Part shown: piece after piece, positions 1 to 64,000 of the stretch
How positions within the stretch are numbered: position 1 is the stretch's first letter
Layout of the letters: each line of letters opens with the position of its first letter
Source of the DNA: a virus
Lineage: Duplodnaviria; Heunggongvirae; Uroviricota; Caudoviricetes
IMG/VR virus record: IMGVR_UViG_3300045049_000270
DNA length: 64,000 nt
Reading direction: 5' to 3' (one strand)
The notes under the pieces: model-generated
The model's input: the letters and a program-made list of their open reading frames with translations, nothing else
Databases searched by the model: none
What the model was told of the DNA's origin: nothing
Program-made: the position numbers and the translations under genes

Positions 1-7
1 AGGTGAT

Positions 8-298
8 ATGCCGTTCACGCATTGTGCTGTTTATAACATTCTCGACGACCAATACCTAGTATTGGAAGAATGCCCAACCATGTTTGATAAAACCATGGAT
101 GAATCTTGGATTCGAGATCGTCTGACTGGTAAAGTTGGTAACCCAACCACCATGACTCACATTCAGGTGTACGGTCATTCTGTTGAACATGCGCAATTGC
201 GCTGCATGGCGCTCGTCGATTCCTTCAAGGCTGAAGGGCTCATTCAACTGCAACGCACGACCGTTCGTGGATGGCAGAGCTCCGCAAGAAGCTGGTAG
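8..298 (+). CDS. hypothetical protein
   Basis: 96-aa ORF, colinear with neighbours. Confidence 0.6.
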   Translation: MPFTHCAVYNILDDQYLVLEECPTMFDKTMDESWIRDRLTGKVGNPTTMTHIQVYGHSVEHAQLRCMALVDSFKAEGLIQLQRTTVRGWQSSARSW

Positions 299-383
299 AA
301 GCGGAGCAAATGACCGACAGTGAAATTTCCGATGCAGTCGCCAATTTTTGGCTGAAGGCATTCCGTCAACGTTAAGGATTAAT

Positions 384-959
384 ATGAGCAATACCCAACT
401 CGAACCAATGGGGTTCGATGATTTCAGAAAGATGCTAGTCGACAAGGGCTATCAGTATGGTTTCGACGCGGCAGACAATGCGTACATGGGGTACAAGTTG
501 GCGCTTGAGCTTGTCGAGCATCAAAAGCTAGTCATTGACGACATTCAGACGATTGCGCAGATGCATGCTCGACACGGCACTACCACCCCAAGCACTGGAA
601 ATTGCATCAGGGTCAAGAGCAGCAAGCCTGGTGCTACCGGCGTTTACGACTTGTTCCCTGCCCCTTCGCCACATCACAACGATTATTCCACGGCACTGCC
701 GCAACTGCCAGAACGTGAGGATGAACAATATCCCCATATGGCGGTCGGTAGTGTGCGGCTGTACCTGGTGTACAAGTACAGCTTCTACAATCGTGAGAAA
801 GATCTCGTGCGCCACGAAGCTGCACAAGCGGCAGCCAAGGAAGCGGCAGAGCGCAAGGGTAAGCAGTTCAACCCCACTCCCTTCAAGGAAAAGGGACCGT
901 CGCGTGGTACTTGGACGTGGTTGTACACTGAATGCAACGGAATGAAGCTTGCAGAATGA
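384..959 (+). CDS. hypothetical protein
   Basis: ORF 348-959; ATG at 384 after AAGGA chosen as likely start. Confidence 0.7.
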   Translation: MSNTQLEPMGFDDFRKMLVDKGYQYGFDAADNAYMGYKLALELVEHQKLVIDDIQTIAQMHARHGTTTPSTGNCIRVKSSKPGATGVYDLFPAPSPHHNDYSTALPQLPEREDEQYPHMAVGSVRLYLVYKYSFYNREKDLVRHEAAQAAAKEAAERKGKQFNPTPFKEKGPSRGTWTWLYTECNGMKLAE

Positions 960-1009
960 TTCAGGTGGTTGTACCATCTGGTTATAATCAGTCACTCTTT
1001 GGAGGTCAT

Positions 1010-1363
1010 ATGTCACGATTTGTGAAGATCAATGATAAGCCGCTTGAACGACTTCGTATGGAAGAGTTTACTGATTTCTTTACGGAGCATATCTTCTTCA
1101 AGTTCATGGATGGCGGCCGTGTCGGTATTCAAGTTGGCGTCCAAGACTTGGTTGACAACAGCATTGCTCGAACGCTTGCTGCATTACCGACCAATATCGA
1201 CAAGCGAATTCGTCCATCGAGGCGATTACAAGATCCGGCACTCACCACGAAACTGTACGACTATCACCTCCCACGTATTGTTAGTGCATTCATTAATGGC
1301 GGCACAAAAGAAATGCGCTCCGCCATCTTTAGTTGCGCGACTGATCCGCTAATGTTCGAATAA
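1010..1363 (+). CDS. hypothetical protein
   Basis: GGAGGT SD before ATG 1010; followed by hairpin 1370-1415. Confidence 0.7.
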   Translation: MSRFVKINDKPLERLRMEEFTDFFTEHIFFKFMDGGRVGIQVGVQDLVDNSIARTLAALPTNIDKRIRPSRRLQDPALTTKLYDYHLPRIVSAFINGGTKEMRSAIFSCATDPLMFE

Positions 1364-1482
1364 AGCACGATTTTGCTCAAAGCAAGGTGCCACAATATTG
1401 TGGCACCTTCGTTCATTCTATGCTTGACTCGCCACCATATGAATGTATCATCTGATACATGGTGAACAAACAGGAGGACGAA

Positions 1483-1866
1483 ATGCTTGAAGCAATCAAG
1501 AATGCACAACGCGTCATGACCAAAGCCCACAAGCGTTTTGGTGTCGAATACCCTGCGACTCCTACTGAGTACCTGGTTGTGATCGAGAAAAACAAGAGCA
1601 TCCAGATCTACCGTGAAGGCAAAGACGGGTCGATTACCGTGTGCCGTAAGTTTGAACTTGGTGATATTGCTGAATACGACAGTTACAATCTTTCTTACTT
1701 GGGAACGATCAAATCCATCAGTGACAAGTCTGTCACGATCGTCAAAGCCTACGGCAAGGATGTGAAACAACATCGACTCGGCCTGTATGAATTCTGCTAC
1801 CGCAACTACAGGTTCGATCTCGAAGAAACTCGCCGGCAAAACGCTGAAACAAGCACGTATATCTAA
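1483..1866 (+). CDS. hypothetical protein
   Basis: AGGAGG SD; preceded by the repeated early-type promoter motif. Confidence 0.75.
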   Translation: MLEAIKNAQRVMTKAHKRFGVEYPATPTEYLVVIEKNKSIQIYREGKDGSITVCRKFELGDIAEYDSYNLSYLGTIKSISDKSVTIVKAYGKDVKQHRLGLYEFCYRNYRFDLEETRRQNAETSTYI

Positions 1867-1960
1867 CGTTGTCACGGCACAACGATTTATCAATTTTCCC
1901 TTGCATCATACTGTAGATGAATATAGTATGATGCAGTTCTGAACTATTACAATTACAAAA

Positions 1961-2251
1961 ATGCCATTGTCAAAATCAGAAGTGCGATCTATTAAAGATG
2001 ATGGTTATTATCATCGAGAACGTGAATGGGATGAAGACGAACAAGAATATGTCACCGTCAGATCAACCCAGCGTCATTTAATTGATTCGAATGATCCACA
2101 CGCTCCAAACAAAAATGAATCGAAAGAGCTTCGTCGAATCATGGCGAAAACTCACTTGACAGAAGAACAAGTGCGTGAACACCCAAAATACCGCCGTCAA
2201 CTCTCCAAGGCACAAAAGGTACCCGAGAAAAAACGAGAACAAACGCCGTGA
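1961..2251 (+). CDS. hypothetical basic protein
   Basis: 96-aa ORF after TTGCAT..TAGTAT promoter-like site. Confidence 0.65.
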   Translation: MPLSKSEVRSIKDDGYYHREREWDEDEQEYVTVRSTQRHLIDSNDPHAPNKNESKELRRIMAKTHLTEEQVREHPKYRRQLSKAQKVPEKKREQTP

Positions 2252-2255
2252 CATT

Positions 2256-2378
2256 ATGCGTAAACGCTTGCAACGGCTATATGCAAACGAACTTGGTTTG
2301 CCTGGTTACCATCCGGATGTCCAACTTAAAGTAGACGCCTACTTTGAACGCTTGAGATCGCGCCGCCATATTTGGTAA
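2256..2378 (+). CDS. small hypothetical protein
   Basis: ATG 2256 directly after previous stop, 40 aa. Confidence 0.5.
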   Translation: MRKRLQRLYANELGLPGYHPDVQLKVDAYFERLRSRRHIW

Positions 2379-2534
2379 ATTTGTAACTTGTTGTAAAAGT
2401 ACAACAAATTAGATTCTGCTTGCTGTATGTACCACGTGAAAGTAGTATCACAAACGTTTTGAACTAGTAATACGCATAAAGGGACCACGCAATGACGTGG
2501 TAAATTATCAAAATTTTCCCGGAGGTACAAGAAT

Positions 2535-4370
2535 ATGAAGAAGAGTCTTATGGCTTCGACAATGATTGCTATTTTGGCAATCTCTTCGCAAGCTTTTGCA
2601 GATTGCACTGGTAATCCGCATGACTGCACAAGTGCAACCCAAACATATGTTGATCAAAGCATTGCAACAGAAACGACCCGAGCAACCAATGCAGAATCTG
2701 GTTTGCAAAGTCAGATCACGACGAATGCTGGTAATATCACTGTTTTGCAAAAACAAGCTGGCGATTTGCAAACGCAGATCAACAACACTAACACCACTGT
2801 CAACGGCCTGGGTCAAGGTCTCGCCAGCACACAAACGCAAGTAAATGCAAATACGGCAGCTATCAATAGCCTACAGACGAATAGTGCTTCTCATCAAGAA
2901 GTGATGAATTCGGCGGCTGCGACATTGTCAGCAGCTAATGCAAATGCGAGCACAGTCGTAGGCGCTGAAACGCAACGGGCACAAGGTGTTGAAGCTGGCT
3001 TGCAGAATCAAATCAACAACAACGCGGCAACCGCTTCATCGATGGTTCAAGGTGAAAATCAGCGAGCAACGACAATTGAAGGAATGTTGCAATCGCAGAT
3101 TGCGGCAAATGCATCGACTGCGGCTGGAGCAACGGCTGCTGAAACCGCTCGCGCACAAACAGCAGAGTCGACGCTGAATGCAAAGGTTAATACTGCGCAA
3201 TCAACTGCAGATAAAGCACTTGGTGCCGCAGGCGCGGCACAGAGCACTGCTAATCAAGCATTGACTGGAGCTGGTGTGGCGATTGGCATCGGTATTGGTA
3301 ATTCGATCGCGATCAACGCAACTGATCAACGTCTTGACCAAACAAATGCTAATGTGGCAAATGTTGCGAAGCAAGTTTCGACGAACACGTCCAATATTGC
3401 TTCGCTGCAACAAAAGAGCGCTACGCATTCGGAAGTTACTCAAGCGATGGGTAATGCGATCGAACAAGCAAATAGCTTCACCATGGGACAGGTTGCTGGT
3501 GAATCGCAACGTGCTCAAGCAGCTGAAGCATCGCTGAGCACGGCAATCGGCATTGAAACAACACGTGCTGAAGGAGCCGAAAACAACCTGCAGTCTCAGA
3601 TCACAACGAATGCTGCTTCTGCAAAAAGTTACACTGACCAGACGGCAGCCAAGACTCTCTCGGCGGCTAACCGACATGCTGATGCGGTTGCAGCAAAAGA
3701 CGCGTCAATCGCATATGGTGCGGCAGTTATGACGTCAAACCAATATACGAATCAAGTTGCAAGTAAGACGTTGGCTGGGGCGAAGACGTACACTGACCAG
3801 CAGGTTGGTGCAGAATCGACTCGTGCGCAGGCTGCTGAACAAACGAATGCAAATGCAATCTCGAATGAAACGCAACGTGCGAAGACTGCTGAAGCTGGTT
3901 TGCAATCGCAAGTGACACAAAATAGTGGTGACATTGCAACGCTTCAACAGCAATCGGCATCCCATGATGAAGTGGCACAAGCGCATGCACAATCCAACGT
4001 TTACACTGATCAGTCGTCGGCAGCGACTTTACAAGCTGCTAACAGTTATACTGATCAATCGGTTGCAAATGGTGTGCAGGCAGCCAACAACTACACGAAT
4101 CAACGCTTTAATCAAGCAGAGAGCGACATTAGCACGCTTCGTCAAGATATGTATGGTGGTGTAGCCAGCGCAATGGCAGTAGCAGGCCTCCCGCAACCGA
4201 TGAGTAATGGCCATTCTATGATGTCGGCAGCAGCGAGCACGTATCATGGTGCTACTGGTTACGCGATCGGCGTATCTACTGCTACTGGCGGTTGGGTAGT
4301 GAAGGGAGCAGTAACCGGTAACAGCCGTGGTGACTTTGGCGCAGTAGTCGGTGCAGGTTATCAATTTTAA
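2535..4370 (+). CDS. trimeric autotransporter adhesin (YadA-like C-terminal anchor, coiled-coil stalk)
   Basis: N-terminal signal peptide (..AFA/D), repeated AETxRAxxAE and AxxYTD stalk motifs, C-terminal GGVASAMA...GAVVGAGYQF beta-barrel anchor; GGAGG SD. Confidence 0.92.
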   Translation: MKKSLMASTMIAILAISSQAFADCTGNPHDCTSATQTYVDQSIATETTRATNAESGLQSQITTNAGNITVLQKQAGDLQTQINNTNTTVNGLGQGLASTQTQVNANTAAINSLQTNSASHQEVMNSAAATLSAANANASTVVGAETQRAQGVEAGLQNQINNNAATASSMVQGENQRATTIEGMLQSQIAANASTAAGATAAETARAQTAESTLNAKVNTAQSTADKALGAAGAAQSTANQALTGAGVAIGIGIGNSIAINATDQRLDQTNANVANVAKQVSTNTSNIASLQQKSATHSEVTQAMGNAIEQANSFTMGQVAGESQRAQAAEASLSTAIGIETTRAEGAENNLQSQITTNAASAKSYTDQTAAKTLSAANRHADAVAAKDASIAYGAAVMTSNQYTNQVASKTLAGAKTYTDQQVGAESTRAQAAEQTNANAISNETQRAKTAEAGLQSQVTQNSGDIATLQQQSASHDEVAQAHAQSNVYTDQSSAATLQAANSYTDQSVANGVQAANNYTNQRFNQAESDISTLRQDMYGGVASAMAVAGLPQPMSNGHSMMSAAASTYHGATGYAIGVSTATGGWVVKGAVTGNSRGDFGAVVGAGYQF

Positions 4371-4389
4371 TTGAACATCAGCAGTAAAT

Positions 4390-4420
4390 GCGAAAGGGGA
4401 GCAGATGCTCCCCTTTCGTT
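4390..4420 (+). terminator. hairpin terminator after adhesin
   Basis: GCGAAAGGGGAGCA-GA-TGCTCCCCTTTCG stem. Confidence 0.75.
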
Positions 4421-4501
4421 CGTTGATGAACAGATGGTAAAGAGTGCCATAACACAAAGATTGCCATGCTACAATTGGCAAGCAATCAAAAGGAAAATGA
4501 A

Positions 4502-5035
4502 ATGGCACTGTTTATTGTAGACGTAGAAGCTGATGGACCGTACCCAGGTGATTATTCGATGGTATCATTTGGAATCGTTAAAGTACAAAACGATATGGCA
4601 TCCGCACCATCTTTCTACGGTAAAGTAGCTCCAATTAGTGATATATGGCTACCTGAGGCTCTGGCTGTCAGTGGTCATACCCGCGAAGAGACCTTAAGTT
4701 TCGATCAAGCCAGCGTCGTTATGCCGCAAGCTATGACGTTTGTGAATGCGCAGAAGGGTGAAGGACATGCAGTCTTCATCTCGGACAACAACGGCTTCGA
4801 CTGGCAGTTCATTAATTACTACATGCACAAATATGCAGGTAGCAATCCATTCGGGTTTTCATCCCGTAGAATTGGTGATTTCTTTGCTGGATTGGAACGC
4901 AATTTCAAAGCTGCAAACAACTGGAAGCGTATGCGGACTACCGCACATGATCACAATCCGGTTAATGATGCTAGGGGCAATGGTGAGGCTCTAATTGCTA
5001 TTGCGAAGAAACATAACATCACATTTCCACTTTAA
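4502..5035 (+). CDS. DEDDh 3'-5' exonuclease (Rv2179c-like exoribonuclease)
   Basis: FIVDVEADGP, FISDNNGFDWQFINYY, HNPVNDA motifs. Confidence 0.85.
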   Translation: MALFIVDVEADGPYPGDYSMVSFGIVKVQNDMASAPSFYGKVAPISDIWLPEALAVSGHTREETLSFDQASVVMPQAMTFVNAQKGEGHAVFISDNNGFDWQFINYYMHKYAGSNPFGFSSRRIGDFFAGLERNFKAANNWKRMRTTAHDHNPVNDARGNGEALIAIAKKHNITFPL

Positions 5036-5446
5036 ATGTATCTCTTCAAGTATCGATTTGACGCTGTCGAAAATCATAATGCTTATGTTCAAAAGAGCAA
5101 GGAATTGCTGGAGTGGGTTAAAAGCCTCGAACGTCCAGTTAGAGATAAAGGCCGAGTATATGAACAACGTCGATATGGCAAGGAGCAAATTCCACGCGCA
5201 TGGCATAAACGTATTATCAAGCTCGATTCTTGGTTTGCTACTCAAGATTTAAATGAAGTAGTTCATTCATATAATGACGGATGGGAAGTCATTTTTGTGA
5301 GTTCAATTGATACGATCGGTAGTTTGGCAGTAGATGAAGCGGAAGATGAAAATAAAGGTTTACAACATCGAGCGACGAGATACACATATTTGGTATTGAT
5401 TGAAGATCTCTGTGAGGCGACAGAGATGAGATTGCTTTATGGTTAG
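5036..5446 (+). CDS. hypothetical, AxxFKL-like paralog family
   Basis: C-terminal IEDLCEATEMRL. Confidence 0.65.
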   Translation: MYLFKYRFDAVENHNAYVQKSKELLEWVKSLERPVRDKGRVYEQRRYGKEQIPRAWHKRIIKLDSWFATQDLNEVVHSYNDGWEVIFVSSIDTIGSLAVDEAEDENKGLQHRATRYTYLVLIEDLCEATEMRLLYG

Positions 5447-5847
5447 TGACTATGATTCGTTTGCATTACGTTCAAGAAGGTCCATGGTACGGTCATGATA
5501 ATGTGGCCGTTTGTGCCAAGGATAAACTAGCAGAATTCGGCAGATTGCTAAACCCAGATGGTGAATGGTGGGATGACGGTATAAAGCATGAAGGTATGAA
5601 TATGGTCACATGTGCTGGTGACTGGACCAAGATGCGTGCGTATGCGAATGAATATCTTGAAATTCAAGAAATCAAATTACAAAACGATTTTGATCTCTAT
5701 TTCTGTTGGACCTTTTATTTTGATGGTTGCACGTTGCGAGAAACCCTTTACAGGAACGATGCTCTTTCTATGCATGGCACCGTAAAATTCACATTCGACT
5801 TTTACGATGAAACGTTAGCAGTTCAGTTCAAGCTTGAGATGCTCTGA
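5446..5847 (+). CDS. hypothetical, AxxFKL paralog family
   Basis: C-terminal YDETLAVQFKL. Confidence 0.7.
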   Translation: MTMIRLHYVQEGPWYGHDNVAVCAKDKLAEFGRLLNPDGEWWDDGIKHEGMNMVTCAGDWTKMRAYANEYLEIQEIKLQNDFDLYFCWTFYFDGCTLRETLYRNDALSMHGTVKFTFDFYDETLAVQFKLEML

Positions 5848-6242
5848 TGTATAACGTGACTTATTACGTGCCAACTGAACAAGGTATATTGGCGCTTCGT
5901 GCAAAGTTTGAAGAGATAATCAACTGGCTTTCTGCCAATGTATCACCTTACACTAGTAAGCAGTGCGAAGTCTCGAAATGGGGACATTCATACTATACTA
6001 ATCCTGATGATTCAATAGAAATTAACCAAAAGTTCAATAACATCATAGCACATTACATTAGTGTGGCTGATCCGTTATGGTCCGGCTACGTATGGACGAG
6101 GAATGCAGGGCGAGCGGTTGGTAAGGGATGGGCGGCATTCTACATGTGGCATTGGAATAGGGATGGATATCTGGAGAATCACACTATGATTATGGTATAT
6201 GATGAATTGGTAGCCGTTCAGTTGAAGTTGATTTTTTTGTAA
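5847..6242 (+). CDS. hypothetical, AxxFKL paralog family
   Basis: C-terminal YDELVAVQLKL. Confidence 0.7.
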   Translation: MYNVTYYVPTEQGILALRAKFEEIINWLSANVSPYTSKQCEVSKWGHSYYTNPDDSIEINQKFNNIIAHYISVADPLWSGYVWTRNAGRAVGKGWAAFYMWHWNRDGYLENHTMIMVYDELVAVQLKLIFL

Positions 6243-6258
6243 AAATTGAAGACTTCTG

Positions 6259-6323
6259 CCTGGGTTTGACATCGTGGTATAAGGCTCTAGCCACTGACGG
6301 ATCCGATATCAACCTCCATGAAT
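6259..6323. repeat. dispersed structured repeat, copy 1
   Basis: CCTGGGTTTG - hairpin - AACCTCCATGAAT; also at 7205 and 55124. Confidence 0.75.
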
Positions 6324-6358
6324 ATTCGTTGATATTATTTTAAAGTTGATGGTGTGAT

Positions 6359-6700
6359 ATGGCTACTATTGTGTATGAGACTGCTGCATGGGGTGAGTTG
6401 CATTCCAAGGTGCTTCATTTTCTGGCGGATCATGTTCCAGAGGATGGTAGTTATGAGCGGTGGATGTTTTTGGGATTTGGTTTTGATGAGTTGGTGGAAA
6501 AGAAACGGGAACGAATTGGTCCGTTTCTTCAAGTATTTCGTGATGTTGGATTTGATTTTCCAACCTACCGAATTGGGAAGCATGAAAAAACTAGTATCTG
6601 GGATTACTATACCATCCAAAATGATCCTGACAGGATTGTTATTGTGATGGTATTTAAGAATGATGCAGATGCTATTACTTTTAAATTGATGATGTCATGA
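6359..6700 (+). CDS. hypothetical, AxxFKL paralog family
   Basis: C-terminal FKNDADAITFKL. Confidence 0.7.
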   Translation: MATIVYETAAWGELHSKVLHFLADHVPEDGSYERWMFLGFGFDELVEKKRERIGPFLQVFRDVGFDFPTYRIGKHEKTSIWDYYTIQNDPDRIVIVMVFKNDADAITFKLMMS

Positions 6701-7107
6701 AATTTCTAGTTTATGAACTTCCTCGTTATGATCTAGCGCAATTAAAGAATATAGGTAGGGCGCATCACCAGGTCCTTCAAAAATATTTTGGTGGCTTTTC
6801 TTTAGTTGAGGAATCAAATGTTCGTGAAGACATAGTGAAAATGTATGGTCCCAGGAATGATACTGATTGTTTTCTGGATTACTACTTGGTGCGCGGTTCT
6901 GAAGTGTGTTGGCCAGATAGAGCAAATAATCATATTTGTGAAATTCGACAACATTGTTATTTCGAAGTTCAGGATAGTGGTTACATTTATTTTATTAATG
7001 GTGTTGGATGGCGTATGTGGTATCTTTGTTGCGATCAACGACCTGCTTGCATCTATGCCTTCGAAAATGATAATGATGCTGTACTTTTTAAATTGGCGGT
7101 ATCATGA
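6697..7107 (+). CDS. hypothetical, AxxFKL paralog family
   Basis: C-terminal FENDNDAVLFKL; ATGA overlap. Confidence 0.7.
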   Translation: MKFLVYELPRYDLAQLKNIGRAHHQVLQKYFGGFSLVEESNVREDIVKMYGPRNDTDCFLDYYLVRGSEVCWPDRANNHICEIRQHCYFEVQDSGYIYFINGVGWRMWYLCCDQRPACIYAFENDNDAVLFKLAVS

Positions 7108-7197
7108 TGAATGTTGTCACATTCAAAAATTACACCAGATATTACCATTTTAAAAACTGATGCCGAAGCAGTTGCTTATCGATTGGCCACTTCTTAG
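7104..7197 (+). pseudogene. frameshifted remnant of the AxxFKL family
   Basis: ATG 7104; one extra A in TTTTAAAAAC separates it from FKTDAEAVAYRLATS*. Confidence 0.4.
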
Positions 7198-7204
7198 AGT
7201 TCTA

Positions 7205-7273
7205 CCTGGGTTTGGTAGCTTTCCTCTATTGATTAGATATTATCAATAGGTAAAGTTAATAACCTCCATGAAT
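7205..7273. repeat. dispersed structured repeat, copy 2
   Basis: CCTGGGTTTG - CTATTGAT/ATCAATAG hairpin - AACCTCCATGAAT. Confidence 0.75.
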
Positions 7274-7289
7274 TATTCGTTGAAATGAA

Positions 7290-7613
7290 ATGAAAACTAC
7301 TGTAGTGTTTACACAATTATTTCCTAATGAAGCATATGAACATGATCGTTTACTAGAGCGCACCCTTGATATGTTGTGTGAGCAATATGGACCATTGAAA
7401 GCTGTTGACTCTGATCTGTCGATATATGAAATTGTTGTAAGGCATAATTTGGAGGGTTACCTTTCGTATGCTTCTTGCCGTAGTAATTGTGAAGTAAAGG
7501 TTTGGGATACTCAGAGGGACATCGTTACTGGTAACATTAATGAAACATATTATGATATTGTAATTGAGTTTCCATGCGAGCTGGATGCTTTGATATTCAA
7601 GTTAAGTGTGTGA
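7290..7613 (+). CDS. hypothetical, AxxFKL paralog family
   Basis: C-terminal FPCELDALIFKL. Confidence 0.7.
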   Translation: MKTTVVFTQLFPNEAYEHDRLLERTLDMLCEQYGPLKAVDSDLSIYEIVVRHNLEGYLSYASCRSNCEVKVWDTQRDIVTGNINETYYDIVIEFPCELDALIFKLSV

Positions 7614-7752
7614 TTTAATAGGTTTTCGTTATTGGAAGTTGATTGTTGATAGTTACAACCAATTGACATTTAGGTTTAGATATAGATAAGTACCTGCTAG
7701 TATTATTACTGTTGGCTAACAACATCATTAACCCTGTGCAGGGGATCTCATC

Positions 7753-8028
7753 ATGGACGCTATAAAAATAGCGAATGAGGTCGGTTATAAGCCTGATATA
7801 AGTAATGCGTTCTCAGCGTATTGGTGTTTAGCGACACGTGCTGAATATGATCGATTGTTGGATCATATTGATACCTTTTTAGTGGGTGATCAGAAGTTCG
7901 GATTTAGGTGTTATGATTCTGATCATCGAGCTATCACATATAGTTCTAATTCAGATAGTTCGTTTCGGGTGGTTGTAGAGCGAGGAGAGCAGATGTTGGT
8001 AGTTCGGGTGACTATTTTGATGATATAA
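7753..8028 (+). CDS. hypothetical protein
   Basis: 91-aa ORF. Confidence 0.55.
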   Translation: MDAIKIANEVGYKPDISNAFSAYWCLATRAEYDRLLDHIDTFLVGDQKFGFRCYDSDHRAITYSSNSDSSFRVVVERGEQMLVVRVTILMI

Positions 8029-8097
8029 GAATGCCACTTTGTTGAGTAGTTGTTACTGTTTTAGTGTAGACTGGCGTTTTCATCATTGGAGTGATGG

Positions 8098-9720
8098 ATG
8101 GGAACGCCAATCTACTATAAAATTCTTCCTGCTGGTTCAACCATCTTCCGTGGTGGTGATAACGTCCCTTATGTGACTGACTTCCTAACGGAAGACCTGC
8201 TATTGTCTTCGAATCAGTCACACCATTATGGTATTCCCTACGAAATTAGACATCTCATCAGAGACAATACAAATGGTCGAATACTGCGTTTCGAAAAAGT
8301 GCAAGTTGATGACAATTTGTACTATTTCTTCATGCAAGTTGATGCTCAGCAACAAGAATTGAAATGGCCTGATGGTTCAGTCGTAGAAGAAGATCAGTAT
8401 TTTTCGATTGCTGGTGGTGTAGACATTCTTCAGGCTGAAGGCAATAGCAACATTCTCTATAATTACCATCAGAAGATCAAAGCTGAAAAGGCTCCCCGTA
8501 AGTACAATGGAAAAATCGTTAATGCTAAAACGTTAACGAAACCAGCATTACCGGCAGATGCGAAGCCTGGTGTGTACTTAGTCTATAAAGACGGTGAGTG
8601 TGCAGTTCATATTGACAATGTTATTCGTGCAGAAGCTCCGAAACCCCGTAAAGAAGCGAAAGAAACTGGACCTACGTTCCGCCAGGTTTTCGTTCCTGGA
8701 ACTACCTGGAAAGTAACAAAAGAAATCAAATTGCCCAAGATTGTTAAAACGCCGTCTCATAGCTATAACGGTCATCAATACTACACCACCACATTAGAAG
8801 AAGGTGCTGGTGCAGTGATTCCTGTTGGAGCAGAATTCAAGTTGACTGAAAAAGTTAGTCAACCGGGACCCGGATATAGTTCTGGTCTGTGGTTTACAAA
8901 TACATTTGGCGGCACCGTGACGCATTGGGCACGTATGTCTGATGTGAATGGTAAAGTTGAACGGATTTTATCGGCACAATCAAATGTCCATGTTGATGGA
9001 ACGGTGAATCTTGATTCTAACGATATTATTCCGGTCTTCTACATATACGACACTTCTGAACAAAAATATTTCAAGGGTGATGCTGGTAATTGGAAAAATG
9101 GTTATCAGCATGCAATTGAGTACTCTGAGAAGGGTATTCGTGGTTGCAAGAATTGGAAACGTTTAAGCGATGTTCGCCAGTTTGCTTTGAACGCAAGTGG
9201 GTATTATGTTGGTTTGCCCGATATGTATGGTGGCGCTGAGTATTACACGACTGGCTATAAGTTTGACATTCCAGATACTTGGGAGATTCACGAATACGAC
9301 AAAAGCTCCAAACAACTGGTTAAAAAGATTGATTTGGTTGAATCGTTTAAGCGTACATGGCGTCTTCGTGATTTGACAATCAAGTTTGGTAGTGCAGTTC
9401 GTCAAGTGTATTCTGATCTTGAGAAGAAGAAAAAGCTTGATGAATTCAGTGCGATGGTTGTCTTCTCCAAGAAAGAGGACGACAAATACTATTATGACTA
9501 TGAGTTGACTGACACAGAAAAGGCCGAAATCAATGAAGCTATAGAAGTTCTGGACAAGAAGGATTACAAGCGTGCAAAGAGCGATACTCAGATGGCATTC
9601 GCAATAAAAGATATCACTACCGCTATTCAAATCAAGTTGACATACAACGGCAGCCTTGATATTGCCATGATTGACTTGCAAAAGATGACTGAAGTAATTG
9701 AAGAAAAGGAACAAGCATGA
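8098..9720 (+). CDS. large hypothetical protein
   Basis: 540-aa ORF with phage-like codon use; no family recognised. Confidence 0.8.
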   Translation: MGTPIYYKILPAGSTIFRGGDNVPYVTDFLTEDLLLSSNQSHHYGIPYEIRHLIRDNTNGRILRFEKVQVDDNLYYFFMQVDAQQQELKWPDGSVVEEDQYFSIAGGVDILQAEGNSNILYNYHQKIKAEKAPRKYNGKIVNAKTLTKPALPADAKPGVYLVYKDGECAVHIDNVIRAEAPKPRKEAKETGPTFRQVFVPGTTWKVTKEIKLPKIVKTPSHSYNGHQYYTTTLEEGAGAVIPVGAEFKLTEKVSQPGPGYSSGLWFTNTFGGTVTHWARMSDVNGKVERILSAQSNVHVDGTVNLDSNDIIPVFYIYDTSEQKYFKGDAGNWKNGYQHAIEYSEKGIRGCKNWKRLSDVRQFALNASGYYVGLPDMYGGAEYYTTGYKFDIPDTWEIHEYDKSSKQLVKKIDLVESFKRTWRLRDLTIKFGSAVRQVYSDLEKKKKLDEFSAMVVFSKKEDDKYYYDYELTDTEKAEINEAIEVLDKKDYKRAKSDTQMAFAIKDITTAIQIKLTYNGSLDIAMIDLQKMTEVIEEKEQA

Positions 9721-10040
9721 GTATGTTTGATAATCAGTTTGAAGAAGATCACGGCGAAGGTGAGCAAGCACGTCACGAAGCTGATGCTCTGAACAAAGTG
9801 CATTCGATCAAGTTCATGCGTGTGCGTGGCAAGTGTGATGATCGGTCACAGGTTATTGCAACGAATAGCGATGGTGGAATCTTGTTTAACATTGATGGCT
9901 ATATGCCATCAGGTTTGGGTTTTGGTCGTTCAGACTATATCGAATTCGTTATTGATATTGAAACTGGTCAAATTATGAACTGGAAAAAACCAAGTGAACA
10001 AGCACTGATTGATTCGTTTTTAACGGATAAAGAGGCATGA
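9717..10040 (+). CDS. hypothetical protein
   Basis: ATGA overlap, 107 aa. Confidence 0.7.
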   Translation: MSMFDNQFEEDHGEGEQARHEADALNKVHSIKFMRVRGKCDDRSQVIATNSDGGILFNIDGYMPSGLGFGRSDYIEFVIDIETGQIMNWKKPSEQALIDSFLTDKEA

Positions 10041-10393
10041 GCAAGCATTTTTGCCCAGATGGTTTTTCTAAGAAGGCACGTTATCGAGTGTCTCTTTCGA
10101 AAGCTCGAGCGAAATCTTCATTCGGTAAGAAAGAAACGTACATTCTTTATTATTACAGCAATATAAAGGAACGTCGCAAAAGTCGTCTGTTTGAGAATTA
10201 TAAAACGAAACGACCATATGCCTTGAATATTCAATTCAAGATCAGGTTCTTTGGTATGCTACATCATGTAGTCAGCCATGGGCCTGAAAAAGCGGCAAAG
10301 CGTTGGAAACAAGCCAATTTGCGATGGGAGAAAGTAGCACGTAATCGCAACATTTCTTCACGCGCCCGAGAACGGTTTCGATCTTATATGTAA
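10037..10393 (+). CDS. hypothetical basic protein
   Basis: ATGA overlap, 118 aa. Confidence 0.65.
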   Translation: MSKHFCPDGFSKKARYRVSLSKARAKSSFGKKETYILYYYSNIKERRKSRLFENYKTKRPYALNIQFKIRFFGMLHHVVSHGPEKAAKRWKQANLRWEKVARNRNISSRARERFRSYM

Positions 10394-10473
10394 TACTAGT
10401 GTAAGTACTTACATATTCTTATTGCCATTTGTGCTACCGTTCTAGGTGAACAACGTCTATAAAGGGGACACAA

Positions 10474-10788
10474 ATGAAAGTTGATATTGTTCGTACTTGC
10501 ATGCTTGCAGTTGTGGCAATTTGTTTGAGCGTGATTGTGATGTTTATGGCACAGCACGCTCATGCAAGTCCGCCATCTAAAGCAGAACAAACAGCATCAA
10601 AAGATTACTTGCGATATGCTTGTGGTCAAGTGACTGGTATGGATACCAATCGATACAAAGATTGGGTAGTAGAAGATGTAGTCGATAATAAGAATCATAC
10701 TGTTGGTTATGTTGTTTATGTTTCCAAGCATACATGTGTTTTTGACATTGACGCAGATGGACACCTGATTGCTGCCCAGATTGAGTAA
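10474..10788 (+). CDS. hypothetical secreted/membrane protein
   Basis: N-terminal hydrophobic signal-like segment. Confidence 0.65.
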   Translation: MKVDIVRTCMLAVVAICLSVIVMFMAQHAHASPPSKAEQTASKDYLRYACGQVTGMDTNRYKDWVVEDVVDNKNHTVGYVVYVSKHTCVFDIDADGHLIAAQIE

Positions 10789-10885
10789 GTGGTTCTTGCC
10801 AGTAACCACAAACTGGCAAGAAAAGCTTGTAAAGTGTAGGTAAAGCTGTACAATGTGGCAACCGTAACACAACACATAACTATAA

Positions 10886-11956
10886 ATGTCATATTTCATC
10901 CGTAACGGCAACACTTTCAGCGTTTCAGATTCCGCATCACTTGATATTCACAGCGAATTGCCAGCTGGTAATTACATCGTTCGCCAAAATCCTCAAACTG
11001 GTGCATTGTATCTGGAGATGATCGACAGTTTCACTCCCATCAGTAAGATGTACGGCGATACATCTCGCAATGCAGATCGAATCATTAACACATTCATGCA
11101 ACGCACAGTAAGCACTGGCGTTATGCTTACCGGTGAAAAGGGTAGTGGAAAGTCTTTGCTTGCTAAGACATTGTCAATCAAGTGCGCTGAGCAAGGTATT
11201 CCGACCATCGTTATCAATGCAGCATGGAAGGGTGATGGCTTCAACAAGTTCATGCAGGACATAAACCAGCCTTGTGTAGTTTTGTTCGACGAGTTTGAAA
11301 AAGTATACGATCGTGAAGATCAGGAAGAAATCCTGACTCTGCTTGATGGTGTTTTCCCCAGCAAGAAGTTATTTGTGATCACATGTAATGACAAATACCG
11401 TGTCGATTCACACATGCGTAATCGTCCGGGTCGTATCTATTACATGATCGACTTTAAAGGTTTGGCGGAATCATTCATTCGTGAATACTGCGAAGACAAC
11501 TTGGAGAACAAACAGCATATCGACAAGATTTGCTCAATTGCTTCGTTGTTCCATCAGTTCAACTTCGATATGCTGAAAGCTTTGGTCGAAGAAATGAATC
11601 GTTATGGCGAAAGTCCGCAAGATGCATTGCGTATGCTGAATGCAAGCCCAGAGTACGACAACGATGCCAAGTATGAAGTGCAACTTATCATCAACGGTAA
11701 GGAAGTTGAAGAACGTCGTATGTCTGGTGATCGTGAATGGCGTGGTAATCCTCTTTCACCTGAAGGTATCTCCATTGGTTATTACGAAGATTCCAGTGCT
11801 GATGAAGGTGATTGGGAATGGTCAACGGTTAGTTTCACATCTAGCCACCTGCAGAAAATTGATTCATCACAAAGTACATTCGTGTTTGGTGATGCCACAC
11901 GAAAGTTGATTCTGAAGAAGGTGCAACCCAAGTACTTCAACTACGATGCAGTATAA
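10886..11956 (+). CDS. AAA+ ATPase
   Basis: Walker A GEKGSGKS, Walker B VVLFDEFEK, RPGRIYY arginine finger. Confidence 0.9.
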   Translation: MSYFIRNGNTFSVSDSASLDIHSELPAGNYIVRQNPQTGALYLEMIDSFTPISKMYGDTSRNADRIINTFMQRTVSTGVMLTGEKGSGKSLLAKTLSIKCAEQGIPTIVINAAWKGDGFNKFMQDINQPCVVLFDEFEKVYDREDQEEILTLLDGVFPSKKLFVITCNDKYRVDSHMRNRPGRIYYMIDFKGLAESFIREYCEDNLENKQHIDKICSIASLFHQFNFDMLKALVEEMNRYGESPQDALRMLNASPEYDNDAKYEVQLIINGKEVEERRMSGDREWRGNPLSPEGISIGYYEDSSADEGDWEWSTVSFTSSHLQKIDSSQSTFVFGDATRKLILKKVQPKYFNYDAV

Positions 11957-12036
11957 GCAATGAACCAGGTTATGCCTGGTTCATTGCATTAGTAATTGAC
12001 TTCTGGCACAGTAGGTTCATAATAACGATCTCCAAA

Positions 12037-12114
12037 GCGCGGGTGGCTGAGTGGTCCAAAGCAACTGCCTGCAAAGCAGTAAAACCGTAGGTTCAAATCC
12101 TACCCCGCGCTCCA
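12037..12114 (+). tRNA. tRNA-Cys(GCA)
   Basis: cloverleaf, loop CT-GCA-AA, U73, CCA. Confidence 0.9.
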
Positions 12115-12130
12115 TTTAATAACAAATGCA

Positions 12131-12310
12131 ATGACACTTGAACAATTTCGAGACCAATTTAGCGGTGGACCGTGGAGTTTGACTGACTTTGCAGATGAAG
12201 CGGCAACAGTTACCGACTGTGAAGAGCTTTCATCTGCCGCAAAAGCTTTTCTGGATGCTGAAAAAGCTTTTTACAATGCACTAGATAAAGCTGGTGTTGA
12301 ACAAGGTTAA
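12131..12310 (+). CDS. small hypothetical protein
   Basis: 59-aa ORF (MTLEQFRD..) between tRNA and infA; below the ORF-track cutoff. Confidence 0.55.
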
Positions 12311-12318
12311 TGAGGAAA

Positions 12319-12540
12319 ATGGCCAAACAAGATGATGTGATTCAAATGCAGGGAGAGGTAGTTGAAAACCTACCTAATGCAATGTTCCGGGTGAAACTGG
12401 AAAACGGTCATACCGTTCTTGGGCATGCTTCGGGCAAGATTCGACAGAACTTCATTCGTATCTTACCTGGTGATAAAGTAACGATCGACATTTCACCGTA
12501 CGATATGTCAAAAGGTCGAATCACCTTCCGTCACAAATAA
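12319..12540 (+). CDS. infA: translation initiation factor IF-1
   Basis: [50 protein letters not shown]; GAGG SD. Confidence 0.97.
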
Positions 12541-12563
12541 CACCAGGCTTTTGATAGCTGGTT

Positions 12564-12606
12564 GGTGTGAAGGGGTCAACATTTTTGTTGACCCCTTCAC
12601 ACATCT
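12564..12606 (+). terminator. long hairpin after infA
   Basis: GGTGTGAAGGGGTCAAC-ATTTTT-GTTGACCCCTTCACAC. Confidence 0.75.
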
Positions 12607-12706
12607 GTAAGAAATACAGCAAAATTCCAAAAAAAAAAGTTGGTGACTGTTGGTGTGATATATGTCTAGCTATACTAGAACATTTGTACTTTCACAGGAG
12701 AGTCAA

Positions 12707-13894
12707 ATGACTACAGCACTAAGCGGAACCACGTTCAAAACTGATAATGCAATCAGTGATAATTTGGGACGAGTGTGGACTATCAGTACTGATGGCAATG
12801 GATATGTTCTTTTAAATGGCCAACGTGCTGGTGGTAGCTATAATGCCGCAATGTTATTGTGGTATGCAAACACTTTGTACCATCAAAATACATCCGGTGC
12901 ATTTTATGCATGGAATGATGCCCAGAAGACATGGTTCGCGTCAGCTGACCCTCGAACGTATCCTCTACCAAAGATGTTTTATGGTATAAACGCTCATTGG
13001 GATTTTCCTTTTAATCCGACTGGGTTGAAGAATGTAATGCTTGATATTGGTTTGACGTCAATTCGTATGACTTACGAATCATCTGATCAATCGCTTAATT
13101 CGATACTCAATTGGCTCCAAGCACTACGTGGTAGTGGTATCACATTTGTTGTTTGTATCAATTGTTCCTTTAAAGATTCGACTGGGGCATATTGGCAAAG
13201 TGAAGACGCGGCATATAACTATGCGAAATCCACTGCTGCTCATGTAGCGCAAACCCTAACTCCATATGGGGATTTCATATATGAAATGGGGAATGAATAC
13301 ACCCGAGCACCAGAAATTATCTCTAATCCAGCGTTAATGGGAACCAGCATAACTGATTTCAAACAAGGCTTCTGGCCTCAAATGCGTGGTTTGATCAGAG
13401 GTATTCACGATGGCGTAAAATCAATTGATAGCAAGAATGTCACCGCTGCTCTGTTTTGTGTGGCAGATATTGGTGCATCAGACGCTCTTTGGAACGGAAA
13501 TGAGCCCGGTGGTGCAACCGGAAAACCACAAGTGCGTTGGGACTTGACTAGTTGGCATAACTATGAAGTATACGGTGATATCTTCAATATTGCTCGTGAC
13601 GGCGATGGAACGTCACGTTTCAATTTAGTTGATTACTGTGATAAGGCTTACGGTGTTCCATTCATCATTACTGAATGGGGTGGTTTGCCTGAACAGTCTG
13701 ACGCTGATCAGGCGGCATATTACACGAAATTCCTCACTGAGGTTTATAGCAACCGCAGCCGGGGCAATGGTATCAAATCGGTTATGTTGTATCAGATGCT
13801 TGGGTCCTGGGGAATTACGAATGATAGCTATACACTGAACTTCAATGCACGCTACGGTGCGTTGAAAAGCTTCGTCAAATCGAATGTTGACTAA
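12707..13894 (+). CDS. glycoside hydrolase (clan GH-A-like TIM barrel) with N-terminal accessory domain
   Basis: YEMGNE acid/base and IITEWG nucleophile motifs, SWHNY; AGGAG SD. Confidence 0.75.
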   Translation: MTTALSGTTFKTDNAISDNLGRVWTISTDGNGYVLLNGQRAGGSYNAAMLLWYANTLYHQNTSGAFYAWNDAQKTWFASADPRTYPLPKMFYGINAHWDFPFNPTGLKNVMLDIGLTSIRMTYESSDQSLNSILNWLQALRGSGITFVVCINCSFKDSTGAYWQSEDAAYNYAKSTAAHVAQTLTPYGDFIYEMGNEYTRAPEIISNPALMGTSITDFKQGFWPQMRGLIRGIHDGVKSIDSKNVTAALFCVADIGASDALWNGNEPGGATGKPQVRWDLTSWHNYEVYGDIFNIARDGDGTSRFNLVDYCDKAYGVPFIITEWGGLPEQSDADQAAYYTKFLTEVYSNRSRGNGIKSVMLYQMLGSWGITNDSYTLNFNARYGALKSFVKSNVD

Positions 13895-13998
13895 TAACTA
13901 ATGCAAACATGAAACCCGGCTAGTAGCCGGGTTTCATTCTAGGCTTGACTGTAATCACTTGGCATCGTATAGTAAGAGCATGATGAATTTGGGAGAAC

Positions 13999-14277
13999 GT
14001 GATGGATCTTCGTGCTGGTGGATTTACGATGAATGTGATGATCATCAACTTCGAGAACTGGGATGGTACTATCGTCATTGCTACTCCACCTGAAACAATG
14101 TCGACAGATGAGGCCAATGCAGCCGCTGAACGCATTTACGACAAAGTGGAAGCCGCAAGAGACGGGAATTATGTCGTCTACGCAGACGGTCAGTTCAATC
14201 TCCGTGAAGCTATTTTGAATGAGCTCGAAGCGATTGGCGCCGCTGTTATTGCTGACAAGGGCGATTATCGTTTTTAA
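13999..14277 (+). CDS. hypothetical protein
   Basis: 92-aa ORF. Confidence 0.6.
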   Translation: MMDLRAGGFTMNVMIINFENWDGTIVIATPPETMSTDEANAAAERIYDKVEAARDGNYVVYADGQFNLREAILNELEAIGAAVIADKGDYRF

Positions 14278-14380
14278 AAGTGGTTACCTAGGTGAATAAA
14301 TCGCTTGACTGTAGATGAGTATTGCCATAGAATAGCAGCATGGGTTGTAGAGCAGAGCAACAGGGTGAAAGTTTCGGATC

Positions 14381-14630
14381 CATTAGTGTTTAATGCATTA
14401 AACGTGGTAGTCTAGACGGTCACTGGGGAACGTGCCTGGGAAGCCGAGACAGAGGGATCATTATCCCTGACTATCACGCTTAATACATTAATGAAGCTTT
14501 TGTAAGACTCACCGATGCGCTGGCATCCAAACTGAAAGTCAAACCTCACGATCAAGTGTAAAACGATCATTTGCACTGAGGCTGAGTTTTAGCGCATGAT
14601 GCTGCAAGTTGGTGAGCCTTCCAAAAGCTT
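14381..14630 (+). ncRNA. two-domain structured RNA with pseudoknot, unassigned
   Basis: helices 14403-12/14469-78, 14494-502/14622-30, 14508-16/14608-16; crossing GCGCT/AGCGC and GCATC/GATGC. Confidence 0.6.
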
Positions 14631-14640
14631 TACAAGTTTT

Positions 14641-14715
14641 GGGCCCTTTGGCACGGTGCTGTGGGAGATGAAAGTCTTGCCGCTGATGGAGGTTCGATTC
14701 CTCTGGGGTCCACCA
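14641..14715 (+). ncRNA. anticodon-less tRNA-like RNA with Ala identity
   Basis: acceptor GGGCCCT/GGGGTCC with G3.U70, A73, CCA; T arm; GAAA-capped helix instead of anticodon arm. Confidence 0.75.
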
Positions 14716-14729
14716 GTTTTGTAGTATAA

Positions 14730-14840
14730 GGATGAGTTCAGCAATTACTGGTCAATCGGGCAAGCGTAGAGTTCGATTCTCTACCTAGGTTGAAAGACCT
14801 AGTCGCCAAGTGGTAAGGCGCCCGACTTAAAAGTTCATCC
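14730..14840 (+). ncRNA. YrlA-type Y RNA (permuted tRNA domain)
   Basis: GGATGAGTTCAGCAA..TTCATCC terminal stem; T arm, loop-closed acceptor stem CTAGGT/ACCTAG, D arm in that order. Confidence 0.8.
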
Positions 14841-15061
14841 TGTTTAAAAGTTTCAAGAAGTGGCAATAAAGTGCTTGACGTAAGGTTGCCATAGCAGTAG
14901 ACTAGAGTTAAGGTAGTTAGGTCTGCACTAGATGTTTGAAGCTAGTGACGAGTGAGAGTTAAAAGACCTAGTGTTTCAGCGCTCAACAAGCTGAGACTTA
15001 GCGCAAAAGTTGCCAGTATTGCTATGCGCTAAATCTGAATATTGGAAGAATTTAAGGTTTT

Positions 15062-15111
15062 GGATGCCTACAGCAATTACCTACACTTGCTATGTGACCA
15101 AAGGTGCATCC
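15062..15111 (+). ncRNA. mini Y-RNA-like stem
   Basis: GGATGCCTACAGCAA..GCATCC. Confidence 0.65.
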
Positions 15112-15122
15112 AGTTAGTTTTA

Positions 15123-15256
15123 GGATCCTTACAGCAATCTATAGGCTAAGGAATCTGGTGTCGCAAGACGTGAAGGTTCGAGTCCTTCTGATCCACCCTT
15201 AAAAGTGGATTATGGCGAAATTGGTAGACGCGCTAGACAATGTGAAAATAGGATCC
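15123..15256 (+). ncRNA. YrlA-type Y RNA (Leu-like permuted tRNA domain)
   Basis: GGATCCTTACAGCAA..GGATCC; variable arm and T arm, closed acceptor TGATCCAC/GTGGATTA, D arm TGGCGAAATTGGTAGACGC. Confidence 0.8.
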
Positions 15257-15281
15257 TGTTGTTTTTGAATTAACCATGTAG

Positions 15282-15348
15282 TTCCTCCTGTAGTTGTTTA
15301 CCATCGGCGACGGGCCCCGGCAACGGGGCCCTTAGTCGTTCTACAGTC
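15282..15348 (+). ncRNA. anti-SD-containing sRNA candidate 1
   Basis: TTCCTCCTG-T-AGTTGTTTACC followed by a GC-rich hairpin; motif repeated at 16930. Confidence 0.5.
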
Positions 15349-15365
15349 GAAAAATAAATAACAAC

Positions 15366-15839
15366 ATGACTGCGTTAGTAAAATATCCACCCTGCTTCTT
15401 TAAGAAGCCTGCTCATCTTGAGCAACCCTCCATCTTTCTTGCTGGTACCATAGAAATGGGCAACAGCGATGACTGGCAGCAAATTGCTATCGATCGTTTG
15501 ATGGTCAATGCAAGCGTGATCTACAACCCACGGCGATCAGACTGGGATGCTTCGTGGACACAGGAAATCGACAGTCCAGAATTCAATTCCCAAGTAAATT
15601 GGGAACTTGATCACATCAATTCGTCTGATATTGTGGTAATGTATTTTGCGCCTGGTACGAAGTCACCAATCACATTACTTGAACTTGGTATTATCGCAGC
15701 AAGTAATCCTGGTAAGTTGCATGTCTGTTGCCCAGAAGGATATTGGCGAAAGGGTAATGTTGATATTGTTTGCAATCGTTATGGCGTTCGTACATATGAA
15801 AGCCTTGATGTTTTGCTTGATTACATTAGTGAAATGTGA
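15366..15839 (+). CDS. nucleoside 2-deoxyribosyltransferase-like protein
   Basis: SIFLAGTI..DWQQ..YNPRR..WELDHI..SPITLLELG. Confidence 0.88.
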   Translation: MTALVKYPPCFFKKPAHLEQPSIFLAGTIEMGNSDDWQQIAIDRLMVNASVIYNPRRSDWDASWTQEIDSPEFNSQVNWELDHINSSDIVVMYFAPGTKSPITLLELGIIAASNPGKLHVCCPEGYWRKGNVDIVCNRYGVRTYESLDVLLDYISEM

Positions 15840-16052
15840 GAAATCAAATGAGTCTTTATACCATCTTTATGCTTTGGACTGGCATTGTAGTCCGATGGAT
15901 GTTTAATCCATTCTAAGTTTGAATCATTATTCGATAAATAATATTGACTGGCATAATCCAATTATGTAAAGTCATCATCTGAGCGCAATGCTCAAACCAC
16001 AGCATTATAAACAAATGACGCCTATGCTGTCGTCAGTATTAAGGACATCAAA

Positions 16053-16880
16053 ATGTTCAAAGAAAATCTAGTCGTGGCCATCAAAGCCAACAATAAGGTT
16101 CTCCGTGAGTTCAAGGACGCAACCTACATTCCATTCGGATCTGAATATTCAATCTTGATCAAGAACTTGGACACTCGTCGTGCTATGGTTCGAGTATCAA
16201 TCGACGGTACTGATGCAACAGAAGGTGTGTCACTTATCGTCAATGCGAATAGTGAGATCGAGCTTGAACGTTTCATTCGAAACGGCAATTTAAAGGAAGG
16301 TAACAAGTTCAAGTTCATTGAACGTACAGCAAACATTGAGAAGCATCGTGGTTCCAAGGTAGATGATGGATTCATCCGTGTCGAATATCAGTTCGAAGCA
16401 GTATATAATTGGAACAATATCAATACTTGGTATACTGGGTCTTCAATACAACCAACTCTGTATGGGCAACCTACCTGGACCACAACCAGCAATCACGCAA
16501 CGTTGAATAATTCAGTTCTTCGTAGCGCGGTGAATAATGTATCGATGGCTTCTTCGGCAGCAACCGCCACTACGTTGACATCAAATTCAACTGAAGCACC
16601 TACTGCTGCCTATTCAGCACAAGCTTCAGTTCAAAACGATGTTGGTATTACTGTTCCTGGTGCTAAGAGCGAACAAACGTTCCAGACATCATATGGTTTT
16701 CAAGTTGAATCAACTAAGCACGTGATTACGCTGAAGCTGTTGGGTGAAAGCCCAGAGGGCAAGAAAGTTGAAGCTCCTGTTACAGTGAAAGCAAAGCCCG
16801 TCTGCACAACATGTGGTAGAACGAACCAAGCGACTGCTAAATTTTGCAGCGAATGTGGTACAGCACTTACCTTGTTCTAA
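16053..16880 (+). CDS. hypothetical protein with C-terminal zinc ribbon
   Basis: CTTCG..FCSECG; S/T-rich linker. Confidence 0.8.
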   Translation: MFKENLVVAIKANNKVLREFKDATYIPFGSEYSILIKNLDTRRAMVRVSIDGTDATEGVSLIVNANSEIELERFIRNGNLKEGNKFKFIERTANIEKHRGSKVDDGFIRVEYQFEAVYNWNNINTWYTGSSIQPTLYGQPTWTTTSNHATLNNSVLRSAVNNVSMASSAATATTLTSNSTEAPTAAYSAQASVQNDVGITVPGAKSEQTFQTSYGFQVESTKHVITLKLLGESPEGKKVEAPVTVKAKPVCTTCGRTNQATAKFCSECGTALTLF

Positions 16881-16929
16881 AAAGTTCTTGACTGCTTAGA
16901 CGAATAGTCGTAGTATATGACTTAACACT

Positions 16930-17000
16930 TTCCTCCTGAAAGTTGTTTACCTGGCGAAAGCGCCCCGAATGATCGAAAGATTGTTTGGGGCGCCTAGCCA
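16930..17000 (+). ncRNA. anti-SD-containing sRNA candidate 2
   Basis: TTCCTCCTG-AA-AGTTGTTTACC then GCGCCCC/GGGGCGC hairpin; TTGACT..TAGTAT promoter just upstream. Confidence 0.55.
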
Positions 17001-17106
17001 TCTGGTGTTTGGACTGGTGAAGTGGTTAAGTCAGCTTGACTGAAATGGCGCGCCAATACACACTCTTAGTTGTTTCATTCTTTAAAAACAACTTTAGGAG
17101 AACACC

Positions 17107-17892
17107 TTGTTCGAAGCCCTATTTGCTAGTGCGATTGCCTTTTCACTCTTCGAATGGATCGCACTTGCCGTAGCTTTTGTGTTCATTGTTCTTTCGATCA
17201 GTGTCTACGCAGAAGATGCGTTTGGATTGTCGTTCTTTACGATGCTGCTTTGTTTTGTGGCGATTGGTTATGTTTACCATCAGCCACTCATCGCGTACTT
17301 CCATTCCACTTCACTTATCCATGCCATTATGGAGCCGATTGCATTGTATCTTGCTATTGGTGTCGGTGTGTCGTTTGTGAATTGGATTTTGTTCTGTATG
17401 CATGTGAAGACACGATACCGCAATATGATATTGCCGTATTTGACGGATTCAGATGCTTTTCAAAAATACGCAAACGCTGTTATCAAGAATTTGAATGATG
17501 GTCGTCCTACGCCAATTGATCCTCTAACGGTAACAGATGATTTTATTCGTCGTGTGCTTCAATTAGACATTGCTGCCAATAACAAGGATCATATCTTTGG
17601 CCGTTCGTATAAAGTGAATACGATGTTTGATCTTTATTCACTAAAGCACGAACAATCGATCTTAAGTGTTGAAGATACTATTGCCAAGAAGATGGCGGAG
17701 CTTTTTCCGCCGAAGACATTACGCGGTAAGGCTATTCTCGCAAGCGCGGTTTTCGAATGGCCGATCACAATTCTCTCAATCCTGTTTTCACGCTTCCTGA
17801 CGGTGATCGTAGATAAGGTGATCTTTGTTTCGCGTAAGTTCATCGATCTCGTATCACACGTTGCATTTGGTTCGCACGAAATCAAGCTGTAA
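17107..17892 (+). CDS. membrane protein
   Basis: TTG start after TAGGAG; several hydrophobic segments. Confidence 0.75.
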   Translation: MFEALFASAIAFSLFEWIALAVAFVFIVLSISVYAEDAFGLSFFTMLLCFVAIGYVYHQPLIAYFHSTSLIHAIMEPIALYLAIGVGVSFVNWILFCMHVKTRYRNMILPYLTDSDAFQKYANAVIKNLNDGRPTPIDPLTVTDDFIRRVLQLDIAANNKDHIFGRSYKVNTMFDLYSLKHEQSILSVEDTIAKKMAELFPPKTLRGKAILASAVFEWPITILSILFSRFLTVIVDKVIFVSRKFIDLVSHVAFGSHEIKL

Positions 17893-17958
17893 GCAGTTGG
17901 TAGTGACAACGAAGGCTACTGTAGTAAGTGGCCTTCGTTCCCTATATAGGGTATTCTG

Positions 17959-18303
17959 ATGCACCTGATACACATTAAACAAGCCATACACAACCCGGAG
18001 GTAGTTCGTGAAATACTCACATGGTTGATTGGCCATGTAGGTGATAAACAGTGCAAAATGCGCGCCAATAGAGCTGATAAAAACGTTAGTAGCTAGTGTC
18101 TGTTAGCCGCCGAAGTGACTCAATTCACGAATTGGTTTCATGTTGAGAAAATAAATGATATCCATCGCATTGAAGGATATGGATGGAAATTGTATGACTG
18201 TACTATGCAACGAACATGGATTGGCGTCATTTCACACAACGTCCACATTCAGATTGAAGATTCAATTCTCGCCGTTCAATTCAAACTCACATTTTTGAAT
18301 TAA
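17959..18303 (+). pseudogene. AxxFKL-family gene with one in-frame TAG
   Basis: continuous frame from ATG 17959 to LAVQFKLTFLN*, TAG at 18094-18096. Confidence 0.55.
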
Positions 18304-18305
18304 TT

Positions 18306-18764
18306 ATGACTTTCATTTTTCGTGTTAATTGGGATTACGATCTTGATACTGATCTAATGGAACGAATGATTGATTGGCTGTCAAAGCAAATTGGATCAAC
18401 CAATAATGCACGCATAACTGCCCATTATGGATCAAAAATTTGGGCTTCTGGCGGTCTATTTTCTGATCGGTTTAATTCAAAGTTAAAAGAGGATTATGCA
18501 TCTTGGGTGAAATTAGAAAATCATTATAAACAGTATATTCAAGAACTACTTCATGATCGGTTTAAAAACCCAATGAGCATTGATGGCGTTTCTGATCTAA
18601 GTCAGGCGACTTGTAATGAGTGGACGATTTCAAGAATAGAACTATTACATTCAGATAAAGATTCATTTCGGGATACTGATGATTTGATCTTCTATGTGGT
18701 GACTGTGAAAGATGATCCGTGTGATGCCTTGATGACCATGTTCAAACTACAAGAGATGGAATAA
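18306..18764 (+). CDS. hypothetical, AxxFKL paralog family
   Basis: MIDWLSKQIG N-terminal motif, DALMTMFKL C-terminus. Confidence 0.7.
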   Translation: MTFIFRVNWDYDLDTDLMERMIDWLSKQIGSTNNARITAHYGSKIWASGGLFSDRFNSKLKEDYASWVKLENHYKQYIQELLHDRFKNPMSIDGVSDLSQATCNEWTISRIELLHSDKDSFRDTDDLIFYVVTVKDDPCDALMTMFKLQEME

Positions 18765-18909
18765 TATTGCATTTCTCTATGGAAGGCGTAAAATGGCATA
18801 CGGTTAATAAACCTTCGTGATTGATTGAAGTTATCTACGTCGTCAATGTGTAGAAAATTTTAACAAAGTTGTTGACTTGTTTGGTAACTCTGTTAGAATA
18901 GATGTTTTA

Positions 18910-19106
18910 GGATTGTTACAGCAAGCCAAAATTACTTAATCCGGCGTTGCTTCATGATCCATGTGCTGGCTTAAATGCTAAGACCGAAAGGTCGTGTGTG
19001 GAGTGCGATGAAGATAGTGTCCATAGAATATGGAATAGTGCTCGTAGAAACGAGATCGACCAAGGAAGATCCTGGCCTTGAATCGATAGTAGGGAGACCA
19101 CAATCC
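18910..19106 (+). ncRNA. large Y-stem-capped structured RNA A
   Basis: GGATTGTTACAGCAA..ACAATCC; internal GATAGTGTCCATAG motif and hairpins. Confidence 0.7.
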
Positions 19107-19147
19107 TGGTGGTTTCAAAGCACTGGCTTTTGGATAGTTAGGTGTTT

Positions 19148-19431
19148 GGATGGGTACAGCAATAAACTTTCTAATATAGAAAGCCGTTGAATGCTTTCAC
19201 CTTTTAGGTGAAAGCTGATGTAACGGATAGTGTCCATAGCGAATATGTGGCGTTGGGCTCGTAGACGAAATGCGCGAGATAGGCACGTAGAATACGTGAT
19301 AGTTTGGTGGGTGTACGCTTGTTGATAAGGTCTTCCGCTGGCATTATGAAATTTTTGTCAGTACGTGAAGGATAAGGCAGCTTGCTATGTAGACCAAACG
19401 ATAAACAAAAAACTGCATGCACAATCCATCC
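19148..19431 (+). ncRNA. large Y-stem-capped structured RNA B
   Basis: GGATGGGTACAGCAA..TCCATCC; same GATAGTGTCCATAG motif and hairpin order. Confidence 0.7.
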
Positions 19432-19460
19432 TGTTTGAAACTCTTAGCAAATTGATTCAA

Positions 19461-19471
19461 TTTGCTAAATA
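19461..19471 (+). promoter_or_regulatory. TTTGCTAAATA motif (possible late promoter)
   Basis: identical 11-mer also at 23643, 23736 and 23878; lies upstream of tRNA-Thr. Confidence 0.5.
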
Positions 19472-19494
19472 GAAATGTAGTTGTAATCAAGTAC

Positions 19495-19568
19495 GCCCTG
19501 TTAGTTTAATGGTAGAACAGTTGACTTGTAATCATCAGACGATAGTTCGATTCTGTCACGGGGCACCA
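19495..19568 (+). tRNA. tRNA-Thr(TGT)
   Basis: cloverleaf, CT-TGT-AA, CCA. Confidence 0.9.
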
Positions 19569-19673
19569 CTGATCAAGTTTTAAAAGCGGCCTAAAAGGCC
19601 GCTTTTTCATTTCCGGCGAACCTAGACTTCCCATTCATATGAATGTATAATGAAGTCTCATATAGGAGAGGAA

Positions 19674-20453
19674 ATGATCGAGTTCACCGAAGAGATGCTA
19701 AACAAGCGTAGGTTGCAATTTGGTTGTTTTCATCAATGGCAGCAAAAAGAAGCATCCATTAGTAAATTAAAGGATGAATTTGCTTCTGTTGCTGGTGATC
19801 TAAGCCGCTTCTATGAAATTGATCTTGCGCGTTATTGGGCCAAACGAACAGGTTATACTGTCGCATATGGTAATGGTGTAATTGGTGCTCGATGTATCAA
19901 TCATGACGATTGGACGATTAAGGTCAAACCAGAAAACAAATCATATGAAGACTTAGAATGTGAATCGATCTGGGGTCATGTCTTGTATGAACGTAGATTT
20001 TGCCAAAGTTTAATGAAGGAAAAGTCGAAACGTTACCGCAAACATCTACGTTACGAACTTCGACGACCATACATCGAGCCAGTGTTTCCTGTGATGAATG
20101 AACAAGAAGTAACTCAGCTCTTTCAAGCAGTGCTCAAATATCGTTTGAATGACCCTGACATTGATCCAATTGCCGATTTTACTGATGCGATCAAATTAGG
20201 ATTGATGTTGAATTTTACGGTTTCCGTTGTATCAGAAGTAACCTACTGTAGGTATAATAATAGAAGAACACTTAAAGATTGGTTGCATTGTCCGTATGAA
20301 AATAACAATATTCAAGTCTGTATTGAACACTTTAAAGACGAGAATGATGCATATGGACACGGTGCATTAATCGGAGCTATGTTTATGTTAGACTTCTTTG
20401 ATCGTCGGCTGTTGGATCGAATGCGTCAAACCATCATTGAAAGAGGGTGGTAG
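19674..20453 (+). CDS. hypothetical protein
   Basis: GAGG SD, ATG 19674. Confidence 0.7.
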   Translation: MIEFTEEMLNKRRLQFGCFHQWQQKEASISKLKDEFASVAGDLSRFYEIDLARYWAKRTGYTVAYGNGVIGARCINHDDWTIKVKPENKSYEDLECESIWGHVLYERRFCQSLMKEKSKRYRKHLRYELRRPYIEPVFPVMNEQEVTQLFQAVLKYRLNDPDIDPIADFTDAIKLGLMLNFTVSVVSEVTYCRYNNRRTLKDWLHCPYENNNIQVCIEHFKDENDAYGHGALIGAMFMLDFFDRRLLDRMRQTIIERGW

Positions 20454-20533
20454 GAAAAATAATTTGCGCGTCTAGCTTGCCATACTGTTATAATTCGGGT
20501 CAAGCTTTACTCCACTCAGAATAATAACAATAA

Positions 20534-22408
20534 ATGGCACTTGACAAATCAGTCATCGACTCCAAGCGAGTCGAACTTGAAAAAGTAAAAAAGCAGCTCA
20601 AAACAGAATTCTTTGGTCTCGACTCAATCATCGACAAGGTGATTGATTCAATGTCGGCCTGGTATATTTTCCCTGAACTTATTACACGTCCAGTCATAGT
20701 TAACCTTTGGGGTATGACTGGTGTTGGCAAGACGCAACTCGTGCGTCGCATTGTTTCCCTGCTCGATTTTAGTGACCGCTTTGTTGAAGTGGTTATGGAT
20801 GGTAGTTCATCTCACGGTAGTTATTTTAGTAACTCACTTTCTTCGATTTTGTCGCAATCAAAAATTGAAGAAGGTAAGCCAGGCATTTTGTTGCTTGATG
20901 AGATTCAACGTTTCCGTACAGTTGATGATAACGGCGGTGACATGAAGGTTGAACGTTATCAAGACGTATGGACGTTGTTGAGTGATGGTAAATTCTCATC
21001 CGATTCATCAGTATTCAATGAGATTGAAATGATGATGGCCAGTCGCATGAACGACGATGATGAAGAAAGCGAAGTTGTGGCAGAAGGTGAAACAAAATCC
21101 AAGAAGCACAAGATCTACATGTGGGAAGCAAACAACATCAAGAAGCTTTTGCGTTTGCCGAATTCAGTTTCCGAGATCATGTCGTGGGATTCAAAAGATG
21201 TGGTAGCTGCATATCATAAAGTTCAAGCAACACGCAAGTCATGGGAAATTGATTATACGAAGTTGATCATCTTCATCTCTGGTAATCTTGACACTGCATT
21301 TGCTGGTGCAACCAGTACGGACGATTCAGACACTGATGCTGACTTCTACCACGAAATCACAAAGAATATTTCAACCAACAAGATCAAGGCAAATCTGTTG
21401 CGTCGCTTCCGCCCAGAGCAAATTGCTCGCATGGGCAATAACCACATCATCTATCCCTCGATGAGCAAAGTGTCATACCAGAAGCTTATCGCAGCAACGT
21501 GCAAGCGTTACACTGATGAGATGACTGCGGTATCAGATATCAAGTTTGACATCGACCAGTCAATACTCGATCAAATTTACGACAATTCAGTTTTCCCAAC
21601 ACAAGGAACACGACCAGTCTTTTCTTCGATTCATAAGATCTTCAGTAATCTGCTCGTCAACCTTACGTTTTGGGCCATTGAAAATGACCACAAAGACGTG
21701 AAGCTAACGATCAATGATGGCTTAGCTTTTGTTAATGCAACAGCAGATGGGCAAACAGCCAAGTTTGCAGTTGAGTTCGAAATGAACGAACGCAAGAAGA
21801 AAACATCGGTTGATTATAAGACGTTGGTTGCGGCACACGAAGCAGGGCACGCGATCACATTTGCATTGTTGAACAAGACATCACCTTTTGAAGTGAAGGT
21901 TAATATTAATTCCTTCAATGGTGGTTACATGCTGCCTCCACCAGACAACGAAGCAGTGACGCGTGAGGGATTGCGAAATGATCTCTGCATTTTGTTGAGT
22001 GGACGGGCTGCTGAAGAAATCGTATTCGGTATTGAAAATACTACTACTGGTGCGCAATCTGATATTGCTAAAGCAACTGAAGGTGCTAGTTTCTATGTGC
22101 GACGTTATGGCTTTACTGACGTTGTTGGGCTGATCGAAACTAGTGCGTCACCCACGATCAATTGGTTGACGATGATCGAAGAAACTGATCCAGCAGTGAA
22201 AGCGTTGATTCAACAACAATATGTTCGTGCTAAGGCCTTGATCGGTGAGCACCTAGACTATTACAAACATATTACAAATGTGTTGATTGAACGGAATTCA
22301 CTCAGTCAAGATGAATTTATCGCTGAATCCCAACCGTTCATTAAACTTGAAAAACAGCAACCTTCGTTTCCATTTACGGAGCGCTGGAAACAGTTTCTAG
22401 CAAAGTGA
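20534..22408 (+). CDS. AAA+ ATPase fused to peptidase M41 (FtsH-type protease domain), soluble
   Basis: GMTGVGKT, LLLDEI; HEAGH zinc motif, GRAAEE, TTGAQSD; no transmembrane segment. Confidence 0.85.
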   Translation: MALDKSVIDSKRVELEKVKKQLKTEFFGLDSIIDKVIDSMSAWYIFPELITRPVIVNLWGMTGVGKTQLVRRIVSLLDFSDRFVEVVMDGSSSHGSYFSNSLSSILSQSKIEEGKPGILLLDEIQRFRTVDDNGGDMKVERYQDVWTLLSDGKFSSDSSVFNEIEMMMASRMNDDDEESEVVAEGETKSKKHKIYMWEANNIKKLLRLPNSVSEIMSWDSKDVVAAYHKVQATRKSWEIDYTKLIIFISGNLDTAFAGATSTDDSDTDADFYHEITKNISTNKIKANLLRRFRPEQIARMGNNHIIYPSMSKVSYQKLIAATCKRYTDEMTAVSDIKFDIDQSILDQIYDNSVFPTQGTRPVFSSIHKIFSNLLVNLTFWAIENDHKDVKLTINDGLAFVNATADGQTAKFAVEFEMNERKKKTSVDYKTLVAAHEAGHAITFALLNKTSPFEVKVNINSFNGGYMLPPPDNEAVTREGLRNDLCILLSGRAAEEIVFGIENTTTGAQSDIAKATEGASFYVRRYGFTDVVGLIETSASPTINWLTMIEETDPAVKALIQQQYVRAKALIGEHLDYYKHITNVLIERNSLSQDEFIAESQPFIKLEKQQPSFPFTERWKQFLAK

Positions 22409-22501
22409 TCAAACTAGGGGGCCAATTGGCCCCCTATTCATTTGTGCCTTTACTCGTGTTGGCGTTCGTAGTAGAATGAATTAGAGATTACTACGGGGGC
22501 C

Positions 22502-23530
22502 ATGGTGGTTAGCAAAGTCAAGCGGAAGCCGACACTAGCTGATATGTTCTTGGCAACATCTGTTCGCCGAGAAATTGAAGAACCACATTTTCACGAAACC
22601 ACGTGCGACCATTTACGGCAAGCGCATCGCTTTGTGTTTGATGATCAAGCAACCGAATATGTGGGTGAGATGATCAGAACGATGCCGCGTATCATTGCTG
22701 ACGCGCAAGATTTCGCTATTCCACCGTTTGAGAAAACTTGGATAGAGTTTGATTCTCGAGTGCTGTTCAAAGCCGTAACCTGTAAAGAACCTGATGTGAT
22801 CAGCGACTTTCGGTTGGGTTACCTGATAACAGGTCCGCTTGTTCGTGTAATCGTCAATTCGAACGACGAAAAGATGATTCCAGAAGTTCTCCCCTTGCAA
22901 TACAAACTGTTCCAACCGTTTTCGTTTCAACAGGAATTAGAATTCTGCCAGAAGACGCGTATATCGCGTATCGCTTTAGATGCAATGTATTGGGGCTCGG
23001 CAGCTGATGTTTTCCTGAATGAACAAGATAAAGAAGGGTTGAGATCGTTACGCGAAAATCATTCGATAGAATTGTGCTGCTTACCACAAATTCAAGATCG
23101 TATAATGGACGAACTTGCGTATGGACAAGCAGGTGACTTACGCAACATCATTGCGTTCTTGTTGTTTTTGAATCGCACTAGAGGTGACATCTACCTGAAG
23201 GAAGTTGGTCATGCTCAAGCACTTGTGCGACACCAAGTAAGGCCATTATTAAAGCATTCAGTCATTCACCTGAAGTTGAATCCAATACCAAGATTGCGTA
23301 AGTTGATTGCTGGTCCTGGTGTTTGGCGACGGTTGCATGATGTGCGTGGGCACTTCTGTCATAATAAAGAAGCGAAGTTTAGCGGTTGTATGCATGAATG
23401 GGAAGAAACTAAACCGCTACATTGGGAATGCAAACTCAAATGTGGTGGGGTTCGATGGTGGCGCCATGAGCATCAACGTGGGCATGCTGACAAAGGAACG
23501 GTCACGAGCCACTACAAAGTAACAGAATAA
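22502..23530 (+). CDS. conserved phage hypothetical, paralog of 37982-38968
   Basis: C-terminal RLHDVRGH..WW..HQRG motif. Confidence 0.8.
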   Translation: MVVSKVKRKPTLADMFLATSVRREIEEPHFHETTCDHLRQAHRFVFDDQATEYVGEMIRTMPRIIADAQDFAIPPFEKTWIEFDSRVLFKAVTCKEPDVISDFRLGYLITGPLVRVIVNSNDEKMIPEVLPLQYKLFQPFSFQQELEFCQKTRISRIALDAMYWGSAADVFLNEQDKEGLRSLRENHSIELCCLPQIQDRIMDELAYGQAGDLRNIIAFLLFLNRTRGDIYLKEVGHAQALVRHQVRPLLKHSVIHLKLNPIPRLRKLIAGPGVWRRLHDVRGHFCHNKEAKFSGCMHEWEETKPLHWECKLKCGGVRWWRHEHQRGHADKGTVTSHYKVTE

Positions 23531-23642
23531 AATAATTGTTGACAGGTAGATTGGCATGCCATATAGTGTGACATATGTTGTTGCAGAACAACGCACCAAC
23601 AAAGTGGCAAGCAAGTTGGTAGAAATAATTGACGCCAAATTG

Positions 23643-23985
23643 TTTGCTAAATATAATGTGAACACGCTGTAGGAAACGGCAGCGTTTGTTTAGCAAGTGG
23701 CAAGAAAGTTAGAAAAAGTTGTTGACTTCAGCCAGTTTGCTAAATAGAATTAGAAAACGTTGTAGTTAACAGTTGGTGGCGAATCCTTACGCCCTTGTTA
23801 CTTGGACGTTGCAGTGATAACGAAACGCTGCTCATGGTGGAAGTAGAAACAGGGTTAAGTGAAGTCCTCCACCCGACTTTGCTAAATAGAATTGTAGTTG
23901 TAGAGTGTTGTTTTTCTGCAACAAGTAAGTGTTGGTGGGTTAACAAAAAGTTTGTTGACTTGCCGTTGTAGTAGATGTAGAGTAC
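23643..23985 (+). promoter_or_regulatory. promoter cluster upstream of the tRNA operon
   Basis: three TTTGCTAAATA copies and TTGAC-type -35 boxes (e.g. TTGACT ~23955 .. TAGAGT). Confidence 0.6.
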
Positions 23986-24038
23986 GTAACATGCTGTGAT
24001 GAACACAGCGTAATGATTAACTCCTATTTGAGGGAAAA

Positions 24039-24188
24039 ATGCAAACTTCGTTTAACTTTTATCGACCAGAGCAGCAGCAAGGACATTGCTTGTCCATGCC
24101 CGCAGCAACATGGCTCGGTAATGGTAATCGCGAAGTGAAAAGCATTAGTCTGTCAGATAGTAAGGGGTGCCAAGGGGGTAGCGCATAA
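24039..24188 (+). CDS. leader peptide (49 aa, contains all 20 amino acids)
   Basis: GAGG SD; MQTSFNFYRPEQQQGHCLSMPAATWLGNGNREVKSISLSDSKGCQGGSA*. Confidence 0.7.
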   Translation: MQTSFNFYRPEQQQGHCLSMPAATWLGNGNREVKSISLSDSKGCQGGSA

Positions 24189-24251
24189 TAAGCGCAACCC
24201 TTAAATTACAAGGCACCCCGGTAAACGAAAGTTTCCGGGGTTTCGTGTTTT
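24164..24251 (+). terminator. attenuator: antiterminator 24164-71/24212-19 versus terminator 24216-40 plus U-rich tail
   Basis: GGGGTGCC/GGCACCCC overlaps the 5' arm of CCCCGG-T-AAAC-GAAA-GTTT-CCGGGG-TTTCGTGTTTT. Confidence 0.8.
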
Positions 24252-24280
24252 AGAGCACCAATGTTCTTTGTAGTACGTGT

Positions 24281-24517
24281 GGATGGGAAACGAGATCCCT
24301 GGCGAGCACGTAAAACACAAGCTAAATGGGCGGCGGCGAGGATGAAGGTTCGTTTGCGAGCGAACGTATAAAATTCGTCAGTCTAGGGCAATTAGGCCTA
24401 GACACAACTGCATAACGCAGTAGCATGAAGTTGATGTTGTCCGTTATGCAGATGCTTACTAAGTTGGGCGTGGCTCAAAACCACGTGCGTTGAAAAAGCG
24501 TAACCAACTTAGTAAGC
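24281..24517 (+). ncRNA. structured RNA directly after the attenuator
   Basis: helices 24381-87/24397-403, 24408-17/24442-51, 24454-67/24504-17. Confidence 0.55.
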
Positions 24518-24523
24518 GCTTGT

Positions 24524-24597
24524 TGGGGGATAGTGTAATGGTAGCACCCATGACTTTGACTCATGTAGCCTAGGTTCGAGCCCTAGTCCCTCAGCCA
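24524..24597 (+). tRNA. tRNA-Gln(TTG)
   Basis: cloverleaf, CT-TTG-AC, CCA. Confidence 0.92.
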
Positions 24598-24603
24598 GAA
24601 TAT

Positions 24604-24693
24604 GGAGGCGTGGCAGAGTGGTTTATTGCACCGGTCTTGAAAACCGACGAGTTTTAAAAAGCTCCGTGAGTTCGAATCTCACCGCCTCCGCCA
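24604..24693 (+). tRNA. tRNA-Ser(TGA)
   Basis: class II cloverleaf, CT-TGA-AA. Confidence 0.92.
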
Positions 24694-24758
24694 GTAATAA
24701 AGATGAAACGAGAGGATAACAGCTATAAAGGCACTTGCGTTTCATTTGTAAGTTTTAT

Positions 24759-24843
24759 GGGGTAGCGGTCAAGTTGGAGAGTGGCGGCGGACTGTAAATC
24801 CGTTCCTTCGGGTGAGTTGGTTCGAATCCATCCTACCCCACCA
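24759..24843 (+). tRNA. tRNA-Tyr(GTA)
   Basis: class II, CT-GTA-AA, CCA. Confidence 0.9.
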
Positions 24844-24863
24844 TAATTAAAGGAGATAATGCA

Positions 24864-25040
24864 ATGAATATTATGTCTAGTATCAAGAAAATGTGGCAAG
24901 ATGTTAAAGAGTTTATGAATTCCACAGTGCCACCTGAAGCATTTCAAAATGCTTATGATCCTGAACATAATAGTCAAAAGCATGTTTCGGATTATGAACA
25001 CCCAGATATGCGCAATGCGCCGGGTGGTTATGATTATTAA
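24864..25040 (+). CDS. small hypothetical protein
   Basis: AAGGAG upstream, 58 aa. Confidence 0.5.
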   Translation: MNIMSSIKKMWQDVKEFMNSTVPPEAFQNAYDPEHNSQKHVSDYEHPDMRNAPGGYDY

Positions 25041-25050
25041 GATTCAGTAG

Positions 25051-25202
25051 TTTGCTTTAATCATCCGCACTGCGTTGGTTTTTGACCGATACGCAGAAGA
25101 AGACTGCTACAAGCAGGGTAAATCCAGTGTGTGCCTGTTGAATGCGCCTAAATGTTCGAGGATAAAAAGGTGGTTCGATCCCACCCGGATGAGCAAAGCA
25201 AA
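25051..25202 (+). ncRNA. tRNA-like RNA (acceptor and T arm only, non-tRNA body, extended stem)
   Basis: TCATCCG/CGGATGA with GGTGG-TTCGATC-CCACC; flanking TTTGCTTT/AAAGCAAA; no CCA. Confidence 0.55.
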
Positions 25203-25220
25203 TTGCGATAAAGTTTCAAT

Positions 25221-25308
25221 GGAGAGTGTTCCTGTCAGCGGATTGTAAACCCGTTACCATGATAGACAGGTGGTTGGTTATTAGGTTCGATTCCTTCACT
25301 CTTCACCA
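25221..25308 (+). ncRNA. D-armless Tyr(GTA)-like tRNA
   Basis: acceptor GGAGAGT/ACTCTTC-A-CCA, loop TT-GTA-AA, no D hairpin. Confidence 0.6.
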
Positions 25309-25316
25309 AGTTTTAC

Positions 25317-25472
25317 GGAGATATAGGGCACTGGGAAGCCCAGCAGCAGCATAGGCTGCCGTTGAAAGCAATAGCATTCCGACGTGTGACAGTTGACCAT
25401 GGATAGCACTGTTGCATAGAACAGGGATTGAGCAAGTAGGCTAGTTTGGTTCGATTCCAAATGTCTCCACCA
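25317..25472 (+). ncRNA. tRNA-like RNA with ~85-nt variable region
   Basis: acceptor GGAGATA/TGTCTCC-A-CCA, D arm, GCAGC-AGCATAG-GCTGC arm, T arm. Confidence 0.7.
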
Positions 25473-25548
25473 TCTACTACACATGCCCCGTTAAGACGGG
25501 CACGCATGTTAAGGCATGCGTAAGGTTCTCAGCCGGGTATGTGTTTTT

Positions 25549-25623
25549 GGCCTTGTCTTATATTGGTTATTATCCTAGACTGTCTATCTGGGGAACGGAG
25601 TTCGATTCTCCGCAGGGTCGCCA
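25549..25623 (+). tRNA. tRNA-Asp(GTC)
   Basis: CT-GTC-TA, G73, CCA. Confidence 0.88.
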
Positions 25624-25696
25624 AGTTTAATAGTAGCGGTTGGGTTAAACGTTTGACGATTCGCGCAAGCCAATCCAAAGCGTCCAATTCGCTTAT

Positions 25697-25772
25697 CTCC
25701 CCGTAGTGTTAGCGGCAAGCACACGTGATTTGGGATCATGAAGCGACAGTTCGAGTCTGTCCGGGGTGACCA
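25697..25772 (+). tRNA. tRNA-Pro(TGG)
   Basis: TT-TGG-GA, CCA. Confidence 0.88.
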
Positions 25773-25790
25773 AGTTTTGTTTTACATGAT

Positions 25791-25866
25791 GGGTCCTTAG
25801 TTCAATGGAGAGAATCTCGTGCTACGAACGCGAGGATGGTGTGTTCGATTCACCCAGGACCCTCCA
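25791..25866 (+). tRNA. tRNA-Arg(ACG)
   Basis: CT-ACG-AA, CCA. Confidence 0.88.
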
Positions 25867-25875
25867 AGTTTCATC

Positions 25876-25951
25876 GCCTCGTTAACTCAGCGGCTAGAGT
25901 GCTCGACTGTCTATCGGGAAGTCAGGGGTTCGAACCCCCTACGGGGCGCCA
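25876..25951 (+). tRNA. tRNA-Asp(GTC)
   Basis: CT-GTC-TA, CCA. Confidence 0.92.
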
Positions 25952-26076
25952 GTTTTAAATTACTTGGTGCTATGAGTAGCGAACATAGCATTGTTTCTCA
26001 GTGAAACAGACGCTTGCGTCTCAAGGTGGAATGCAGGGGGTGCGACCTTCGCATAGAAAAACGCACAACAAATTCT

Positions 26077-26153
26077 GGGGGAACATGTACCAAGAGTGGC
26101 GAGATGCACTTGCAATGCGTCTGTGGTGGGTTTGATTCCCACTTTCTCCACCA
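26077..26153 (+). tRNA. tRNA-Ala(TGC)
   Basis: G3.U70, CT-TGC-AA; atypical D arm. Confidence 0.85.
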
Positions 26154-26163
26154 GATTTACAAT

Positions 26164-26239
26164 GTCGTGTTCGTCTAAAGGTAAGGACGGTGGCCTTTCA
26201 AGCCGCAAATGTAGGGTTCAAGTCCCACACACGACTCCA
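26164..26239 (+). tRNA. tRNA-Glu(TTC)
   Basis: CT-TTC-AA, CCA. Confidence 0.88.
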
Positions 26240-26249
26240 AAATTCCAAT

Positions 26250-26325
26250 GCCGTTCAAGCTAACCTGGTGGAAGCGCGGGACTGAAAATCCTGAGGGCGC
26301 GGTTCGATCCCGCGGGGCGGCACCA
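26250..26325 (+). tRNA. tRNA-Phe(GAA)
   Basis: CT-GAA-AA, CCA. Confidence 0.92.
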
Positions 26326-26333
26326 CAAGTTTT

Positions 26334-26421
26334 GAAGTGTCCCTGTGAGGTGGCAAGATAGTCCATAGCGCTTGACGTTATGTTGACGCTTGAGATGGAG
26401 AAGGCGCCGACCATCCACTTC
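26334..26421 (+). ncRNA. small structured RNA sharing the GATAGT(GT)CCATAG motif
   Basis: GAAGTG/CACTTC closing stem, TCCAT/ATGGA helix, U-rich tail. Confidence 0.5.
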
Positions 26422-26439
26422 TTTTTGTTTTTTGACTGT

Positions 26440-26515
26440 TCCGCTCTCGTATTCTCGGTGAGTACCCCCGGCTGTTAACCGGATGAGGTTGGTTCGAATC
26501 CAACGGGCGGAGCCA
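26440..26515 (+). tRNA. tRNA-Asn(GTT)
   Basis: CT-GTT-AA, G73, CCA. Confidence 0.88.
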
Positions 26516-26525
26516 AGTTTATTGG

Positions 26526-27152
26526 CTATAGTCGTTTGACTGTAGTATCTGGTTTGATGCTTGTAGTTAAATTGCCTAGTTGATTAACGATCTCACTTAA
26601 TGTGATTGATCGATCAATGGTGGTTGCGCTAATGATAAAGCGAGTGGTTTCGATGTTTGAAACACCGTGTAAGCGTGCGGTATCAAACAGACACCAGTTA
26701 TTTGCTTCTTGAATATATGATTCCGAAATTTCAAAAGAATCATGTATGGCTTGTTGATCTCGTTGCTCTTCTGTAGGAGCTATAAACCAAGTCTCAACTT
26801 GAGAACCACCAGGTTCAAGTAAAAAATTGAACGCCACATTGCGTTTTCGATCATAATGCGGTACAATGTAAGCAGTGCTGTTTGGATTTTGGTTTGCTAT
26901 CACCGAGAGTGAATAGCACATAGGCCATGGCATAGAATCGAGTATGGCATCAACTTCCGGGAAAATACCTGAACATTGAGGGAAGTTTAGAAACAGAGCA
27001 ATATTTGCTCCTTCTCGATAATTCCAAGGTAGGATGAACGTTGAATTGTCCTTGTTTGTCTTATAAAGAAATTCAAGTTTACCAATAATCTCATTGCTCG
27101 TTTCTGGCGAAATAGTTGGTAAATATAGCTTGTACATGCTCATCGGTATCAT
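26526..27152 (-). CDS. 2OG-Fe(II) oxygenase-like (double-stranded beta-helix) protein
   Basis: IVPHYD HxD motif, distal FDTARLHGV, AT-rich; only credible minus-strand gene in the window. Confidence 0.7.
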   Translation of the reverse strand: MIPMSMYKLYLPTISPETSNEIIGKLEFLYKTNKDNSTFILPWNYREGANIALFLNFPQCSGIFPEVDAILDSMPWPMCYSLSVIANQNPNSTAYIVPHYDRKRNVAFNFLLEPGGSQVETWFIAPTEEQRDQQAIHDSFEISESYIQEANNWCLFDTARLHGVSNIETTRFIISATTIDRSITLSEIVNQLGNLTTSIKPDTTVKRL

Positions 27153-27196
27153 CCTTAAAGAGATATTGATATTTAGTGGTGAGCATTAATGGTTTT

Positions 27197-27245
27197 GGAT
27201 GCCTACAGCAACTTAAATTTTCTTGGTGAAAACGAAAGTGCATCC
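27197..27245 (+). ncRNA. mini Y-RNA-like stem
   Basis: GGATGCCTACAGCAA..GCATCC. Confidence 0.65.
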
Positions 27246-27334
27246 AGTTGTTTTTCAGGGTGAATGATAGACTGGCGTCGTGGAACTCGAGGCTCACCCT
27301 TTTCATGTTTTAGGATGTTTACAGCATCATCAAT

Positions 27335-27409
27335 TCCGGAGTAGCACAGCGGTAGTGCAGCGCACTGTTAATGCGCGGGTCGCTGGTTCGATCCCAGCCT
27401 CCGGAGCCA
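27335..27409 (+). tRNA. tRNA-Asn(GTT)
   Basis: CT-GTT-AA, CCA. Confidence 0.92.
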
Positions 27410-27428
27410 TTTATGTACATCCTGTTAT

Positions 27429-27503
27429 CGCTACGTCGTTCAACGGCTAGGACACTTGTTTCATACGCAGGTTATGGTGGTTCGATTCCACCCGTAGCGA
27501 CCA
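27429..27503 (+). tRNA. tRNA-Met/Ile2(CAT)
   Basis: TT-CAT-AC; identity (Met versus lysidine Ile2) not resolved. Confidence 0.8.
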
Positions 27504-27513
27504 AGATTTCAAT

Positions 27514-27588
27514 ACCTGATTAGCTCAATGGCTAGAGCACTCGACTGATAATCGGGCGACAGTGGTTCGATTCCACTATTAGGTACCA
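27514..27588 (+). tRNA. tRNA-Ile(GAT)
   Basis: CT-GAT-AA, CCA. Confidence 0.92.
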
Positions 27589-27636
27589 CTTTTAAATTGT
27601 GTTGTATGCCAAACGCTGTACAATACGAGGAAATTG

Positions 27637-27798
27637 ATGCAACAAGAACGATACTTCTGCAAGACACGCAGACGCAACAGTAAGTGGAAGCGTGCTGATG
27701 AATTACTTTACCGTATCCGTGACATACATGGGCCACGTAAAGCGTATAACCGTCGAGTAGAAGCATTCTACAGATTGCTTGAACGACGTGGTGAATAA
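27637..27798 (+). CDS. small basic hypothetical protein
   Basis: GAGG SD, 53 aa, R/K-rich. Confidence 0.55.
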   Translation: MQQERYFCKTRRRNSKWKRADELLYRIRDIHGPRKAYNRRVEAFYRLLERRGE

Positions 27799-27859
27799 AT
27801 TTGTGTTGCATTGTACAGCGAAAGGTGTATAATGTGGCAAACTGTTAGCGTAAGCTGAT

Positions 27860-28005
27860 GGGCTGTAACAGAGCCAATATGTACCAGTAGTATGCTACGT
27901 TTTATTGGTGACAGACTTGGTTACAGTTAGGGACGTAGCTCCTCGTTCATTATGTGGAAATGTAAAGCGCTGCATGATGACTTGTGCGAACGCAACGAGT
28001 GCTTT
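27860..28005 (+). ncRNA. pseudoknotted RNA, unassigned
   Basis: CTGTAAC/GTTACAG, CCAATA/TATTGG, loop GCTACGT pairs with downstream ACGTAGC; own TTGCAT..TATAAT promoter. Confidence 0.5.
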
Positions 28006-28013
28006 CAATATAT

Positions 28014-28089
28014 TGCCGGTTAGCTCAGTGGTAGCAGCAGCGTCTTGATAAGGCGAAGGTCATTGGTTCAAATCCAATACCGGCAACCA
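28014..28089 (+). tRNA. tRNA-Ile(GAT)
   Basis: TT-GAT-AA, CCA. Confidence 0.88.
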
Positions 28090-28109
28090 GAATTCTCGCT
28101 TTCGACGAT

Positions 28110-28185
28110 TGCGGGGGAGTGAAACGGTTTACACGTCGGTCTCATAAGCCGAAGACATCAGGTTCGACTCCTGCTCCCCGCAACC
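28110..28185 (+). tRNA. tRNA-Met(CAT), initiator-like
   Basis: TCGGT-CT-CAT-AA-GCCGA, 5' TGCGGGG. Confidence 0.85.
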
Positions 28186-28231
28186 AGTGAACATTTTTGC
28201 ACATCAACTATAATAACTAAGTGAAACGAAT

Positions 28232-28360
28232 ATGTGGTCATTTGTTCTCGGTATTATCAAAGCGGTCGTAATTGACATCGTGAAAGGCATTGTAGTTGAT
28301 GCTGTCAAGCGTTCAATTGCACGCAGAACGACATACCGTCGTTCAATGCAATTTGCATAA
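28232..28360 (+). CDS. small amphipathic peptide
   Basis: 42 aa MWSFVLGIIKAVVIDIVKGIVVDAVKR..; TATAAT upstream. Confidence 0.45.
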   Translation: MWSFVLGIIKAVVIDIVKGIVVDAVKRSIARRTTYRRSMQFA

Positions 28361-28457
28361 AAGTGTTTCAATACAACGGTCGTCCTACCATAGCAATTCT
28401 GGGCGGCACACACCACTTCTCCTACCATAGCAGTGCTGGGGATGCGTTGTATTCATT

Positions 28458-28540
28458 GCCCGATTGGCGAAATTGGCATACGCGCTGGATTTAGGTTCCA
28501 GTCCTTCGGGGTGAGGGTTCGAGTCCCTTGTCGGGCACCA
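28458..28540 (+). tRNA. tRNA-Leu(TAG)
   Basis: class II, TT-TAG-GT. Confidence 0.92.
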
Positions 28541-28685
28541 GATTTTTGTCAGCTCACATAAAACTAGCTGTTCAACGTGTGTGTGTGGTGCAAAACCACG
28601 GGGGTCTGTAAAAGGGCTCCTGATCAGCAAGCTGACATCTTTTTGCACGTGGCGCGATATACGCAGCCTGTGCTTTTTTACAAAT

Positions 28686-28770
28686 GCCTCGGTGGCGGAA
28701 GTGGTAGACGCGCTGGACTCAAAATCCAGTTCCGAAAGGAGTGTCGGTTCGAGTCCGACCCGAGGTACCA
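28686..28770 (+). tRNA. tRNA-Leu(CAA)
   Basis: class II, CT-CAA-AA. Confidence 0.92.
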
Positions 28771-28780
28771 AGTTTTCAAT

Positions 28781-28857
28781 TGCGGAAGAGTGAAACGGTT
28801 TACATACCAGTCTCATAAGCTGGTGACAATGGGTTCGACTCCCAATTTCCGCATCCA
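28781..28857 (+). tRNA. tRNA-Met(CAT)
   Basis: CT-CAT-AA; paralog of 28110. Confidence 0.85.
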
Positions 28858-28862
28858 ATATT

Positions 28863-29133
28863 TGTCGCGGAGCAGTTAGATTCCGACGTCCGCAACCAGT
28901 AACCGAGTAGTGCTTGAACCAGTTCATGGGGTATTAACATGAACGCGTAGTTTAGCGATAGAAGCTGTCGCATTCTGCGTGGCATTACTCACCAGTTTAA
29001 ACCGACCTAGGCGACAGCTTAGAACTCGTGCTAGTCAAACATGATCTACGCTGTCATGATTAAATGTTTGTGTTCATAGCACTGTCCTCCGTGACATAGG
29101 TCGACACGGAGCTGAGTAGGAAAACCTCAGCAC
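28863..29133 (+). ncRNA. multi-pseudoknot RNA, unassigned
   Basis: 28905-13/28982-90 crosses 28962-71/29011-20; 29004-09 complementary to 29097-102. Confidence 0.65.
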
Positions 29134-29164
29134 ATTTAATTTAACTTTCTCAGGAGAGACTGTC

Positions 29165-29209
29165 ATGTCAAGTGCCAAATCTGGCAAACCTGAGGGGGTT
29201 GGGAAGTAA
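29165..29209 (+). CDS. leader peptide MSSAKSGKPEGVGK
   Basis: CAGGAG SD 8 nt upstream; three Lys codons; overlaps a switch helix. Confidence 0.6.
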   Translation: MSSAKSGKPEGVGK

Positions 29210-29257
29210 ATTCTCATACCCCCTTAGGCGAATTTGTAGTAACCCTAAGGGGGTATG
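29189..29257 (+). promoter_or_regulatory. three-segment RNA switch masking the tRNA-Lys 5' end
   Basis: B 29215-28 is the perfect 14-nt complement of C 29244-57 and an alternative partner of A 29189-205. Confidence 0.75.
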
Positions 29258-29325
29258 GTGTTAGCGGTTAGCACAGCGGACTTTTAATCCGTCAGGCTTG
29301 GGTTCGAATCCCAGTGCCCCCACCA
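29249..29325 (+). tRNA. tRNA-Lys(TTT)
   Basis: CT-TTT-AA, CCA. Confidence 0.92.
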
Positions 29326-29333
29326 ATTTCCAC

Positions 29334-29470
29334 AAGTATCATTCGATGTGGTTAACCTGATCACCCACGGTAAGTAAAAGTGCATGACGCCTACTCAGCG
29401 TTATATGTGCAAGTAGCTTCAGCATCGTGATCAACAGGTGATGTGATGGAGATCACATCGAATGATATTT
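29334..29470 (+). ncRNA. structured RNA between the two Lys tRNAs
   Basis: 17-bp stem 29334-50/29454-70 (one G.U) with nested helices. Confidence 0.5.
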
Positions 29471-29473
29471 AAT

Positions 29474-29549
29474 GGGGTCATGGTGTCAATGGTTAGCACA
29501 GCGGACTCTTAATCCGTTTGTCTCAGTTCGAATCTGAGTGGCCCTACCA
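29474..29549 (+). tRNA. tRNA-Lys(CTT)
   Basis: CT-CTT-AA, CCA. Confidence 0.92.
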
Positions 29550-29561
29550 ATTTCAATAACA

Positions 29562-29828
29562 ATGACATTCGACATTAAACTTTCAGCAGCTGGTAAACTA
29601 CGTGATGAAATATTGGCGCGCCTAAAGACTTGCGACAGTGAAGCGTTAGTAGCTGAGAATGTAAGGTTTAACGGTCATACCTGTTCGCCTGCAATTATTG
29701 GTTTAGGATTCTCAACTGAGCAAGAACGTCTTGCTTTTTTGTTGGAATTCAAGGATCGGCTTTTAGTTTGCGAGCCAACTGATAAACAGTTCAAGTGGGG
29801 GTTTGACCCCGATGATATAGATTTTTGA
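29562..29828 (+). CDS. hypothetical protein
   Basis: ATG 29562 (the track start overlaps the tRNA). Confidence 0.6.
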   Translation: MTFDIKLSAAGKLRDEILARLKTCDSEALVAENVRFNGHTCSPAIIGLGFSTEQERLAFLLEFKDRLLVCEPTDKQFKWGFDPDDIDF

Positions 29829-29844
29829 AGTACCAAGTTTCAAC

Positions 29845-29919
29845 AGGGGATTAGTTCAATGGCTAGAATATCGGTCTCCAAATCCGCAGACGTGGGTTCG
29901 ATTCCTACATCCCCTGCCA
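29845..29919 (+). tRNA. tRNA-Trp(CCA)
   Basis: CT-CCA-AA, G73. Confidence 0.88.
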
Positions 29920-30239
29920 GTTTTAGTTGCAAAACGACAATAGAGTAGTAGAATAGTTTGCATAGTAATTAGCGTCAGGAAGTGGTCGGACGCTTTTGCA
30001 CTGCAAGTGGTAAAGCCCTTGTTCACGTGGGATAGGTGAGTGTGGACAGTGTATCACACAGAAGTTAAGTCGCTTACAAGTATCGGGAACCCCCGACGCG
30101 CCTCCCACTTCTAGGCAAGGTTGGTCGTGAGAGCGAATGGAAGAGTGGATTGATCACCACTTGGCGTCCATTCTCCACTGCGTTAATGTGCAAACCTGGT
30201 GTTAATTGCTATTCGAATCAATAACAATAACAACTGAAT

Positions 30240-30774
30240 ATGAAAACTTCTGAAACATGGTGGCAAGCCAGTTAAAGCAGATGAAACACTTTTGAAAGAT
30301 TGGTTGCTGAAGCAATGGCGTGGTGAAGTAACAGCCTCAAATCGCATTGTACGGTTTGCAGAGCAATATGCAAGCGATCAACATCAAGTAAAGGTGTTGA
30401 ATGCGATTGCAGCACAAGAACGCCAGCATGCTGAATGGGTTGAGCAATTGCTCCTCTCGCGTGGTATTGAAGTTGATGCAGGTCAGATTGATCAAGCAGA
30501 GCAACGTTATTGGAAAGAAACGTTGCATGGTATCACAGATTTCGAAACCGGATCAGCAGTAGCAGCGCATGCTGAAGGTATGCGACTTGAACGGATCCGT
30601 GTTATCGCAGCTGATGAGCAAGCACCTGCTGATATTCGTAGTGTGTTTGAACGTATTTTGAAGGACGAAGAATGGCATGAGCGCGCTTTTAGCGAATTGT
30701 CTAGTCCAGTAGCACTGGCAGCAACGCAAGCTAACCATGAGGCTGGTTTGCAGGCTCTAGGGCTTGTAGCATAA
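30240..30774 (+). CDS. ferritin-like di-iron protein, apparently +1 frameshifted near the N-terminus
   Basis: QERQH and DEEWH ExxH motifs; ATG 30240 frame stops at 30275, main frame open from 30271. Confidence 0.75.
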
Positions 30775-30782
30775 GTTTCTGT

Positions 30783-30806
30783 TCCGATGTAGCTCAGCGG
30801 TAGAGC
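30783..30806 (+). pseudogene. orphan tRNA 5' fragment (acceptor strand and D arm)
   Basis: TCCGATGTAGCTCAGCGGTAGAGC with no matching 3' half. Confidence 0.55.
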
Positions 30807-30830
30807 TATATGATTTAGAGTGTGTTTTGC

Positions 30831-30909
30831 TCCGCGAAACCCGAGCTTGGTGCATGGGCCTGACTGTTAATCAGTGGCTAGGTGAGTTCGATCCTCACAC
30901 GCGGAGCAA
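30831..30909 (+). tRNA. tRNA-Asn(GTT)-like, no CCA, inside a 19-bp inverted repeat
   Basis: CT-GTT-AA, T arm; inverted repeat 30818-36/30900-18. Confidence 0.65.
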
Positions 30910-30936
30910 AACACATTCATTTTAGACCCAGTTTTT

Positions 30937-30985
30937 GGAAGCCTACAGCAATCACATTCATTTTCCAACATGACCATGTGCTTCC
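30937..30985 (+). ncRNA. mini Y-RNA-like stem
   Basis: GGAAGCCTACAGCAA..GCTTCC. Confidence 0.65.
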
Positions 30986-30995
30986 AGTCAGTTTT

Positions 30996-31056
30996 GGATA
31001 GTTGCAGCAAACTTAAAAACATCAAACCGTTAATTTGACTCGTTAAAAAGCTATCC
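30996..31056 (+). ncRNA. mini Y-RNA-like stem
   Basis: GGATAGTTGCAGCAA..CTATCC. Confidence 0.65.
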
Positions 31057-31067
31057 AGTTTTACAAT

Positions 31068-31142
31068 GCGGGCAGAGTTTTGTTGGTAAAACGACAGCTT
31101 GCCATGCTGTAGTCCCGGGTTCGAAACCCGGTGCCCGCTCCA
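31068..31142 (+). tRNA. tRNA-Gly(GCC)
   Basis: TT-GCC-AT, U73. Confidence 0.9.
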
Positions 31143-31194
31143 GTGACAAAAATGCACACCATTAGCTAAATACTCCAAAAGGAGTATTGGCAAG

Positions 31195-31911
31195 ATGCGT
31201 CGTGCATATAGAAGAAAATACCATTACATTTACAAGACAACTTGCACTGTAACTGGTAAGTATTATATCGGAATGCACTCCACAGATGATCTAGATGATG
31301 GTTATGTGGGTTCTGGTAAGCGCTTGGGTTATTCAATTCGCAAATATGGTAAAGAAAACCATAAATGTGAAATTATAGAGCATTTACCAGATCGCGAAAG
31401 TTTACGTAAACGCGAAAGTGAGTTAGTATGTGAAGATAAACTAACCGACCCACTTTGCATGAACTTGAAGTTAGGTGGTGATGGTGGTTTTGATCACATT
31501 CTGCATCATGAAGACCAACGTGAATGGGCAAAAGCAGGACGAGCACAGACTACAGAAATTCTACTTGGACGTGGTATTACGCAAGCTGATTTAAGCAAAC
31601 GCGGAATTGATTCTGCAAGAAAGCAGAAAAAGAACGTTGCGTTTGATCCTGAATTACAATTGAAATACAGCTTCGCACATAACAAAGAGTTGCAGCAAGC
31701 TGGTAATTCACCAGAGGCTAGAGCAAAAGCTTCTGAATCGTTAAAGCGATATCACGAACTGCATAAACCACAGTTAGGTGATAATAATTCACAATACGGC
31801 ACTTGCTGGGTGCATTCGTTGACTGAGAAAAAGTCGATGAAAATATCCAAAGCTGACCTAGAAGCACATTTAGCGCTCGGTTGGCAAGCAGGGCGTAAGA
31901 TGAAGTTTTAA
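31195..31911 (+). mobile_element. GIY-YIG (Seg-like) homing endonuclease
   Basis: HYIYKTTC..GKYYIGMHST..GYVGSG; free-standing within the tRNA array. Confidence 0.88.
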
Positions 31912-31913
31912 AT

Positions 31914-32006
31914 GGTGGGGTGGTGTAACGGTAGCACGACGAGATTTATAACCTCGATTCGCTAGATAGGCGGTTAGCATGGGTTCGAATCCCATCCCCA
32001 CTACCA
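31914..32006 (+). tRNA. atypical tRNA, probable TAT anticodon, long variable arm
   Basis: acceptor, D and T arms intact; CGAG-A-TT-TAT-AA-C-CTCG; CCA. Confidence 0.65.
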
Positions 32007-32012
32007 AGTTTT

Positions 32013-32059
32013 GAATGCCTACAGCACTTTAAATCATTGGCATATGAAAAAACGCATCC
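32013..32059 (+). ncRNA. degenerate mini Y-RNA-like stem
   Basis: GAATGCCTACAGCAC..GCATCC. Confidence 0.5.
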
Positions 32060-32079
32060 AGTCAAAGAACAAATACTAC

Positions 32080-32259
32080 ATGAAAGCCGATGGATATTGG
32101 AATCATCGTAGTCCCATAAAGCTTATAATCAACCCCATTCTGCGCAAGCTGCAATGGTTCACTCAGCGCCCTTACGTGATTGCTAGTGAAACCAAGTTTG
32201 TAGATGGTAAGCCAGAGTTTATTGCTTATAAGTTTTGTCGCGTGTTTCACGCAAAATGA
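32080..32259 (+). CDS. small hypothetical protein
   Basis: ATG 32080, 59 aa. Confidence 0.55.
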   Translation: MKADGYWNHRSPIKLIINPILRKLQWFTQRPYVIASETKFVDGKPEFIAYKFCRVFHAK

Positions 32260-32265
32260 TTTAAT

Positions 32266-32341
32266 GCTGGTGTAGCTCAGCTGGTAGAGTTGCTGCCTTC
32301 CAAGCAGTATGTCGAGGGTTCGAATCCCTTCTCCCGCTCCA
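32266..32341 (+). tRNA. tRNA-Gly(TCC), two acceptor mismatches
   Basis: CT-TCC-AA; GCTGGTG versus CTCCCGC. Confidence 0.75.
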
Positions 32342-32406
32342 ATGAATGTGTCTTGACTAACACCACAAATGGCCTCATCATATAAGCAAATGAAAAAGGA
32401 AGACTC

Positions 32407-32820
32407 ATGAAAGCTGATAGTTTGTATGATCGACCTGTTGTGGTAAACCTTCAAGAAGATGAAGGTACAGTTGAAGGCTACGTTGTAAATAGCAATGCTG
32501 TCCAGATAGTTAATTGGTTTTCAAAGCATGGTATTGATAATGACGCGTTGATCGCCGAAATTCGTGCAAAGTATCCGCGCATTGCAATGTTGAATAATGT
32601 CAACGTATACGATGAATTCAAAGGTCAAGGCTACGGAAATTTCCTACTTGGTCGTTTTATAGACGACGTTGGATATGAAGATGCAAAGGCTATTTTGTTG
32701 ATAGCCGATACTGCTGAATCACAAGCTGAAGGTTTTGATCTTGTGCAGTGGTATGCAAAGAATGGTTTTGCAGTGCTTCATCAAACGGGCGGCGGCCCTT
32801 TGATGTTGAAAGAACTGTAA
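32407..32820 (+). CDS. GNAT acetyltransferase-like protein
   Basis: VNVYDEFKGQGYGNFLL acetyl-CoA motif, LVQWYAKNGF. Confidence 0.8.
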   Translation: MKADSLYDRPVVVNLQEDEGTVEGYVVNSNAVQIVNWFSKHGIDNDALIAEIRAKYPRIAMLNNVNVYDEFKGQGYGNFLLGRFIDDVGYEDAKAILLIADTAESQAEGFDLVQWYAKNGFAVLHQTGGGPLMLKEL

Positions 32821-32863
32821 TTTGTCTTGACTGATGCTGCAAATGACATAATCATATGGTTAT

Positions 32864-33090
32864 GGGTCGGTGGCTGAGAGGAAAAGCACTCCTAAAATGA
32901 AAGGAGATCCGGTAAAACGGGTTCCATTCGCAAGTCACACATAACGCACGGTTGCAGAAGCACCTATAGCGGCCTCGAAAGAGGTGGCATCTAAACAGCA
33001 AGGGAAGCGCGTTTCCAAGTTATGTGTGGGCCTGGAGTAATGCCCAGGTAAGCGGAAACTACGCGGGTTCAATTCCCGTCCGATCCACCA
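32864..33090 (+). ncRNA. 227-nt tRNA-like/tmRNA-like RNA with Ala identity
   Basis: GGGTCGG/CCGATCC-A-CCA (G3.U70); D arm; GCGGGTTCAATTCCCG T arm; internal CACACATAAC/GTTATGTGTG helix. Confidence 0.8.
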
Positions 33091-33171
33091 ATTTACGTTT
33101 AAAGGGAAGCAACTATTCGTTATTACACACGAAACAAAAAGGGAACGATGCTACATCTTCTAGAAGAGGAC

Positions 33172-33468
33172 ATGAAAAGAGCACAGACCCAGATACAGTT
33201 CATCAACCACGAACAAAAGTTTGTGGGCCCAATTCATCCGGGTTACGATTACACGTATGATGACTTGATGCTATGGTATTGGGAATCCTGCAATGGGCTT
33301 CCAAAAACAGGCGTAGTTCGTGGTAAATGGAGTAGCGCTTCACAAGCAACCTTTAGAGTTCTAGCACAAGATTTATCGAATAAAGCTCAGGTGGTTGGTG
33401 TTGAATGCTTTAATGTTGCAAAACAGTTTAAAACCTTTGATGAATTCAAAACTTTCATCAAAAGTTAA
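33172..33468 (+). CDS. hypothetical protein
   Basis: GAGG SD. Confidence 0.6.
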   Translation: MKRAQTQIQFINHEQKFVGPIHPGYDYTYDDLMLWYWESCNGLPKTGVVRGKWSSASQATFRVLAQDLSNKAQVVGVECFNVAKQFKTFDEFKTFIKS

Positions 33469-33477
33469 AGTTTCAAT

Positions 33478-33555
33478 GCCCAGGTGGCCGAGAGGTCCAA
33501 GGCGACTGCCTGCAAAGCAGTAAAACCGCTGGTTCGAATCCAGCCCTGGGCTCCA
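33478..33555 (+). tRNA. tRNA-Cys(GCA)
   Basis: CT-GCA-AA, U73. Confidence 0.9.
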
Positions 33556-33565
33556 GCTTTACCAT

Positions 33566-33659
33566 AGAGAGTTACCCAAGAGGTTCAAGGGGGCGTCCTG
33601 CTAAGACGTTAGGGTGGTGATAAACTGCCGCATGGGTTCGAATCCCATACTCTCTGCCA
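33566..33659 (+). tRNA. tRNA-Ser(GCT)
   Basis: class II, CT-GCT-AA. Confidence 0.9.
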
Positions 33660-33678
33660 GATATAATCGAGACCCAAA

Positions 33679-33891
33679 ATGGGAAGACGTTTAACACAAG
33701 TTGATATGGCAGCAGCACGCTATGAAGAGGAAGTTTTCAATTCTCGTTTGAAGCGTGGAGAAGTGAAAGAAGCAGACAAGATTCGTCGCACGTTTCATGT
33801 TATTTGTGGTTGTGGCGTTGAAGGTTGTATGTTCATGTCTCATATTCGTGAGCGTGACGATCAAAGCAACACGCCCAATCCAACGTTTTAA
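33679..33891 (+). CDS. small Cys/His protein
   Basis: 70 aa with HVICGCGVEGC. Confidence 0.65.
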   Translation: MGRRLTQVDMAAARYEEEVFNSRLKRGEVKEADKIRRTFHVICGCGVEGCMFMSHIRERDDQSNTPNPTF

Positions 33892-33892
33892 T

Positions 33893-33993
33893 GCCGAGAG
33901 AGTCCAGTAGGCTGCTGGTACGAATCAATAAGAGTTGGTCTTCTGGTGACCCAGGTCCAACCCGCTGCGGTTCGATTCCGTGACTCGGCTCCA
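33893..33993 (+). ncRNA. tRNA-like RNA without a paired anticodon stem
   Basis: GCCGAG/CTCGGC-T-CCA, T arm, long internal hairpin. Confidence 0.6.
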
Positions 33994-34003
33994 GTTTCGT
34001 ATA

Positions 34004-34273
34004 ACTTGATACGGGATGTAGGGATAGTAGCACCCATCATTTAAAGAGTAGGGCGTTGGACGTGGGAGAGCAGTAAAATTAGGGTACTTGCCCCAGAAAC
34101 CTAATTTCCACCTCAAACGAACTCACAGCAGTATAGTGAGAGACGAGGGGATGGTTGCTTTGAGTACCGTGGCAAGCGTTTTGCAACAGCGGAGATCCAA
34201 CGTGCATTCCATACTAGGAGTTGGGTTTTAGTCTGCATGAGCACCTTTTGGCGTAACAGCACACCATTCAAGT
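34004..34273 (+). ncRNA. 23S rRNA H43-H44 (L11/GTPase centre) mimic with ~200-nt insert
   Basis: GGATGTAGGGATAGTAGCACCCATCATTTAAAGA .. GCGTAACAGCACAC aligns gaplessly to the 1055-1088 and 1091-1104 segments of E. coli 23S as I recall them. Confidence 0.85.
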
Positions 34274-34286
34274 ATATGAAATTTAT

Positions 34287-34378
34287 GGTAGGGTGGCAGA
34301 GTCCGGATTATTGCTCCAGCCTCGAAAACTGGCGAGTCCTAAAAAGCTCCGTGGGTTCAAATCCCACCCCTACCGCCA
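34287..34378 (+). tRNA. tRNA-Ser(CGA)
   Basis: class II, CT-CGA-AA. Confidence 0.9.
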
Positions 34379-34521
34379 ATTGCAATGCCAGGCACGGATA
34401 TTACGACCGCCTGTGAAGAATCTATGTAATGCGCTTCTGTTCGTTTGAGAGCAGATGAACAATAGCAGGTATTGATTCACAGTGACAATGAATATATCAT
34501 ATGGCTAATATTGGAGGCCAT

Positions 34522-34704
34522 ATGAGACAAGACATAGTAAACCTGATTCATCAGTGCGTGGATAAGCAAGCTAAAGTATCAGCTGAATATGGTGTTACAT
34601 ACAACCAAGCTGATCGAACACGCAAGTTCAATGAGTTGAAAAATCAATTCATAGCTGGTGAAATCACTCGTGAAACCCTCGTTGAATACCTCAACGAAGA
34701 ATAA
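34522..34704 (+). CDS. small hypothetical protein
   Basis: GGAGG SD. Confidence 0.6.
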   Translation: MRQDIVNLIHQCVDKQAKVSAEYGVTYNQADRTRKFNELKNQFIAGEITRETLVEYLNEE

Positions 34705-34733
34705 CTTTTAACCATTTTCTCAAGGAGAGCATT

Positions 34734-34880
34734 ATGTTTACGACGCTGACATTCGCGCACGTTACCGCATTACCACAGCATACGCTCGCTCTGGCTCTCC
34801 CTGAGCATATGTCCACACTTGAAGTCTCCCCTGAGACTTGTGTCTTGACGCGTGAAGAGGGTTTCGCTGTACACTCGTAA
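34734..34880 (+). CDS. candidate leader peptide (48 aa, Thr/Leu/Ala/Glu-rich)
   Basis: AAGGAG SD in the same TTTCTCA(A)GGAGAG context as the Lys leader. Confidence 0.5.
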   Translation: MFTTLTFAHVTALPQHTLALALPEHMSTLEVSPETCVLTREEGFAVHS

Positions 34881-34918
34881 TCGCCTTTCTTCGTGGCTTG
34901 GCGATTTGAAAAGAATAT

Positions 34919-35009
34919 AGTGGGATGGCTGAGCGGTTTAAGGCGCCTGGTTGGAAGCCGGGAGGGTCTGTAAATGGCCCCAGGAGTTCGAATCTCCTTC
35001 CCACTGCCA
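34919..35009 (+). tRNA. tRNA-Ser(GGA)
   Basis: class II, TT-GGA-AG. Confidence 0.9.
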
Positions 35010-35021
35010 GTTGTGCTCGTA

Positions 35022-35138
35022 GGTTGATTTCAGCAAATTTATTTTAATCATCTGAGAAATGAAAGGTCCAGGTTCGAACCCTGGCGGAGGAGATGAGCCC
35101 CTCTGTGGTGTAATTGGATAGCACTTAAAATATCAACC
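35022..35138 (+). ncRNA. YrlA-type Y RNA
   Basis: GGTTGATTTCAGCAA..ATCAACC; T arm, closed acceptor CGGAGG/CCTCTG, D arm. Confidence 0.8.
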
Positions 35139-35144
35139 AGTTTT

Positions 35145-35220
35145 GTCGGTATAGTTTAATGGTTAGAATAGCGGACCTTCAATCCGCGGATCGCGAGTTC
35201 GATTCTCCGTACCGACGCCA
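35145..35220 (+). tRNA. tRNA-Glu(TTC) with C33
   Basis: GCGGA-CC-TTC-AA-TCCGC, G73. Confidence 0.75.
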
Positions 35221-35222
35221 TC

Positions 35223-35296
35223 GCCCTTTTAGTTTAATGGTAGAACACCGGTTTTGTACTCCGGAAATGTGAGTTCGATTCTCACTTAGGGCTCCA
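35223..35296 (+). tRNA. tRNA-Thr(TGT)-like, weak stems
   Basis: TT-TGT-AC; U.U mismatches; U73. Confidence 0.65.
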
Positions 35297-35304
35297 GAAT
35301 TCAT

Positions 35305-35378
35305 GTGTCGTTCGTCTATCGATAGGACATCACCCTTTCACGGTGAGAAGACGGGTTTGACTCCCGTACGGCACGCCA
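35305..35378 (+). tRNA. tRNA-Glu(TTC)
   Basis: CT-TTC-AC. Confidence 0.9.
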
Positions 35379-35386
35379 AGTTTTAT

Positions 35387-35460
35387 GCCCCATTAGTTTA
35401 ATGGTAGAATACCTGTTTCGTAGTCAGGTGATGGTGGTTCAATTCCGCCATGGGGCACCA
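35387..35460 (+). tRNA. tRNA-Thr(CGT)
   Basis: TT-CGT-AG. Confidence 0.85.
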
Positions 35461-35468
35461 GTTTCAAT

Positions 35469-35543
35469 ACCCGTATAGCGTAGCGGTAGCGCAACGGCTT
35501 GACATGCCGTAGGTCGGTGGTTCGATTCCACCTGCGGGTACCA
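35469..35543 (+). tRNA. tRNA-Val(GAC)
   Basis: TT-GAC-AT. Confidence 0.9.
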
Positions 35544-35560
35544 GTTTTGCTTGATGCAGA

Positions 35561-35914
35561 ATGAATGCTATCGTATCATATGATTTTCCTATGGAGAAAA
35601 TCATGGCCGGTGGTATTCGTGCTTTGCTAAAGAAAGGCACAGTCTGGGTGACTAAGAAAGAGATTCCAGTGCGTGTGGGGATTTATCACCAAGCTTCCAA
35701 GAAAGATGCTGATGGCAACGTTACGGATAACGTGATTGCAACTATTCCCGCGCGGACTATGATCAAAGTAACCGGGAAAATGGTTATTCCTGGTGATGTT
35801 GAGGGTATGGCTGGTCTTGGTAGCAAAGCAGTTCCGATCGAACTAGAAGACGGATCCAAGCACCATGTGTTGTATGATGATGTGTGGAATAAACTTGAAC
35901 AAGTGATTAGTTGA
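35561..35914 (+). CDS. hypothetical protein
   Basis: 117-aa ORF between tRNAs. Confidence 0.7.
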   Translation: MNAIVSYDFPMEKIMAGGIRALLKKGTVWVTKKEIPVRVGIYHQASKKDADGNVTDNVIATIPARTMIKVTGKMVIPGDVEGMAGLGSKAVPIELEDGSKHHVLYDDVWNKLEQVIS

Positions 35915-35920
35915 AATACC

Positions 35921-35995
35921 GCGTCCTTAGTTCAATGGATAGAATAAGCTCCTCCTAAGAGTTGGATACAGGTTCAATTCCTGTAGGACGCACCA
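35921..35995 (+). tRNA. tRNA-Arg(CCT)
   Basis: CT-CCT-AA. Confidence 0.9.
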
Positions 35996-36056
35996 AATAT
36001 TGTGGTTCTAACCAAGTTGCTTATAATTATAGCATCAACTTTTGAGGTTAGACCCC

Positions 36057-36473
36057 ATGAAATTTTCACACATCAAGCCAGCTGACACTGAATGGAAAGG
36101 TGATGGTCTGCGCGATTTCTTCCTGTATAAGGATCTCGGTATCAAGGACGCAACTGATGGTAAAGTCATTGCACATTTGGTGAAAGCTAACAAACCACCT
36201 GTTGAAGGTACTGGTTGGCACCGACATGTTTTAGATTTTCAGATTGTTGTAATGAACAAAGGCTGGGCCAAGTTCATGTACGGCGATCAAGTAACGCTTG
36301 TTGAAGCAGGCGATGTAGTACATCAAGTTCCTGGGCTAGTACATTATTTGTATGATTACTCGCCTGACATGGAGTACTTGGAAATTTGTTCACCAGCAGA
36401 TTTTGGTAGCATTGAAGTTGATGCACCAGAAAATGCTGTTGTTCCTTCACCAACTCCTTGGGACAACAAGTAA
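36057..36473 (+). CDS. cupin domain protein
   Basis: GTGWHRH..GWAKF..GDVVHQVPGLVH..LEICSPADF. Confidence 0.88.
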   Translation: MKFSHIKPADTEWKGDGLRDFFLYKDLGIKDATDGKVIAHLVKANKPPVEGTGWHRHVLDFQIVVMNKGWAKFMYGDQVTLVEAGDVVHQVPGLVHYLYDYSPDMEYLEICSPADFGSIEVDAPENAVVPSPTPWDNK

Positions 36474-36474
36474 C

Positions 36475-36549
36475 GCCCTGATAGTATAAAGGTCAGTACA
36501 CCGACTTGGTATGTCGGAAATGAGTGTTCGATTCACTCTCGGGGCACCA
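36475..36549 (+). tRNA. tRNA-Thr(GGT)
   Basis: TT-GGT-AT. Confidence 0.9.
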
Positions 36550-36556
36550 AGTTTAT

Positions 36557-36675
36557 TGGGCTGTAGTGTAACGGTAGCACGCGTAAAGAAGGTGATCCTG
36601 ATAAGGATCCGTTCAGCACGCAATTCATCCATGCACAAGGACGAAGTCTAGGTTCAATTCCTGGCGGCCCAACCA
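36557..36675 (+). ncRNA. tRNA-like RNA with a Y-motif insert in place of the anticodon loop
   Basis: acceptor, D arm, T arm, CCA; insert with GGATCCGTTCAGCAC. Confidence 0.7.
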
Positions 36676-36727
36676 ATAGCCTTGGCTGACATTTAAGTCA
36701 GCCAAGTTTTTAACGTAAGGTAATTAT

Positions 36728-37057
36728 ATGGACCACGACCTCCGCAAACGGTTTCTCACAAATACAGATGAAACCGGTAGATTCATTGTTGTATCGCAAC
36801 GCACTGGTAAATCGTATTTTGTAGAACCGATTGACAATCAGAGCAAAACTGATTGGACGGAATGGGGTTCAGTAGATCCAGCAACAGGCAAGCTAATGAA
36901 TAAACCTGGTTTTCGTAAATATGCAGGTGCTGTCCAACCTAAGGATTCACTTGTTACGATGGAAAACGGCTTTAGCAAGGTTCATGATCTGGAACCAGGT
37001 ATGAGCCCACTTGCTTATATCGAGGAACTTGACTCCAAGTATCCTGATAAGCAGTAA
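36728..37057 (+). CDS. conserved phage hypothetical protein
   Basis: 109 aa, GRFIVVSQRTGKSYFVEPI. Confidence 0.75.
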   Translation: MDHDLRKRFLTNTDETGRFIVVSQRTGKSYFVEPIDNQSKTDWTEWGSVDPATGKLMNKPGFRKYAGAVQPKDSLVTMENGFSKVHDLEPGMSPLAYIEELDSKYPDKQ

Positions 37058-37066
37058 AGGTTTTAC

Positions 37067-37173
37067 AGGGGTATGGTGTAATTGGTCAGCACACGTAAAA
37101 AGGCTTTCCTTTCAGCAACCATTTCTTCCATCCCAAGGACGTGATCTAGGTTCGAATCCTAGTGCCCCTGCCA
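37067..37173 (+). ncRNA. tRNA-like RNA with a Y-motif insert in place of the anticodon loop
   Basis: CACGT/ACGTG stem enclosing a ~40-nt loop with TTTCAGCAAC; CCA. Confidence 0.7.
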
Positions 37174-37197
37174 AGTTTCAAAGAGTAGTATGTCAAT

Positions 37198-37273
37198 GGT
37201 GGCTATAGCTCAATGGTTAGAGTTCTGGACTGTGAATCCGGAGATGTGGGTTCGATCCCCACTAGCCACCCCA
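37198..37273 (+). tRNA. tRNA-His(GTG)
   Basis: G-1/C73, CT-GTG-AA. Confidence 0.92.
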
Positions 37274-37352
37274 ATGAATAATGCGCTATAACGCAGAAAT
37301 CGGTACGCAATGATAGGGCGTCACTCCGGAACCCGTAACCGGACCAATTAAT

Positions 37353-37426
37353 AGGGACGTGGTGTAAAGGAAGCATGGCTGACTCTGACTCAGTAGGTGA
37401 AGGTTCAATCCCTTCCGTCCCCGCCA
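37353..37426 (+). tRNA. tRNA-Gln(CTG)
   Basis: CT-CTG-AC. Confidence 0.88.
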
Positions 37427-37469
37427 AATTTATATGATTACAAAAATTTCACTTGACAATAATAATCGT

Positions 37470-37556
37470 ATGCTGAGAATTGGTTTTGGTAAGCATGACG
37501 GAAAATGGTTTGCCAGAATCGATTTATGGTTTGTCGGTTATCGATTCACAAAATAA
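37470..37556 (+). CDS. 28-aa peptide
   Basis: MLRIGFGKHDGKWFARIDLWFVGYRFTK*. Confidence 0.4.
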   Translation: MLRIGFGKHDGKWFARIDLWFVGYRFTK

Positions 37557-37562
37557 TTCAAT

Positions 37563-37636
37563 GCCCCTGTAGTTCAATGGTAGAACATCGGTCCTACAAA
37601 CCGAATACGAAGGTTCGATTCCTTCCGGGGGTACCA
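37563..37636 (+). tRNA. tRNA-Val(TAC) with C33
   Basis: TCGGT-CC-TAC-AA-ACCGA. Confidence 0.85.
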
Positions 37637-37659
37637 AGTCTCAAAAAGGTTGTTGAGGT

Positions 37660-37733
37660 GTGGCCATAGTGTAATGGTAGCACTACAGAATGTGACTCTG
37701 TTAGTATGGGTTCGAAACCCATTGGTCACCCCT
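37660..37733 (+). tRNA. tRNA-His(GTG)-like, no G-1 and no CCA, flanking inverted repeat
   Basis: AT-GTG-AC; GTTGTTGAGG/CCTCAACAAC extension. Confidence 0.7.
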
Positions 37734-37747
37734 CAACAACTTCATAT

Positions 37748-37824
37748 CAGGGCGTAATGTCAATTGGTAGACGGTCGGATCTGGAATCCGAAGGTTGAGC
37801 GTTCGAGTCGCTCCGCTCTGACCA
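37748..37824 (+). tRNA. tRNA-Pro(TGG) with C33 and A37
   Basis: TCGGA-TC-TGG-AA-TCCGA. Confidence 0.8.
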
Positions 37825-37831
37825 AGTTTAT

Positions 37832-37906
37832 GGGCTGTTGGTATAATTGGGAACACACTTGCCTTGCACGCAGGAGTCCGGGGTTCGAATCCCCGACGGT
37901 CCACCA
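37832..37906 (+). tRNA. tRNA-Ala(TGC)
   Basis: G3.U70, CT-TGC-AC. Confidence 0.92.
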
Positions 37907-37981
37907 GTAAACAAAAAGCTTTGCAGTAAAATTCATATGAGTGTATCATAAACGATACACATCGTCTATGGGTCAACTTAA

Positions 37982-38968
37982 ATGAACTTCGTCTCAGATG
38001 CGATTGAGTTCTTACAACGGTTATCAGCAGTTTCAGCTCGTAAACCTGAGTTGAAAAATGACGCAGTTGCTATTGAGTTGCTTATTGATCAACTACGTTA
38101 TGGTGTGAAGTTTCTCCTACCGTTGCACGGTGAAGTTGGTGTGTCGAACATAGACACTGACCTTTTTAGACTCACGAAATGCCCGTACCCCGTCATGGTG
38201 TTTGAATATGAAACTGTCAACACTGTGAATGAGCGGTTGATATCAGGTACAAATGAATTTTACGGTTCAAATAGTTCGATGGCTTCAATTACCCCGTCAT
38301 CAAAACGTTTGATTGTTGTCACTGATGGTGAAGCACTTGGTCCTCTTGAATCGATAGTGAAAACTGTTACAAGAAATGATTCAATTGACGGTGTGTTAGT
38401 ACAACCCGTGTCGTATTATGATGAAATGGATGTGTGGGTACCTTCACCTATTGGTATCTGGATCCCTCGCATTAATGAAGTTGAACTAATAACTATTGAA
38501 GGGCGACAACGATCTTCTTTCAAGTCGGCTTGGATACCTTTGCATCCAGATGCTATTCGACAGAACAAAGCAGCTGGTGTTGATATGAATACGATGGCTC
38601 GTGACTGTCATGAAGAAGTAACAGTCACGATTGCGACATTGTTAGCGATCAATGCTCGTAATGTGAATGAGATTTCGATAACACCTTCAGAGAAGTTGAA
38701 TCGAAAAAGACGTAAAACTGGTAAGCCACCATTTTTCGAATACAAAGTGCTCGATATCTTTCTCGGTAATGCGATACGTGACATACCGTCAGGGCATGGT
38801 AGACGTAATGCTGCCATCCAGCAATGGCTTAGAAATCCACCAAGGTTACATACGGTGAGCGGACATTTTAAACGCCGCAAAACTGGAATATTCTGGTGGC
38901 ATTCACATATGCGCAGTAAAGCTGAACACGGTGTCATCGTAAAAGACTATCGAGTAAAAACGAAGTGA
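37982..38968 (+). CDS. conserved phage hypothetical, paralog of 22502-23530
   Basis: RLHTVSGH..FWWHSHMR C-terminus. Confidence 0.8.
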   Translation: MNFVSDAIEFLQRLSAVSARKPELKNDAVAIELLIDQLRYGVKFLLPLHGEVGVSNIDTDLFRLTKCPYPVMVFEYETVNTVNERLISGTNEFYGSNSSMASITPSSKRLIVVTDGEALGPLESIVKTVTRNDSIDGVLVQPVSYYDEMDVWVPSPIGIWIPRINEVELITIEGRQRSSFKSAWIPLHPDAIRQNKAAGVDMNTMARDCHEEVTVTIATLLAINARNVNEISITPSEKLNRKRRKTGKPPFFEYKVLDIFLGNAIRDIPSGHGRRNAAIQQWLRNPPRLHTVSGHFKRRKTGIFWWHSHMRSKAEHGVIVKDYRVKTK

Positions 38969-38987
38969 AAAATGCTTGCATCCTAGC

Positions 38988-39029
38988 CAGATGAGTGTAT
39001 CATTTGATACATGGTAAACAACAAGGAGC
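38988..39029 (+). promoter_or_regulatory. early-type promoter motif (representative copy)
   Basis: ATGAR-N-TATCAT-N6-ACATGGTAAAC-AAC-AAGGAG; about 12 similar copies. Confidence 0.65.
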
Positions 39030-39035
39030 AAGTAG

Positions 39036-39332
39036 ATGAAGAAGCTGCCCAAGGTAACCGTCAAGCATTCGTCGGAATTGACCAAAGCTGATGTCAATTC
39101 CTACAACAAAGTTCAGCAAAAGCTTCGTGATAACTGGATGCAGCTAGGCCAGACGCAAGAGCAGGTGGACAAGATGTTCCCCCTTGTTACGCTGGAACAG
39201 TTTACCAGTAAACCGGGTTTTTACGGAAAGTTCGGTGGCTCACGATCGCGTGGTTGGGAAGGTCCTTGGTCGACGCGCGAACAAGCACACGACGCAGTAA
39301 GTGAGATCGCGTTCGAAACCACGTTCAGCTAA
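39036..39332 (+). CDS. hypothetical protein
   Basis: 98 aa, AAGGAG SD. Confidence 0.7.
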   Translation: MKKLPKVTVKHSSELTKADVNSYNKVQQKLRDNWMQLGQTQEQVDKMFPLVTLEQFTSKPGFYGKFGGSRSRGWEGPWSTREQAHDAVSEIAFETTFS

Positions 39333-39389
39333 ACAAAGCTGGAATAATAAATTTGCGCAAAAGAGCCACATGTGGCTCTTTTGTTTTAT

Positions 39390-39478
39390 GCCCAAGTGTT
39401 GGAATTTGGTAGACATCACGGATTGAGAGTCCGTGGCCCGTTTTGGGCGTAGGGGTTCGAGCCCCCTCTTGGGCACCA
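39390..39478 (+). tRNA. tRNA-Leu(GAG)
   Basis: class II, TT-GAG-AG. Confidence 0.9.
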
Positions 39479-39550
39479 TCATTCAAACCTTGCTGTTTCG
39501 TTCATATGAACGTAGAATCGTTACATAGTTAACAACAGTAAGGAGAAAAC

Positions 39551-39988
39551 ATGGCCTACGGAAATAATTTCACGTATGAAGATGCTGGAACGGTACTTGA
39601 AATTTTTGAAGGTCATCCGAAAGACTTCAACTTCAAACTGCAAACAGCCAACTACGAAGCGATCAAAGCAATTCTAGCAGTTGCGGGGCTTGAACTCACG
39701 TTCATGAAAGCAACTAAGTTTGTTGCTCATCTCCGTTACGCAGACAGTAGAGAGATGACTACGTTGACCCGGTTTATCGCGTATGTTGGTGATCAATCTG
39801 ATGCACGTTTTATCTGGAACAAATATGAAGGCAACGTTTCTGGTGGCGGACAAAACAAGGTCCGCTTTGCTGGTGAAGAAATGAAGCTTACCACATTTCT
39901 CGCCATGGATGAGTTCATGCGCGCGATCATGTTGATGAGCGGTAAGCCGGCATATAAGAAAAAACGTAATGCCCGCAAGCTTGCATAA
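39551..39988 (+). CDS. hypothetical protein
   Basis: AAGGAG SD, 145 aa. Confidence 0.75.
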   Translation: MAYGNNFTYEDAGTVLEIFEGHPKDFNFKLQTANYEAIKAILAVAGLELTFMKATKFVAHLRYADSREMTTLTRFIAYVGDQSDARFIWNKYEGNVSGGGQNKVRFAGEEMKLTTFLAMDEFMRAIMLMSGKPAYKKKRNARKLA

Positions 39989-40055
39989 ACGTCTTGCAAC
40001 TATGTTCAAATGAATGTACTATTTGAACATGGTAAACAAATGCAAGGAGAATGAA

Positions 40056-40259
40056 ATGACTGGTCAAGAATTGATCGACTACATCACTAACAATTGCGAT
40101 TTGGCTAACGATGTTTTGCTAAAAGATGGCAACGGTAATCTGTTTGACGTCATTCTCAACGTGTCGACTGACATCAAGCGTGATCCGTACGATGGCGATT
40201 TCGATAAGAATGTGAACGTGATCGAACTTTATAGCAACGTTACGATTACGGAACAATAA
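40056..40259 (+). CDS. hypothetical protein
   Basis: AAGGAG SD. Confidence 0.65.
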   Translation: MTGQELIDYITNNCDLANDVLLKDGNGNLFDVILNVSTDIKRDPYDGDFDKNVNVIELYSNVTITEQ

Positions 40260-40588
40260 TGGATCAGCATTTCATATTGATCATTACTGAGAGCCGCATT
40301 CTTCATTCCGATCCAGAATATTGGGAACCAGAAGAATATCGTTGTGATATTACTGAATATCGAATCAGTACTCGAAAGTTGGGCAGTTGGCTAGAACAGC
40401 ATAAATTCGAATATGGTTACGTCAAAAGTATTGTCGAAGCTGCCTTGGAAGGCAAACCACTCCTCTATGGTTATGCAAGTCGCAAATACAGCTTTGGCGA
40501 CACACCGGATTGGTGGAATGGTCTTCGACCTGATGAAGACTGCATTGATCCCGAAAAGCACTTTTCATACGAAGTGATCTGTAGTTGA
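40259..40588 (+). CDS. hypothetical protein
   Basis: TAATG overlap. Confidence 0.65.
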   Translation: MDQHFILIITESRILHSDPEYWEPEEYRCDITEYRISTRKLGSWLEQHKFEYGYVKSIVEAALEGKPLLYGYASRKYSFGDTPDWWNGLRPDEDCIDPEKHFSYEVICS

Positions 40589-40643
40589 CACCACAGCCAG
40601 ATGAATGCATCATGGTTATACGGTGAACAACAAAGGAGAGATC

Positions 40644-40889
40644 ATGAATCAAAAGCAAATCCAAACATTCGGCCTTGAGTACATCACCATGAAAGTGGCG
40701 GAAGTACGTAACGATGTGAATGCTAGCCAATATGGTATAAAGGAGGATGAGATCGATACATTCATGGGTTGGTTCTCCACCTTCGAAGACTTCAAGGAAT
40801 GGATCGTCAACGAGTCCAACTGGGACAAAGAAACGTGCGTTCATGCACACGAAATTTTCGAATTTGTCAAGCGATTAATGAATTGTTAA
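40644..40889 (+). CDS. hypothetical protein
   Basis: AAGGAG SD. Confidence 0.65.
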   Translation: MNQKQIQTFGLEYITMKVAEVRNDVNASQYGIKEDEIDTFMGWFSTFEDFKEWIVNESNWDKETCVHAHEIFEFVKRLMNC

Positions 40890-41158
40890 AAGTCAGGGAT
40901 ATTATCCTGGCCCTGAAGGACCAACTACCACTGCGTAGGTTGGTCCTTAATTTTTGGAAGGGTCACATCTTTGGTTTGCTTTCTCGACGCTCACATGAGA
41001 ATGCAGATGGTAAACCAAAGATCAGCTATGGTTCCAAGGCATCAGCGCAGAAAGCTGCCACAGTTATGGCTAAGAAGCGCGGCGTCTATTTCAGCAATTA
41101 CAAGTGTATGCGCTGTGACGGCTATCATATCGGAAAGAATAGCGAAAACAAGAGTTGA
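40769..41158 (+). CDS. hypothetical protein with C-terminal zinc-finger-like YKCxxCxGYH; start uncertain
   Basis: motif YKCMRCDGYHIG. Confidence 0.55.
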   Translation: MVLHLRRLQGMDRQRVQLGQRNVRSCTRNFRICQAINELLKVRDIILALKDQLPLRRLVLNFWKGHIFGLLSRRSHENADGKPKISYGSKASAQKAATVMAKKRGVYFSNYKCMRCDGYHIGKNSENKS

Positions 41159-41490
41159 CATGTTACTTGGTGGCTTTATCATACTTGCTTAGTGTGCGTA
41201 CGGTAAAAGTAATGAACATCAGGCATCTAACAACCCGTCAACTCTGCTGTCTTCTGCATTCTGACAGCCCCGTGCATAAGGGCATATTCAGCAATAAGCA
41301 AGTATTACATGCTGTAACTGAGGTTAAATACAATCATATGATTGATGGCCCACATAAAGCCACTCATTTGTATGAGATCGAAGTGAATTATAGTTTGATT
41401 GACGGTGTTGACGCCGGAGTCGAACGATTTGCGGTAAGCGTTTGGCGTTCTCATGGTAGGTTATCAGCAACTGCCAAACGGAAAAAATAA
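41155..41490 (+). CDS. hypothetical protein; start uncertain
   Basis: 111-aa ORF. Confidence 0.5.
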   Translation: MTCYLVALSYLLSVRTVKVMNIRHLTTRQLCCLLHSDSPVHKGIFSNKQVLHAVTEVKYNHMIDGPHKATHLYEIEVNYSLIDGVDAGVERFAVSVWRSHGRLSATAKRKK

Positions 41491-41492
41491 AT

Positions 41493-41570
41493 GGGCATGT
41501 GACGGGAACCGGAATACCTAGCTGATTCAGAATCAGTTGATTGTCAGTTCAAATCTGACCATGCCCACCA
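41493..41570 (+). tRNA. tRNA with CAG (Leu) anticodon but short variable loop
   Basis: TT-CAG-AA; class I length. Confidence 0.8.
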
Positions 41571-41578
41571 ATTCAAAA

Positions 41579-41654
41579 CTCCGAATAGTGTTAGCGGCAA
41601 GCACTCATGCTTCGGGAGCATGGAGCGAGGGTTCGAGTCCCTCTTCGGAGACCA
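41579..41654 (+). tRNA. tRNA-Pro(CGG)
   Basis: TT-CGG-GA. Confidence 0.9.
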
Positions 41655-41716
41655 CCCTTCTAGGTATTGACCCCCTCACCATATGATTTTATCATATTGG
41701 AAAACAGGAGGGTTTC

Positions 41717-42151
41717 ATGAAAATCACAAGTATTGACGACGCAGTACGAAGCGGCCCATTCCGGCGGTATTCAAGGTTCCGCTCTGCACTGTTAAACGAG
41801 CTATACGGTAGTACATATGAATCTAGTGAACACATTGATGCAGACTTGATCCAAAAGTTAGTCGACACGGGCAACACCGTCGAAACTCTTCAAGAGTTTC
41901 TTAATCTGTTGCTCAATCCCCATCTTGGGAGAATTGAATACAAAGAGTTCGTCATTGATACTCCCAATCAAGCAGCGATTAATGAATTGAAAGCGATGGT
42001 CAATCCGTACTGGAAGCACAAGGGAACGTTGATCGAACCGATTGAATTCAAAGGCAAATCGCCTGTCAAATATCGCGTTGTAGCGTACGATGATTTGATT
42101 GTACACCTCAAGACACGATACAATACGATTTCAGTAGCCGTAGCGATATAA
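41717..42151 (+). CDS. hypothetical protein
   Basis: AGGAGG SD. Confidence 0.7.
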   Translation: MKITSIDDAVRSGPFRRYSRFRSALLNELYGSTYESSEHIDADLIQKLVDTGNTVETLQEFLNLLLNPHLGRIEYKEFVIDTPNQAAINELKAMVNPYWKHKGTLIEPIEFKGKSPVKYRVVAYDDLIVHLKTRYNTISVAVAI

Positions 42152-42217
42152 TAAAATCCTTGCTACCATGTTCATTTGAGCTTACCATATGAATATGGTA
42201 AAGATAAGGGGCAAACA

Positions 42218-42730
42218 ATGACGCGTAAGTTTAATGTTGGTGACGTTGTTATCAATTTCGAGTCGATCGAACTCTGGGACAATGTGTACCATTTCGAGCA
42301 GACGCTTGCCTACTTCAAGAAGGAAGTCGTTACTGCCGCCGACGATTACTGTTTCACAACTGCGCCCGGACTTGATGTGACTAAGCGTGTGAACATGGAT
42401 CATCACGATAAACGCAAGCTGTACGATCAGCGGGATGGCCGTCAATGGGGCGATATAGCTCGGAATAGCACCCGTTTCTATGGGAACTGGACGACAAACG
42501 AAGCAGGCATCCGTGCATACTTGAACAAAAAGTTCGACGAAGCTTGCAAAAAATGCGACGACCGCGATGCTGAAGAAATCGTGAATCTTGAAGAAACGAT
42601 TCGCCGTGCGCAAACAAAGATCGACGCGATCAAAGCTGGTAAGCGGACCATTTCCTTCAAATCCGATACGATCGAACGTGATTTCATCAACGAACGCATA
42701 GCTGCCTTGAATGCGGTTCTTGCGTCATAA
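42218..42730 (+). CDS. hypothetical protein
   Basis: after the promoter motif; C-terminal coiled coil. Confidence 0.7.
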   Translation: MTRKFNVGDVVINFESIELWDNVYHFEQTLAYFKKEVVTAADDYCFTTAPGLDVTKRVNMDHHDKRKLYDQRDGRQWGDIARNSTRFYGNWTTNEAGIRAYLNKKFDEACKKCDDRDAEEIVNLEETIRRAQTKIDAIKAGKRTISFKSDTIERDFINERIAALNAVLAS

Positions 42731-42792
42731 ATCACTTGGAATCTTGTTTCAAATTTTCCGAGTCGGATCGTGCAAACTAAGTCAGGAAAATC

Positions 42793-43053
42793 ATGGAAAT
42801 TCAAAACGTTACCGAGCAGATCACCGAGAATGATCTGCTCGCGTTGTTTTTAACAGATGACGTTTGCTATCGATGGAGCAATGGACTGAAAACAGTCCAA
42901 GTAGTATTCGAACAAGGTGTCGGTCGTCAACACATATTTGGTTTCGTTATCAAAATTCATGATGATGGTATAATGACAAAGCGTGGTTTCTTTAAAGAAG
43001 AAGCAACCAAAGCAGTTGAATTTTTCAACAATAACATGACTTCTGTGAAATAA
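42793..43053 (+). CDS. hypothetical protein
   Basis: 86 aa. Confidence 0.6.
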   Translation: MEIQNVTEQITENDLLALFLTDDVCYRWSNGLKTVQVVFEQGVGRQHIFGFVIKIHDDGIMTKRGFFKEEATKAVEFFNNNMTSVK

Positions 43054-43133
43054 CCATTTTGCAATAATTGCAGTTGATTTGGCTTCTCATTATTCATATA
43101 ATGAATCGTCAAAACAGAAAAGTGAGAAACTAA

Positions 43134-43448
43134 ATGTACATGGTGTACTGGACTTATATGTTAGAGCAATATGGTAATGGCTGGTCCCCACAGCACAAAC
43201 ATTTCGGCTCCGATGAAATGTCGGCTGCTCTTAAGTTCATGGAAGATCTCCGCAAACAACAACGTGAAGATGGCAGCGTTGGCTTCGTCACGTTCGTGTC
43301 AGAAAATCCCAACAGTGTCGGTAAGCCTGGTGTTGACGAAACTGGAGCGGATTACAGTTGGACCAAACGTCGCTCAACTGCATTACGCAAAGACGTTCTA
43401 GACGAAGCTCGTGCCCAAGCAGATGACGAGGAGTTCGGCGACCAATAA
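43134..43448 (+). CDS. hypothetical protein
   Basis: 104 aa. Confidence 0.7.
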   Translation: MYMVYWTYMLEQYGNGWSPQHKHFGSDEMSAALKFMEDLRKQQREDGSVGFVTFVSENPNSVGKPGVDETGADYSWTKRRSTALRKDVLDEARAQADDEEFGDQ

Positions 43449-43469
43449 ATAACCATAAACAGGGAGTCG

Positions 43470-43715
43470 GTGATGGGTAAATGTGTTTATGGTTGTGGTG
43501 GAGAAGCCAACTTTTCATTGAAAAATGGCAAAGAATGCTGTTCAAAGCATCATAGTTCTTGTCCGGCGATTAAAAGAAAGATAATCGAAGGTAATCGTGT
43601 TGCGCATCAAGCTGGTATGAAAAAATACTACAAGTCAACACCAGTACAAGTGGACAAAGGTACGCTTGTTATGGAAGATATTTTCTGTTTTGAACCAAAA
43701 CAAGTAAACAATTGA
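43470..43715 (+). CDS. small Cys-rich protein (possible homing-endonuclease-associated zinc module)
   Basis: CxYGCG..CCxxxxxSCP. Confidence 0.5.
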   Translation: MMGKCVYGCGGEANFSLKNGKECCSKHHSSCPAIKRKIIEGNRVAHQAGMKKYYKSTPVQVDKGTLVMEDIFCFEPKQVNN

Positions 43716-43818
43716 TCATGCGATACACCGAAATTGCTTCAAAATCTCCGTAATGCTTGTGTTCTCCGTCATGTGAAGCTATAATGTGAAACATGGTAGA
43801 CACCGAAGGAGAACGTAA

Positions 43819-44031
43819 ATGAAGAAGCAAAAGCTGCAAGTTTCCGATCTTACATACTTGAAACATGTGAACGTGTTCTGTTCGTCGAAAGACCCCAGCT
43901 ACAGCATTTCCGCAGTCGTGACCAAAGTTGGTCATGACGACATCGAGTTTTACAATGCACGGAGCGGCGTTACAACGCACGTGATGCCCCAGTCAATTAA
44001 GCGTGGTTCAGTCGTTGTAACGGCTCGATAA
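43819..44031 (+). CDS. hypothetical protein
   Basis: AAGGAG SD. Confidence 0.6.
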   Translation: MKKQKLQVSDLTYLKHVNVFCSSKDPSYSISAVVTKVGHDDIEFYNARSGVTTHVMPQSIKRGSVVVTAR

Positions 44032-44098
44032 AGAGCTTGCTTTCCCAGCCATATGAAACTACCATATGAAACATGGTAAACATCAGGAGGGAACGCTA

Positions 44099-44422
44099 AT
44101 GATGCTCAGCACACCGCGCTTTTCGACCAAAGGTTTTACATTCGTACGTGAAACGGGTTCATTGGTAGAAGAAATCTCCACGCTCAGCCAAGGCGGAAAG
44201 ATCCAAGTCTGGGGTCAAGTTTACGACGATGCCGCTGACGAAGGCTTCACGCTTGTATCTCATCGTACTGGTGTAGAAGTTGTCTACTATCTCGACCACG
44301 AAGAGTACAGCGGACAGGGCGAAGATCGTGAAATAGCAGGTTGGCGGTTTTATCCTACGGAAGAAAGCAAGCGCCAATATCCGCAGTGTCGCAATACGTC
44401 AGTTCTTGTGATCAACGACTGA
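44099..44422 (+). CDS. hypothetical protein
   Basis: AGGAGG SD. Confidence 0.65.
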   Translation: MMLSTPRFSTKGFTFVRETGSLVEEISTLSQGGKIQVWGQVYDDAADEGFTLVSHRTGVEVVYYLDHEEYSGQGEDREIAGWRFYPTEESKRQYPQCRNTSVLVIND

Positions 44423-44449
44423 TATGTTGACACACCTGAAGGGAACAGT

Positions 44450-44692
44450 ATGAAAGCTGGTCACTTTACATTGATCGAAAACGGCAAAACGTTTTACGTC
44501 GAACAATCGAAGAACGCTTGGGCCATCTCTCACGGTCTTGAATACGATCTTCTCCTACAGAACGGCGAAGAACGTCGTGCATGTAAACTGCTGAAGACGG
44601 TTGCTTATGTGGCCGTTGATGAAAACACAGATGGTTCTCCAAAGTTGGAAAAGTGGCGAATTCGCGGTTGCAGTACCTACGAATTGTCGTAA
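44450..44692 (+). CDS. hypothetical protein
   Basis: 80 aa. Confidence 0.6.
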   Translation: MKAGHFTLIENGKTFYVEQSKNAWAISHGLEYDLLLQNGEERRACKLLKTVAYVAVDENTDGSPKLEKWRIRGCSTYELS

Positions 44693-44710
44693 AATAGAGT
44701 AAAGATCAAC

Positions 44711-44795
44711 GCGGGTGTGGTGTAATAGGTAGCCACAGCAGACTTAAAATCTGCCGCCTTTTGGCGTACGGGTTCGAGTCCCGTCACCCGCACCA
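44711..44795 (+). tRNA. tRNA-Leu(TAA)
   Basis: class II, CT-TAA-AA. Confidence 0.92.
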
Positions 44796-44878
44796 AAACA
44801 AAAAGAGCAAGGGGAATTCCCCTTGCTCTTTTTGCCATCTGAACTTAGAATTTGACATCTTGAAATACGAGGTGAACA

Positions 44879-45415
44879 ATGAAATCTGGTGTTTTCCAAT
44901 CTGGTTCGCAGCGTAATATCATCATTACCCAAGCAGGTATCGATCACATGGCCGCCCATCCGATCGAAGATCATCTGTTGCACGAGGCATTTCGTATGCT
45001 CGTGGTGCCGTACGTGGACACCAAATTCTGGAAGGGAACTGTTGATCTTGGTCGCATTATTGGCCATTCAGGGTGTGTTGCTGCCCCTGCTGTTGGGCTT
45101 GATGAGCAGGCTACCTTTGCGCATCGTGTCAATCGTAAGCGTGCGACTCGTTGCACAATTGCAGAGCCTCAGGAAACGTCGCTTGTCACTGTAGTATTGC
45201 GACGCGGCAAATATAGTGACTATTTCTTCGTTTCGGCATGGTGTGGCGATTCCGCACCAGCTGAGCCCAACCATGTAAATGATGCTGAGAACCTTGATTT
45301 CTGGTGCAAGAATGCTTTGATCTGGAACGACCAGAGCTTCATCGAAGAACCGTTCGAATCGACGTGGCGTGAAGTGTTGATGAAGAAGAAAAAGGTTGCC
45401 AACGAAGTTGAGTAG
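44879..45415 (+). CDS. hypothetical protein
   Basis: GAGGT SD, 178 aa. Confidence 0.75.
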   Translation: MKSGVFQSGSQRNIIITQAGIDHMAAHPIEDHLLHEAFRMLVVPYVDTKFWKGTVDLGRIIGHSGCVAAPAVGLDEQATFAHRVNRKRATRCTIAEPQETSLVTVVLRRGKYSDYFFVSAWCGDSAPAEPNHVNDAENLDFWCKNALIWNDQSFIEEPFESTWREVLMKKKKVANEVE

Positions 45416-45452
45416 CGCATAAATAAGTCTATAACTCAAAAGGATATAGACG

Positions 45453-46040
45453 ATGCGCTATACTGATCTGTTTGAACATTACGTCAATGCGTTTGACGAT
45501 GATTCCAAGACCAAGTACGCAGACCAAGTCTGGCATATAATGCAACTCAGTTACGAGAAAGTTGGCGGGTTTCATTCAGCTGCTAATGTTGAAGAATTGA
45601 TTGCAAAAACTGGTTTGTGGAAATTATGCGTACGAAACGGTCACGTATTCGCAGCCATGGTGTATAAAGACCAGCACGGTCGAAAGAGTATTGCTAGTGG
45701 TACAGATGGTTCAAGCCAGGGCAAGCGCGATTATCTTAGAATGAAAGATGAAGATGTCACACGTGAGCGTTCATGGGCTGAAGTAAGTGGTCCGGTTGAG
45801 TTGATATTGAAGAGAGCAGGCGCTCAGCCAGTACCAAATACACTGGCAGCAGCACTGACTGGTAAAGAAATCCTCGAACTTGATCCAGACGGTTATCACT
45901 ATGAACGCATGATCTCGGGCCATCGTCACAAAAAGATGATCTACGGTTTTGTCAACATGGATAAGCGGACTGCTGACTTCCTTGCTTCTCAAGGCGTTGA
46001 ATTGAGTGAGCTGCCACCAAACGTAAAGTTAAGTAAGTAA
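45453..46040 (+). CDS. hypothetical protein
   Basis: 195 aa; TAAATA upstream. Confidence 0.75.
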   Translation: MRYTDLFEHYVNAFDDDSKTKYADQVWHIMQLSYEKVGGFHSAANVEELIAKTGLWKLCVRNGHVFAAMVYKDQHGRKSIASGTDGSSQGKRDYLRMKDEDVTRERSWAEVSGPVELILKRAGAQPVPNTLAAALTGKEILELDPDGYHYERMISGHRHKKMIYGFVNMDKRTADFLASQGVELSELPPNVKLSK

Positions 46041-46102
46041 TCGTTTGACGGCTACCTGTATTCTTCATATAATGAAGCTGTGAGGAATATGACGGAGTCG
46101 AA

Positions 46103-46666
46103 ATGAAAATCATCTATTTGCACGGTTTCGGGAGTTCTGGTAAGAGCACAAAGTCTGATGCACTAAAAGCCGTGTTTGGTGATGATCATGTTGAAGCTCC
46201 CAACCTCCCCATCAATCCCCGCTCTGTTGTTGAGATGGTCCAATCGATCATCAAAAATAACAAAGACGAACCCATCGTGTTTGTTGGCACGAGTCTCGGT
46301 GGTTTCTACGCTCATTACTTTTCCACCAAGTTTGATGCACCATGCGTTCTTGTTAATCCGAGTACTGAGCCGCATATCACGATGCGAGAACGATTGGGAA
46401 AGAGCAAGAACTATGCAACGGGTGAAGACTTCTGGGTTACTGAAGATTTCATCGATGAGTGGGAAGCAATGGAGACCGAAATTGCGTTCAACCAAAATGG
46501 TGCAAACATCCATCTTTTTCTAGCTGCTGACGATGATGTTTTGAATCCAGAAGTTGCACGCAAGAATATCCCTTATATCAAGTCCCTCACCGTAACGGAA
46601 GACGGTGGTCACCGCTATGATCTGCACTGGGACAAGGTGATCGAAGCGATCAAGACAATTGCTTGA
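46103..46666 (+). CDS. YqiA/UPF0227-type alpha/beta hydrolase (esterase)
   Basis: IIYLHGFGSS, GTSLGG nucleophile elbow, LVNP, DDVL, GGH. Confidence 0.9.
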   Translation: MKIIYLHGFGSSGKSTKSDALKAVFGDDHVEAPNLPINPRSVVEMVQSIIKNNKDEPIVFVGTSLGGFYAHYFSTKFDAPCVLVNPSTEPHITMRERLGKSKNYATGEDFWVTEDFIDEWEAMETEIAFNQNGANIHLFLAADDDVLNPEVARKNIPYIKSLTVTEDGGHRYDLHWDKVIEAIKTIA

Positions 46667-46719
46667 TTGTGAAACTACCTGAATTTACCATATGAACCTG
46701 GTGGACAAGGGAGGTCGAC

Positions 46720-46989
46720 ATGACAACAGTTTCGGCACATTCACTTTATATCGTCGTCACCTATATCCGTTATAGCGGAATTTCAGGTGATCTGGATAAC
46801 TTGTATGATGACAAAGAAGAAGCACAACGAATGGCGGACAAAATGTCGAGGCCCGATCGCAATTTGCCGAACTTGGGTTCGCTCAAATATTCTGTGATGA
46901 CCCTTGATGATTACATAGATGAAGTTAAGAGTGAAGCCTGTTCTGACGGTAGACAAGATGAGCGTGATAGCCAGTCAGGTAACTGGTAA
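46720..46989 (+). CDS. hypothetical protein
   Basis: GGAGG SD. Confidence 0.65.
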   Translation: MTTVSAHSLYIVVTYIRYSGISGDLDNLYDDKEEAQRMADKMSRPDRNLPNLGSLKYSVMTLDDYIDEVKSEACSDGRQDERDSQSGNW

Positions 46990-47056
46990 CCAATTACAAA
47001 AAGTTGCGGAAAGAGTGCTATAATCTGGCACTCTTTCACCATTCAGAGCGATAACA

Positions 47057-47494
47057 ATGATCAAAAAAGCTATTCATCGCGCTTACCAAACCATGCGCTC
47101 GCGCAATTGGGACACAATTTACTGGGCAATTGACCTGCACGGTGTTTGCCTAAAGTCAAACTACGATAACGGTGGCTATACATTCATTAATCAAACCGTA
47201 GTTGATGGGCTTCAAGCAATAACAGCTCGCAAAGAGAGCAAGATCATTCTGTGGTCGTCCTGTCACGACCACGAGAAAACAGCTATTGTTGATTTCTTTG
47301 GACAACATGGCATCATGGTCCATTATTTCAACGAGAATCCTGACGAGAAGAATACAAAAACCGGTTGCTTCGACCAGAAGTTTTACTTCAGCATTCTGCT
47401 TGATGACAAAGCTGGGTTCGACCCCGACGTCGATTGGTTTGAAGTAATCGATGCACTTGAAATCGAATCACCAGTTAACGTGGTTGAGTTGTAA
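47057..47494 (+). CDS. HAD-like phosphatase
   Basis: WAIDLHG motif I-like, ILWS, LLDDKAG motif IV. Confidence 0.65.
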   Translation: MIKKAIHRAYQTMRSRNWDTIYWAIDLHGVCLKSNYDNGGYTFINQTVVDGLQAITARKESKIILWSSCHDHEKTAIVDFFGQHGIMVHYFNENPDEKNTKTGCFDQKFYFSILLDDKAGFDPDVDWFEVIDALEIESPVNVVEL

Positions 47495-47590
47495 GAACAC
47501 GGCTCAGCCTTCATCTGTCTAGATTTTGCTTGATTCTTGGTTCATATGAACGTAATATACGAACATGGTGAACAACAAAGGAGAAAGCGA

Positions 47591-48136
47591 ATGAAGCAAG
47601 ATGCTTGGCAAGTACGTGATGCGTTGAAAGCGCAGTACAAGAAGAACAAGCAATTTGTTGCGAATATCTTCAATGATGTTCGCCTTACCGATATTAAAGC
47701 ACTCATCGTCGAACTTGGTTTGACTGAGGATGAAGAACTTGGTGGTAATGAGTTTAGCATCGAAATGAACAAAACGTGGGCCTGGTCGGTTTACAAAAGC
47801 AATGTTGGTGCGATTCACTTGCTTGACTTGCACGGTGTCAACGCTGAAATTACTGTCATGTCCAATACAAAGGACTTGATTGAATTGCTGTATACGCAGC
47901 TGGTCGAACGTGGCATGATTAAAACGATTGAAGAAAAGCGTGAGGCTCGGGCAGAAAAAGCCGCAAAGCGTATGGCAGCACTTGAGAAGAAGGGCCTCAA
48001 GATTGGCTCTGAAGTTGCATGGTCAAATGGTAATGCGGTAATTGAAAGCATTAGCCCCGCAGGTGTTGTTACGCTGCGTCTGCAAGATGGAACGCCGGAA
48101 AAAACGAAACCGCACTTTTTGAAAGCCGCAAAGTAA
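47591..48136 (+). CDS. hypothetical protein
   Basis: AAGGAG SD after the promoter motif. Confidence 0.7.
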   Translation: MKQDAWQVRDALKAQYKKNKQFVANIFNDVRLTDIKALIVELGLTEDEELGGNEFSIEMNKTWAWSVYKSNVGAIHLLDLHGVNAEITVMSNTKDLIELLYTQLVERGMIKTIEEKREARAEKAAKRMAALEKKGLKIGSEVAWSNGNAVIESISPAGVVTLRLQDGTPEKTKPHFLKAAK

Positions 48137-48243
48137 GCTGAAAATGCTTTGAAATGAAGGGCCTACAGTGTAGGCCCTTCATTCACGTGTAAATCAACCG
48201 TTTTGTGCTACCATATGAATAGGTGAACAAATAGGAGGTGCAA

Positions 48244-48378
48244 GTGAAAGAAGTTCCTGGCGTGTGGTTTATGGAATGGAATAGTAGCTATGGTAATTCT
48301 GAGCTTCGCATCTATATTGATGATGAAGAAAAATACGAAGCTTTCAAAGTAGCAAACGAAAACACCAATCTTGCTTGA
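48244..48378 (+). CDS. small hypothetical protein
   Basis: AGGAGG SD, GTG start, 44 aa. Confidence 0.5.
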   Translation: MKEVPGVWFMEWNSSYGNSELRIYIDDEEKYEAFKVANENTNLA

Positions 48379-48420
48379 CATAAGTTGCCAAAGCTGTAGA
48401 ATTGGCAATTAACTTGTTAT

Positions 48421-48514
48421 GCCCAGGTGGTCGAGAGGTCAAAGGCAACGGCCTGCAAAGCCGCAAAGCCGCAAAGCCGCAAAGTCGGGGGTTCGAATCC
48501 CTCTCTGGGCTCCA
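48421..48514 (+). tRNA. tRNA-Cys(GCA) with an 8-nt tandem repeat expansion
   Basis: (GCAAAGCC)x3 plus GCAAAGTC at 48455-48486. Confidence 0.8.
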
Positions 48515-48529
48515 AAATTTGAGAATATC

Positions 48530-48700
48530 GTGAACCAAGTCGTAGGAAACGTTATATACGTGCCGATTGAGCTTGATGATAAGCTGCGCGAAGAAGCAGC
48601 AAAGTTAAACATCAAGCATACTGACTTGATATTAAAGTATTTGAAACTTGGTATGAAAACGTCAGCCAAGCAAAAACAAAAAGAAAAAGGCAAAAAATGA
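48530..48700 (+). CDS. small hypothetical protein
   Basis: GTG start inferred; the track ORF overlaps the tRNA. Confidence 0.45.
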   Translation: MNQVVGNVIYVPIELDDKLREEAAKLNIKHTDLILKYLKLGMKTSAKQKQKEKGKK

Positions 48701-49092
48701 AGGTTGGGTTTTCTTTTGGTCGTTGTATTCGCGATATCGTGAATGGTGAAGTTGACATAAAAGATGTTGCAGTGATCATCGCCCGTACTCGTATGGAAGA
48801 TGATAATGCCATTTTAGATGTAGTGGCCGAATATATGTATACACCTGGTTACCTTTTAGGTCTCGACGTAGACAAATGTAATGAAGTTGCGCTTCAACTT
48901 CAGCATGATGGCAAGTTGCATCAGCCACGCAATTTTGGTAAGTATCCAGTACGCATTCGCGAAGAACATGTATGGATGGATTTGGTACCCACCAACATAA
49001 ATGACAATGAGACGGTCAAATCAGCTTGGGAACAGTACCAAATTGCGTTGAGGCTAACGGATGTTCTCCCACAACCGCCAGAGGTACTATGA
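48697..49092 (+). CDS. conserved phage hypothetical protein
   Basis: MKVGFSFGRCIRDIVNGEV; ATGA overlap. Confidence 0.75.
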   Translation: MKVGFSFGRCIRDIVNGEVDIKDVAVIIARTRMEDDNAILDVVAEYMYTPGYLLGLDVDKCNEVALQLQHDGKLHQPRNFGKYPVRIREEHVWMDLVPTNINDNETVKSAWEQYQIALRLTDVLPQPPEVL

Positions 49093-49364
49093 CGCTCTTT
49101 TCCGGCCGCACAGCTTTTAAGATGAAAGACGAGAAAGGAATGCCACTCGATCTTATTGTTGAAATGGTCCGAGACCGTGGTATGGCAATCGATTGGATAG
49201 ATTTCATAGAGACGGCACGTAAGTCGAAGTGGTGGGATTTCCAGACAATTGAGCAGATGGAACACGCATTGATCGATGCTGGTTGTGATGACGAATATCG
49301 CACTGCTGTTATTCAGCGTGCCAAGTTGTATATTTTGAACCATCCGCACCCGGGGATGAAGTAA
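49089..49364 (+). CDS. small protein resembling the AlaRS helical tRNA-recognition segment
   Basis: SGRTAFKMKDEKGMPLDLIVEMVRDRGMAIDWIDF resembles the AlaRS GxxAFxLYDTYGFPxDL motif. Confidence 0.6.
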   Translation: MTLFSGRTAFKMKDEKGMPLDLIVEMVRDRGMAIDWIDFIETARKSKWWDFQTIEQMEHALIDAGCDDEYRTAVIQRAKLYILNHPHPGMK

Positions 49365-49365
49365 A

Positions 49366-49665
49366 ATGACGAATTTAAAAGTATTCATTAGTTTTCTCTG
49401 CGTTATGTCATTGTTTGGTTGCGTCCGGCAAAATGCACCAGTAAAAACAAATGAAGAGCTGAACGAAACAACCACGTTCTTGAAACTTGGTACCAATTCT
49501 GATGGTTGTACTGTGACAAAATTCATACATTTATATCTGAATGGGACACGGTACGAAGAAGGGTATTACACCTATTGTAAATCTGATTCACAACCAGTAA
49601 CATCCTTTGTTGAAGGATGTGGTAGAAACTGTAGACGAACGGTTGATGTGAAGACAAGCGAATGA
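49366..49665 (+). CDS. lipoprotein
   Basis: lipobox LFGC. Confidence 0.6.
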   Translation: MTNLKVFISFLCVMSLFGCVRQNAPVKTNEELNETTTFLKLGTNSDGCTVTKFIHLYLNGTRYEEGYYTYCKSDSQPVTSFVEGCGRNCRRTVDVKTSE

Positions 49666-49895
49666 GTTTATTTTCCGAATTAGGTGCATGGCGCTTTAAG
49701 GTTGAGCGACTGAAACGTATTGAAAATGGTACTGCTTCTCAATACGATTTGGAGTGGTATGAACTAGAACAACGAGAGTGGGAAAGAACAAACCAAGCCA
49801 TATATGAAGATATGGGCAAAACTGCCGCAATCGCGTTTGGAGTTTTCTTTTCCTTCTTTATTGTGATACTAGCGATTGCTATTTTCGTAAAATAA
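49662..49895 (+). CDS. small membrane protein
   Basis: C-terminal TM helix. Confidence 0.6.
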   Translation: MSLFSELGAWRFKVERLKRIENGTASQYDLEWYELEQREWERTNQAIYEDMGKTAAIAFGVFFSFFIVILAIAIFVK

Positions 49896-50089
49896 TGGTA
49901 CCTGAAATAATTGACATTCATTGGTGTGTTCATCCAACAACTGGTGAAGGCCAGGTGAGGAGATACCATAGATATCTTTGTTCTAGATGTAGGTTGAGTG
50001 ATAAGCGTGTATTTGGTCTTTGTATTCCTGAAGATCAATATGAAACCACTAAGCAACGGTTAGAAGCAAGCGAGGGTAAAAATGGTTGA
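49895..50089 (+). CDS. small hypothetical protein
   Basis: TAATG overlap. Confidence 0.5.
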   Translation: MVPEIIDIHWCVHPTTGEGQVRRYHRYLCSRCRLSDKRVFGLCIPEDQYETTKQRLEASEGKNG

Positions 50090-50282
50090 ATTGACTGGTG
50101 ATAGCAAGCGCGATAACCAAATTATTGGTTTAACTCGTCGTAGTGAGTGGTGGATCATCGAACAATATCTTGAGAAAATTGTTAAAAGTTCAGACCAGTA
50201 CGCTGTTGGTGCTCCAGAAGAGCTTGAAACGATTGAACGAGTAAAGCAATTGCTTTCAAAGATCAAAATCGAACAAAACTGA
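50082..50282 (+). CDS. small hypothetical protein
   Basis: GAGG SD. Confidence 0.6.
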   Translation: MVELTGDSKRDNQIIGLTRRSEWWIIEQYLEKIVKSSDQYAVGAPEELETIERVKQLLSKIKIEQN

Positions 50283-50288
50283 TTTATT

Positions 50289-50410
50289 GTCGGGGTAGCC
50301 CAATAGGTAGAGGCCATGGCCAGAAAGCCATGTGTGCGTATTCTAGACAACGCAGACCCACCAAAGGCCACGGTGGTGAAGTGCGGGTTCGACTCCCGCC
50401 CCCGGCACCA
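50289..50410 (+). ncRNA. tRNA-like RNA with non-canonical anticodon loop and two-hairpin variable region
   Basis: acceptor, D arm, T arm, CCA; CATGGC-CAGAAA-GCCATG. Confidence 0.7.
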
Positions 50411-50417
50411 TACAAAA

Positions 50418-50642
50418 ATGAAAAAATATAAAATTGTTGAAGTCGAAAAGGATGTTTTTCATTTGTACTGGAAAACTCGGTTTTTCTGGCATGCCGTATG
50501 TTACTATAAAACCGAACCCATGTCTTTCTATGAAAAAGAATTCGCGGAAAGTCATATGCTTAAAATGATGGCAAAAGATGAACGCGAGCGTCAGCTTGAC
50601 GAAGAACGTAAGAGATTCAAACCAAAGACTTGGTATTATTGA
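50418..50642 (+). CDS. hypothetical protein
   Basis: ATG 50418. Confidence 0.6.
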   Translation: MKKYKIVEVEKDVFHLYWKTRFFWHAVCYYKTEPMSFYEKEFAESHMLKMMAKDERERQLDEERKRFKPKTWYY

Positions 50643-50683
50643 ACCGAATGATCGATTGTCTCGAAAGAGATAATCGACTTTAT

Positions 50684-50757
50684 GGTTGGGGTAACTCAAT
50701 GTAGAGTTCTGTGAAGTCGACCACAGAAGGTTGTGGGTGCAAATCCCACCCCTAACC
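50684..50757 (+). pseudogene. degenerate tRNA (His-like G-1/C73, 8-nt loop, no CCA)
   Basis: CTGTG-AAGTCGAC-CACAG arm; T loop TGCAAAT. Confidence 0.55.
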
Positions 50758-50962
50758 CGCTAATATAGCCCTGCCATGTCGGCAGGGCTTCATGCCATCT
50801 GATTTTGCTGTTCGTGTAACAGTAAATAACAATTACAAAATTGAGACAAAACCAACTTTTCCTTATTCTAGAAGTTGGCAAGAAAACCTATTAAAACAAG
50901 TAGTTAATTCATAAATAGGTTTGAGACAGTTCGTCTTGTCAACTCCATCCCAGGAAAAGAAA

Positions 50963-51934
50963 ATGTCACATCGTAATCAACCAGTTTCTCAAGGACATAA
51001 CGGGCGCACACTTTATGTCATCGCTGTTATCAGCAATCCAGTGCGATACGACAGTCGTTATCGGCTATACAAAGAATTTGAAGAACGCATGCTTCAAACT
51101 CCTAACATAAAATTAATAGTCGTAGAGCACGCTTTCGGTGATCGACCATTCGAAATCACTGATGTCAATAATCCAGATCACGTTCAACTGCGCGGTGGTC
51201 CAGAATATGAATTGTGGTTGAAGGAACCAATGATCAACCGCGGATTCAAGCATCTGTACGAAAAGTACCCAGATTGGCAATACGCCGCATGGATCGATGC
51301 TGATGTTGAGTTTACTCGTTCTGACTGGGCTGAAGAAACTCTCGAAGCGTTGCAACATTATAAGGTTGTTCAGCCATGGAGCCACTCTTTGGACCTCGGT
51401 CCTAACCACGAAATCGTTGGCAAGCCAGCACGCTCATTCCTGTCATGCTATGTTGAAGGTATTCCACCATCGTCACAATATGGTGGTGAATACTGGCACG
51501 CTGGCTACGCATGGGCAATTCGTCGTGACGCAATGGATGGTATCAAGAAACTCATCGATTGGTGTCCCATGGGCGCCGGGGATCACCACATGGCTTGGGG
51601 ATTTGTCGGTGACATTTGGAGCGGCGTACACGGTCAAATGGGTATCGGCTACCGCACAATGGCAGCTGAATTCCAATCACTTTGTGATAAGCACATTCAG
51701 AAGGATGTAGGCTATGTTCCGGGTACATTGATGCATCACTGGCATGGCAGCAAGAAGAAGAGATTTTACGTAGAACGATGGAGCACTCTTGTTGAAACTA
51801 AGTTCGACCCACGCGCTGACATTGCATTTGACAAGGATGGTATGCCATTCCTGGTTGGCAATAAGCCAGAACTGCGTGACGCTCTAAGAAAATATTTTCG
51901 CAGTCGCAACGAGGATGGGATCGATCTGGACTAA
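50963..51934 (+). CDS. glycosyltransferase-like (GT-A fold)
   Basis: AAWIDADVEF DxD motif, HHWHG. Confidence 0.65.
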   Translation: MSHRNQPVSQGHNGRTLYVIAVISNPVRYDSRYRLYKEFEERMLQTPNIKLIVVEHAFGDRPFEITDVNNPDHVQLRGGPEYELWLKEPMINRGFKHLYEKYPDWQYAAWIDADVEFTRSDWAEETLEALQHYKVVQPWSHSLDLGPNHEIVGKPARSFLSCYVEGIPPSSQYGGEYWHAGYAWAIRRDAMDGIKKLIDWCPMGAGDHHMAWGFVGDIWSGVHGQMGIGYRTMAAEFQSLCDKHIQKDVGYVPGTLMHHWHGSKKKRFYVERWSTLVETKFDPRADIAFDKDGMPFLVGNKPELRDALRKYFRSRNEDGIDLD

Positions 51935-52024
51935 TAAGTCGAGATTAATTTAGATTAATGTCTGTAAAGAAGCCACCCTTGGGTGGCTTCTTTACCATAT
52001 AAATATTATTTTCAGAGAACCATT

Positions 52025-52984
52025 ATGCGGTATTTCGAATTACGAGAAACAGCCAGAGAAATCAATGATATTATTAAGATATCAGATGCGTTAATGACTG
52101 CTATTAATAAAGCCATCCAAATAAATATACGTCAAAATTCTGGCGCCCAGAATGATGATGACCCTGAAGATCTAATATGGCGCCCTAGTGTTTTCATGGC
52201 GCCCGCTCGAAATAAAGATTGGGCAAATTCATCAACTAAAAATTCACCACGTCGTTTTAAAGACGTTATATCAGATGAAATCATCGAAGACTATTGGGAT
52301 GAAATTAGTTCTTCCGTTTGTTCTATGCTTGTTGGAAAACATGACAACACGCTTAAAGGCTCAGATCATGCTACTAGCGAGATTGAAGTTGGAACAATAG
52401 ATGAAATCTTAAGAAACAATGATTTTGATTTCAATTCAGTTGATAGCAATACATACAATATGGTTAAATCTCTATGGGTAGTTTTAACCAATAATGGTGC
52501 GTCAAAGGGAAAATATTCTCCGAATGCAAAAAATGATAATGACATAAAAAAGACAAAAGAAGATGGTATGCATTCATTACAAGGTGAAGTAATGATAAGT
52601 GCTTTCTGGTTTATTAAAAATGGTCGTGTTGCTGCGAAATCAATAGCTAGTACGATTGCGCATGAATTAACACATGCAATTGACGATCAAAAGAGTGCGG
52701 GGAGATACATGATGAACAAACGCACTGGTCAATTCCAAGATCAATCAAAAATGACTAACCAAGAATATTTGCAATCAAATATTGAAGTGAATGCTCGCTT
52801 CACGCAAGCAATCAAAGAACTTGCAAGTAAGATAAAAGCAGACCCTGATTTGTTGCAACGTGATCGGTTCATCACAGAACTTAACAAATCATTTCGTAAG
52901 CATCAATTGTCAAAAGAAACATTGACACCAGAACAAACACAAAAGTTGATTAAACGAGCGTTACAGTATTTCGAAATCAAATAG
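52025..52984 (+). CDS. HExxH metallopeptidase-like protein
   Basis: TIAHELTHAID .. EVNAR. Confidence 0.6.
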   Translation: MRYFELRETAREINDIIKISDALMTAINKAIQINIRQNSGAQNDDDPEDLIWRPSVFMAPARNKDWANSSTKNSPRRFKDVISDEIIEDYWDEISSSVCSMLVGKHDNTLKGSDHATSEIEVGTIDEILRNNDFDFNSVDSNTYNMVKSLWVVLTNNGASKGKYSPNAKNDNDIKKTKEDGMHSLQGEVMISAFWFIKNGRVAAKSIASTIAHELTHAIDDQKSAGRYMMNKRTGQFQDQSKMTNQEYLQSNIEVNARFTQAIKELASKIKADPDLLQRDRFITELNKSFRKHQLSKETLTPEQTQKLIKRALQYFEIK

Positions 52985-53083
52985 TTGATGACCGATGCAT
53001 ATCATTGCATTTGAGCATAAAGCCACCCTTAGGGTGGCTTTAGCCATTTCTGTGTTATGCTAATGCTTTTGTAGGAATGGCTT

Positions 53084-53290
53084 ATGTTTCATTTCAATAT
53101 GTCTACCAACCAAAACTTTGCATCATTCAAAGATGATGACAGCGACGCTTACGTATTCGTTGAATCATTCGACAACATTGAATTTGAGGTTCGAATTGGT
53201 AGTGTGAGCGTATCAACATATCAAGCAACAATCATGGCTTCTTCGGATGAAGATCTGAATGGCCAATTGTGTGATATGTTCAATAAGTAA
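53084..53290 (+). CDS. small acidic protein
   Basis: 68 aa. Confidence 0.55.
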   Translation: MFHFNMSTNQNFASFKDDDSDAYVFVESFDNIEFEVRIGSVSVSTYQATIMASSDEDLNGQLCDMFNK

Positions 53291-53499
53291 AGTTTATAAT
53301 AAAATGAGAGCATTAATTCTGGGTGTCGTGGTTTTCTTTATCGTTCTGTTTATTTTGCTTTTTGACACGTATGATATGTTTTGTGATGATGATTTTTAAT
53401 TCATAAAATGAAAGCACTTCTCATAATTGGCATCATCGTATGGTTAGTGCTGTTATTCGCATTTGAAGAAATAGATCCACCAGATGTAGACATCGATTT

Positions 53500-53997
53500 A
53501 TGACAATAAAACTAGTTCAGGCAACGGGCAGTCCATTTGATTTGTATCCTCAATTGCAAACAATTTGGCCTGAGCCCTATAATTCCATCGCTCATGAAAT
53601 CTCGTCTGAAGATTCTAATACCGGCGAAATCTATTTGATTACTCTCGATGATGAAGTAGTTGGTATAACAGGTGTGTTCTCAAGCGAAGACTATCCTGAA
53701 GATCAATTGGGTGAACATCCAGAAAACATATATTTGAGATGGACAGGTGTAGTTCCAAACATTCGTAAAAGTGGTATTGGCCGTGCTGCTCTTGACTTGC
53801 TTCTTCGTGATGTTTGTCCGTTTCATTACCCAAATCGCAAACATTTGGTCGAATTAGTGCCGCATACGGATTATGGACGCACCGTAGTCGAACCTTTCTT
53901 CCAGAAAGTTGGCTTCGTCAAACATGGCCCGCTTGAACGTTATGATTGGATTGATCACGAGTGGCAACCATATTTGTTGACTTTCAAAAAAGCTTGA
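53500..53997 (+). CDS. GNAT acetyltransferase-like protein
   Basis: GVVPNIRKSGIGRAAL, FFQKVGF. Confidence 0.8.
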   Translation: MTIKLVQATGSPFDLYPQLQTIWPEPYNSIAHEISSEDSNTGEIYLITLDDEVVGITGVFSSEDYPEDQLGEHPENIYLRWTGVVPNIRKSGIGRAALDLLLRDVCPFHYPNRKHLVELVPHTDYGRTVVEPFFQKVGFVKHGPLERYDWIDHEWQPYLLTFKKA

Positions 53998-54233
53998 TCC
54001 CATTGCCAAATGAATCTACCATATGAACATGGTAGATGAACAGGAGAGTGAGATGACGCAGCAAGAGCAGCAAAGCTATCAACGTTATACCGATTTGTGC
54101 GAGAAATATGGATTTCAACCAATGCCGTTCGAATTGTTTCAAGTAGGAGCGACGTTTCGAGCGCAATCTAATGCTTGAATATAAGCTCAAATGAGCTTAT
54201 CATTTAACGAAGAATGTAACAAGGAGAGCAATC

Positions 54234-54419
54234 ATGTTATTGGCGAAATTAGATGACCGAGTAGTTGAAATCGTGAGGATTGCACACGATGTACGGTTTT
54301 CAGATGCCAAGGACTGGTTGCTGATTAGCCTCGAACCTGGAGATCTTGAAAGTCTCACTGTTCGTTGGCTTCCGGCTGCAACGACCAAATTCTGGTGGGT
54401 GAGAGAATTCCGTTTTTAA
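54234..54419 (+). CDS. small hypothetical protein
   Basis: AAGGAG SD. Confidence 0.55.
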   Translation: MLLAKLDDRVVEIVRIAHDVRFSDAKDWLLISLEPGDLESLTVRWLPAATTKFWWVREFRF

Positions 54420-54429
54420 AGGATGAATT

Positions 54430-54744
54430 GTGAACACAAAGAACGTTCAATACGGCACATGCCCGGTCTGTAGTGGAACAGGACGTATGCCATGTCCTGA
54501 TCATCTCCGCAAGTATGCTGAAAGTAACGGATGGTACGGGTACAAACCAGAAGATGATTGTGTTGATTGTACTAACTGCGGGGCACAATACATGTTTGGT
54601 AAAGCCAGCGGGAAAGTGCGATTGCGTGACGATGGTACACCATGTGAACATGAATATACGTCAAGTAAAGGTTCGTGGCGCTGTACAACCAACTATCACT
54701 GCAAGCATTGTGGGGACACTTATATGATCGACTCTGGTGACTAA
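54430..54744 (+). CDS. zinc-finger protein
   Basis: CPVCSGTG, CTNCG, CKHCG. Confidence 0.7.
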   Translation: MNTKNVQYGTCPVCSGTGRMPCPDHLRKYAESNGWYGYKPEDDCVDCTNCGAQYMFGKASGKVRLRDDGTPCEHEYTSSKGSWRCTTNYHCKHCGDTYMIDSGD

Positions 54745-54800
54745 GCCTGACTTCTAAGCTCACCTGTGTTAGAATGAAATCTCTTCACAGGGGGCGAACG

Positions 54801-55064
54801 ATGATCGTGATCAAGATATTGAGTGCGGCAACGGGACAGGCAACAGACTTTGATGGTACCTATATCAAATCATTTGACGTTGAGGCCCATGATGGACGAG
54901 GGGAATTGAAATGCTCCCCTTTCATCAAAGATGCAAAACAGTTCCCAGATAGAGTCACTGCACATGAATTTTGGCGTCAACAATCTAACGTTACCCCAAT
55001 ACGCCCAGATGGTAAACCAAATCGACCACTCACCTACTTCAATGTTGAGCTAGTACCTATGTAG
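54801..55064 (+). CDS. hypothetical protein
   Basis: ATG 54801. Confidence 0.6.
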   Translation: MIVIKILSAATGQATDFDGTYIKSFDVEAHDGRGELKCSPFIKDAKQFPDRVTAHEFWRQQSNVTPIRPDGKPNRPLTYFNVELVPM

Positions 55065-55123
55065 GTAATTATCACACATGCCAAAAATGGCGGCTGTTAA
55101 GTCGCCATTTTTCATGACCTCTG

Positions 55124-55192
55124 CCTGGGTTTGATAGTCTCCAATTAATGATTTGTGAAAGTCATTAGGAAAGACTTATAACCTCCATGAAT
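55124..55192. repeat. dispersed structured repeat, copy 3
   Basis: CCTGGGTTTG - hairpin - AACCTCCATGAAT. Confidence 0.75.
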
Positions 55193-55471
55193 TCTTCTGT
55201 GATTGATGGTTAGTTCGTGATATACGAGTGACGGTTGTGAACATAGGATAATTTACTATACTGACAGTCATACTTGCTCAGTTACTACGGTATTACGTTT
55301 GACGTAATATTCAAATGAGCATATCATGTGATGAGGGTAAACTTAAAGGAGGTGGTGATGGTGATTAGTTAGGGCAAACCATGCAATATGCTTTTTTGGA
55401 ACCAACCTGGATTGGTCATGATTAGCTTCGTAAATTAATTGTTGAAGCAGAATAACTACAGGAGGGCCGTC

Positions 55472-55783
55472 ATGTTTAATTTTCCTGGAGAGTTGCCTGT
55501 TATCGAACTTGAAGGTATCAAGGTTATTCATGATACCTGGATAGAGACTCGTTCTGTTAGTGTTATAGGGCAATGTGTTACTCTCAATGAAGGTGATGTG
55601 GTTGATCCTGATTCACGTTGTCGTATTTGCCAAGCGATTCAACAAAATGTGTACGAGATGAATGCGTACATGATGAACATAACTGCGAAATCGCAAGCGT
55701 TGCCGTTGTTTTACCGGCCTGAAGATTTGGTTGAGTCAACGGATAACGAGGGTGATCAAGAAGGGGAATGGATCAAGTTCTGA
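55472..55783 (+). CDS. hypothetical protein
   Basis: AGGAGG SD. Confidence 0.6.
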   Translation: MFNFPGELPVIELEGIKVIHDTWIETRSVSVIGQCVTLNEGDVVDPDSRCRICQAIQQNVYEMNAYMMNITAKSQALPLFYRPEDLVESTDNEGDQEGEWIKF

Positions 55784-55995
55784 TGGACATAACCAATTTA
55801 TTTCTGGTTGAATTCACATTGCAAACCAGGCATTATATGCGGGAACCCGAGCACGAAAAGCTACGTCGATTAGTGGTAGCCGCCGACTCCGATGATGCAA
55901 TGGCTAAGGTCATGGTTCATTATGAAGGGCAGAGTCGTCCTCATGATGTATCGTATTATGTGACGATTGATTCGTGCGAAGGTGTGCTGATTTAA
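55768..55995 (+). CDS. hypothetical protein
   Basis: 75 aa. Confidence 0.55.
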   Translation: MDQVLMDITNLFLVEFTLQTRHYMREPEHEKLRRLVVAADSDDAMAKVMVHYEGQSRPHDVSYYVTIDSCEGVLI

Positions 55996-56023
55996 TTGGC
56001 GAGTGATGTTATCATTCGCTTAT

Positions 56024-56098
56024 GCGCCCGTAGTTCAACGGATAGAACAGGTGTCTTCTAAGCATCGAGTGGGGGTTCGATTCCCTCCGGGCGCGCCA
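56024..56098 (+). tRNA. tRNA-Arg(TCT)
   Basis: CT-TCT-AA. Confidence 0.92.
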
Positions 56099-56113
56099 TT
56101 TGAGGGGTAGGTT

Positions 56114-56467
56114 ATGGAACACTTGGTCCGTTTGTACCGAACGATGTACGAACATACGAAGGACGAGTGTGCTCAATGTAGATGCCCGCATTCTTGTTGT
56201 TCACCCGAATACTGCGAGGGAGCGATCATCTATGCTCAAGAGCAATGGGGTGTCACTCTTGTTCGTACGAATCATCCAAGGCTTCCATTGATGGGTCCGA
56301 CTGGTTGTACTGCCGATCCGCATTTACGCCCGATATGCACGCTACATACTTGTGCTGTGAACGGTCTTGGGTTCAAACCAGGTGACGATGTTTGGACTGA
56401 AAAGTATTTCGCCATTCGTGATGAAATTGAAACAGCTGAGTATGAACGGATGAAAGATGAGGATTGA
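56114..56467 (+). CDS. Cys-cluster protein (YkgJ-like Zn/Fe-S)
   Basis: CxxCxCxxxCC .. GC .. RPICTLHTC. Confidence 0.65.
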   Translation: MEHLVRLYRTMYEHTKDECAQCRCPHSCCSPEYCEGAIIYAQEQWGVTLVRTNHPRLPLMGPTGCTADPHLRPICTLHTCAVNGLGFKPGDDVWTEKYFAIRDEIETAEYERMKDED

Positions 56468-56564
56468 ATCAAATACCACAGTGAAATAACGTTTGGCTTG
56501 CCGTTCTGTTATTATTGCAAAGCGGCAATTTCATTAGTGAAGCCGTAATACGGCTTCTTTTCAT

Positions 56565-58079
56565 TTGGAAATAAAAACAAATATGGAAATCAAAGTAGTT
56601 CGTCATTCTGATTATGATAAAACGCAATATCAGGACATGATTGTTGTTGGTGTGTTTGAAGAAGACATACTGACTGGTATTGTCAGTGAATATGATTCAT
56701 ATTTCGCTGGTGTCATCTCCAAGCGTATTGCTGATGGTGATTTCAAACCGTCTCTGGGCAATACGCATATTGAATTTGTGACGTCACTCTCCAGAGTTCT
56801 TCTTGTTGGTCTTGGTAAACGAGAAAAATTTGATCGTCATGCATTCAACAAGGCTGTTTCTGCTGTTGCATCAAATATCAAAGGTCGTGCGTTTTCCGGC
56901 GTTCTGGTACGTTTGATCGAACAGATCAACACCCAGTACATGACTGGCTTGGATGCTCTTCGTGAGCTTACCATGACGCTTCGTGGTGCCGAATACTCTT
57001 TTGACAAGTTCAAGAGCAAGGCTGAACCTGTTGTCTTCCCAAATGCAATTACTGTTGTCATTGATGACGATGAAAGCGTGCCGTTTGCGCAAGATTCGGT
57101 GAATACAGGTAATGCTATTGCATCGGGTATGTCGTTCACGAAAGATCTCGGTAACACACCTGGTAATGTTTGCACTCCAACATGGCTTGGTGAACAGGCT
57201 ATTACACTGGCCAATAAAAACACGGACGTGGTTGTACTAACCAAGTATGCGATCGAGCAGTTGGGTATGAATTCGTTCTTGTCAGTTGCACAAGGTTCGG
57301 TGCAGGAACCAAAGCTTATTTTGATTTCATACAATGGTGCCGATAATTATGATGAAGCCCCTATAGCATTGGTTGGTAAGGGAATCACATTTGATACAGG
57401 TGGTATCTCGATCAAGCCATCATCTGGCATGAACGAAATGAAGTACGACATGCTTGGTGCAGGTGCCGTTATTGGTGCCATCAAGGCCGCCCAACAAATT
57501 GGCATTAAGAAGAACATTGTTGGTGTTATCCCAACATGTGAAAATATGCCATCAGGTTCGGCTGTTAAACCTGGCGATATCGTTACCTCGATGTCTGGTA
57601 TTACTATCGAGAATAACAACACTGACGCTGAAGGTCGTTTGATTCTATGTGATGCATTGACCTATGCTCAACAAAAGCTGCGCACCAAGCCATCATTGAT
57701 TATTGACCTTGCTACATTGACTGGTGCTATTTGTGTTGCCTTGGGTGAAGTGCATAGTGGTTTGTTCACCAAGGATGATGAACTTGCTCGTGATCTGATC
57801 AATGCTGGTTATGGTGCTATGGATACGGTGTGGCGTATGCCCATGGATCAAGAGTTCGATGATATGTTGAAGACTAACCATGCGGACGTTGCTAATGTTG
57901 GTGGTCGTGATGGTGGAAGTTCATCTGCTGCTTGTTTCTTAGGCCGTTTCATCGAAGATGGCACACGTTGGGCTCACCTTGATATTGCTGGTACAGCTTC
58001 AACTGGTGGTAAAAACAAAGAAGCAACCGGACGACCGGTGCCGTTGCTCGTTCAGTTCTTGTTGAACCAAGCCAAGTAA
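56565..58079 (+). CDS. pepA: leucyl aminopeptidase (M17)
   Basis: VGKGITFDTGGISIKP, MKYDM, NTDAEGRL, ATLTGA, WAHLDIAG. Confidence 0.97.
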   Translation: MEIKTNMEIKVVRHSDYDKTQYQDMIVVGVFEEDILTGIVSEYDSYFAGVISKRIADGDFKPSLGNTHIEFVTSLSRVLLVGLGKREKFDRHAFNKAVSAVASNIKGRAFSGVLVRLIEQINTQYMTGLDALRELTMTLRGAEYSFDKFKSKAEPVVFPNAITVVIDDDESVPFAQDSVNTGNAIASGMSFTKDLGNTPGNVCTPTWLGEQAITLANKNTDVVVLTKYAIEQLGMNSFLSVAQGSVQEPKLILISYNGADNYDEAPIALVGKGITFDTGGISIKPSSGMNEMKYDMLGAGAVIGAIKAAQQIGIKKNIVGVIPTCENMPSGSAVKPGDIVTSMSGITIENNNTDAEGRLILCDALTYAQQKLRTKPSLIIDLATLTGAICVALGEVHSGLFTKDDELARDLINAGYGAMDTVWRMPMDQEFDDMLKTNHADVANVGGRDGGSSSAACFLGRFIEDGTRWAHLDIAGTASTGGKNKEATGRPVPLLVQFLLNQAK

Positions 58080-58144
58080 CCGCTGTGAAGGTGCCAATTG
58101 TGTTATATAATTGGCACCGTTCTAGTCAATACCGAAAAAATAAA

Positions 58145-58561
58145 ATGACAACCATTCAAGAACTACAAAAAGAAATCGATCTATACAAGGATATCGTAAA
58201 CAATATCCATTCGCATTTCACGAAAGTTATTACTGACAAAACGATTCCAATTGATGATCGTTGGAAATTGTTTGTTTCGGCCCCAAGTGAATTGCGAGGA
58301 CATAAAGAATATCTTTATACTTTTTCGTGTTTGGGTAGGTTTGATTGGTATGATTACGGTGCCGAACGACATCAAACAATTAATATGATTGACTTTGTGA
58401 ACGAAGTTCAAGGTGATGTTGATCAATACATTCAGACTTGTAGCACAGATGATTTGGTGTATTGTTTTACTGAGAAGCTAGTGAAAATTCCAAATGTAGT
58501 AGAGAAGATAAAAGAAGAATTGATGCAAGCTAATATTGGCAGCTTTGTTTTTGATTGGTAA
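58145..58561 (+). CDS. hypothetical protein
   Basis: ATG 58145. Confidence 0.65.
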   Translation: MTTIQELQKEIDLYKDIVNNIHSHFTKVITDKTIPIDDRWKLFVSAPSELRGHKEYLYTFSCLGRFDWYDYGAERHQTINMIDFVNEVQGDVDQYIQTCSTDDLVYCFTEKLVKIPNVVEKIKEELMQANIGSFVFDW

Positions 58562-58566
58562 TAACA

Positions 58567-58965
58567 ATGATTGAAGTAACCAACCCAATGAATTTTCACA
58601 CCCGACGATGGATCAAGCCCGAAGATTTGAACCCTAACGGTTCATTATTTGGTGGAAGGCTACTTTCGTGGATTGATGAAGAGTGTGCAATCTACGCAAT
58701 GATTCAACTTCAGAATCAGCGTATCGTTACAAAGCTGATGTCAGAAATTAACTTTGTTAGCAGTGCTAAACAAGGTGACATTATTGAACTTGGTATTGTG
58801 GCTACTCACTTCGGTCGTACATCAATCACAATGCGCTGTGAGGTCCGCAACAAAATGACCAAACAAACAATACTATCAATTGATAAAATTGTATTTGTCA
58901 ACATTGGTGAGGATGGCAAACCAGCAGCACATGGCAAGACAGAAATTACTTACGCATATCGATAA
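58567..58965 (+). CDS. acyl-CoA thioesterase (hotdog fold)
   Basis: PEDLNPNGSLFGGRLLSWIDE, GRTS. Confidence 0.9.
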   Translation: MIEVTNPMNFHTRRWIKPEDLNPNGSLFGGRLLSWIDEECAIYAMIQLQNQRIVTKLMSEINFVSSAKQGDIIELGIVATHFGRTSITMRCEVRNKMTKQTILSIDKIVFVNIGEDGKPAAHGKTEITYAYR

Positions 58966-59288
58966 TGAGCGATTTTGAAGATAAACAGCATCATTTTGTA
59001 TTTGTTACCACCTGTTCGACAACTGGTAAAAGTTTCATAGATTATCATTCAACTGATGACTTGAATGATGGTTACTTGGGTCGTTCTAGATTGCTGCTTG
59101 ATTCAGTTGCCACACATGGTGTAGAAGCTCATCAACGAACGATTATTGAACATGCTTCTGATCGTGAAGCGGTGAAGGTTTTAGCTGCGAAATATAAGAA
59201 AACCGCACGAATGATGGCTGCAACACCGTTTGAAGAACGAACTTCTCGTTCACCTTACAAAATTGAAACTACGAATTGGAATAAGTGA
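58965..59288 (+). CDS. degenerate GIY-YIG-like domain protein
   Basis: HFVFVTTCSTTGKSFIDYHSTDDLNDGYLG aligns with the N-terminus of 31195-31911. Confidence 0.65.
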   Translation: MSDFEDKQHHFVFVTTCSTTGKSFIDYHSTDDLNDGYLGRSRLLLDSVATHGVEAHQRTIIEHASDREAVKVLAAKYKKTARMMAATPFEERTSRSPYKIETTNWNK

Positions 59289-59503
59289 TGCCGATGACTA
59301 GAAAAAACGTTCGCCCCGTTGAAATTGATTATGTCTGCGACAAGTGTGGTCAGGGCAAGATGCGGTCCTATGCGAATTTGATGAGCAATCCTGTTCAATT
59401 TCGTCATCGTTGTACAAATTGGTGCAATGGTTGTGACTTTGAATTAACACGCACATTCAAGTATCCGTATGTAGAATACGAAGTAGTCAATGACTTTGAC
59501 TAA
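59285..59503 (+). CDS. small zinc-ribbon protein
   Basis: CDKCG .. HRC .. C. Confidence 0.6.
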   Translation: MMPMTRKNVRPVEIDYVCDKCGQGKMRSYANLMSNPVQFRHRCTNWCNGCDFELTRTFKYPYVEYEVVNDFD

Positions 59504-59546
59504 ATGAACAAAGTTTCGTATCATTTGAAGAAATTAAGGAACCCAA

Positions 59547-59789
59547 ATGAACAAAGACTTCGCCATTGTCCATATAACTCGCAAGAACGAAAAAACTGGG
59601 AGTGATGATGCTGTTGTTTTAGTCACCTATAAAGGTGAAGCTTTGGCTTTGTTCAAAGGTGACGATCTCGAATCTAGAGCGATAGATTACATCAAAACTT
59701 ACGGTTACCTTGCGGAATGGCGTCGTCTGTGGTTAATTGGAACTAACCCGAATTGGGATGAATGTTTACGAGTAAACATTGATGGATAA
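59547..59789 (+). CDS. hypothetical protein
   Basis: AAGGA SD. Confidence 0.6.
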   Translation: MNKDFAIVHITRKNEKTGSDDAVVLVTYKGEALALFKGDDLESRAIDYIKTYGYLAEWRRLWLIGTNPNWDECLRVNIDG

Positions 59790-60207
59790 AAAGTACGACA
59801 TTGATGTCATTCGATCGCTGGCTATATTCATTATTGCCGGGTTGTACCCGGGCAGTTTTGCAGAGGCTTGCATTATGCAAGACCGAGTACGCGCATATAA
59901 GATGGCGCATGCCTTGCTGAAAATTGAGCATGCAGGTCAAGATATTATCGCTAATATGTTGGAATTTGTTGAACAGCACTTTCCTCGAACATTGTTGGAT
60001 AATACAGATTTGATGAGTGAATGGCCTTCACATGGTGGTTTGTTGAATGTTGACTACAAAGTAAAGATGCAAATGTACCTGGAATGTGGTCATGATCCGT
60101 GGTTTTTGAAGCTGATAAATCCTGAATTCCTCGATTACATTTGGCAAGATAACGCGAATTTCCCAAAAGTAAATGTGCCATTTTGGCGCAAATTTCCACG
60201 TGATTGA
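59779..60207 (+). CDS. hypothetical protein
   Basis: 142 aa. Confidence 0.65.
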   Translation: MMDKKYDIDVIRSLAIFIIAGLYPGSFAEACIMQDRVRAYKMAHALLKIEHAGQDIIANMLEFVEQHFPRTLLDNTDLMSEWPSHGGLLNVDYKVKMQMYLECGHDPWFLKLINPEFLDYIWQDNANFPKVNVPFWRKFPRD

Positions 60208-60267
60208 CGTTGCATGATAAGGTTGCTTTCGTTATAATATTTTCTCCAAGACTACCAACAAAGACAA

Positions 60268-60969
60268 ATGCAATACACAACCGCAGTACAAGATCGAATC
60301 GAACGCCTCCTGAAGATTGGCGGCGAAATACTTGACAAACAAGTAACAAATGGTAATGAACTAGCTGCTGTTGGTGTTAATCAAGGTGTTCACTTTGTCA
60401 TGTATCCAGATGGAACATTTGAACGCTTTGAAAAAGATGAATTGGTCAAATATCGCAAAGGCTGGACTGGCCCCACGATTAATGATCCCAAAGAAGTTAG
60501 AGCTCGTAAGGAACGAGAATTTAACGAACAAATGGCTGCAATTGCTGAAGAAAAGCAAAAGCAGCGTGATGCCCGCCGAGCCGCTCGAAAGAAGGGATTG
60601 GTGGAATCTAATGAACCTTCTCTAGTCGAACGGCTCAAACGTTACGAGATTGAAGTACCGGCTGCTGAACGTGAAGTGATTGAGCTTGCTCGACCAGCAT
60701 TCGACTTCTTTTTCGAACAATTTGGTCAAACTATCGATCGAAAAATCAGCGGAAGCACGCGTGAAAAAGAAAATTGGAGCGATCCAGAATACGTGCTTGA
60801 TTTTGTCACGAATAAGTTAAAACCGTACTTGGGAACAGAAGATGCTACAGGTGAAGTAGATGGTGAAGGTCCTGCTTGTTCTCCTGAAGAATGGCAAGAT
60901 TTCAAACAGCTTGACACTGCGTATCAACTCACTCTCGCTGTGCAGTTTTGCGGTATTCTCCCATACTGA
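60268..60969 (+). CDS. hypothetical protein
   Basis: 233 aa with a coiled-coil segment. Confidence 0.75.
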   Translation: MQYTTAVQDRIERLLKIGGEILDKQVTNGNELAAVGVNQGVHFVMYPDGTFERFEKDELVKYRKGWTGPTINDPKEVRARKEREFNEQMAAIAEEKQKQRDARRAARKKGLVESNEPSLVERLKRYEIEVPAAEREVIELARPAFDFFFEQFGQTIDRKISGSTREKENWSDPEYVLDFVTNKLKPYLGTEDATGEVDGEGPACSPEEWQDFKQLDTAYQLTLAVQFCGILPY

Positions 60970-61076
60970 TACAATAATAGCTCGTCAATAATGGCTACCA
61001 AACTGGTAGCCATTTCATTTGCTACCTTGAGTTGCCAAATTATGCATGTTACTATTTGGCAACTTTGAGGATACGC

Positions 61077-61394
61077 ATGATCAAACTTTTCATTGATGAC
61101 GAACGATTTCCACCGAATGATGGTACAGAATGGATCGTAGTTAGATCTAGTGCCGAAGCCAAAAACTTCGTAAAAAAGTTTGGTATTCCTGATTTCATTT
61201 CGTTTGATCATGACTTAGGTGGTGAAGATACATCAATCGTTTTCATCAATTGGCTTACCGACGAACTAATTGAAGGACGATTGCAGTTTCCTACTGAATT
61301 TCAATATTACGTTCACAGCCAGAATCCAGTTGGTGTCAAAAATATTGAATCAAAAATGAACCAACTTTTGAAGCATTTCAACACAGGAAGTTAA
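61077..61394 (+). CDS. cyclic-phosphate-processing receiver domain protein
   Basis: LFIDDERFPP..WIVVRS..ISFDHDLG..VHSQNPVG. Confidence 0.8.
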   Translation: MIKLFIDDERFPPNDGTEWIVVRSSAEAKNFVKKFGIPDFISFDHDLGGEDTSIVFINWLTDELIEGRLQFPTEFQYYVHSQNPVGVKNIESKMNQLLKHFNTGS

Positions 61395-61401
61395 AAATAA
61401 A

Positions 61402-61914
61402 ATGATTGTTGATTCATTTAGTGATGGCGCTACTGATTTTCGTAGCATGGTTAACGATAGTTGGATTAGGAAAAGAACGATCATCGATACCAACTTTGAT
61501 ACCATCAAGTTAGTTGTTCATAAAACCAATTATGAATACTACGTGAGTATTGAACATGCTGAGCTCATGAATGCTGAAAGTAACTGGCGAGATCGGGTCA
61601 TGGGAATAGTTGAATTGATTCCCAAAAGATACGGTAAGTATAAGAAAGTTTTCGAACCACATTCGTTCACCGTTAAAGAGCAGCGTGGTAATGGTTACGT
61701 TGAATCAATCTATCGCTGGATACTGAACAACGGTTATACTCTCGTGTCCGGAAACAACCAGTCGCATGCAAGCAACGGTCTTTGGAGGAAACTCAGCAAA
61801 GATTACGAATGCTACTTGTTTGATGTTAACAGGTACGCTATCATCTGCGAGGGTGACGAATTCAACGTCAACGCTTCGAACACGAGGTTGATGTTGCGTA
61901 AAAGGAGTGAATAA
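61402..61914 (+). CDS. hypothetical protein (GNAT-like C-terminus)
   Basis: VKEQRGNGY .. LVSGNNQS..LWRKL. Confidence 0.6.
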   Translation: MIVDSFSDGATDFRSMVNDSWIRKRTIIDTNFDTIKLVVHKTNYEYYVSIEHAELMNAESNWRDRVMGIVELIPKRYGKYKKVFEPHSFTVKEQRGNGYVESIYRWILNNGYTLVSGNNQSHASNGLWRKLSKDYECYLFDVNRYAIICEGDEFNVNASNTRLMLRKRSE

Positions 61915-62483
61915 TGGATGCATTTGACGGCGTACCAATCAGCTATGTACCGAACTGGATTTCGAACCCAGACGAAGTATTCAAGACACTTTGGAATGAG
62001 CTTGATTGGGTACGACATGAAAATGTGCCACGTCGAGAATACTATTGTAGCAGTTCAGGCGAACCGTACACGTATGGTTCTGGCCGGGGCATCCGCACGT
62101 ATTGTTCGCAGCCATGGCATCCACTTATTACCAAGATGACTGAAGACCTTGCATTGTATGCAAGCGAGCAGTATGAAGTCGTTTTCTTGAATGGATACGA
62201 TCACGGTTTGGACCATCTAGGGTGGCATGCTGACGACAGTCCTGAAATGGATGATGCACGAAGCATTGCTATCATCAGCTTAGGTGCTGAGCGTGACATT
62301 CTGTTCCGTCCGAACAACGACACAACCAAAGTCACTAGGGTCAAGCTTCAGAACGGGAGTTTGTGCTTGATGCATCCTGGTATGCAGGATTCACACATGC
62401 ATCGAATTCCGAAGAGCGATCGTGGGGCCAGTTGTCCACCGAGAATCAGCTTAACTTTTCGTGGTTATGTTGACATCAAGTAA
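61914..62483 (+). CDS. alkB: AlkB-family 2OG-Fe(II) dioxygenase
   Basis: LNGY..LGWHADD, SLGAERDILFR, MHRIPK, RISLTFR. Confidence 0.9.
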   Translation: MDAFDGVPISYVPNWISNPDEVFKTLWNELDWVRHENVPRREYYCSSSGEPYTYGSGRGIRTYCSQPWHPLITKMTEDLALYASEQYEVVFLNGYDHGLDHLGWHADDSPEMDDARSIAIISLGAERDILFRPNNDTTKVTRVKLQNGSLCLMHPGMQDSHMHRIPKSDRGASCPPRISLTFRGYVDIK

Positions 62484-62523
62484 CCTTGCGTTGGTCTTCA
62501 TATGAAGCTACACTATAGCCAGT

Positions 62524-62835
62524 ATGACTACCAACGGAGGTTATATGAGTGGACTTCAGCAAGCGTTTACTACGTGGGCATATGAGCAGACCGCCAAAGT
62601 TGGTTTGAACCCTTCAGAGGTAATACTCGACGATGGTCGAATTTTGTTTGTATTCGATCGTCTGCAAGATGCAAGTAAAATGCAAGAATTGAAGCAAGCT
62701 TGCATTGACAGTGACTTCATTCATGAGCCGTTCGTGTTGAACACGGTCGAAGACACTTCGACCCAAGATGCAGAAAATCAAGGCGAAATTGTATGGTCGT
62801 TGGGAATTCATAACAAAGAACTTGATGTTAGCTAA
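62524..62835 (+). CDS. hypothetical protein
   Basis: 103 aa. Confidence 0.6.
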   Translation: MTTNGGYMSGLQQAFTTWAYEQTAKVGLNPSEVILDDGRILFVFDRLQDASKMQELKQACIDSDFIHEPFVLNTVEDTSTQDAENQGEIVWSLGIHNKELDVS

Positions 62836-63103
62836 TAAAATCTGGGATACACCAAGTGTATGCATTTGCGATCATTCAGTCTGCTCCTGTGATAAACAGG
62901 AACAAGTAGTTCGCAACGTTGCAGCAGGAATTGTGAAGTTTGACCATAATCAACGAACGATGTTGATTATGGAGTTGACATCAGGTTTGTTTGTAGATCA
63001 TGCTCCGCTAAGGATTCAATTGGTAAATATGAGTGATGCAGATTTGGCGAATACAGCATTGCTAGTATGGTGGTCGTATTACCGTTCTTTATCGCCCCAA
63101 TAG
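62825..63103 (+). CDS. hypothetical protein
   Basis: ATG 62825 in the track ORF frame. Confidence 0.45.
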   Translation: MLANKIWDTPSVCICDHSVCSCDKQEQVVRNVAAGIVKFDHNQRTMLIMELTSGLFVDHAPLRIQLVNMSDADLANTALLVWWSYYRSLSPQ

Positions 63104-63170
63104 CTCAGTGGATAGAGTGCCGTCTTCCGAAGGCGTGAGGTCGGGGGTTCGAATCCCTCTTGGGGTACCA
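63094..63170 (+). tRNA. tRNA-Arg(CCG)
   Basis: TT-CCG-AA, CCA. Confidence 0.88.
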
Positions 63171-63181
63171 ACAAAAAGGAT

Positions 63182-63471
63182 ATGAAAATGGCACATGCAA
63201 TCGTTATCAAATCGCGACGTTATCAAGCCGGATGGGAAATTCTGCATGGGCACGAAAGCCGTACCGTAAAAGAGATGCGGGCATATTCCAAAAAAAATTT
63301 GGTGGTTTTGCCAAAGTAGTGAAACTACCGTTCGACATTAATGATCCATCAAACAAAGATTACAAAACAAAATCACACAATGAAAGTGTAACGAGTGGTA
63401 AGCCAGGGTTTAGTCAAGAAGCTTTATTGGACGTTCTAAATGCTTTGGAAGCAGCGAGAAACAGTATATGA
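63182..63471 (+). pseudogene. hypothetical gene split at an A8 run
   Basis: ATG 63182 after AAGGA; frames join at 63290-63297. Confidence 0.5.
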
Positions 63472-63824
63472 AATATGTTTACAAGTTGATGAACTATGGA
63501 AAGTTCACAGATTTAAAGCATTATCTTAATGATTTGTGCCATCAGAGAGACCTCAAGTGTTATATTTTAGATGGCAATACCAAACTGCCCGATACACTGC
63601 AAAATAGGACTGACTCTTACAAATTCAAAGATGGTAAAAGAGTGTTTGAATATTGTGGTGGCAAATGGAATATGAAATATATTCAACATTTTTGTTTTGA
63701 TGCTGATACACAAATGATTGGTACACATGGTGAAGTATTGCTCACAATGCACGGTGACTTTGCAGTTAATTGCATTTTGCTGATGCCATCAGAATTAAAA
63801 ACTGTAGTTCAGCGAATCGCATAG
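63468..63824 (+). CDS. hypothetical protein
   Basis: ATGA overlap, 118 aa. Confidence 0.65.
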   Translation: MKYVYKLMNYGKFTDLKHYLNDLCHQRDLKCYILDGNTKLPDTLQNRTDSYKFKDGKRVFEYCGGKWNMKYIQHFCFDADTQMIGTHGEVLLTMHGDFAVNCILLMPSELKTVVQRIA

Positions 63825-63891
63825 CAAAATGGGGAGCAATTGCTCCCCATTTTCATTCTTGCTATAATTAGAAGAAAAAGCGAGATAATAA

Positions 63892-64000
63892 ATGTTTAGT
63901 AAATTCGATTTCAATTTGATTGATGAATATCAAATTGAGGTCACGACTTATTGCAATGCCGCTTGTCCACAATGTCCTAGAAATATAAATGGCACTAGTA
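63892..64000 (+). CDS. radical SAM protein (5' part, runs off the window)
   Basis: EVTTYCNAACPQCPR CxxxCxxC motif. Confidence 0.8.
   Translation, partial: MFSKFDFNLIDEYQIEVTTYCNAACPQCPRNINGTS

Follow-up and report, generated by a model that had tools for sequence, protein, structure and literature searches.

A tRNA-array RNA of a Caudoviricetes virus that probably rebuilds the uL11-binding GTPase-associated centre of 23S rRNA, and its phage relatives

Extra-ribosomal RNAs that imitate the rRNA binding site of a ribosomal protein (r-protein) are known from the autoregulatory leaders of r-protein operons (L10, Rfam RF00557; L1; S15), which act in cis as parts of mRNAs, precede r-protein genes and resemble the rRNA site only loosely. 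To our knowledge, rRNA domains are not known as separate, evolving genes. Other small, stable RNAs found beside tRNAs, namely the Y RNAs (YrlA, RF02553), T4 RNAs C and D, and tRNA-like RNAs, combine a closing stem with a mimic of a translation component (PMC4201824). The domain of interest here is the GTPase-associated centre (GAC) of bacterial 23S rRNA (H42–H44, E. coli positions 1051–1108; the uL11/thiostrepton domain), which folds autonomously and whose tertiary fold is needed for uL11 binding (PMC6239185). Within the ribosome, the C1072/C1092 contact is a cis Watson-Crick/Hoogsteen pair, C1072 is also bonded to G1099 (PMC2952862), and A1095 is free of tertiary contacts and touches cofactors (PMC6239185). 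[quoted passage not shown] Both rRNA elements are targets of toxins, as Tre23 ADP-ribosylates H44 at 1095–1098 (PMC8661411) and SRLase1 cleaves the SRL (bioRxiv 10.64898/2026.09.18.752725). Isolated thiostrepton-domain and SRL RNAs are reported to bind EF-G in vitro (Munishkin and Wool 1997, PMC24907, as cited in PMC5829649), and by that account these "ribosome-in-pieces" oligoribonucleotides show that rRNA fragments can be ligand sites off the ribosome.

We analysed a 64,000-nucleotide stretch of Caudoviricetes DNA (IMG/VR record IMGVR_UViG_3300045049_000270), hereafter the window, in which positions 34004–34273 probably encode a non-coding RNA of 270 nt, the ends of which would together rebuild the uL11-binding GAC. 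Its H43, H44 and junction are near-identical to those of the 23S GAC, and both RNAs have in common the helices, the 1082:1086 turn pair, U1060/A1088, the 1072/1092 pair, and the A1067 and A1095 loops. Unlike the 23S GAC, the phage RNA is free-standing at ~270 nt, carries an H44 insert (29–371 nt in its relatives) after A1088, has U-A at 1089:1101, keeps an H42-like stem as pairing only, and may have G at position 1067. Compared with the r-protein leaders, it stands alone as an RNA within a tRNA array, with no r-protein gene nearby, and follows rRNA near letter-for-letter, including the tertiary pairs. In contrast to Y RNAs and tRNA-like RNAs, the phage module imitates an rRNA domain rather than a tRNA, there is no Ro60 gene among the 20 largest + strand open reading frames (ORFs) of the window, and no Y-RNA match was obtained with Rfam. 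Whereas the RNAs of Munishkin and Wool are laboratory constructs, the phage RNA belongs to a natural, evolving gene family, of which the window member holds the GAC part only. We consider this family of GAC-mimic RNAs new, as full-text literature searches returned no description of it and Rfam 15 is without such a family; for the 10,006 candidate RNAs of a viral catalogue, no overlap with rRNA is reported (PMC10690425), and the motif may be there unnamed.

Match to 23S rRNA and anatomy of the window element

The rrlH gene of E. coli K-12 (L001:760-3663) served as the reference for 23S comparison. Window positions 34014–34047 align without gaps to 1055–1088 with 29 of 34 identical, and 34251–34264, collinear with the first block, align to 1091–1104, likewise ungapped, with 12 of 14 identical; the initial annotation, which had given both alignments, was thereby borne out on the real gene. 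By our own estimate, comparing 64 kb with 2.9 kb in both orientations would yield ~1e-4 matches of 29/34 by chance, before the second block is taken into account. The H43 block was the sole match when the whole 23S was compared with the window by blastn, and the two 23S-like blocks are separated by 203 nt. As had been noted from the letters, the element retains A1067 (34026), A1070 (34029), A1088 (34047) and A1095 (34255), has C1064-G1074 swapped to G-C (34023/34033), and has A at position 1061 (34020). This last residue had been read as a substitution that stabilises the tertiary fold; it is indeed present but is one of several that the family allows, and does not point to a special adaptation. 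The determinants of the tertiary fold are all found in the window, namely C34031/C34252 (1072/1092), U34019/A34047 (U1060/A1088) and U34041:A34045 (1082:1086).

The closing stem described in the initial annotation (34004–34013 with 34265–34273) is real but imperfect, with ACUUGA at 34004–34009 facing UCAAGU at 34268–34273, followed by a 3x2 internal loop and the pairs G34013-C34265 and G34014-C34264. The insert, which had been placed at ~1089, is likewise real, and its position was refined to between A1088 and 1089. Because pairing across the family places U34249 opposite A34261, the true insert is, on comparative grounds, 34048–34248; U34249 pairs with A34261 (1089:1101, A-U in rRNA and U-A here) and G34250 is bulged. 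The junction letters AGA-GU-AGG...CCU-UUUG-GCG, together with A34261 at position 1101, agree with the insert borders of the family. The minimum-free-energy (MFE) fold of the 281-nt element 34000–34280 is unremarkable (z +0.53). The predicted features, all on the + strand, are as follows:

34004–34013 (+): closing (H42-like) stem, 5' strand; 34004–34009 pair with 34268–34273, and G34013 with C34265
34014–34047 (+): 5' half of the GAC, equivalent to 23S 1055–1088, with the H43 hairpin (34016–34040, A1067 at 34026) and the 1082–1086 turn; 29/34 identity, match to family model R1, and covariation at 1057:1081, 1058:1080, 1064:1074 and 1082:1086
34048–34049 (+): invariant GU that opens the insert; GU in 127/128 listed elements
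34050–34246 (+): variable insert domain, with a basal helix of AGG 34050–34052 and CCU 34244–34246; first three pairs standard in 91–99% of listed elements
34247–34250 (+): UUUG that closes the insert, with U34249:A34261 and the G34250 bulge; UUUG in 120/128 and UUUA in 8/128 listed elements
34251–34264 (+): 3' half of the GAC, equivalent to 23S 1091–1104, with the H44 hairpin and A1095 at 34255; 12/14 identity, and 1092:1099 covaries (CG/UA/UG)
34265–34273 (+): closing stem, 3' strand; pairs with 34004–34013 and ends the R1 match
34287–34378 (+): tRNA-Ser(CGA), called by ARAGORN and Rfam, 13 nt downstream of the closing stem

Distribution, covariation and tertiary fold of the family

A degenerate pattern of the 5' half retrieved 22 viral contigs, of which a single one (L022) held a true 23S. 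The other 21 are not rRNA and continue after ...AAAGA with GU and an unrelated insert; further 3', they carry (C/U)UUUG-GCGUA..AGCACAC and a strand complementary to the stretch preceding GGAUG. Further scans, two keyed to the 5' junction and a third keyed to the 3' half, yielded at least 128 elements with at least 125 distinct cores. As the sets were collected by sequence pattern and the anchored half is biased, each half was read from the set anchored on the opposite half (half-unbiased sets). A short blastn query at a lax E-value revealed unannotated copies in cultured phages of Xanthomonas (XacN1, XbC2, XaC1), Cronobacter (GAP32), Pectobacterium (CBB), Serratia (BF), Erwinia (several), Yersinia (fHe-Yen9-04), Aeromonas (4_4572), Vibrio (2.275.O) and Pseudomonas (pf16, Astolliot, Milchi, UNO-G1W1). 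A blastn search of 33880–34400 against 50,697 phage records matched the tRNA-Ser and not the element. The window DNA itself was found in sequencing runs of soil and rhizosphere metagenomes only, and its proteins show distant links to the jumbo phages Atu_ph07, Phosso and XaC1. In prokaryote assemblies, a 16-base pattern gave 114 matches, 73 by chance and 41 in real elements, 38 of the latter in contigs of metagenome-assembled genomes and three in cultured isolates (Clostridiaceae strain 9, Flintibacter muris DSM 110149 and Bacterium D16-76; L281, L358, L369). Such a spread is more in keeping with DNA of phages or prophages than with a gene of the cells, and the Clostridia copies, possibly prophages, may offer tractable systems.

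Every helix of the GAC covaries across the family. In the half-unbiased sets, the pairs found were AU 85 and CG 8 at 1057:1081; UA 47, AU 20, GC 20 and CG 3 at 1058:1080; CG 86, AU 5 and GC 1 at 1064:1074; UA 56, CG 24 and AU 10 at 1082:1086; GC 27 and AU 4 at 1055:1104; and UA 15, UG 9 and CG 8 at 1092:1099. The innermost pair of the H42-like stem, 1054:1105, is standard in 100% of the listed elements, and the next positions outward are standard in 78–89%, with many pair types. This stem is conserved as pairing and not as sequence, which makes the uL10 site contemplated in the initial annotation unlikely. An alignment of 36 members (A1) was computed with MAFFT and used, with the window excluded, to build the 168-position model R1. 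In A1, 91.6% of the cells of the named structure hold standard pairs, compared with 70.7% in shuffles, and both partners change in 19 of the 25 pairs; the covariation score of 0.572 (0.168 in shuffles; 0.10–0.17 in slid controls) was reached by none of 500 shuffles. Across the 64 kb, R1 gave one match only, at 34004–34273 (+), with 66.5 bits, an E-value of 1.2e-20 and all model positions (1–168 of 168) covered. Judged by this score, the window copy is a divergent member of the family, because copies from cultured phages reach 90–99 bits under R1. Its A1065 is unique among the 125 listed cores and creates an A.A opposition where others have U-A, and its G1064-C1074 is rare (3/125 listed cores).

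Rfam 15 reported nothing on the element, either for the whole window at the gathering threshold or for 33600–34700 at E<=10. Alignment to a 23S covariance model, which the initial annotation had suggested as a check, was thus silent for the window copy but succeeded for a relative with a 31-nt insert (L173), which the Rfam LSU model aligned to its positions 1092–1149, corresponding to the GAC (13.6 bits, E 0.022). A second suggestion, to look for the split motif and its covariation in other phage tRNA clusters, recovered both the architecture and the covariation. The structural part of the original proposal, a phage-encoded, free-standing GAC mimic with an insert, has strong support and holds for a whole family, because all helices covary, 1072 and 1092 change jointly, R1 matches at 34004–34273, and the short-insert relative aligns to the LSU model. 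The functions that the same proposal attached to it, namely uL11 binding, dampened RelA signalling, disturbed L10/L11 autoregulation and the absorption of toxins, are putative.

The tertiary contacts follow the same pattern. Positions 1072 and 1092 switch jointly in the 125 listed cores, being C/C in 101 and U/U in 24 without exception, and U1060, A1084, A1085, G1087, A1088, G1093 and A1098 do not vary. A1095 is A in 124/125 listed cores and in 31/32 of the set that was not selected on that half. Because it is conserved yet lacks a tertiary contact, A1095 appears to be kept for contact with a ligand and not for folding alone. The importance attached to A1067 in the initial annotation needs qualification: the residue is A in the window and in 97/125 listed cores, but G in about a fifth (24, with a pyrimidine in 4), so that 121/125 have a purine. 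Those 24 cores with G rule out an A1067-specific ligand, for instance thiostrepton, as the target of the family in general. Position 1101 is A in 125/125 listed cores, giving U:A at 1089:1101, and the rRNA has U there. Together with the U two bases before G1091, which is invariant in the listed elements, this indicates that the A1089-U1101 pair of rRNA is reversed to U-A in the family, and that the insert leaves H44 between A1088 and 1089.

The records of Enterobacterales hosts (Salmonella, Klebsiella, Dickeya) keep the E. coli 34-mer unchanged, including C1072, and the copies of their phages differ; that of Yersinia phage fHe-Yen9-04 (L121) has the U1072/U1092-A1099 form. Because phage copies thus depart from an invariant host sequence, the comparison indicates that the family is evolving independently under structural constraint and is not captured repeatedly from hosts. 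These data bear on the least probable of the readings considered, one with next to no likelihood, namely a functionless relic: a host 23S fragment that was captured, possibly as the exons around a group I intron. The high rRNA identity, and an insert that breaks rRNA-like sequence, would be expected of such a relic. However, flanking rRNA and LSU or intron matches in Rfam are missing, compensatory changes occur throughout, A1101 is fixed where rRNA has U, and copies in Enterobacterales phages differ from the host 34-mer. Moreover, at least 125 elements place the insert at the same site and share its GU...UUUG borders, although the inserts span 29–371 nt and are unrelated in sequence. The covariation and the family-wide architecture essentially exclude a relic, and a genuine 23S gene (RF02541) was ruled out by the missing LSU match and flanking domains. 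A group I intron within rRNA exons was also rejected, with no Intron_gpI match at E<=10 and with unrelated inserts of 29–371 nt at one site.

The insert domain

In the listed elements, the insert always follows A1088 directly and is 29–371 nt long (median 162). It starts with GU in 127 of 128 and ends with UUUG in 120 and UUUA in 8. Its first three pairs are standard in 99, 98 and 91%, with G-C, A-U, U-A and C-G all used, compared with ~50% in mismatched controls. The shortest inserts, in some members, consist of just a hairpin of 29–31 nt. At the other extreme, ~15 members with inserts of 315–360 nt contain AGUACGAGAGGA(G/A)C, a copy of the SRL with one mismatch.

Carriers of the SRL copy include L025, L034, L046, L056, L062, L063, L105, L137, L142 and L148, in which both factor-site rRNA elements are imitated. 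A second module, CACCCC-N6-GGUAAGG, lies ~15 nt before the 3' end of the insert in 22/128 listed inserts, among them those of L003, L019, L166 (Aeromonas phage 4_4572), L190, L203, L208, L242 and L270. In another group (L229, L260, L196, L206, L252, L259, L171, L228, L232), GGAGGUUGGCUUAGAAGCAGCCA is kept and followed by divergence, as if a second insertion had occurred after 23S ~1077.

The window insert carries neither the SRL copy nor the CACCCC-N6-GGUAAGG module, and a search of the window for an SRL copy gave no site better than chance. Comparison of the window insert with the other inserts and with the E. coli rrn operon gave no similarity, and a metagenome scan for the H43 variant of the window returned an L118-type element only and no close relative of the insert. 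Its internal fold is thus a putative one, predicted by thermodynamic folding.

The variety of the inserts bears on a further, rather unlikely reading, according to which the GAC fold, with or without uL11, would be a compact, nuclease-resistant handle comparable to tRNA-like or Y-RNA modules, and the insert (SRL copy or other module) would be the working part of a scaffold. The inserts are indeed diverse and modular, with the SRL copy in ~15 members, the CACCCC-N6-GGUAAGG module sits at a fixed distance from the insert end in 22/128 listed elements, and proteins with DUF2828/DUF7788 are encoded near six loci. On the other hand, inserts that amount to 29–31-nt hairpins point to the GAC portion as the functional core that stays constant, A1095 is conserved although this surface residue is dispensable for folding, and a search of the 20 largest + strand ORFs of the window gave no Ro60/TROVE domain. 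The reading that we prefer is developed below.

Genomic context and proposed function

All 50 tRNA genes of the window are on the + strand, and the initial annotation was right that it holds no other rRNA: Rfam gave no LSU match at the gathering threshold in the window, nor at E<=10 around the element. The element had been placed between tRNA-like RNAs within a tRNA operon. This stands on the downstream side, where tRNA-Ser(CGA) follows, whereas the upstream RNA was called by neither ARAGORN nor Rfam (E<=10) and has an MFE z of -0.57. That RNA, at 33893–33996 (+) directly upstream, is ~105 nt long and tRNA-shaped; its acceptor stem is GCCGAG/CUCGGC, its T loop is GGUUCGAUUCC, and it ends in UCCA. 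Promoter- or terminator-like sites were not found on the + strand between 33400 and 34470. Among the 128 listed loci, a tRNA lies within 500 nt of the element in 77 and within 100 nt in 62, and all 844 tRNAs in the DNA around the listed loci are on the element's strand.

Clustering of the neighbours of 165 loci identified no constant protein-gene neighbour, the largest cluster being TerD (15/165); others are AAA/nSTAND3, RNase H, CCA-adding enzyme, HNH and DUF2828/DUF7788. A DUF2828/DUF7788 protein is encoded ~2 kb from SRL-bearing elements (L062:512-2254 (-) and five related loci). The window has an AAA/nSTAND3 ATPase ORF at 10886–11956 (+), and a protein with the same domains lies within ~1 kb of the element in eight other loci, e.g., L297:4297-5427. 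The + strand of the window also encodes an FtsH-like AAA/M41 protease (20534–22408), an M17 leucyl aminopeptidase (56565–58079) and a YadA-type membrane-anchor protein (2535–4370).

Each of the five complete carrier phage genomes has one copy of the RNA, and none of the five has the uL11 RNA-binding domain (PF00298), which was detected in 14/14 cell genomes as a positive control. This context weighs on the very improbable reading of the element as a cis-regulatory leader that mimics rRNA, through which uL11 or uL10 would repress a downstream gene. Autoregulatory leaders that imitate rRNA provide the precedent, but the next gene downstream is a tRNA and downstream genes vary by locus, no r-protein genes were found, uL11 is absent from the five carrier genomes, and Rfam returned no leader match. 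An r-protein autoregulatory leader was accordingly discarded as a candidate, as contradicted by the context and by the lack of a conserved downstream ORF.

Our preferred reading, to which we assign a probability of roughly 0.5, is that the element is a gene for a stable trans-acting RNA with the GAC fold, most likely loaded with uL11, which would act as a decoy or sponge off the ribosome. The RNA would be co-transcribed with the phage tRNAs and then excised by tRNA-processing enzymes, with the RNase P cut at the 5' end of tRNA-Ser(CGA) generating the 3' end of the RNA precursor. Its two ends would fold as the GAC tertiary structure (H43, H44 and the top of H42), and the variable domain would exit between A1088 and 1089. 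Because uL11 recognises the GAC tertiary fold, we infer that free host uL11 would most likely be taken up by the RNA. The resulting small ribonucleoprotein (RNP) may present the A1067/A1095 face off the ribosome, and thus be a decoy or sponge for whatever docks there. Its putative clients, in order of preference, are a GAC-directed toxin of the host or of a competitor, followed by deacylated tRNA/RelA or a translational GTPase.

Several points count against such a decoy RNP. According to the predicted structure, the insert lies within H44. The window copy is divergent, with its unique A1065 and with an internal loop in its closing stem. Sequestration of uL11 would also need the RNA in amounts comparable to the free uL11 pool. 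More generally, and tentatively, large phages may make, along with their tRNAs, a uL11-loaded miniature copy of the ribosomal factor site (the GAC, plus the SRL in some lineages), either as a decoy against toxins directed at the GAC or SRL, or as a trap for deacylated tRNA, RelA or a GTPase.

A related reading, which we consider unlikely, has the RNA act on the stringent response by titrating newly made or exchangeable uL11. Ribosomes without uL11 would then fail to activate RelA, and the ~50 phage tRNA species, some of them uncharged, would not set off (p)ppGpp synthesis. The location of the element in very large tRNA arrays and the conservation of a fold of the predicted uL11-binding type are in line with this, as is the stacking of the A/R tRNA elbow on A1067 (PMC5829649), a position with a purine in 121/125 listed cores. 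Yet uL11 already assembled into ribosomes would not come off quickly, and the neighbourhoods have no link to (p)ppGpp genes. We retain the decoy or sponge for ligands of the A1067/A1095 face as the leading reading.

If true, the family would represent a new kind of viral non-coding RNA and an rRNA-mimicry class of counter-defence or translation control, adding a layer to the means by which phages interfere with translation in the host or protect it. The idea is directly testable in the cultured phages that carry unannotated copies and in the three cultured Clostridia assemblies. The family also constitutes a natural experiment on which GAC residues serve folding and which serve ligand contact, and its members are compact natural scaffolds for structural work on RNA.
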